Below are positions 1 to 31,915 of a stretch of DNA of 31,915 nucleotides, piece by piece. The stretch comes from Oscillospiraceae bacterium (GTDB lineage: Bacteria > Bacillota > Clostridia > Oscillospirales > Oscillospiraceae): assembly GCA_016290695.1 (NCBI GenBank), contig JAEEUX010000001.1, positions 1 through 31,915 of the forward strand. Direction: 5' to 3'. A program made the translations under genes and the position numbers. Positions within the stretch are counted from its first letter, which is position 1. Each line of letters opens with the position of its first letter. The notes under the pieces were generated by a model. The model was not told where the DNA came from and made no database searches. It saw only the letters and a program-made list of their open reading frames with translations.

Positions 1-30
1 CTTTGAATTTGAAACGGACGGTTTTTATAT

Positions 31-1074
31 ATGCTTATTGCGGAAAAAAACGGAAAAAGGGATTTGAGGTCCATGCTGCCGGAGGAGATAGGCGAGTACC
101 TTGCCTCCATCGGTGAAAAGAACTTTCGTGCAGGGCAGATTTTTAAATGGGTTTCCGCGGGGGCGCACAGCTTCGACGAAATGACAAACCTCTCTATAAG
201 GCTGCGTGAAAGGCTGAATGAGGATTTTTTCCTCGATATGCCCACGATAGCAAAAAAACAGGTCTCGGCGGCGGACGGGACGGTGAAGTACCTTTGGCGC
301 CTTGCCGACGGGAACGCCGTTGAGAGCGTGCTCATGAAATATAAATACGGCAACAGCGTCTGCGTTTCATCTCAGGTCGGCTGCCGAATGGGCTGCGTTT
401 TCTGCGCTTCGACCGGCTGCGGCCTTGTGAGGAATCTTTTGCCGTCTGAAATACTCGCGCAGGTTTTGAGCACGGAGCTTGACTCCGGCGAGAAGATTTC
501 GCATATAGTTATGATGGGCATAGGCGAGCCTTTTGATAATTTTGATAACGTAATGCGCTTTCTCAGCCTTGTAAATCAGCCGGACGGGCTAAATATCGGC
601 ATGAGGCATATTTCACTTTCTACCTGCGGGCTGATAGATATGATTGACAAAATGGCCTCTTTTAATTTACAATTAACATTGTCTGTATCACTGCATGCGC
701 CGGATGATGAAACGCGCAATGAGATAATGCCCGCCAACAGACGCTGCGGGGTGGACGCGCTCATGTCTGCCTGCTCGCGTTATTACGAAAAAACAGGCAG
801 GCGTATTTCGTTTGAATACGCGCTCATTTCGGGCATAAACGATTCCGACGAACAGGCAAGGCTCCTTGCCAAAAGGGTGAAGCCCCTTGCGGCGCACGTT
901 AATATAATTCCTCTGAACAATATCGAGGGTAGTCCGCTAAAACCGGGTAACGCCCGGGCTTTCGCCAAAAAGCTGACCCAGCTCGGCGTGAACGCGACAG
1001 TTCGCCGCCGTCTCGGTTCAGATATAGACGCTGCCTGCGGCCAGCTAAGACGGAAAACGGCGGAGAGAGAATAA
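31..1074 (+). CDS. rlmN: 23S rRNA (adenine(2503)-C2)-methyltransferase RlmN (radical SAM)
   Basis: CxxxCxxC cluster motif (CRMGCVFC), MGIGEP, SLHA and C-terminal DIDAACGQL with the catalytic Cys; canonical position upstream of stp-prkC-rsgA. Confidence 0.95.
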   Translation: MLIAEKNGKRDLRSMLPEEIGEYLASIGEKNFRAGQIFKWVSAGAHSFDEMTNLSIRLRERLNEDFFLDMPTIAKKQVSAADGTVKYLWRLADGNAVESVLMKYKYGNSVCVSSQVGCRMGCVFCASTGCGLVRNLLPSEILAQVLSTELDSGEKISHIVMMGIGEPFDNFDNVMRFLSLVNQPDGLNIGMRHISLSTCGLIDMIDKMASFNLQLTLSVSLHAPDDETRNEIMPANRRCGVDALMSACSRYYEKTGRRISFEYALISGINDSDEQARLLAKRVKPLAAHVNIIPLNNIEGSPLKPGNARAFAKKLTQLGVNATVRRRLGSDIDAACGQLRRKTAERE

Positions 1075-1108
1075 TAAAGGGCATCGTATACTGTTTTCAG
1101 GCAGGAGG

Positions 1109-1852
1109 TTGGCTGAAAAAGTGAGATATTGGGGACTGACCGACAAAGGAAGCGTCAGGGCGGCCAATCAGGATTCGTTCTATGTCGGAAGAATAGAAGG
1201 CATGAACGACGAGATGGTCCTGTGCGTCGTCTGCGACGGTATGGGCGGAGCCGCAGCGGGCGATTTCGCGAGCGTAACGGCGCTGAACGCCTTTAAGGCT
1301 ACAGCAGAAAACCGCCTCCTTGCAGGCGAGTCGCCGGAGCGCGCGATGAAAGCTGCGGCGATAGAAGCCAACCGCACCGTTAAGGCAAAAGCTGACGAAA
1401 ATCCGGATTACTACGGCATGGGGACGACGCTCGTTGCGATATTAGCCTCGCCCAAGCAAGCCGTAATAGCCAACATCGGAGACAGCCGATGCTATATGAT
1501 AAGGGGAGAGACGATTTCCCAGATAACAAAAGACCATTCCCTTGTGGAGACTATGGTAGACAGCGGCGAACTTAGCCGCGAGCAGGCGCAGAGACACCCG
1601 CATAAAAACTACATAACACGCGCTGTCGGAACGGAAAACAGCGTTGAATGCGATATTTTCCAGAAAAAGCTGAAAAAAGGGGACAGACTTCTCCTATGCA
1701 GCGACGGCTTGAGCAATATTGTTAACCAACATGAGATGCTTTATGAAATATGCTTCGGGGATAAGCTCGAAACGGCCGTACGGAGAATGATGGACATTGC
1801 TCTCGGCAGATTCGCACCCGATAACGTTACCGTCGTGCTGCTTGCGGTATAG
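1109..1852 (+). CDS. stp: PP2C-family Ser/Thr phosphatase (Stp1/PrpC)
   Basis: PP2C motifs GSVRAANQD, CDGMGG, MGTT, NIGDSR, CSDGL, DNVT; TTG start after GGAGG; adjacent to a PASTA kinase. Confidence 0.93.
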   Translation: MAEKVRYWGLTDKGSVRAANQDSFYVGRIEGMNDEMVLCVVCDGMGGAAAGDFASVTALNAFKATAENRLLAGESPERAMKAAAIEANRTVKAKADENPDYYGMGTTLVAILASPKQAVIANIGDSRCYMIRGETISQITKDHSLVETMVDSGELSREQAQRHPHKNYITRAVGTENSVECDIFQKKLKKGDRLLLCSDGLSNIVNQHEMLYEICFGDKLETAVRRMMDIALGRFAPDNVTVVLLAV

Positions 1853-1874
1853 CGCGTGAAAGGATATTTTACTA

Positions 1875-3767
1875 ATGGAAAACAATGATAAATATATCGG
1901 CCAGCTTCTTGACGGCAGATATGAAATAATAGAAAAAATCGGCGAGGGCGGAATGGCAATAGTCTATAAAGCGCTTTGCCATCGTCTGAATAGATACGTT
2001 GCAGTGAAGATACTCAAGGATGAGCTCGCGCTGGACGAGGATTTCCTTCGCCGCTTCCATACGGAGTCTCAGGCTGTAGCCATGCTCTCCCATCCGAATA
2101 TCGTGACGGTTTACGACGTGAGCCGTTCGTCGGACTGCGAATATATAGTGATGGAGCTTATCGAGGGCATCACGCTCAAGCAGTATATGCAGAGGCGCGG
2201 CGCGCTTACCTGGAAGGAAGTCCTGCATTTTTCCTCCCAGATAGCAAAGGCTCTGTCACACGCGCACTCGCGAGGGATTATCCACAGAGATATTAAACCG
2301 CATAATATCCTTATCCTTGCCGACAGCAGCGTGAAGGTAGCGGATTTCGGCATAGCGCGGCTGACAAATCTTCAGGATACTCTTACGAATGAAACCCTCG
2401 GTTCCGTGCATTATCTTTCGCCGGAGCAGGCAAAGGGCGGGCATATAGACGCTAGAACGGATATATACTCTCTCGGCGTTATGATGTATGAAATGCTCAC
2501 CGGACGCCTCCCCTTTGAGGGTGACAGCGCTGTCTCCATCGCGATACAGCATATAAGCAGCGTTCCGCTCGCACCGAGGGAGATCAACCCCGAGGTGCCC
2601 GTCGGGCTTGAACAGATTACGATGAGAGCCATGGAGCCGGACCTCGACAAACGTTATCAGTCGGCTGACGAGCTCGTTGCCGAGCTTGAATTTTTCCGCA
2701 AAAACCCTGACGAAAACTTTGACTATACTGAAAGGGAAATTATAGAAACCTTAAATCCGCCGGAGAACAAACCGGGCCAAGGGCCGGAGGGCTATATGAG
2801 ATCTGATTACGGAAGAAATCTTTCAAAGGAAGAATACAAAACGAGCAGCCGCAGGGCTAGGAAGGTTTCTGCGCTCGTTGGTATTCTCTGCGTTTTGGGC
2901 TTCCTCCTTGTCGCCTTCGTGTTCCTTTGGAATTACTGGCTGAAGGACCTTTTCTCCACGCCGGAGACGATGGACGTTCCGAACCTCGTCGGCAGCAAGG
3001 TGGACGACGTTCTTATTAATCCGAGTTATACCGATTATTTCAACATCATCCCCAGTTATGAGCCGAACGACGAGTATGAAAGCGGATATATCTTTGAGCA
3101 GGCCCCCGTCGCGGGAAGAAACGTGATAAAGAGCGACAGGAAGATAGACATCAAGGTAATCGTAAGCAATGGCGAGGATTATCTGACCATGCCCGGCCTT
3201 GTGAATACCGAGTACCGGCAGGCGACGCTTTCACTCCAGCAGATGAAGCTTATCGTCGAGGTCGAGACGGTGAGCAGCTATGACGTTACGGAAAACTATA
3301 TAATCAGCACGATACCCGAGGCGGGCGTGCGTCTCTATGAAGGCGATACCGTTTACCTCACCGTAAGCGCCGGCCCCGAGATAAAATACGTAAACGTTCC
3401 CGGCCTTGTAGGCAGAACCGTCGAGGCCGCCAAGTCCATGCTTGAAAGCTCCAACCTCACCGTCGGCAGCGTGGAAAGCGTTGAGGACGATGCACCCGAG
3501 GGTCAGGTCATTTTCCAGAGCTCGCCGGAGGGAACGGAGGTTGCCGAGCATACGAAGATAAATCTCAGCGTTTCTGCGGGCAGAAAGCCCGAACCCACCG
3601 AGGATATTCCGCAGCCCCCGGATGTAGTTGAAGAACCCGATCCGACGGAGGGCGGAATGCTTTCGCCGGGCGGAGAAGGCGAGGGCGGGGAAGAGCCTCA
3701 GCCCGAAACCCCGCCGGATGAGGGCGGCTTCCTCAGCCCTCCCGACACATCCGTCGAAGAATGGTAA
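1875..3767 (+). CDS. prkC: PASTA-domain Hanks-type Ser/Thr kinase (PrkC/PknB/Stk1)
   Basis: IGEGGMAIVY, VAVK, HRDIKPHN, DFG, HYLSPE; TM helix (LVGILCVLGFLLVAFVFLW); about three PASTA repeats (VPNLVG, MPGLVN, VPGLVG); Pro/Glu/Gly-rich tail. Confidence 0.95.
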   Translation: MENNDKYIGQLLDGRYEIIEKIGEGGMAIVYKALCHRLNRYVAVKILKDELALDEDFLRRFHTESQAVAMLSHPNIVTVYDVSRSSDCEYIVMELIEGITLKQYMQRRGALTWKEVLHFSSQIAKALSHAHSRGIIHRDIKPHNILILADSSVKVADFGIARLTNLQDTLTNETLGSVHYLSPEQAKGGHIDARTDIYSLGVMMYEMLTGRLPFEGDSAVSIAIQHISSVPLAPREINPEVPVGLEQITMRAMEPDLDKRYQSADELVAELEFFRKNPDENFDYTEREIIETLNPPENKPGQGPEGYMRSDYGRNLSKEEYKTSSRRARKVSALVGILCVLGFLLVAFVFLWNYWLKDLFSTPETMDVPNLVGSKVDDVLINPSYTDYFNIIPSYEPNDEYESGYIFEQAPVAGRNVIKSDRKIDIKVIVSNGEDYLTMPGLVNTEYRQATLSLQQMKLIVEVETVSSYDVTENYIISTIPEAGVRLYEGDTVYLTVSAGPEIKYVNVPGLVGRTVEAAKSMLESSNLTVGSVESVEDDAPEGQVIFQSSPEGTEVAEHTKINLSVSAGRKPEPTEDIPQPPDVVEEPDPTEGGMLSPGGEGEGGEEPQPETPPDEGGFLSPPDTSVEEW

Positions 3768-4648
3768 AGGGCATTATATATAAGGCTCTCAGCGGATTTT
3801 ATTATGTGAAAACCGATGAGGGTATGGTGGAGTGCCGCGCGAGAGGGAAGTTTCGTGCGGAAAAGCTGAGCCCGCTCGTAGGGGACGACGTCATTGTGGA
3901 ACTGTCGGAGCCCGGAAAAGGAACGGTTACGGATATTTTGCCGAGAAGAAACTCTTTCCTCAGACCAGCCGTCGCCAATATTGATGCCCTCGTTATGGTC
4001 GTATCCGCGGCTATCCCGGTTACGGATCCGTTCCTGATAGACAGGATTACGGCGATATCCGAGCTGAAAGGCTGCGAAAGCATAATCTGCATTAATAAAT
4101 GCGATATCGATGCTGGCGACGAGCTCTACGATACATATTCCTCCGCTGGTTTCACAGCCCTGAGAACGAGCGCCGTCACGGGAAGCGGCGTTGCCCGGCT
4201 CGGAGAGGTGCTTCGCGGCAAGCGCTGCGCTTTCACGGGAAATTCCGGTGTCGGCAAATCCAGCCTCATAAATGCGCTCCATCCCGGCTTTGATCTCATG
4301 ACGGCGGACGTTAGCCAAAAGCTCGGCAGAGGTCGGCATACCACGCGGCATATCGAGCTTTTTGAGCTTACAAGCGGCGCCGTAATTGCGGATACTCCCG
4401 GCTTTTCCTCGTTTGACACAGAGGCGATAGATCTTGAACTGAAAGAAAAGCTTCCATACCTTTTCAGGGATTTTCGCCCTTATCTCGGTTCTTGCTTTTA
4501 TAACGACTGCGCTCATGTAAAGGAACAGGGCTGCGCCGTTCTGGAAGCGCTCAACAATGGGTTAATAAAGGCGTCGCGCCACAGAAGCTACCTTCGCCTT
4601 TATGAACAATTAAAAAACGTCCATGAATGGAACACAAAAAACAAGTAA
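3761..4648 (+). CDS. rsgA: Ribosome small subunit-dependent GTPase A
   Basis: Circularly permuted GTPase: NKCD, GNSGVGKSS, GRHTTR, DTPG; Zn motif CFYNDCAHVKEQGC; 7-nt overlap with the kinase gene (ATGGTAA). Confidence 0.95.
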   Translation: MVKGIIYKALSGFYYVKTDEGMVECRARGKFRAEKLSPLVGDDVIVELSEPGKGTVTDILPRRNSFLRPAVANIDALVMVVSAAIPVTDPFLIDRITAISELKGCESIICINKCDIDAGDELYDTYSSAGFTALRTSAVTGSGVARLGEVLRGKRCAFTGNSGVGKSSLINALHPGFDLMTADVSQKLGRGRHTTRHIELFELTSGAVIADTPGFSSFDTEAIDLELKEKLPYLFRDFRPYLGSCFYNDCAHVKEQGCAVLEALNNGLIKASRHRSYLRLYEQLKNVHEWNTKNK

Positions 4649-4661
4649 GGAGAAAGAACAA

Positions 4662-5144
4662 ATGGAAGAAAAGTATGGAAAGAAGCTTCACAAGCTTGGA
4701 ACACTGCCAATGGTCTATATGCCGGAGGTTTGCCTCGACGTTGCGCTGATTATCATTTTCGGCGTTATGCTCAACAGCGCAATTAAATCCGGCGCATATG
4801 TTACAGCGGGTGTGGTCGTTTCCTTCATCCTCGCTGCCGCGGTCTTCGTATTCGTTTTCAGGCTCATCTTCGCAGCCCGCGTAGAGATATACGAGAACGC
4901 GATAGTTGTGTTCGGTATCGTAGGCAGCAAGGTTTACGAGGCTGATAGGATAAACGCGATCATTTGGTCTATGCCTGGCGTGAACGCTGTTAACTCCCGC
5001 GCTGCCAGAACGAACAACACCATTGCGGAGCTTATCATAAAGGGTGAACATAAGAGTGTCCGCCTTTCCGACGCGTATTACAGAAACCTCGAAAAGCCTA
5101 TTTCCGCTTTTCAGGTTGCACACAAGATTCCCAAGGAGCTGTAA
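4662..5144 (+). CDS. Hypothetical membrane protein (160 aa, two hydrophobic helices plus a soluble C-terminal part)
   Basis: AAGGAG RBS precedes ATG 4662, so I prefer this start to the track's 4623; two hydrophobic stretches; no family recognised. Confidence 0.75.
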   Translation: MEEKYGKKLHKLGTLPMVYMPEVCLDVALIIIFGVMLNSAIKSGAYVTAGVVVSFILAAAVFVFVFRLIFAARVEIYENAIVVFGIVGSKVYEADRINAIIWSMPGVNAVNSRAARTNNTIAELIIKGEHKSVRLSDAYYRNLEKPISAFQVAHKIPKEL

Positions 5145-5218
5145 TTAAAGCTCATCCCGGTTATGCCGCCAGCCCATGACCCTTCCGGGGCGCGGCAAAC
5201 TGTTCGAAACACCGTTAA

Positions 5219-5261
5219 GCGCGGGACCCGGCAGAAATAAAATTGCCGCGTTCCGCGTTTT
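5219..5261 (+). terminator. Probable intrinsic terminator of the rlmN...rsgA operon
   Basis: GCGCGGGAC-C-CGGCA / 10-nt loop / TGCCG-C-GTTCCGCGT followed by a T-run. Confidence 0.6.
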
Positions 5262-5306
5262 ATTATGCTCATTTATTCATTTGGGGCATAAATATTCATT
5301 TATCAC

Positions 5307-5335
5307 TTGTATTACAAATGAATATTTGATAAAAT
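5307..5335 (+). promoter_or_regulatory. Putative sigma-A promoter of the dxs operon
   Basis: TTGTAT(5307-5312)-N17-TAAAAT(5330-5335) with extended -10 TG at 5327-5328. Confidence 0.55.
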
Positions 5336-5431
5336 TAATTAGTATGTTGGATTATATTGTCCGGGCGGGAGATATTAAGTTCCGCTGATCTGTACTTAGG
5401 CGAGCTTAACTCGTATAGAGGTTGAAATTCT

Positions 5432-7267
5432 TTGTATAACATTCTTGATAATATAAATTCCCCAGAGGACCTTAAAAACCTGAATAAGTCTGAGCTCACG
5501 GAGCTTTGCGGCGAGATACGCGCCTTTTTGCTCGATAACGTATCGAAGACCGGCGGGCATCTGGCATCCAATCTCGGTGTCGTCGAGCTTACCGTCGCGC
5601 TTGAACGGGTGTTCAGCTCGGAGCGCGACAGGCTCCTTTTCGACGTAGGGCATCAGAGCTACGTTCATAAGCTCCTTACGGGCAGACGCGAGCAGTTTTC
5701 CGGCCTGCGCAGGCTCGGCGGCATGGCCGGTTTTCCAAAGCCCTCGGAATCGGACTGCGACGCCTTTATCGCGGGGCATGCGTCCGACGCCGTTTCCGTC
5801 GCGCTCGGCATGGCTCGTGCGCGGTCTATTTCCGGCGAGAATTATAACGTCGTCGCCATTGTGGGCGACGGGGCGATGACCGGCGGCCTTGCTTACGAGG
5901 GGTTGAGCAACGCCGGGCAGAGCGGCGAGCCGATAATCGTTATCCTCAATGATAACGGCATGTCCATAACAGCGAACGTCGGCGGTGTGGCTAAGCTTAT
6001 CGCGCACCAGCGTTCAAAGCCGGGCTACTATAGCTTCAAGCGTGCGTACAGAAACCTCATGAAAGGGCTTCCCGGCGGCAAATACATCTATCAGCTCACC
6101 CACCTTGTTAAGACGAAGCTGAAAAGAGCCTTTGTTAATTACAGTTTTTTCGAGGAAATGGGCTTCCATTATCTCGGCCCTGTGGACGGGCATAATATAG
6201 AAAAGCTCGAGTATATGCTCGATTACGCAAAGAGCCTCAAGGAGCCCGTGCTCATACATGTTGTCACGAAAAAGGGCAAGGGCTACCCTGACGCCGAGCA
6301 AAACCCGAACGCTTACCACGGTGTCGGCCCCTTCGACCCGGAAAAGGGGATCAGCCTCGCCTGCAAGAAAAGCTTTTCAAGCGTCTTCGGGGATAAGCTT
6401 TCTTCTCTTGCGGCTGACGACCCGCGCATTTGCGCCATAACCGCCGCGATGAAGGAGGGAACAGGCCTCGCCGGCTTTGCCGAAAAATTCCCAGACAGAT
6501 TTTTCGATGAGGGTATAGCCGAGGGTCACGCCGTCGCCATGGCGGCTGGCATGGCGAAGCAGGGGCTCATCCCGTTCGTAGCGATTTACTCAACTTTTCT
6601 CCAGCGTTCCTACGATATGCTCATCCATGACGTTGCCATCCTCGGCGTCCATGTTGTCCTCTGCGTGGACAGAGCAGGGCTGGTGGGCAAGGACGGGGAA
6701 ACACATCAGGGCGTTTTCGACGTTCCGTTTTTGCGAAACGTTCCCAATATGAAGATTTATTCCCCCGCGAGCTTTGCCGAGCTTGAGATGATGCTCGACG
6801 GTGCTGCTGCCGACGCCTGCCCCGTCGCGATAAGATACCCGCGCGGCGGCGAGAGCGAGTATAAGGGCGCGAGTGTTGCTCCTGTCGTTTTGCGGCAGGG
6901 AGGAGACGTTACGCTTGTTGCCTACGGTACGATTATAAATAACGTGCTCGGTGCGGCGCGGCTTCTTGAAGAAAGCTCCGTCGGGGCGGAAGTAATCAAG
7001 CCCGGAGTAATAAAACCGCTCGACATGGAGCCCATTGCCGCATCTTTCCGCAAAACCGGGAAGCTTGTGATAATCGAAGAATGTGTTTCGCAGGGCTGCC
7101 TCGGCGAATATATCGCCGCCGAGCTTGCCGGGATGGGTAAGATACTCTGTCTCAACCTTGGCGACAGGTTCATCCCGCATGGTACGCCCGACGAGCTTTA
7201 TGCCCTCGCTGGGCTCGATGCTGAGAGCCTTGCGGAAACTATCAAACGCTTTGCGACTGGTGGCTGA
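5432..7267 (+). CDS. dxs: 1-deoxy-D-xylulose-5-phosphate synthase
   Basis: GGHLASNLG, FDVGHQSY, TPP motif GDGAMTGG...LNDN, DRAG, GETHQG; TTG start after GAGGT. Confidence 0.96.
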   Translation: MYNILDNINSPEDLKNLNKSELTELCGEIRAFLLDNVSKTGGHLASNLGVVELTVALERVFSSERDRLLFDVGHQSYVHKLLTGRREQFSGLRRLGGMAGFPKPSESDCDAFIAGHASDAVSVALGMARARSISGENYNVVAIVGDGAMTGGLAYEGLSNAGQSGEPIIVILNDNGMSITANVGGVAKLIAHQRSKPGYYSFKRAYRNLMKGLPGGKYIYQLTHLVKTKLKRAFVNYSFFEEMGFHYLGPVDGHNIEKLEYMLDYAKSLKEPVLIHVVTKKGKGYPDAEQNPNAYHGVGPFDPEKGISLACKKSFSSVFGDKLSSLAADDPRICAITAAMKEGTGLAGFAEKFPDRFFDEGIAEGHAVAMAAGMAKQGLIPFVAIYSTFLQRSYDMLIHDVAILGVHVVLCVDRAGLVGKDGETHQGVFDVPFLRNVPNMKIYSPASFAELEMMLDGAAADACPVAIRYPRGGESEYKGASVAPVVLRQGGDVTLVAYGTIINNVLGAARLLEESSVGAEVIKPGVIKPLDMEPIAASFRKTGKLVIIEECVSQGCLGEYIAAELAGMGKILCLNLGDRFIPHGTPDELYALAGLDAESLAETIKRFATGG

Positions 7268-7272
7268 TACCG

Positions 7273-8082
7273 ATGAAAAAAGAACGAATTGACGTATTGC
7301 TTGTTCAGCGCGGCCTTTCGCAAAGCCGCGAACGCGCCAAGGCAGATATAATGAGCGGCAACGTATTTGTCGCCGGGCAGCGCGTCGATAAGCCCGGGAC
7401 GACGGTTCCCGAGGACGCGGAGATAGAAATAACGGGCCAGCGTCTCGCTTTTGTGAGCAGGGGCGGACTCAAGCTCGAAAAAGCGCTCGATACCTTCGGC
7501 GTGAACCCGGAAGGGAAAACCTGCATAGACTGCGGCGCTTCCACCGGCGGCTTCACCGATTGCCTTTTGGGGCGCGGCGCGAAAAAGGTCTACGCCATAG
7601 ATGTCGGCTACGGGCAGCTTGCCTGGTCGCTGCGGACGGACGAGCGCGTCGTCGTGATGGAGCGGACGAACATCCGCTATGTCACGCGCGAGCAGGTGCC
7701 GGATGAGCCGGAGCTTGCCGCGATAGATGTTTCCTTCATATCTCTCAGGCTCGTCCTGCCCGTCCTCAAAACCCTCCTCAGCGAGAAGGGCGAAGTGGTG
7801 TGCCTCATCAAGCCACAGTTTGAGGCGGGGAAGGACAAGGTAGGCAAAAAGGGCGTAGTAAGAGACATCCAGACGCATAAGGACGTTTTGAACGATTTTA
7901 AGAAATACTCGGCGGAGCTTGGATTTTCCCTTCTCGGCGTCACGTTTTCGCCGATAAAGGGGCCCGAGGGCAACATAGAATATCTCGGGCATCTCCGCAT
8001 CGGCGGGGAAAGCGCCGAGATAGACACGGACTCGATAGCGGAGCTTTCTCACAGCGAGCTATCGGAAGGGCAGACGAAATGA
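7273..8082 (+). CDS. tlyA: TlyA-family rRNA 2'-O-methyltransferase
   Basis: N-terminal S4 domain, FVSRGGLKL, DCGASTGGFTD, DVSFISL, LIKPQFEAG; conserved dxs-tlyA-nadK-argR-recN block. Confidence 0.93.
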   Translation: MKKERIDVLLVQRGLSQSRERAKADIMSGNVFVAGQRVDKPGTTVPEDAEIEITGQRLAFVSRGGLKLEKALDTFGVNPEGKTCIDCGASTGGFTDCLLGRGAKKVYAIDVGYGQLAWSLRTDERVVVMERTNIRYVTREQVPDEPELAAIDVSFISLRLVLPVLKTLLSEKGEVVCLIKPQFEAGKDKVGKKGVVRDIQTHKDVLNDFKKYSAELGFSLLGVTFSPIKGPEGNIEYLGHLRIGGESAEIDTDSIAELSHSELSEGQTK

Positions 8083-8939
8083 AACAGATTCTCATTTGCT
8101 CCAATTCAGACAGGGCGGGCGGCTGCGAGATAACGCAGCTTGTTTGTGAAAAAATTCTCTCCGTTACGGATAAACTAAAGGTGTTCTTCCCCTTCCGCTC
8201 TGCGGAGGAGTTTAAATACCAGGAGCTCCTTTGCGCGGATGTCAGGGAAGAACTGGGCCGTTCCGGTCTCCTGATCTGCCTCGGCGGCGACGGGACGCTG
8301 CTTTACGGCTCGCATCTCGCGGCGGAGGCCGATATCCCGCTGCTCGGCATCAATTTCGGCCATAAGGGCTTTATCGCCTCGCTTGAGCCGGATGAGCTTG
8401 ATATGCTGGACAGCATCATCGGCGGCGCCTTCACCATCGAGGAAAGAATGATGGTATCCGTTCGCGTTGTACGCGGCGGGGCGACGGTATTTTCGGACTT
8501 CGGCCTCAACGACGTTCTTGTCCGCAGCGTCAGTTCCCATCTCATAAGACCCACCGTTTTTTGCGACGGGGCTATTATGTCGGAGTTTGCCGGCGACGGC
8601 ATCATTGTCGCCACGCCCACGGGTTCGACGGCGTATTCCATGGCTGCCGGCGGCCCAATAGTCGAGCCGGAAGCGAAAAACCTCATAGTAACCCCCATCT
8701 GCGCCCATGCGCTTAACGCGCGGACGATAATTCTCGGCGATAACCGCACAGTCACCGTTTCGCTCAAGCCGAGCGAGGGCTTTAACGTAGTCCTGTCCGT
8801 AGACGGCAAACGCGATTTTGCCATAGAGCACGGCGACAGCATTGAGATAAAAAAATCCTCGCACGTTACAAAACTCGTGAACGCGACGAGGCGGAATTAC
8901 TACGAGATAGTCAACAAGAAGCTTAATATTGATCTCTGA
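8079..8939 (+). CDS. nadK: NAD(+) kinase
   Basis: GGDGT, ND, DG..VATPTGSTAYSMAAGGP motifs; ATGA overlap with tlyA. Confidence 0.94.
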   Translation: MKQILICSNSDRAGGCEITQLVCEKILSVTDKLKVFFPFRSAEEFKYQELLCADVREELGRSGLLICLGGDGTLLYGSHLAAEADIPLLGINFGHKGFIASLEPDELDMLDSIIGGAFTIEERMMVSVRVVRGGATVFSDFGLNDVLVRSVSSHLIRPTVFCDGAIMSEFAGDGIIVATPTGSTAYSMAAGGPIVEPEAKNLIVTPICAHALNARTIILGDNRTVTVSLKPSEGFNVVLSVDGKRDFAIEHGDSIEIKKSSHVTKLVNATRRNYYEIVNKKLNIDL

Positions 8940-8945
8940 CAGAAA
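8932..8945. repeat. 14-bp direct repeat, left copy (ATCTCTGACAGAAA)
   Basis: Identical to 9658-9671; contains the nadK stop codon. Confidence 0.9.
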
Positions 8946-9030
8946 AACAAGAAATGTGAGAGTACGATATGCGAACTAAAATATAAGCTATAATTATTTC
9001 ATGACCGCAGTCACATTGTGTTGCAATTGC

Positions 9031-9059
9031 TTGACAATGACAACTTTACGCGATACAAT
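9031..9059 (+). promoter_or_regulatory. Sigma-A promoter of the TA operon with adjacent palindromes
   Basis: TTGACA(9031-9036)-N17-TACAAT(9054-9059); palindromes CACA-T-TGTG (9012-9020) and GCAATTGC (9023-9030); tandem TGACAA-TGACAA (9032-9043). Confidence 0.8.
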
Positions 9060-9082
9060 AAAGACAGAAGGGAGCTGATAAT

Positions 9083-9355
9083 ATGGCAAACTCATCGCAA
9101 GTAAGCTTTCGCATCGACGAAGATGTAAAGCAGAGCGCGGAACGTGCATTGAATGACATGGGGCTTACCATGTCGGCGGCGATTACTGTCTTTCTGAAAA
9201 AAGTAGGGAGAGAACGCCGCATACCTTTTGAAATATCCGCTGATCCGTTCTATTCCGAAAGCAATATGCGTTATCTTACCAACGTTATTGACGGTATTGA
9301 GGATGGCTCGCGGCCTCTTGTAGAACATGACTTAATCGAGGCAGACGACCAATGA
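9083..9355 (+). CDS. RelB/DinJ-family (ribbon-helix-helix) antitoxin
   Basis: N-terminal VSFRIDEDVKQSAERALNDMGLTMSAAITVFLK...IPFE is typical of RelB/DinJ; acidic C-terminus; ATGA overlap with the toxin; GGGAG RBS. Confidence 0.88.
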   Translation: MANSSQVSFRIDEDVKQSAERALNDMGLTMSAAITVFLKKVGRERRIPFEISADPFYSESNMRYLTNVIDGIEDGSRPLVEHDLIEADDQ

Positions 9356-9609
9356 AACTTAAATGGGACGAGGATGCCTGGGACGACTATCTCGCATGGC
9401 AAACGCAGGATAAAAAGACTTTAAAACGAATTAACGCTTTACTGATGGATATAACGAGAAATCCATTCGAGGGCATAGGCAAACCGGAACCGTTGAAATA
9501 TCGTAATGGTTACTGGAGCAGGCGAATAGACGAAACGAATAGAGTTGTATACAAGATTGAAAATGACACTGTCGCCATAGCGTCCGTAAGAGGTCATTAT
9601 GAAGACTGA
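9352..9609 (+). CDS. yoeB: Txe/YoeB-family ribosome-dependent mRNase toxin
   Basis: MKLKWDEDAWDDYLAWQ...GIGKPEPLK...WSRRI...NRVVY...RGHY; equivalents of the E. coli YoeB catalytic Glu46, Arg65, His83 and Tyr84 are retained. Confidence 0.93.
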   Translation: MKLKWDEDAWDDYLAWQTQDKKTLKRINALLMDITRNPFEGIGKPEPLKYRNGYWSRRIDETNRVVYKIENDTVAIASVRGHYED

Positions 9610-9657
9610 ATGCTAAGGAAGCCAAGCCGAATGTTGGCGAACTGAGTGTGATCACTT

Positions 9658-9671
9658 ATCTCTGACAGAAA
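9658..9671. repeat. 14-bp direct repeat, right copy (ATCTCTGACAGAAA)
   Basis: Identical to 8932-8945; runs into the argR RBS (AGAAAGGA). Confidence 0.9.
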
Positions 9672-9685
9672 GGAACCGAACTGTA

Positions 9686-10144
9686 ATGAAAAATGACAGA
9701 CAGATGAAGATCCTCGAAATCATTGAAAAAAACGATATTGAAACGCAGGGGCAGCTTATCGAGGAACTGAACAAGTACGGATTTGAAAGCACGCAGGCGA
9801 CGGTTTCGCGCGATATGCGAGAGCTGCGTCTCGTCAAGGAACTCACAAAAGCGGGTTCCTATCGTTACACAGCCCCGGCAGAGACCCCCGACCGCAATTA
9901 TTTCGAGCGCCTGAAAACTATCTTCCGCGAGTCGGTGACGAGCTTTGCCTGCGCGCAGAACCTCGTCGTCATCAAGACGCTGCCCGGCCTTGCCAACGCA
10001 GCCGGTTCCGCGATAGACTCTATGAACATCGCCCATCTCGTCGGTTCCCTCGCGGGCGACGATACGCTTTTCCTTGCAATGGAGGATAATTCCTCGGCGA
10101 AGGTGTTCTGCAACGAGATTCAGACCATGCTCAAGGATAGATGA
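9686..10144 (+). CDS. argR: Arginine repressor
   Basis: wHTH TQATVSRD; oligomerisation domain LPGLANAAG; AGDDT arginine-binding motif. Confidence 0.95.
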   Translation: MKNDRQMKILEIIEKNDIETQGQLIEELNKYGFESTQATVSRDMRELRLVKELTKAGSYRYTAPAETPDRNYFERLKTIFRESVTSFACAQNLVVIKTLPGLANAAGSAIDSMNIAHLVGSLAGDDTLFLAMEDNSSAKVFCNEIQTMLKDR

Positions 10145-10168
10145 CGAAATAAGGAAAGCTGACGAATT

Positions 10169-11869
10169 ATGTTAAATCTGCTCCACATTGAAAACGTCGC
10201 CGTTATCGAAAAAGCCGAGCTCGAATTTGAACCCGGGCTGAACGTCCTCACGGGCGAAACGGGCGCAGGCAAATCCATTATTATCGACTCGATTAACGCC
10301 ATTCTCGGCGAGCGCGTCGGCAAGGGGCTCGTCCGCACGGGCGCAGCAAGCGCCGTCATTACGGCGGAGTTTTCGTCCGACAGCCTGCCGCAGACTTGGT
10401 TTGAAGAAAACGATATAGAGTATGAAGCGGGGGAGAGCCTTGTCGTCATGCGGAAAATAAGCGCGGACGGGAAGAGCTCTGGCCGTATCAACGGCATGCC
10501 CGTCAGCACGGCCTGTATGCGCGAGCTGGGCGATATGCTCATAGACGTTCACGGCCAGAACGACGGACGGCGCCTGCTGAACGAAGCAAGCCACCGCGCC
10601 TATCTCGACGGCTTTGGCGCGCTCGGCGGCGCTCTTGCGGAGTATAAGAAGCATTACGAGGCGTATAAGACTCTCAAGGCGGCGCTGAACGAGCTGCGGG
10701 AGCACGAAAACGACAAGGAGCGCCTTGCCGACGAGCTTCGGGGCAAAATTGCGGAGATAGAGGAACTTGACCCGCGCGCGGACGAATACGATGAGCTGAA
10801 GGCTAATTGCGAGCTCATGCGTAATTCCGAGAAAATAAGCGAATTTATTGACCGCGCGTATTACGCGATGTACGGGGGCGATAATACCGACGGCGCGCTC
10901 GCCCTTTTGAGCGAGGCGGACGCTGAGCTTGAGTCCGCCGTGCGTTACACTGACAGGCTCGATGAGCTTGCCAAGACCCTGCGGGATTTGCGATACGGCG
11001 CCGAGGACGTCACGGACAGCCTTATGCGTTTCCGCGAAAGCCTCGATTTTTCCGTTTCGGAGCTTGACCGCGCGGAAACGCGCCTCAACAGGCTTGAAAA
11101 GCTAATTAAAAAATACGGTTCGCTTGAGGCCGTTCCCGAGCTTTTGAAAAAGATGAAAAACGACCTTGAGGACGTTGAGTATCTATCTGAAAACATAGAA
11201 AAGCGCGAAAATGAGCTTGACGCAAAGCGCGCTTCACTTAAAAAAGAAGCCGCCGCAATCTCCGCAAAGCGCGCAAAATGCGCCTCCGAGCTTGAAAAGC
11301 GCATAGTCAAGGAGCTTTCGGAGCTGAATATGCCGAAGGTCAGCTTCCGCGTTGAGATATCTCCGCTCGGCGGGGAGGACGGCTTCGATTCCACGGGCTG
11401 CGATGCCGTGCGCTTCCTCATGTCGGCTAACGCGGGCGAGGAGCTTGGCAGGATAAGCAAAATCGCCTCCGGCGGCGAGCTTTCGAGAATTATGCTTGCA
11501 ATGAAAACCGTCCTTTCTGATTCCGAGGCGACGGAAACCCTCATATTTGACGAAATTGACACGGGCGTATCCGGCAAGGCGGCCCAAAGCGTCGCGGAAA
11601 AGTTAGCGGTGCTCAGCAGGGGTAAGCAGGTTCTATGCGTGACGCATCTTCCGCAGCTTGCTGTAATGGCGGACGCAGGCTTCCTCATAGAAAAATCCGA
11701 GAGCGAGGGAAGAACCTTTACGAGCGCCCGCAAGCTCGATAATGAGGGGCGGAAAAACGAAATAGCCCGCATAACGGGCGGCGCAAACATAACCGAAACC
11801 CTTCTCGAAAGCGCGGCAGAGCAGCTCGCTGCCGCAAGAAAATTCAAGGAAGGTCTGAAAAGCTTATGA
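10169..11869 (+). CDS. recN: DNA repair protein RecN
   Basis: Walker A GETGAGKS, coiled coil, SGGELSR signature, Walker B LIFDEID, VTHLPQ. Confidence 0.96.
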   Translation: MLNLLHIENVAVIEKAELEFEPGLNVLTGETGAGKSIIIDSINAILGERVGKGLVRTGAASAVITAEFSSDSLPQTWFEENDIEYEAGESLVVMRKISADGKSSGRINGMPVSTACMRELGDMLIDVHGQNDGRRLLNEASHRAYLDGFGALGGALAEYKKHYEAYKTLKAALNELREHENDKERLADELRGKIAEIEELDPRADEYDELKANCELMRNSEKISEFIDRAYYAMYGGDNTDGALALLSEADAELESAVRYTDRLDELAKTLRDLRYGAEDVTDSLMRFRESLDFSVSELDRAETRLNRLEKLIKKYGSLEAVPELLKKMKNDLEDVEYLSENIEKRENELDAKRASLKKEAAAISAKRAKCASELEKRIVKELSELNMPKVSFRVEISPLGGEDGFDSTGCDAVRFLMSANAGEELGRISKIASGGELSRIMLAMKTVLSDSEATETLIFDEIDTGVSGKAAQSVAEKLAVLSRGKQVLCVTHLPQLAVMADAGFLIEKSESEGRTFTSARKLDNEGRKNEIARITGGANITETLLESAAEQLAAARKFKEGLKSL

Positions 11870-12195
11870 GCACACAATCCACGATATACGTCGGCCTGAA
11901 CGACGCAGACACGAAGGTCCAAAAATTCGATACGGAGAAATACATATCAGTTCTCCGTAATGTATGCCATAACTATAACGTCGCTTTTTCATTCCACATG
12001 ATAAACGGCGGCTATTTTCATGACGACGGGCGCTATACGGAGGAAAATACTTTGGTCCTCATCCTTATAGATGTCCCGGAGAATACGGTCAGGGAAATAG
12101 CAAAAGACCTTTGCGCCTTCTTCCATCAGGAAAGCGTCATGGTGACTGCAGCTCCATGTTCTGTCGAGTTCGTGCGGGAGAACGTTGAAGAGTGA
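11866..12195 (+). CDS. Small hypothetical protein, DUF3574-like
   Basis: ATGA overlap with recN. The pattern IYVGL...GGY...EENTLVLIL...IAKDLCAFFHQESVMV resembles DUF3574 (recognised from memory, not searched). Confidence 0.65.
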   Translation: MSTQSTIYVGLNDADTKVQKFDTEKYISVLRNVCHNYNVAFSFHMINGGYFHDDGRYTEENTLVLILIDVPENTVREIAKDLCAFFHQESVMVTAAPCSVEFVRENVEE

Positions 12196-12232
12196 ACTGC
12201 TTCAACGAAGAAATTTTGCCCGCCAAAATCAG

Positions 12233-12260
12233 TTGACAAATAATTTCAATATGATATACT
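12233..12260 (+). promoter_or_regulatory. Sigma-A promoter of the T-box/tyrS transcript
   Basis: TTGACA(12233-12238)-N16-TATACT(12255-12260) with extended -10 TG. Confidence 0.8.
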
Positions 12261-12266
12261 ACATTA

Positions 12267-12545
12267 AGTTTAAAGGCAATGATGAGAGCAAGTAGCCAAA
12301 GCTTGCTTGCGCAGAGAGGCTCCGGTTTGGTGTAAGGAGCTGTTGCGGCTTTGGTGAATACATCTCGGAGCAGCCGCCCGAACCCGCCTTGTGCGGCAGT
12401 AGGAGCGGACGGGGTTCGCCCGTTACAGCGTTTGGGGAACCCGTTCCCCGTGAGGCGCGCGCCGCGAGGCCCGCGCGAACAGAGGTGGTACCGCGTAATT
12501 ACTACGCCCTCTTTCAGAGATTATCTGAGAGAGGGCGTTTTCTTG
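12267..12545 (+). ncRNA. T-box riboswitch with Tyr (UAC) specifier
   Basis: AGAGA box (12313-12317), GGTG distal loop, specifier GAA-TAC (codon 12359-12361), T-box AACAGAGGTGGTACCGCG (about 12478-12495), terminator; upstream of tyrS. Confidence 0.95.
12504..12545 (+). terminator. T-box attenuator terminator
   Basis: ACGCCCTCT-T-TCAGA / GATTA / TCTGA-G-AGAGGGCGT followed by TTTCTTGTT. Confidence 0.9.
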
Positions 12546-12641
12546 TTGAAGGGGGACTGGATATGGACGGCATTGCCGGGATCTATGGGCGTAGCCCCGT
12601 TTTTGAATTAATAATAAATTTTTAGAGATAGGTGAAAGACA

Positions 12642-13874
12642 ATGGAAATGTATGAAGAATTAGTTGCCCGCGGGCTTATCGCTCAGGTTACGGACGAAAA
12701 AGAAATCCGCGAGCTTATTAACGGCGGCAAAGCCCGCTTTTACATCGGCTTTGACTGCACGGCGGACAGCCTTACCGCAGGACATTTCATGGCGCTCACA
12801 CTGATGAAGCGTTTGCAGCAGGCGGGAAACCAGCCCATCGCGCTTATCGGCGGCGGCACGACAATGATAGGCGACCCCTCCGGGCGCACCGACATGAGAA
12901 AAATGCTCACGCGCGAGGACATCGACCATAACGCGGCCTGCTTCCGCCGCCAGATGGAGAAGTTCATCGAGTTCGGCCCCGATAAGGCCCTCATGGTAAA
13001 CAACGCCGATTGGCTGCTTAACCTTAACTATGTCGAGCTGCTGCGGGAGGTTGGCCCCCACTTCTCCGTGAACAATATGCTGCGCGCCGAGTGCTACAAA
13101 AACCGCATGGAGCGCGGCCTCAGCTTCTTTGAGTTCAACTACATGATAATGCAGTCCTACGACTTTTATCATCTTTTCCAGCATTACGGCTGCAATATGC
13201 AGTTCGGCGGCGACGACCAGTGGAGCAATATGCTCGGCGGCACTGAGCTTATCCGCAAGAAGCTCGGCAAGGATGCTTACGCCATGACTATTACGCTTCT
13301 GACGGACTCCAACGGCAACAAGATGGGCAAGACTGCGGGCAACGCCGTCTGGCTCGACCCCAACAAGACCTCTCCTTTCGAGTTCTATCAGTATTGGCGC
13401 AACGTGGGCGACGCGGACGTTATAAAGTGCCTCAAGATGCTCACCTTCCTGCCGCTTGAAGAGATAAACGAGATGGCAAAGTGGGAGGGCAGCCAGCTCA
13501 ACCGCGCCAAGGAGATACTTGCCTTTGAGCTTACGAAGCTCGTTCACTCCGAGGCCGAAGCCGAGGAAGCGCAGAATACCGCCCGCGCCCTGTTCAGCCA
13601 GGGCGGTGACGTGGCGAATATGCCGTCTCAGGCTATAAGCGAAGATAAATTCGCCGCCGACGGAACCGTCGGCGCTATCGACCTGCTTGTTCTCAGCGGG
13701 CTTTGCAGTTCTAACGGCGATGCGCGCCGCAATATCCAGCAGGGCGGCGTTGAGATAGCGGGCAAGAAGGTTGCCGATACCTCCGTCCGCTTCACGAAGG
13801 ACGACCTAAAGGGCGAGGGCATCGTGGTAAAACGCGGAAAGAAAAACTTTTGCCGCGTTTATATCGAAGGCTAA
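12642..13874 (+). CDS. tyrS: Tyrosine--tRNA ligase
   Basis: YIGFDCTADSL, IGDPSGR, YMIMQSYDF, QFGGDDQWSN, KMGKT, C-terminal S4 domain; Tyr T-box upstream. Confidence 0.97.
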   Translation: MEMYEELVARGLIAQVTDEKEIRELINGGKARFYIGFDCTADSLTAGHFMALTLMKRLQQAGNQPIALIGGGTTMIGDPSGRTDMRKMLTREDIDHNAACFRRQMEKFIEFGPDKALMVNNADWLLNLNYVELLREVGPHFSVNNMLRAECYKNRMERGLSFFEFNYMIMQSYDFYHLFQHYGCNMQFGGDDQWSNMLGGTELIRKKLGKDAYAMTITLLTDSNGNKMGKTAGNAVWLDPNKTSPFEFYQYWRNVGDADVIKCLKMLTFLPLEEINEMAKWEGSQLNRAKEILAFELTKLVHSEAEAEEAQNTARALFSQGGDVANMPSQAISEDKFAADGTVGAIDLLVLSGLCSSNGDARRNIQQGGVEIAGKKVADTSVRFTKDDLKGEGIVVKRGKKNFCRVYIEG

Positions 13875-13886
13875 ACGATAATTAAA

Positions 13887-13916
13887 GGCCCGGCGTTTTT
13901 AGTCGAACGCCGGGCC
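13887..13916 (-). terminator. Terminator hairpin between convergent tyrS and GNAT genes
   Basis: Perfect 11-bp stem GGCCCGGCGTT/AACGCCGGGCC; followed by TTTAAT on the minus strand; the GNAT stop codon lies in the loop. Confidence 0.7.
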
Positions 13917-14726
13917 GAAGTAAATATCATCCGGCGCATCTGCGCCGCAGAGCATCCCGAAGGGTATTTTTTCTTCGGGGTGCTTTTTTGTATGCGGATA
14001 AAAATATTCGCAGCAGGGGAGAGAGAAGGAAGCGCAGAGCGCTTCGGCAAAGGGCCTCGGCTCGTCTTCAAGGCTCAGAAGCTCCTTTATAATTAGCCTG
14101 CCGTCCGAAATTTCGCAGGCGGCGACAGCCTCCGATGCACCGAGAGATAGCTTGTAAAGTCCGCCGTCAGAGAGCTTCATCGTTGTTTCAAAAAAGCTCG
14201 CAGCGGTTTTGTTCAGCCGGACGTGCGCTCGCCCGCAAAGGTATTTTTCGCGCAGCACGGAATACTGCTCCGCACCTACGGCCTCGCGCTCAAAACCCGC
14301 GTAATAGCGGGGCAGAGCGCTGGCCTTCGCCGTGTAAAACGCCGTCCGGTAGCAGAAGCGCTCATAATAAGAAAAAAGACTGTCTTCCGCCGGGACGAGC
14401 GCGGAAGCTCCATCCTCGCTCTGAATACGGCGCACTATTTTCGCCGCAAGACCGCATCCCCGATGCTCGGGCAGTGTCGCGAGCGCGTAAAGGTAGCCAA
14501 ATGGGATTTCCCCTCCCTTAAAAACAATAGAGCCTGTATCGAGCGAATAGCCGGCGGCGACGAGCCTGCCGCCGCGCCTTGCGCCGAAAGCCCTGATATG
14601 CCCCTCAAGGGAAGAGAAAAAAAGAGAAATATACTCTTCCTCATCGCCGAAAACCTCGCTCCAGATGCGGCTAAGCTCGGACAAATCGGCGCCCCGCAGG
14701 GGGATGGTTTCAATCAAATCTTCCAT
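13899..14726 (-). CDS. GNAT-family N-acetyltransferase (Eis-like N-terminal domain)
   Basis: Motif A YLYALATLPEHRGCGLA and LVPAEDSLFSYYERF; 13-nt overlap with the DUF2156 gene. Confidence 0.85.
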   Translation of the reverse strand: MEDLIETIPLRGADLSELSRIWSEVFGDEEEYISLFFSSLEGHIRAFGARRGGRLVAAGYSLDTGSIVFKGGEIPFGYLYALATLPEHRGCGLAAKIVRRIQSEDGASALVPAEDSLFSYYERFCYRTAFYTAKASALPRYYAGFEREAVGAEQYSVLREKYLCGRAHVRLNKTAASFFETTMKLSDGGLYKLSLGASEAVAACEISDGRLIIKELLSLEDEPRPFAEALCASFSLPCCEYFYPHTKKHPEEKIPFGMLCGADAPDDIYFGPAFD

Positions 14727-15622
14727 ACGGCGGTATATTTTTCCTCCATAAAATCGGGGAAATACGAAAGCTTTGCCTTGCGAAGATTTTCAAGACCCAT
14801 ATCCTCTTCGCGGTTTATGTATTTCACCTCGGGGTATTTCTCCTTGATATAGCGCGCAAACTCACGGTTTATCATCTGATAAGCCCCGGTGATGGATGAA
14901 TCGGCCTTTTCAAAATGGGCGACGTAAGTGTCCTCGCTCAGCCTTTCACCGATCGTGAACGCGCAGGGACGCCCGCCGGCGTAAAGAAACGCACCGTCGA
15001 GTCCGAGCTCATCGAACTCCGTGAGCGCCTTTTTTATGGCAAGCGCCTCGGCTATGGCGGTCTCCTCGTCGCTTTCATGGCGCTCTATCATCCACTCGCG
15101 GTCAAGCTCCGCGCAAAGCGGAGCCGTGACGCTCGTCATGGGGTCAAAGCGCCACTCGTTTTCCGCGACGAAGCGGTTTATGTAATTGCGCTTGGCGTGC
15201 AGCTTCTTGCCTTCGAGCGAGGCGAGGCGGTCTATCGAATAAACGTAGTCGAAATAATCCGTCGCGGGCGAAAGCTCATACTGCCCGCCGAACGCTTTTT
15301 CCAGAAGCGCAAGCGCTTCCTTGGGGATAGAGTGCATGACAAGTTTCTTTCCGCGCTCACGGGCTCCGGCAACAAGCGGCTCGACCACGCTTTTTAACTT
15401 TTCATCGTCTTTGACCTCGATGGGATATGAAAAATAGCATTCGCTTTCAACCTCCGTGCAAATGACGAGGCAGCCTTCGATGATGCACCACGCCGCGGCG
15501 TAGCTCGCGCCCCAGCCGTAGATGTTCATGAAGCTGAAATCGGCGTTTCGTGTGCCTGTTGAATAAACGACAGGGTACATCCACTTCCTGTCGCTGAGAA
15601 TAACGGGTTTGAATTCGGGCAT
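14714..15622 (-). CDS. Stand-alone DUF2156 (phosphatidylglycerol lysyltransferase C-terminal-like) protein
   Basis: FDYVY...LASLEGKKLHAKRNYINRF, HFEKAD, GAYQMINREF, YINREEDMGLENLRKAKLSY.P; no transmembrane flippase domain. Confidence 0.85.
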   Translation of the reverse strand: MPEFKPVILSDRKWMYPVVYSTGTRNADFSFMNIYGWGASYAAAWCIIEGCLVICTEVESECYFSYPIEVKDDEKLKSVVEPLVAGARERGKKLVMHSIPKEALALLEKAFGGQYELSPATDYFDYVYSIDRLASLEGKKLHAKRNYINRFVAENEWRFDPMTSVTAPLCAELDREWMIERHESDEETAIAEALAIKKALTEFDELGLDGAFLYAGGRPCAFTIGERLSEDTYVAHFEKADSSITGAYQMINREFARYIKEKYPEVKYINREEDMGLENLRKAKLSYFPDFMEEKYTAVWKI

Positions 15623-15641
15623 AAATATACCTACTTTTCAA

Positions 15642-16205
15642 TCAGATGTTGGTGCATACCTCTTTGATTTTTTCCTGTAAACGCTTGAGGTCTTCAAAGG
15701 TCTCCGGTCTTTTGCCGGGGTCTCGCAGCAGTGCTGCGGGGTGATATAGCGCCATGATGTCGGCGTTTTCGTTTTTGAACCAAAGTCCGTGCTCGCGGGT
15801 TATTTTAAAATCCGGCTTAATGAAGCGCATCGCGGAAATACGCCCGAGGCAGACGATTATCTTTGGATTAATGAGCCTGCGCTGCTCGTTGAGCCACTCA
15901 ATGCAGGTGTCCTGCTCCTCGGGGTAGGGGTCGCGGTTATGCGGCGGGCGGCATTTGACGATGTTGGCTATGTATACTTTCGCGCGGTCAAGATTAATCA
16001 TTTCGAGCATGCTGTCAAGAAGCTTGCCTGCGCGGCCTACAAAGGGCTCGCCCTGTAAATCCTCCTGTTCTCCGGGGCCTTCGCCGATGAAAAGAATCTC
16101 GGAAGCGCGGTTGCCCACGCCGAAAACGAGGTTCGTGCGCCCCTCGGCAAGAGCGCATTTATTACATTTAAGACATTGCTCATAAAGACTATCCCAGCTT
16201 GACAT
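15642..16205 (-). CDS. Uracil-DNA glycosylase, family 4 (Fe-S)
   Basis: CxxC, GEGPG, GEPFVG, NIVKCRPP.NR, YHPAALLR; start moved to ATG 16205 (AAAGGA RBS). Confidence 0.92.
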   Translation of the reverse strand: MSSWDSLYEQCLKCNKCALAEGRTNLVFGVGNRASEILFIGEGPGEQEDLQGEPFVGRAGKLLDSMLEMINLDRAKVYIANIVKCRPPHNRDPYPEEQDTCIEWLNEQRRLINPKIIVCLGRISAMRFIKPDFKITREHGLWFKNENADIMALYHPAALLRDPGKRPETFEDLKRLQEKIKEVCTNI

Positions 16206-16247
16206 GTAATAACCTATCCTTTCACTTGGAATAATTCGCTTTTGCAC

Positions 16248-16276
16248 ATTATAACATATAGTATTGATATTTACAA
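16248..16276 (-). promoter_or_regulatory. Sigma-A promoter of the UDG-DUF2156-GNAT operon
   Basis: Minus strand TTGTAA-N17-TATAAT with extended -10 TG. Confidence 0.75.
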
Positions 16277-16402
16277 TGGAAAACACATATTATAACTACA
16301 TTATGTAAACCAAAGCTTGGCCGTATACATTTAGGAATAGTCATAATTATACAAAGCGCATAACAACAACATCTTTTTTTGAGAAAAATTTATATAATAC
16401 TC

Positions 16403-16431
16403 TTGCAAATGGCGATCTTGTATGCTATAAT
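16403..16431 (+). promoter_or_regulatory. Sigma-A promoter of the orphan membrane protein gene
   Basis: TTGCAA(16403-16408)-N17-TATAAT(16426-16431) with extended -10 TG. Confidence 0.75.
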
Positions 16432-16465
16432 GCCACTATCAAATACCAAGGGGTGTGCGGCAAAA

Positions 16466-16993
16466 ATGAAATTTGTGGATAGCAAAGCAAAATGCGGAAT
16501 TTATACTTTCCTGATTTATCTCGTCGTAATGTTTGAGATGAGCGTTCTTTCTGGTTACAGATTTATCACCGGCGAGGCTGATAAGTATGGTAACGGTATT
16601 ACGCTTGAAGCTAAGAAGGCTGTCAGTCTCAAGGCTATAGGCGAAAACGTAGGCTGGAACTATATAGTCTGCTCTGTCATTATAATCGTTGCGATGTTCC
16701 TCTTCGCAATGTGGATTGGCTATAACAGAAACTTCGGCGGCGTTTTGGGCATGATCATTATAAATGTCATTCCGTTTATCGGCCTTATTGCTCCCTCTAC
16801 TTATAATTTCTTCTGGAGCTACGGTACGGCTCACTTCCTTCCCGCGATGACTATTTTCGGACTCCACAAGAGCGGTTCTCATATCGGGCAGATCATATTT
16901 ATTGCCGCGGTGTTGGTGCTCACTGTTGTATTCTTCTTTATCGGCAAGGCTATCAGAAAGAAGCATGCCGAGAAGTATGAGTATGACGACTGA
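16466..16993 (+). CDS. Hypothetical multi-pass membrane protein (175 aa)
   Basis: About four hydrophobic helices and a charged C-terminal tail; AAGGGGTG RBS before ATG 16466; the track's 16379 start lies upstream of the promoter. Confidence 0.75.
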   Translation: MKFVDSKAKCGIYTFLIYLVVMFEMSVLSGYRFITGEADKYGNGITLEAKKAVSLKAIGENVGWNYIVCSVIIIVAMFLFAMWIGYNRNFGGVLGMIIINVIPFIGLIAPSTYNFFWSYGTAHFLPAMTIFGLHKSGSHIGQIIFIAAVLVLTVVFFFIGKAIRKKHAEKYEYDD

Positions 16994-17021
16994 TTTAATG
17001 CTTTGAGAATTTAGGCTAATT

Positions 17022-17058
17022 GCAGCAGAGCTTCTTGTCAGGAAGCTCTGCTGTTTTC
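17022..17058 (+). terminator. Intrinsic terminator
   Basis: CAGCAGAGCTTC / TTGTCAG / GAAGCTCTGCTG followed by TTTT. Confidence 0.85.
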
Positions 17059-17110
17059 ATATCTGCGGCAGAAGAACATTATTCCGGTGCGGAAAACATG
17101 CGGCAAAGCT

Positions 17111-17473
17111 TTATGGCTTTTCTTTCGGCTTCTTGATAAGGGCAAAGATAAATGAGAAGAATATTGCTGAGCTCAGTCCACAGGCTGCGGCTGTCATTGA
17201 GCCGGAGAGTACGCCGAGCCAGCCCTTCTCGTCAACGGCTTTTTTAACGCCTTTGGCAAGAACATTGCCGAAGCCCGTGAGGGGAACGGAGGCGCCCGCG
17301 CCAGCCCAATCGAGAAAGGGAGCATATATGCCCACGGCGCTGAGAATTATGCCGGCGACTACGTAGGAAACGAGTATTCTTGCCGGAGTTAGCGCCGTTT
17401 TGTCGATGAGAATTTGCCCAATCGCGCAGAGAACACCACCCGCGACGAAAGCCTTAACGAAACCAAGCAGCAT
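17111..17473 (-). CDS. spoVAE: Stage V sporulation protein AE (SpoVAEb-type)
   Basis: AFVAGGVLCAIGQILIDKT.LTPARILV...GAGASVPLTGFG; abuts the spoVAD stop codon. Confidence 0.9.
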   Translation of the reverse strand: MLLGFVKAFVAGGVLCAIGQILIDKTALTPARILVSYVVAGIILSAVGIYAPFLDWAGAGASVPLTGFGNVLAKGVKKAVDEKGWLGVLSGSMTAAACGLSSAIFFSFIFALIKKPKEKP

Positions 17474-18499
17474 TTACAAAGCACCTCTTTCGGAAGAAAT
17501 AGCCACCGCGTGGCATATCCCGGGAATGCTTTCCTTTTGCGCGGAGCTTGTCGTGGACAAAAGAGCGCCTGTTGCGGCGAAAAGCACGTTTTTCCATCGC
17601 CCGGATCTCATTTCGCGCAGAATATATGCGCACAAAACGCTTGCGCTGCATCCGCAGCCGGAGCCGCCTGCGTGAACGTCCTGCTTTTCGCTTGAAAAGA
17701 GCAGCATTCCGCAGTCGATGCTTCGCGCGCTTATGTCCAGGCCGTCATCGCCGAAAAGGTCGATAAGCGCCCTGTGTCCTATTTTTCCGAGGTCACCTGT
17801 CACGATGAGGTCGTAATAGTCCGGATCTGTTGAAAAATCCTCAAAATGTGCCGAAAGAGTCTCATAAGCCGCCGGAGCCATTGCCGCTCCCATGTTGTTA
17901 ACGTCAGTAACGCCTGCGTCGCGGATGATACCCGTCGTAACACGCGGGATAAACGGACCCTCGCCGCCTTCGGAAAGAATGACACAGCCCGCAGCAGTCG
18001 CCGTCCACTGCGAGGACGGAGTGCGCTGACCGCCGTATTCAAGCGGGAAACGAAACTGCCGCTCTGCGGTGCAGAAATGCGACGAACAGACAGCTGCCGT
18101 TTTTGAGGCGTAACCGCCGTCGACAGCCATGGCGGCGAGCGTAAGCGACTCCGCCATAGTCGAGCAGGCACCGTATACCCCGAAGTAGGGGACGCGGCAC
18201 TCTCGAAACGCGAGAGCCGAGGCTATACACTGATTCAGAAGGTCGCCAGCGAAAACGTAATCTATTTTTGCCGCCTCCGTTTTCGCGGAAGCGCAGGCAA
18301 GCTCGAAAACCTTCTTCTGCATAAAGGTTTCGGCCTTTTCCCAGGTGTTTTCTCCGAAATACGAATCATCTGATACATAATCGAAGCAGCCGCGCAGCGG
18401 ACCTTCGTTCTCCTTTTTTCCCGCGACGCTCGCAAACCCGGCTATGACTGGCGGATTTGAAAACTGCACACTCTGAGCTCCGGCTTTTTTGACAGACAT
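17474..18499 (-). CDS. spoVAD: Stage V sporulation protein AD
   Basis: GKKENEGPL, AGDLLNQC, GVYGACST, HFCTAERQFRFPLEYGGQR, TGDLG, AGGSGCGCS; ATG 18499 chosen for its GGAG RBS (alternative starts 18505 and 18508). Confidence 0.95.
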   Translation of the reverse strand: MSVKKAGAQSVQFSNPPVIAGFASVAGKKENEGPLRGCFDYVSDDSYFGENTWEKAETFMQKKVFELACASAKTEAAKIDYVFAGDLLNQCIASALAFRECRVPYFGVYGACSTMAESLTLAAMAVDGGYASKTAAVCSSHFCTAERQFRFPLEYGGQRTPSSQWTATAAGCVILSEGGEGPFIPRVTTGIIRDAGVTDVNNMGAAMAPAAYETLSAHFEDFSTDPDYYDLIVTGDLGKIGHRALIDLFGDDGLDISARSIDCGMLLFSSEKQDVHAGGSGCGCSASVLCAYILREMRSGRWKNVLFAATGALLSTTSSAQKESIPGICHAVAISSERGAL

Positions 18500-18512
18500 G
18501 GGCATCACTCCG

Positions 18513-18549
18513 AATAAAATAGGGTCACCGCGAATGCGGCGACCCTATT
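18513..18549 (-). terminator. Intrinsic terminator after the DUF6062 gene
   Basis: Minus strand AATAGGGTCGCCGC / ATTC / GCGGTGACCCTATT then TTATT; the G-U wobble works only on the minus strand. Confidence 0.8.
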
Positions 18550-18581
18550 ATGTGCAGTTTCCGTGAAAATATTATCCAAGG

Positions 18582-19274
18582 CTATTTAAGAAACGCCATC
18601 GCGTCGTCAATAGAACTGCGGGCGCGCTCGGAAAGTGCAGCATCTGCGTTTCGATGGTCAAAGCTGAGGACGAATTCGTCGATTCCCGCGCGGATTTCGT
18701 CGAGACGAGCGCGTTCAAGCTCACAGAGCGCATCATAGAGCGAAGAGTATTTTTCAGCGTTCAGCTCGCGCTTGCCAGCACGAAGAATGCCGGCAGAATG
18801 TGTCACGCAAAAATAAGGCTGTTTCTTGAGCTTTGTGCGGAACGCTTCATCCGAGTCCCAAAGATAAGCGATGTTTGAATAATAACGCCGTTCTGTGTCT
18901 TTCACCTTAGAGCAGACGAAGCAGCTATCGGAAAGCTCACGCAGTTTTTCGCCGCCGTCCGCCTCTGCCGAAGAAGAAAAGAGCTTCTTTTTTTTCGCCG
19001 CCGGGATGGAATACAGTTCTTCCACGCTCATAAGATGACTCTGGATAACAAGGGCAAGCGGGAGCTTGTTTTTCATCCGGCGGAGCGCGGCTGAATGCTC
19101 GTGGCAAAAGCCCGCTTCATTCATCTTTATGCGGACATCCGGCTCCATCATGGCTGGGCCGAGAACGTATGAAAGCGTTGTTTCCTCAAGCGCGGCGAGC
19201 AGACGGCAGAGCGGACAGCCCTCGTAATGGTCGAAAGCTTCGTTTATCGGAATTGTAAAGATTTTTTCTGGCAA
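18582..19274 (-). CDS. DUF6062-family protein (230 aa)
   Basis: N-terminus (M)PEKIFTIPINEAFD...CPLC, MMEPDVR, GFCHEH, CFVC, FCVTH; TTG start at 19274 after GAGGACGGTG. Confidence 0.8.
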   Translation of the reverse strand: MPEKIFTIPINEAFDHYEGCPLCRLLAALEETTLSYVLGPAMMEPDVRIKMNEAGFCHEHSAALRRMKNKLPLALVIQSHLMSVEELYSIPAAKKKKLFSSSAEADGGEKLRELSDSCFVCSKVKDTERRYYSNIAYLWDSDEAFRTKLKKQPYFCVTHSAGILRAGKRELNAEKYSSLYDALCELERARLDEIRAGIDEFVLSFDHRNADAALSERARSSIDDAMAFLK

Positions 19275-19293
19275 ATGAAACACCGTCCTCAAT

Positions 19294-19562
19294 CTGAAGA
19301 AACCTATACGAACCCGGTTTTGACAGGCTGTTTTTCGCCAGTGCTGCATCAGACTCCTTGACTATACAACAAGTATTTTCTTCGGAGTCTTTCTTGCTAT
19401 GGCAAAAAACAGTTCTGTAAAAACTGCAAGGAACCTCACAGCTGGATGTTTTGCGGGGCTTTTGCCCCAACGAGGGAAGACGGGCTTTTGCACATCGAAC
19501 GAGGAGAGGCAAAAGACGCCGGAAAGAACAGCTGTGAGGCGGGTTCGTATAGGAGCCTTCAG
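19294..19562. repeat. Intergenic element with 23-bp imperfect terminal inverted repeats and nested internal stems
   Basis: CTGAAGAAACCTATACGAACCCG (19294-19316) against CGGGTTCGTATAGGAGCCTTCAG (19540-19562): 20/23 match with a perfect 14-bp core. Internal IRs: CCTCACAGCTG/CAGCTGTGAGG and AGACTCC/GGAGTCT. Confidence 0.8.
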
Positions 19563-19591
19563 CTTAATGTCTAACACTATCGAGTGTTTGC

Positions 19592-19620
19592 TTGAAATTG
19601 TGCATAACTGTTGTTATAAT
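19592..19620 (+). promoter_or_regulatory. Sigma-A promoter of the Ogg gene
   Basis: TTGAAA(19592-19597)-N17-TATAAT(19615-19620) with extended -10 TG. Confidence 0.75.
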
Positions 19621-19631
19621 TGTTATAGCTT

Positions 19632-19660
19632 ATTATAATCGGAGGCGAGGCTTTCTGCAA
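19632..19660 (-). promoter_or_regulatory. Sigma-A promoter pointing toward the structured element and DUF6062
   Basis: Minus strand TTGCAG-N17-TATAAT. Confidence 0.6.
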
Positions 19661-20488
19661 TACCTTGAAAAAAACTGTGAGACGGAATTTGCACGGCCTG
19701 AGGATTTTGATCTCGAAAAAATCTTTGAATGCGGACAATGCTTCCGCTGGAACGCGCAGGAGGACGGCTCGTATGTCGGCGTCGCGATGGGGAAAGTCCT
19801 TCGTATACGCGCTGAGAGAGCGCGCATTTGCATTTCCGCCTCAGACGAGGAATTTAAAAAGCTTTGGTACGATTATTTTGACCTGTCGCGCGATTATGCT
19901 AAAGCAAGAAGAGCCGTTTCTCTCGATGCATATACAAGCGCCGCAGCGGAATACGGGAAGGGCATACGCATCCTCAGACAGGATAGCTGGGAAGCACTTT
20001 GCTCGTTTGTTATTTCCGAGTGCAACAATATTTCCCGTATAAAGAAGATTATCGAAAGCCTGTGCGCTCTTTTCGGCGAGCAAATCGAGTTCGAAGGTGG
20101 GGAATACTACTCTTTTCCATCTGCGGAAAAGCTCGCTTCGCTCGAAGCGGAGGCACTCGCGCCGATCCGCTGCGGTTACCGTGCTCCTTACATAATCGAA
20201 GCTGCCCGCGCCGTTAGCTCAGGCACACTCTCACTTTCAGCGCTTGCGGCGATGAAATGCCCGGATGCCGTGCGTGAGCTGAAAAAGATTAACGGAATTG
20301 GTGATAAGGTCGCTAACTGCGTGGTTTTGTTCGGGCTGAACATATCGGATGCCTTTCCTCTCGACGTATGGATGAAAAAGGCGCTGAAAGCGCATTATCC
20401 CCCGGATTTTGACCCTTCGTGCTTCGGAGAAAATGCAGGTCTTGCCCAGCAGTATATTTTCTATTACGCGCGTTCCGGCAACGTTTAG
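19655..20488 (+). CDS. ogg: 8-oxoguanine DNA glycosylase/AP lyase (Ogg, HhH-GPD superfamily)
   Basis: FDLEKIFECGQCFRW, LRQDSWE, HhH motif KINGIGDKVANC (catalytic Lys), FPLDVW (catalytic Asp); the start is inferred at CTG 19655. Confidence 0.88.
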   Translation: MQYLEKNCETEFARPEDFDLEKIFECGQCFRWNAQEDGSYVGVAMGKVLRIRAERARICISASDEEFKKLWYDYFDLSRDYAKARRAVSLDAYTSAAAEYGKGIRILRQDSWEALCSFVISECNNISRIKKIIESLCALFGEQIEFEGGEYYSFPSAEKLASLEAEALAPIRCGYRAPYIIEAARAVSSGTLSLSALAAMKCPDAVRELKKINGIGDKVANCVVLFGLNISDAFPLDVWMKKALKAHYPPDFDPSCFGENAGLAQQYIFYYARSGNV

Positions 20489-20597
20489 AACGCGCTCTCG
20501 TGTCACATGAGCCTTACATTGTTGTGAAAAGGTCGTTTTCAATAATCCGGTAAAATAAATCAGGCAAAATATTGGCGCATAGGAAGCGCCTGAAAGG

Positions 20598-20626
20598 TTG
20601 ACAAAAAAGACATGGCATAGTATATT
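20598..20626 (+). promoter_or_regulatory. Sigma-A promoter of the guaB operon
   Basis: TTGACA(20598-20603)-N17-TATATT(20621-20626). Confidence 0.75.
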
Positions 20627-20655
20627 AATCTAATATAACATACTATATTTTGTAG

Positions 20656-22167
<1,512 letters not shown>

Positions 22168-22189
22168 TTTGCTGAAAGGGTGAAGGGTT

Positions 22190-22906
22190 ATGAGCGGCAA
22201 CATTGAACAGCTTAAAAAATGGGTCGAAGACTCGGATAATATAGTTTTCTTTGGCGGCGCAGGCGTGAGCACGGAGTCCGGCATCCCGGATTTCCGCAGC
22301 GTTGACGGCCTTTATAACCAGCAGTATGATTATCCGCCGGAAACGATCATCAGCCATAGCTTTTTCATGAAAAACCCCAAGGAGTTTTACCGCTTTTACA
22401 GGGATAAAATGATATACCGCGAAGCGCAGCCCAACGCCTGCCATAAAAAGCTCGCCGAGCTTGAAGCGCGCGGGAAGCTGAAGGCCGTCATTACCCAGAA
22501 TATTGACGGGCTCCATCAGCTTGCCGGAAGCAAGGAAGTTCTTGAGCTTCACGGCACGGTCTTGAAAAACCGCTGCATGGAGTGCGGGAAGAAATATTCG
22601 CTCGACGATATTATGAACGGCGAGGACGTTCCGCGCTGTTCCTGCGGCGGCATAATTAAGCCCGAAGTCGTCCTCTACGAGGAGGGGCTCGACGACGATG
22701 TTATCAGCCGCGCGGTGAGCTATATCAGAAACGCGGACATGCTCATAATCGGCGGAACCTCGCTTTCGGTTTACCCGGCGGCGGGCCTTATCAATTATTA
22801 CAGAGGGCATAAGCTTGTCCTCGTGAACAAAAGCGCCACGCCCTATGACAGCGAGGCGGACTTGCTTATTGCTGAAAAAATCGGAGAAGTGTTCGCTTCT
22901 CTTTAA
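22190..22906 (+). CDS. cobB: Sir2-family NAD-dependent protein deacylase
   Basis: GAGVSTESGIPDFR, TQNIDGLHQ, ELHG, Zn CxxC...CxC, GGTSLSVYPA. Confidence 0.93.
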   Translation: MSGNIEQLKKWVEDSDNIVFFGGAGVSTESGIPDFRSVDGLYNQQYDYPPETIISHSFFMKNPKEFYRFYRDKMIYREAQPNACHKKLAELEARGKLKAVITQNIDGLHQLAGSKEVLELHGTVLKNRCMECGKKYSLDDIMNGEDVPRCSCGGIIKPEVVLYEEGLDDDVISRAVSYIRNADMLIIGGTSLSVYPAAGLINYYRGHKLVLVNKSATPYDSEADLLIAEKIGEVFASL

Positions 22907-22921
22907 CAGGCGGTGATTTGA

Positions 22922-23650
22922 TTGCGAACCGAAATACTGGGAGTGGGCTTTGACAGCCTCACAAAAGCGGAGGCTGCCGACAAAGCTTTTTCTCTTATGG
23001 AGGAACGCAGAGCCGCCTATGTCGTTACGCCGAACCCGGAGATAGTGATGCTCTGCAATAAGGACGCCGGGATGATGGAGGCGACGCGGAAGGCCGACCT
23101 CGTCATACCGGATGGCATCGGCGTAATATACGGCGCAAAAATCCTTTCCCGCCCGCTCAAGGAGCGCGTTCCGGGCATAGAGCTCGCTACGGAGCTTATA
23201 TCCCGCCTCCCGGATAAAAACAAATCCGTTTTCCTTTTCGGCGCGAAGCCGGGAATAGCGGATATGGCGGCTCAGGAGCTTCAGAAGAAGTACCCGGGCC
23301 TCAAGGTCTGCGGGACGGAGAACGGTTATTTCACGGACGACGCTCCTATAATAGAAAAAATAAACGCCGCCGCGCCGGACCTTTTGCTCGTATGCCTTGG
23401 CGCGCCGAAGCAGGAAAAATGGATGCTCGCGAACACGGGCAAGCTGAACGCAGGACTCATGATGGGTCTCGGCGGCTCGCTCGACGTTTTTGCGGGCGTT
23501 GTTCAGCGCTCGCCCGATTCATGGAACCGGCTCGGGCTTGAGTGGCTTTACCGGCTCATAAAGCAGCCCTCGCGTATAAAAAGGATGATAAAGCTTCCGC
23601 TTTTCCTTTTTGCCGCAGTGGGTGAGCGTATCAGAGGTAAAAAACAATGA
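22922..23650 (+). CDS. WecB/TagA/CpsF-family glycosyltransferase
   Basis: VVTPNPE, PDGIG, ERVPGIEL, GAPKQE, GLGGSLD, LGLEWLYRL..QPSR; TTG start. Confidence 0.9.
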   Translation: MRTEILGVGFDSLTKAEAADKAFSLMEERRAAYVVTPNPEIVMLCNKDAGMMEATRKADLVIPDGIGVIYGAKILSRPLKERVPGIELATELISRLPDKNKSVFLFGAKPGIADMAAQELQKKYPGLKVCGTENGYFTDDAPIIEKINAAAPDLLLVCLGAPKQEKWMLANTGKLNAGLMMGLGGSLDVFAGVVQRSPDSWNRLGLEWLYRLIKQPSRIKRMIKLPLFLFAAVGERIRGKKQ

Positions 23651-24321
23651 AAAATGGTAAGCTTATCGTTTTTGAAGGGATAGACGGCTCGGGCAAGTCC
23701 ACGCAGTATTCGCTTTTGTGCCAGTCGCTTCACGCAAAGAGCGTGGAGTTTAAAAACCTCGTCTTCCCACAGTATTCGGAGGAATCATCCGCGCTCATAA
23801 AGATGTATCTTCGCGGCGAGTTTGGCGATAAGCCCGGCGAAGTAAACGCCTATGCCGCGTCAAGCTTTTTTGCTGTGGACAGATATGCCTCGTTTAAGAA
23901 GACCTGGGGCGATTATTATTCTGCGGGCGGCCTTATCGTTACCGACAGGTACACTACATCAAACGCCGTGCATCAGGCTTCCAAGCTCAGAAAAGGCGAG
24001 CGCGGGGAGTTTTTCTCCTGGCTCTATGATTTTGAGTATAATAAGCTTGGTATGCCTGCACCGGACAAGGTTATATATATGGACGTTTCGCTTGAAATCT
24101 CATGCGAGCAGCTTAGAAAGAGAGAACTCGACACCGGGACGAACGCGGACATCCATGAGAAAGACAGGGAATACCTTGCAAGCTGCCTCGACGCGGCGCG
24201 CGACGCCTGCAAGTATTATGGCTGGGATAGGCTGAACTGTCTCGACGGAGACGGGAAAATGAGGTCGCTTGAGGATATTCACGCGGAAGTATTAAGCAAA
24301 TTGGAAGATGTTTTTGTTTGA
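23647..24321 (+). CDS. tmk: Thymidylate kinase
   Basis: P-loop EGIDGSGKST, FPQY, DRY motifs; ATGA overlap with the glycosyltransferase gene. Confidence 0.9.
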   Translation: MKNGKLIVFEGIDGSGKSTQYSLLCQSLHAKSVEFKNLVFPQYSEESSALIKMYLRGEFGDKPGEVNAYAASSFFAVDRYASFKKTWGDYYSAGGLIVTDRYTTSNAVHQASKLRKGERGEFFSWLYDFEYNKLGMPAPDKVIYMDVSLEISCEQLRKRELDTGTNADIHEKDREYLASCLDAARDACKYYGWDRLNCLDGDGKMRSLEDIHAEVLSKLEDVFV

Positions 24322-24345
24322 AACTGAAGTTGAATGTGATATACT
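24318..24345 (+). promoter_or_regulatory. Sigma-A promoter overlapping the tmk stop codon
   Basis: TTGAAA(24318-24323)-N16-TATACT(24340-24345) with extended -10 TG; same geometry as the tyrS promoter. Confidence 0.65.
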
Positions 24346-24394
24346 TTTTATTCGGCGATGACTTTGAGACTGCCTGCAAGCCCTGACAGAACCG

Positions 24395-24420
24395 CGGAGG
24401 CTCTCCGCAGAGAGCCTCCG
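24395..24420. other. Strong GC-rich hairpin without a canonical U-tract
   Basis: CGGAGGCTCTC / CGCA / GAGAGCCTCCG, a perfect 11-bp stem 15 nt downstream of the small minus-strand ORF. Confidence 0.7.
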
Positions 24421-24435
24421 TCTGAAAAAACGTTG

Positions 24436-24576
24436 TCAGCAGTTCCCGCAGTTATTTCCGCAGCCGCAGCCTCCGCAGCCGTTACCGCAGCCGCCGAAGT
24501 TGCCGGAATAGCAGATGATGAGAATAATGAGGATTATCCAAATCCAGGAATTATTACAAGAGTTTCCGCAAAACAT
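24436..24576 (-). CDS. 46-aa Cys/Gly-rich single-TM small protein, probably sporulation-associated (absent from the ORF track)
   Basis: Translated by hand: MFCGNSCNNSWIWIILIILIICYSGNFGGCGNGCGGCGCGNNCGNC; AGAAAGGA RBS 7 nt before ATG; ends in TGA. Confidence 0.85.
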   Translation of the reverse strand: MFCGNSCNNSWIWIILIILIICYSGNFGGCGNGCGGCGCGNNCGNC

Positions 24577-24767
24577 AGTGGAATCCTTTCTCCGCACGCA
24601 CAACTCCGGCTCCGCCCGTGCGGGTGGCTAAATTTTTTAAAACGCCTGATTTTCAGCGTTTTTCTCAGGAGCCTGTGAAACGGATGAAATTTTCTTCATC
24701 CTTCGGCTTATTCTATGTGCCGATTCTTTCCGAAGTTACAGTTACCGGAAAAAGAGGTGTTAATTTA

Positions 24768-26285
24768 ATGACAGACGATAATAACGATATTTTCTCCGGC
24801 TTTTCCTCGGGTAAGGACGAAGCCTTTGAAGAGTTTTTGAGGAGCATCGAACCTGAAGAGTCGGAGCAGAAGACGTCGGGCGCCGGCTTTGACGATTCCG
24901 AGATTATAAGCGACGAAGACCTTGCTAAGCTTCTCGGCATGAGCAGCGAGGAATTCAAAAACGTCGAAGCCTCGGTGGATGATAATACCCATGTTTATAA
25001 GGATGGTCTTCCCGCGGATAACCGGCGCGGAGACGCGAAAGACAAGAAGGATCGATCGGATAAGCTCGATATGACCCGGCGTATAGATTCTGCCGCAAGC
25101 CTTAGAACGGAAGCTGCCGAGCATAAGAAGGAACACGGTGAAGGCAAGGCGCAGCCAAAGAAGGATGAGGCGGAATCTGTGCCCCGCGAGGCGGAACCGT
25201 CAGAGAAACAAGAGGAGGTTACGCGCGCTGTGTATCGACGCAAAAACAGACGTCTCGGCTGCATGGGTGGCCTGCTCTATTTCATAATGATAGTCTGCAT
25301 CAGCGCGGTTCTCGCAGCCGTCGCCTGGGTGGCGGCGAACGACGTTCTCTCGCTCAATAAGCCTGAGGCAAAAGCGACAATAGTTGTTGCCGAGAATTTT
25401 ACCATAGACGAAGTAGCAGATTCTCTTAAGGAAGGCGGCATAATCCAATATCCCATACTATTCAAGCTCTTCGCCGGATTCTCCCACGCTTCCGAAAAGA
25501 TAGACCCCGGCGAGTACGAAATCAGCTCACAGCTTGATTACCGCGCCATTGTTACGCATCTCCAGCGCGGAGCTACGGAAGCTGTTACGACGAAACTCAC
25601 CATCCCAGAGGGCAAGACCGTGAAACAGACCTTTGAATTACTTGAAGAAGCGAATGTCTGCACGGTTGCCGAGCTTGAAGAGTACGCCAAAAACGGCGAG
25701 CTTGATTATTCCTTCCTCTCGCCGGATAAGCTTGGCTCGGACACGAGACTTGAGGGCTTCCTCTTCCCGGATACCTACGAGTTTTACGAGGAAGCGAGTC
25801 CGAAATACACGATCGAGAAATTCCTCGATAACTTCAAGCGCCGTATAACCGATGAAATGTACGCGCAGGCAGCGGAGCTGGGCAGGCCCTTCAACGAGAT
25901 ACTTACCGTCGCATCGATGATAGAGATGGAAGCCGCGTCAGATGCTGAAAGACCGCGTATTGCCTCCGTCATCTATAACCGCCTTAACAGCAGCTCCTTC
26001 GGTTATTTGCAGATAGACGCGACGGTTCAGTACGCTCTTGAAGAACGCAAGGATAAGCTCAGCTATGATGATCTTGAGGTGGATAGCCCGTATAACACCT
26101 ATAAGTACCAGGGCCTCCCGCCGGGACCCATTGCGAACCCGGGACTTGCCTCTATAAAAGCAGCGCTCAATCCCGAGAGTACGAGCTATTATTACTATGC
26201 GCTCAAGAAAGACGGAACGCATAAATTCTTTACCAATTATTCAGAATTTGAAGCCTTTGTCGCAAGCTCCGACTTCGGCGGATAA
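24768..26285 (+). CDS. mltG: Endolytic transglycosylase MltG with a long acidic cytoplasmic N-terminus
   Basis: TM helix, TIPEG, LEGFLFPDTY, ASMIEME (catalytic Glu region), LQIDATVQY, SPYNTY...GLPPGPIANPG; GAGGTG RBS before ATG 24768. Confidence 0.93.
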   Translation: MTDDNNDIFSGFSSGKDEAFEEFLRSIEPEESEQKTSGAGFDDSEIISDEDLAKLLGMSSEEFKNVEASVDDNTHVYKDGLPADNRRGDAKDKKDRSDKLDMTRRIDSAASLRTEAAEHKKEHGEGKAQPKKDEAESVPREAEPSEKQEEVTRAVYRRKNRRLGCMGGLLYFIMIVCISAVLAAVAWVAANDVLSLNKPEAKATIVVAENFTIDEVADSLKEGGIIQYPILFKLFAGFSHASEKIDPGEYEISSQLDYRAIVTHLQRGATEAVTTKLTIPEGKTVKQTFELLEEANVCTVAELEEYAKNGELDYSFLSPDKLGSDTRLEGFLFPDTYEFYEEASPKYTIEKFLDNFKRRITDEMYAQAAELGRPFNEILTVASMIEMEAASDAERPRIASVIYNRLNSSSFGYLQIDATVQYALEERKDKLSYDDLEVDSPYNTYKYQGLPPGPIANPGLASIKAALNPESTSYYYYALKKDGTHKFFTNYSEFEAFVASSDFGG

Positions 26286-26327
26286 GCGGATAAAATATAG
26301 ATTTATATAACTGGGGGACTTCCTGAA

Positions 26328-28967
26328 ATGGAAAAATTAGGCCTTAATGAAATAAGAGAAAAATTTCTGTCCTTTTTTGAGACGAAGGGGCATCTTCGCC
26401 TTCCGAGTTTTTCGCTTATTCCGCAAAACGACGCTTCTCTTCTGCTCATAAATTCCGGCATGGCGCCCATGAAGCCCTATTTTACGGGCGAAGTCGAGCC
26501 GCCGAGAAGAAGAGTCTGCACCTGCCAGAAGTGCATCAGAACCGGCGATATTGAAAACATCGGCAAAACCGCCCGCCACGGAACTTATTTTGAAATGCTC
26601 GGCAACTTCTCATTTGGAGATTACTTCAAAAGAGAGGCCCTTTCCTGGAGCTGGGAGTTTCTCACCTCTCCCGAGTGGATGGCGATAGACCCCTCGAGGC
26701 TCTATCCCTCCATTTATGTAGACGACGATGAAGCCTTCGATATATGGACAAAGGAAATCGGCGTCGCGCCCGAGCGCATCACCCGCTTCGGCAAGGAGGA
26801 TAATTTCTGGGAGCATGGCTCCGGCCCCTGCGGCCCCTGCTCGGAGATTTACTTTGACCGCGGCGAGAAGTACGGCTGCGGCAAGCCGGACTGCAAGGTT
26901 GGCTGCGACTGCGACCGTTTCATAGAGATTTGGAACAACGTTTTTTCCCAGTTCAATAACGATGGGAACGGCAACTATACCGAGCTTGCTCAGAAAAACA
27001 TAGATACCGGCATGGGTCTTGAACGCCTCGCCGTCGTCTGCCAGGATGTTGACTCGCTCTTCGACGTTGATACCGTTATGAACATAACGAACAAGGTTTC
27101 GGAGATTACGGGCGCAAGATACGGCCAGAGCCATAAGACGGATGTTTCCCTCAGAGTCATTACAGACCATATCCGTTCCGCCACGTTTATGATTTCAGAT
27201 GGCGTCCTCCCCTCGAACGAGGGCAGAGGCTATGTCCTCAGAAGGCTTCTCCGCCGCGCCGCGCGCCACGGAAAGCTCCTCGGCGTGAACGAGCCCTTCC
27301 TCTATAAAGTCTGCGACATGGTTATCCATGAAAACGTCTGTGCCTATCCCGAGCTCGGCGAGAAGAAGGATTACATCACTCGCATCATCCGCCTTGAGGA
27401 AGAGAATTTCGCCAGAACCATCGACGGCGGCATGAAGATTTTTGAAGAGCTGCTTTCCGGCCACAGAGAGCGCGGGGAGAGCGTATTTTCCGGCGCCGAC
27501 GCCTTTAAGCTTTACGATACCTACGGTTTCCCGATCGACCTCACTATCGAAATGGTCGAGGAAGCGGGCATGAAGGTTGACCAGGAGGGCTTTGACAAGC
27601 TCATGCTTGAGCAGCGTGAACGCGCGAGAGAGGCGCGCAAGGCGCTCGGAGACCTCGCATGGGCGGGCATTGACCTCGGCATTGACGACAATACGCCCAC
27701 CGAGTTCCTCGGCTATACCGAGACCGAAGCAAAGGGCAAGGTCATCGCAATCGTGGCTGAGGGCGAAGCCTGCGCTTCCGCAAGAGAAGGGAACGAGGCT
27801 ATAATCGTTCTCGACAAGACCCCGTTCTATGCGGAAATGGGAGGCCAGGTTGCCGACCACGGAACACTTACGAACGGCAATATGCGCTTTGAGGTAACTG
27901 ACGTTCAGAAAAATAAGGGCGGCAAATTCCTGCATTACGGCAAGATAGTTTCCGGCTCCGTCTCCGTTGAGGACGAGGTCGTCGCCGCTATTGACACCGC
28001 CCGCAGAGCAGCTATCATGCGCGCTCACAGCGCCACGCACCTTCTTCAGAAGGCTCTGCGCGACGTTCTCGGCGATCACGTTCATCAGGCGGGCTCCCTC
28101 GTTGAGCCTGACAGACTCCGTTTCGACTTTACCCATTTCTCCGCGATAAGCGGCGAAGAGATGGCGAAAATCACCAACGAAGTCCTCGAAATGGTCATGG
28201 ACGGCATGAACGTAGATATCCGCGAAATGCCCATTGAGGAAGCTAAAAAATCCGGCGCGACGGCGCTTTTCGGCGAGAAATACGGCGATATCGTCCGCGT
28301 CGTAAACATGGGCGGCAAGTCAATAGAATTCTGCGGCGGAACGCATCTTGACAACACTGCAAAGGTCGGGCCTTTCCGCATAGTCTCAGAAAGCTCCATC
28401 GCTTCCGGCGTTCGCAGAATCGAAGCGATTACCGGCAAGGCTGTCATGGCTCAGCTTGACGAGTTTTACGCTAAGCTCTCGACTCTTTCCGAAATTCTCA
28501 AGACCACTCCCGGCGAGCTTATGACTAAGGCCGAGAACATGGTCAAGGAAATGAAGAATCTCAGACAGACCCTCGAAAAGCTTCAGGACGGAGCTCTTTC
28601 CGGCAAGGCGGAAAGTTTCCTCGTTGCCGCCAAGGAGATTAAGGGTCTCAAGGTGTTTACCGCGACGCAGACGGGGCTTACGGCGGATGATCTCCGCAAG
28701 CTCGGAGACTTTATCCGCGACAGGGAGCCGAAGGCGGTCGCCGTGCTCGCTTCTGTGAATGACGATAAAATAACCTTCCTCGCCGTATGTGGCAAGGAAG
28801 CCGTCGAAAAGGGCATCAAGGCCGGCGAAATAATCAAGAACGTATCCAAGCTTTGCGGCGGCAGCGGCGGCGGTAAGCCGGACAGCGCAATGGGCGGCGG
28901 CAAGGACGTTCTTGCCCTCGATAACGCCCTCGCCACGGTAGATGATTTCGTGAGCAGTAAAATCTGA
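26328..28967 (+). CDS. alaS: Alanine--tRNA ligase
   Basis: LLLINSGMAPMK, TYFEMLGNFSFGDYFK, DTGMGLER, editing HSATH and CGGTH, C-terminal GGSGGG. Confidence 0.98.
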   Translation: MEKLGLNEIREKFLSFFETKGHLRLPSFSLIPQNDASLLLINSGMAPMKPYFTGEVEPPRRRVCTCQKCIRTGDIENIGKTARHGTYFEMLGNFSFGDYFKREALSWSWEFLTSPEWMAIDPSRLYPSIYVDDDEAFDIWTKEIGVAPERITRFGKEDNFWEHGSGPCGPCSEIYFDRGEKYGCGKPDCKVGCDCDRFIEIWNNVFSQFNNDGNGNYTELAQKNIDTGMGLERLAVVCQDVDSLFDVDTVMNITNKVSEITGARYGQSHKTDVSLRVITDHIRSATFMISDGVLPSNEGRGYVLRRLLRRAARHGKLLGVNEPFLYKVCDMVIHENVCAYPELGEKKDYITRIIRLEEENFARTIDGGMKIFEELLSGHRERGESVFSGADAFKLYDTYGFPIDLTIEMVEEAGMKVDQEGFDKLMLEQRERAREARKALGDLAWAGIDLGIDDNTPTEFLGYTETEAKGKVIAIVAEGEACASAREGNEAIIVLDKTPFYAEMGGQVADHGTLTNGNMRFEVTDVQKNKGGKFLHYGKIVSGSVSVEDEVVAAIDTARRAAIMRAHSATHLLQKALRDVLGDHVHQAGSLVEPDRLRFDFTHFSAISGEEMAKITNEVLEMVMDGMNVDIREMPIEEAKKSGATALFGEKYGDIVRVVNMGGKSIEFCGGTHLDNTAKVGPFRIVSESSIASGVRRIEAITGKAVMAQLDEFYAKLSTLSEILKTTPGELMTKAENMVKEMKNLRQTLEKLQDGALSGKAESFLVAAKEIKGLKVFTATQTGLTADDLRKLGDFIRDREPKAVAVLASVNDDKITFLAVCGKEAVEKGIKAGEIIKNVSKLCGGSGGGKPDSAMGGGKDVLALDNALATVDDFVSSKI

Positions 28968-28987
28968 TTATACTGGAGGGAAACCGA

Positions 28988-29329
28988 ATGGAAGATTGCC
29001 TTTTTTGTAAAATTGCAGCCGGGGAAATTCCGTCCAAATGCGTTTATCAGGACGATCAGGTCTACGCATTTTACGATATTGACCCTCAGGCTCCAACGCA
29101 TTTTCTCGTTATCCCCAAGAAGCATATCGAGTCCGTCGCCGCGATAAACGCCGAAAACTCCGGCATCGTCGCGCACGCCTTTGAGGTAATAGCCAAGCTT
29201 GCTTCGGAGATGGGCTTCAAGGAAGGCTTCCGCGTTGTTTCCAACTGCGGTAAGCAGGCGGGGCAGAGCGTTTTTCATCTGCATTTTCACGTTCTCTCAG
29301 GACGTGATATGACATGGCCTCCCGGCTGA
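28988..29329 (+). CDS. Histidine triad (HIT/HinT) nucleotide-binding protein
   Basis: DCLFCKIA, DIDPQAPTH, GQSVFHLHFH (HxHxH). Confidence 0.93.
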   Translation: MEDCLFCKIAAGEIPSKCVYQDDQVYAFYDIDPQAPTHFLVIPKKHIESVAAINAENSGIVAHAFEVIAKLASEMGFKEGFRVVSNCGKQAGQSVFHLHFHVLSGRDMTWPPG

Positions 29330-29365
29330 CAAACAAATAATGACAAAGAAAGGAAGATTGCCGCC

Positions 29366-31684
29366 ATGAGAAAGCTTGCGTGTTTTGCGTTCGCGTTCTC
29401 AGCGGCAATCTTTCTTGTGAGTATATCAGATCACATCACCGTCGTGTTTGCGGCGGTTTTCGCAGCTCTGCTCGCGGTGACCGTTATTTTCGGCGCGCTG
29501 CGAAGGAAGGCTGCGCCATATTTATCCGTTATTGTGCTCGGCGCCTTGTTCGGCGCGGCTTGGTTCTTTGTCTATAACATTATCTTTATAAAACCAGCTC
29601 TCACGCTTTGCGGGGACAGGGTGGAGCTTAGCGCCGTAGTGCTCGATTCTTCGGAGCCGAGAGATTACGGCGTGAGGACAGAGGTGAGGCTGCTGCGGGA
29701 CGATATGATGTCGCCGCGCGCTCTCGTCTATGAATTCGGAGAAGACAGAATACTTGAACCCGGCGATGTGATAAGCCTCAGCGGCAAGGTCCTTTCAAGC
29801 GGGCGTGAGACGGAAAACGATTATTTCTTCTCACGCGGCATACCTCTTTTCGTGTACGCGGATGGGAGCGCCGAGCTTCAAGACGATAAATTAGACGCGG
29901 GTAAATACAAGAAACTCATTTTTCTCCACCGCGTCTGTGCGAAGAAAATTAACAATAAAATCGAAGAGATATTCCCACCCTTTGCCGTTGGCATAATGCA
30001 GGCTGTGCTTACAGGAACAAGGCTGCGCCTTAACGACGACTCATATCTTGTTTCCACGCTGCGCACTGCGGGAGCGGCGCACATTGTCGCGGTTTCGGGG
30101 ATGCATCTTGTTTTCCTTGTGGGTTTGCTGCGGCTTGTTTTCGGTAAGGGACGCATCGGGAACCTTATCTGTATCCCGGTTATAATCGCGTTCATGGCGC
30201 TGACGGGCTTCACGGCATCCGTCGTTCGCGCGGGAGTTATGCAGATAACTATGCTTGTCGGACTCTCATTTCGCTGGGATTATGACGGTATTACGGCGCT
30301 TGCTCTGGCGCTTCTGCTGCTCTGCATGCAGAACCCTATGTCAGTGAAAAACGGCGGCCTGCAGCTATCCTTTGCCGCGACGCTCGGAATGCTGCTCTTT
30401 TCGGATAAGCTATATAATTTCTTTCTGCGCCCGTTCAGAGAAGGGCGCTTCAAGCGCCTTTACCGGGGTAAGCTGAGGAGAAAGGGCCTTTCGTTCGTCG
30501 CAGCCTCCGCTTCCTCGTCGCTCAGCGCGCTTGTTTTCACTGTCCCCATTACTGCGCTTATGTTTGGTTCTGTTTCCGTAATTGCGCCCGTGACCAATCT
30601 TCTCGTGCTTTGGGCTGTTTCGTTTATGTTCGCGACGGGCGCCATTGCCGTCGCAATCGGCATGGTGTTTTCGCCCGCGGGACATATCTTGGCGCTGCTG
30701 TCCTCAGCCTTTGTCTGGTATGTTCGTGCGGTGAGCTCCGCGCTTGCGAGGCTGCCCTTTGCCTCTGTCTACACGATTAGCCCTTATATCAAGGCGTGGC
30801 TCGTGTTTATGTATGCGGAGTTCATCACGCTCTTTTTCATGAAGGGCGTTCGCGGGCGCTTTGCGCTTTTTGTGGCATCAAACTTAGTCGTTCTCTCGGC
30901 TGCAGCGGGTTTCAGCCGCCTTGAAAGCGCGCTGGGCAAGGTAACCGTCACGGTTCTCGACGTGGGACAGGGACAATCCATCGCATTGAGCAGTGAGGGA
31001 CACTACGTCCTGGTAGACTGCGGCGGCGATTCGTATACCAACGCGGGAGATATTGCCGCGGAATACTTTGCCTCAATGGGACAAAACTCGCTCGACGCGC
31101 TTATACTGACGCACTTTCACAGCGACCACGTAAACGGCGCGGCTGAACTGTTGAACAGAATGAGCGTTGATACCCTTATTATCCCTGAACTGAACGAGGA
31201 AGAAGGCGGTTTCAGAGATTACATAATTAATAAAGCAGAGGAACAGGGGACTGACATCGTTATAGTGGACGACGATTCATTTGAATACGCCTTTGGCAGC
31301 GTGAAAAGCCAAATCATTCCACCGCTCGGAGGAAAGAATCTTAACGAAATGGGGCTTTCCGCCGTTTTCAGCTCAGGGGATTTTGACCTTGTCATAACAG
31401 GCGACATGAACGCCGATACGGAATATCGCCTGACGGAGTATACCCAGCTGCCGGATGCGGAGCTTTTCATCGCAGGCCACCACGGCTCCAAGGCATCAAA
31501 TTCAGAAAAGCTTCTCAGCACCATTACTCCGGAATGCGTTATAATATCACTTGGAGAAAATAACTACGGTCATCCGTCCGAGGAAATCTTGGCTCGCTTC
31601 AAAAACGCGGGCGCGGAGGTTTACAGGACAGATGTAAATGGAACCGTAACGGTAAGACTCGGCAAAGATGGGGGAGATGATTAA
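29366..31684 (+). CDS. comEC: DNA internalization competence protein ComEC/Rec2
   Basis: Multi-TM Competence domain (HIVAVSGMHL, ASVVRA, GLQLSF) and C-terminal metallo-beta-lactamase domain (LDVGQG, THFHSDH, GHHGS). Confidence 0.94.
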   Translation: MRKLACFAFAFSAAIFLVSISDHITVVFAAVFAALLAVTVIFGALRRKAAPYLSVIVLGALFGAAWFFVYNIIFIKPALTLCGDRVELSAVVLDSSEPRDYGVRTEVRLLRDDMMSPRALVYEFGEDRILEPGDVISLSGKVLSSGRETENDYFFSRGIPLFVYADGSAELQDDKLDAGKYKKLIFLHRVCAKKINNKIEEIFPPFAVGIMQAVLTGTRLRLNDDSYLVSTLRTAGAAHIVAVSGMHLVFLVGLLRLVFGKGRIGNLICIPVIIAFMALTGFTASVVRAGVMQITMLVGLSFRWDYDGITALALALLLLCMQNPMSVKNGGLQLSFAATLGMLLFSDKLYNFFLRPFREGRFKRLYRGKLRRKGLSFVAASASSSLSALVFTVPITALMFGSVSVIAPVTNLLVLWAVSFMFATGAIAVAIGMVFSPAGHILALLSSAFVWYVRAVSSALARLPFASVYTISPYIKAWLVFMYAEFITLFFMKGVRGRFALFVASNLVVLSAAAGFSRLESALGKVTVTVLDVGQGQSIALSSEGHYVLVDCGGDSYTNAGDIAAEYFASMGQNSLDALILTHFHSDHVNGAAELLNRMSVDTLIIPELNEEEGGFRDYIINKAEEQGTDIVIVDDDSFEYAFGSVKSQIIPPLGGKNLNEMGLSAVFSSGDFDLVITGDMNADTEYRLTEYTQLPDAELFIAGHHGSKASNSEKLLSTITPECVIISLGENNYGHPSEEILARFKNAGAEVYRTDVNGTVTVRLGKDGGDD

Positions 31685-31687
31685 ACA

Positions 31688-31915
31688 ATGTGCGCCGCAA
31701 AGAAAAACGATGAATACAAGTCCTATGCGGATTTCAGAAAACTCAAGAGCGTTGAGGACCTTGCTAACTGCTATGTATTCTTCGGAGACGAGGATTATTT
31801 AAAAGAAATATGCGTAAATGAGCTTAGAAAAAAGCTGCTTACCGAGGATGAAGAGGCTTTCAATTACCATAAATTCAGTTCCCCGACGGAACTCGACGAG
31901 CTTTCCGAGGCAATC
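31688..31915 (+). CDS. holA: DNA polymerase III delta subunit, N-terminal part (runs off the window)
   Basis: Translated by hand: MCAAKKNDEYKSYADFRKLKSVEDLANCYVFFGDEDYLKEICVNELRKKLLTEDEEAFNYHKF...; the YVFFG-EDYL and FNY motifs and the comEC-holA order are typical. Confidence 0.8.
   Translation, partial: MCAAKKNDEYKSYADFRKLKSVEDLANCYVFFGDEDYLKEICVNELRKKLLTEDEEAFNYHKFSSPTELDELSEAI

Follow-up and report, generated by a model that had tools for sequence, protein, structure and literature searches.

Positions 19292-19564 of the window, by which we mean the whole 31,915-nt stretch of Oscillospiraceae DNA analyzed here, very probably represent an old, slightly decayed copy of a gene-less, MITE-like mobile repeat of ~277 bp that has 26-bp terminal inverted repeats and a TA on either side. 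The element (277 bp; 19292-19564 within the bounds of its 26-nt arms at 19291-19565) lies upstream of the DUF6062 gene, where the original prediction had described a multi-stem segment closed by inverted repeats and had offered three readings for it: a multibranch leader RNA, an invertible segment, or a non-autonomous miniature element. The observation is confirmed, and of the three readings only the miniature element holds, with dispersed copies in the same genome, empty sites in four congeners and a class-wide spread. The family is an uncatalogued, unusually constrained orphan MITE-like element, and the window copy itself is an ordinary one.

The DUF6062 gene (18582-19274, minus strand; Pfam PF19538, E = 1.3e-60) has a TTG start at 19274, and tblastn alignments to relatives begin at the residue of that start; a TTG start is also found in at least one congener, G005. 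The gene directly precedes the SpoVAD and SpoVAEB genes (window 17111-19274, minus strand), a placement that suggests a sporulation-linked role for the DUF6062 family. Its divergent neighbor is ogg (8-oxoguanine DNA glycosylase; 19655-20488, plus strand; Pfam OGG_N and HhH-GPD), for which the promoter scan listed two plus-strand promoters (19592-19620 and 19611-19639). The ogg start codon (19655-19657) appears to be CTG, 9 nt after GGAGG (19641-19645), with ATG at the homologous place in congeners; a contig from another study that spans the ogg start has no difference listed there. Between the DUF6062 and ogg starts lie 389 bp in the window versus 91-103 bp in four congeners (G001, G002, G003 and G005). 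Because the element makes up this difference, we conclude that it is an insertion. It is also absent from more distant relatives that have the DUF6062-ogg pair.

The minus-strand promoter named in the original prediction was found as a site at 19632-19660 (TTGCAG at 19660-19655, a 17-nt spacer and TATAAT at 19637-19632), but its -35 box has only three of six matches and the promoter scan did not list it. At least one congener (G005) has a minus-strand counterpart (TTGCAT-17-TATAAT), located by eye and overlapping the start codon of ogg. The window site is probably the DUF6062 promoter, separated from its gene by the insertion and giving a leader that would now be ~350 nt long. The DUF6062 ribosome binding site, GAGGA (19290-19286), adjoins the element. 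As the element sits between the conserved promoter and this ribosome binding site, it lies inside the DUF6062 leader and is probably co-transcribed with the gene. That geometry, with a closing stem that ends one base before GAGGA, is the part of the proposed leader RNA that stands, and it would suit a riboswitch or attenuator acting in cis on the DUF6062-spoVA operon. The tie to DUF6062 does not stand: the same intergenic region is empty in the four congeners and in more distant relatives, other copies lie beside unrelated genes in all four orientations with no constant position, and the element has no terminator-like site and no Rfam family match. We regard a cis-regulatory leader as extremely unlikely.

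In an ancestor of the species the element entered the short divergent promoter region between ogg and DUF6062-spoVAD-spoVAEB, landing between the DUF6062 promoter and ribosome binding site, and it has been retained since. An enzyme supplied in trans probably recognizes the two equivalent ends and may join them to TA. Two routes would suit: cut-and-paste transposition that duplicates 2 bp, or conservative recombination with TA as a 2-bp core. The local effect is most likely limited to lengthening the DUF6062 leader by a strongly folded stretch of 275 nt.

The insertion is old, since the left TA is now CA, the terminal arms carry three mismatches, the tip of domain B has lost two of seven pairs, and the same site is occupied in three studies. 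The degenerate CA occupies 19290-19291, the right flanking TA is retained at 19565-19566, and the left arm reads ATC in place of the AGC of its own sub-family. In contigs from three independent bovine-gut studies the element occupies this site in an unchanged orientation, with a few single-base differences between strains, two of which restore arm complementarity. No joint that skips or inverts the element and no filled/empty polymorphism within the species was seen in the contigs of the three studies, bearing in mind that contigs drop rare variants. A 26-nt inverted repeat bounding a segment beside two divergent promoters could point to a DNA segment inverted by a recombinase whose gene lies elsewhere. 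Against such an inverton, these contigs hold a single orientation without joints, no promoter was found in the segment, no recombinase gene was found among the neighbors of the locus, and the same arms bound ~277-bp units at hundreds of unrelated loci; we consider inversion improbable in the extreme.

The terminal inverted repeats form the closing stem, P1, with its 5' arm at 19291-19316 and its 3' arm at 19540-19565 (plus strand). The repeat search makes both arms 26 nt long and 85% complementary, and thereby lengthens the imperfect repeat described earlier, whose perfect 14-bp core, 3-bp mismatch and CTGAAG/CTTCAG segment were all recovered. Hairpin A, the left module (19317-19424, plus strand), runs from GGUUUUGAC through GUAAAAAC and ends in the tip AUAC-AACAA-GUAU. 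The unpaired spacer UGCAAGGAA (19425-19433, plus strand), which includes a conserved CUGC, lies between both modules. Stem P3 is the 11-bp perfect stem already noticed, which the repeat search returned with its 5' arm at 19434-19444 and its 3' arm at 19529-19539 (plus strand), the latter abutting the right terminal arm. It encloses the interior of domain B, the right module (19445-19528, plus strand), which, like hairpin A, was delimited by the consensus fold and covariation. Within domain B a U-run/A-run stem pairs 19459-19466 with 19508-19515, and the repeat search recovered this CTTTTGCC/GGCAAAAG pairing as well. The tip hairpin at 19479-19496 is decayed in the window copy, in which the two broken pairs lie; other copies retain GGGC-UGAC-GCCC with compensatory changes.

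Other small stems in the original prediction fared differently. The AGACTCC/GGAGTCT stem is present in the minimum-energy fold, and the TTGC/GCAA, CAGTT/AACTG and GGGGC-TTTT-GCCCC stems are local alternatives without family support, the family consensus pairing those bases otherwise (19328-19340 with 19400-19412, and 19459-19466 with 19508-19515). Folding gave -121.1 kcal/mol (z = -8.96) for the plus strand of the 277-nt stretch and -119.9 kcal/mol (z = -9.86) for the minus strand, thus a z of about -9 on each, and none of 200 shuffles folded as well. A promoter scan of the window copy found no promoter and no terminator-like site within the element.

The element is not alone in its own assembly (G000; 2.39 Mb in 311 contigs), which was searched by BLAST and nhmmer. 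Related units of ~277 bp were found dispersed in the genome and fall into three sub-families, accompanied by deletion derivatives and solo arms. Full copies are located at C104:3639-3915, C234:98-375, C125:3044-3320 and C159:1-277; contig ends cut further copies on C92, C135 and C184; one copy is internally deleted (C138:2920-3057); and solo right arms of the window's sub-type are present at C253:5505-5534 and C104:3914-3957. The terminal arms differ widely between sub-families and are complementary in all of them; the interiors are ~70% identical. At C104:3639-3957 (L003:1226-1544) a full copy of one sub-family abuts a solo right arm of the window's sub-family, the two being joined via a single TA.

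The same genome contains a second TA-flanked inverted-repeat element, here called family B, of ~175 bp with ends AGGCAACACCGCATAATTCC. Its 94 terminal-repeat hits in G000 are mostly at contig ends (C229, C148, C68, C215, C298, C5, C74 and others), and this location accounts for many assembly breaks. Two copies are present at L051 (G000:C142:4700-6400), mini-derivatives of ~55 bp (arm-loop-arm) occur, and no autonomous partner was seen in G000. Family B resembles the 277-bp element in its TA flanks and inverted repeats, in a hairpin tip, GGCAAUAC-ACAAA-GUAUUACC, that matches the tip of hairpin A, and in its first seven bases, AGGCAAC, which are the same as in one 277-nt sub-family. It differs in being a single rod-like hairpin and in being far more abundant in G000 than the 277-bp element.

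A consensus alignment of ten copies from three genomes, from which a covariance model (R1) was built, demonstrates that the fold is a property of the family. The consensus is Y-shaped, with P1 closing hairpin A, a short spacer, and P3 enclosing hairpin B. Across the ten copies, 95.5% of cells hold a pair, versus 77% after shuffling and 36-46% with slid partners; compensatory change was observed in 50 of 83 pairs, versus 11-19 in slid-partner controls. Covariation, which had been put forward as a check, extends to terminal and internal stems alike, with compensatory change in 20 of the 24 P1 pairs (ten copies) and at all four modelled pairs of P3. Sequence variation among copies tracks base pairing and not codons.

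Matches to R1 were found in 73 of 151 genomes (69 of 134 genera) of the same GTDB family, in 45 of 151 genomes (22 of 30 families) of the same order, and in 31 of 151 genomes of the same class. Many genomes carry at least 12 copies. Nearly all matches are full length and nearly all copies measure 272-283 nt; 174 distinct copies span 262-283 nt, with a mode of 277-278. A pattern scan across species-representative genomes gave 80 loci, and 70 of them pass the covariance model; the records of these 70 are titled as Oscillospiraceae, Clostridiales or Clostridia assembled from gut metagenomes, the hosts being people, goats, rabbits, yak, buffalo and roe deer. The remaining loci, about 10 of the 80 (Poribacteria, Flavobacterium and others), failed the model and were set aside. 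Several true copies (L194, L212, L247, L199, L229, L224 and L256) sit in bins labelled Collinsella aerofaciens, Bacteroidaceae, Agathobacter or Ruminococcus bicirculans, all from one 'cleanbin' project, so that wrong labels or contamination of the bins, or else a broader host range, would account for them. Plasmid and phage collections gave no blastn match, and five pattern matches in viral contigs, none passing the covariance model, were taken as chance.

Searches of Rfam, at gathering and permissive thresholds for the window and at a permissive one for 20 diverse copies, placed no known family on the element: nothing beyond noise was returned at E of 10 or less for the window copy, and nothing at E of 0.05 or less lay on the element in 20 diverse copies. 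The sole Rfam family in the window is a T-box leader at 12270-12514 (Rfam gathering score, 111.4 bits). Among the papers that could be searched, we found no description of such an element in Oscillospiraceae, Ruminococcaceae or Clostridia. In some sub-families an arm resembles a T arm plus acceptor strand. A tRNA- or tmRNA-like reading was nevertheless rejected, as ARAGORN called none of the 174 copies and only 10 of the 174 have a T-arm-like hairpin.

The copies behave as mobile DNA. The two outermost bases are T (81%) and A (85%) at the right end, and T (56%) and A (73%) at the left; ~80% of family termini are TA, with no conservation in the flanks beyond. Copies that abut have a single TA between them; because this dinucleotide is palindromic, a target duplication and terminal bases of the element both fit. 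Neighboring genes show no orientation bias (26 +-, 21 ++, 20 -- and 17 -+), and no neighbor gene family recurs, the largest cluster covering 10 of 180 loci. Nine terminal-repeat instances in G010 match the search pattern with zero mismatch, which points to recent amplification. Relics of 31-70 bp that retain both termini are present in G010 and G110, where unpaired terminal repeats are deletion relics. A preference for insertion beside other copies was considered and dismissed as weak, with 4 of 174 copies abutting another versus ~1 expected by chance. Small size, terminal inverted repeats, dispersed copies that are in some cases near-identical, and presence or absence at orthologous sites are marks of a MITE, and each of these was found here. 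We conclude that the copy profile fits a non-autonomous mobile element and neither a cis-regulatory RNA nor an RNA gene in single copy. Covariation of internal stems and a length that varies by only a few bases across the class are unusual for decaying transposon debris.

A search for the partner enzyme returned no cognate autonomous insertion sequence with the same ends: terminal-repeat searches in G000, G010, G110, G069 and G158 yielded only 277-bp units and relics. Partial model hits covering a single hairpin were considered as ends of autonomous elements, but every one inspected proved to be a normal copy truncated at a contig end. Ten transposase families were surveyed (DDE_3, DDE_Tnp_1, DDE_Tnp_1_2, IS30, rve, Y1, TnpB, IS110, IS256 and ISL3), and none was common to high-copy genomes, a result to be read with the frequent loss of insertion sequences from metagenome bins. 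DDE_3 (PF13358) was present in 8 of 151 related genomes, showed no association with the element, and was absent from G000, G010, G149 and G022; descent from IS630/Tc1-mariner was rejected because this transposase is missing from high-copy genomes. IS30 appealed as a partner for its 2-bp duplication and 26-bp repeats, and IS30-type transposases are found in 40 of 151 genomes. They are not enriched among carriers (17 of the 40 IS30-positive genomes carry the element, versus 73 of 151 overall) and their ends are unrelated, and IS30 was likewise rejected. G149, which is 98% complete in 30 contigs and has at least 12 copies, lacks all ten families, and in G010 the families tested are represented only by IS256 fragments and a single weak IS110 hit below threshold.

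Repeated open reading frames of G000 were also screened. The only clear transposase among them is IS1182-like (G000:C227:458-2113, L167; DUF772 and DDE_Tnp_1_6, 552 aa); two further contigs hold fragments of it. It was discarded because its ends are unrelated to either repeat family. The other multi-copy reading frames (surface-protein-like repeats, RtcB, flagellin and the like) are not transposases.

The same mobile element could instead be moved by conservative site-specific recombination, through a circular arm-TA-arm form and a serine-type recombinase acting at TA, and not by a DDE transposase. Serine-recombinase sites are laid out as a 2-bp palindromic core between inverted arms, a layout that the element fits; no DDE family is common to high-copy genomes, and occasional copies do abut across a single TA. 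Such abutting copies are rare, however, at the near-chance frequency given above, and the targets lack conservation beyond TA, which is atypical for site-specific recombinases. The serine-type recombinase is a candidate enzyme, and we judge this route unlikely.

Strand-wise folding energies and base skews, calculated for 75 clusters at 85% identity, revealed a mirror-image bias between the two halves. The minus strand of hairpin A folds better by a mean of 11 kcal/mol (72 of 75 clusters), and the plus strand of domain B by 8 kcal/mol (71 of 74 clusters). On the plus strand, pyrimidines prevail in A and purines in B, with a GC skew of -0.11 versus +0.13 and B above A in all 75 clusters. In 73 of 75 clusters the interior of the left half is closer to the reverse complement of the right half than to the right half in direct orientation. 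The element thus consists of two inverted modules of ~139 nt, each composed of a terminal repeat and a long covarying hairpin. The strand of each module that folds better and is purine-rich points outward from the center, with its 3' end at the nearer terminus. Since the genomic orientation of copies is random, a bias along the element's own axis requires an element-intrinsic process. The favored strand could be the one transferred in a DDE reaction, a 3' tail left by 5' resection, or an outward transcript.

This bias also bears on whether the fold is itself the functional product, that is, whether the family amounts to a structured non-coding RNA gene in many copies, or to a mobile element carried by RNA. 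The excess of compensatory change and of paired cells over controls, the nearly invariant length, the 8-11 kcal/mol advantage of one purine-rich strand in each half in more than 70 of 75 clusters, and the failure to find a transposase among the families tested are all consistent with an RNA product. The favored strand differs between the halves, however, and no single transcript holds both favored folds. No sigma-70 promoter was seen by eye in the family consensus, and the window copy contains neither promoter nor terminator. The random orientation relative to neighbors, the TA-flanked ends, the short relics with both termini, the solo arms and the negative ARAGORN result also argue against an RNA product of this kind, which we consider very unlikely.

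Returning to the mobile-repeat reading, we tentatively raise a more specific form of it, one that is possible though not probable: the element may be a distinct, Clostridia-wide, protein-less mobile class built only of two inverted ~139-nt end modules, whose folding appears to be maintained on the strand with its 3' end at the terminus. If true, movement would involve single-stranded 3' ends, or there would be outward transcripts, and the reading would also call for a transposase or recombinase outside the ten classical families tested, possibly a host enzyme.

What looks at this locus like a striking 'structured RNA' ahead of a sporulation-linked operon is an inserted element, which is a warning for annotators. 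Both the 277-bp family and its 175-bp relative break metagenome assemblies, and many of the 311 contigs of G000 end in the latter. The family is found in a large share of gut Clostridia with neither an Rfam entry nor a visible partner enzyme. It thus offers a clean case for how orphan MITEs move, and the mirror-image strand bias provides a concrete, testable clue.

Among known systems, the closest in behavior are the Correia/NEMIS elements of Neisseria. These are small, gene-less, dispersed and intergenic, have terminal inverted repeats of ~26 bp with TA ends, and are often co-transcribed with their neighbors as a long hairpin. To our knowledge their transposase is also still unknown. The likeness lies in the TA flanks, the 26-bp arms and the lack of a known transposase; however, the two share no sequence relation, belong to different phyla and differ in size (~100-155 bp versus 277 bp) and in structure, with one stem in Correia/NEMIS and two long covarying subterminal hairpins here, and no IHF site or outward promoter was identified in the 277-bp element. 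RUP of Streptococcus pneumoniae and other IS630-linked MITEs are miniature elements in Firmicutes that likewise have inverted repeats and TA flanks. RUP has the same ends as an IS630-family element, whereas here DDE_3 is found in no high-copy genome. ERIC/IRU, REP/BIME and REPIN sequences resemble the family as dispersed intergenic imperfect palindromes that fold in transcripts and have covarying arms. REPINs, however, go with a RAYT (Y1) gene and carry a GTAG tag, and neither G010 nor G149 has a Y1 gene; the ends of the 277-bp element consist instead of TA plus sub-family-specific arms.
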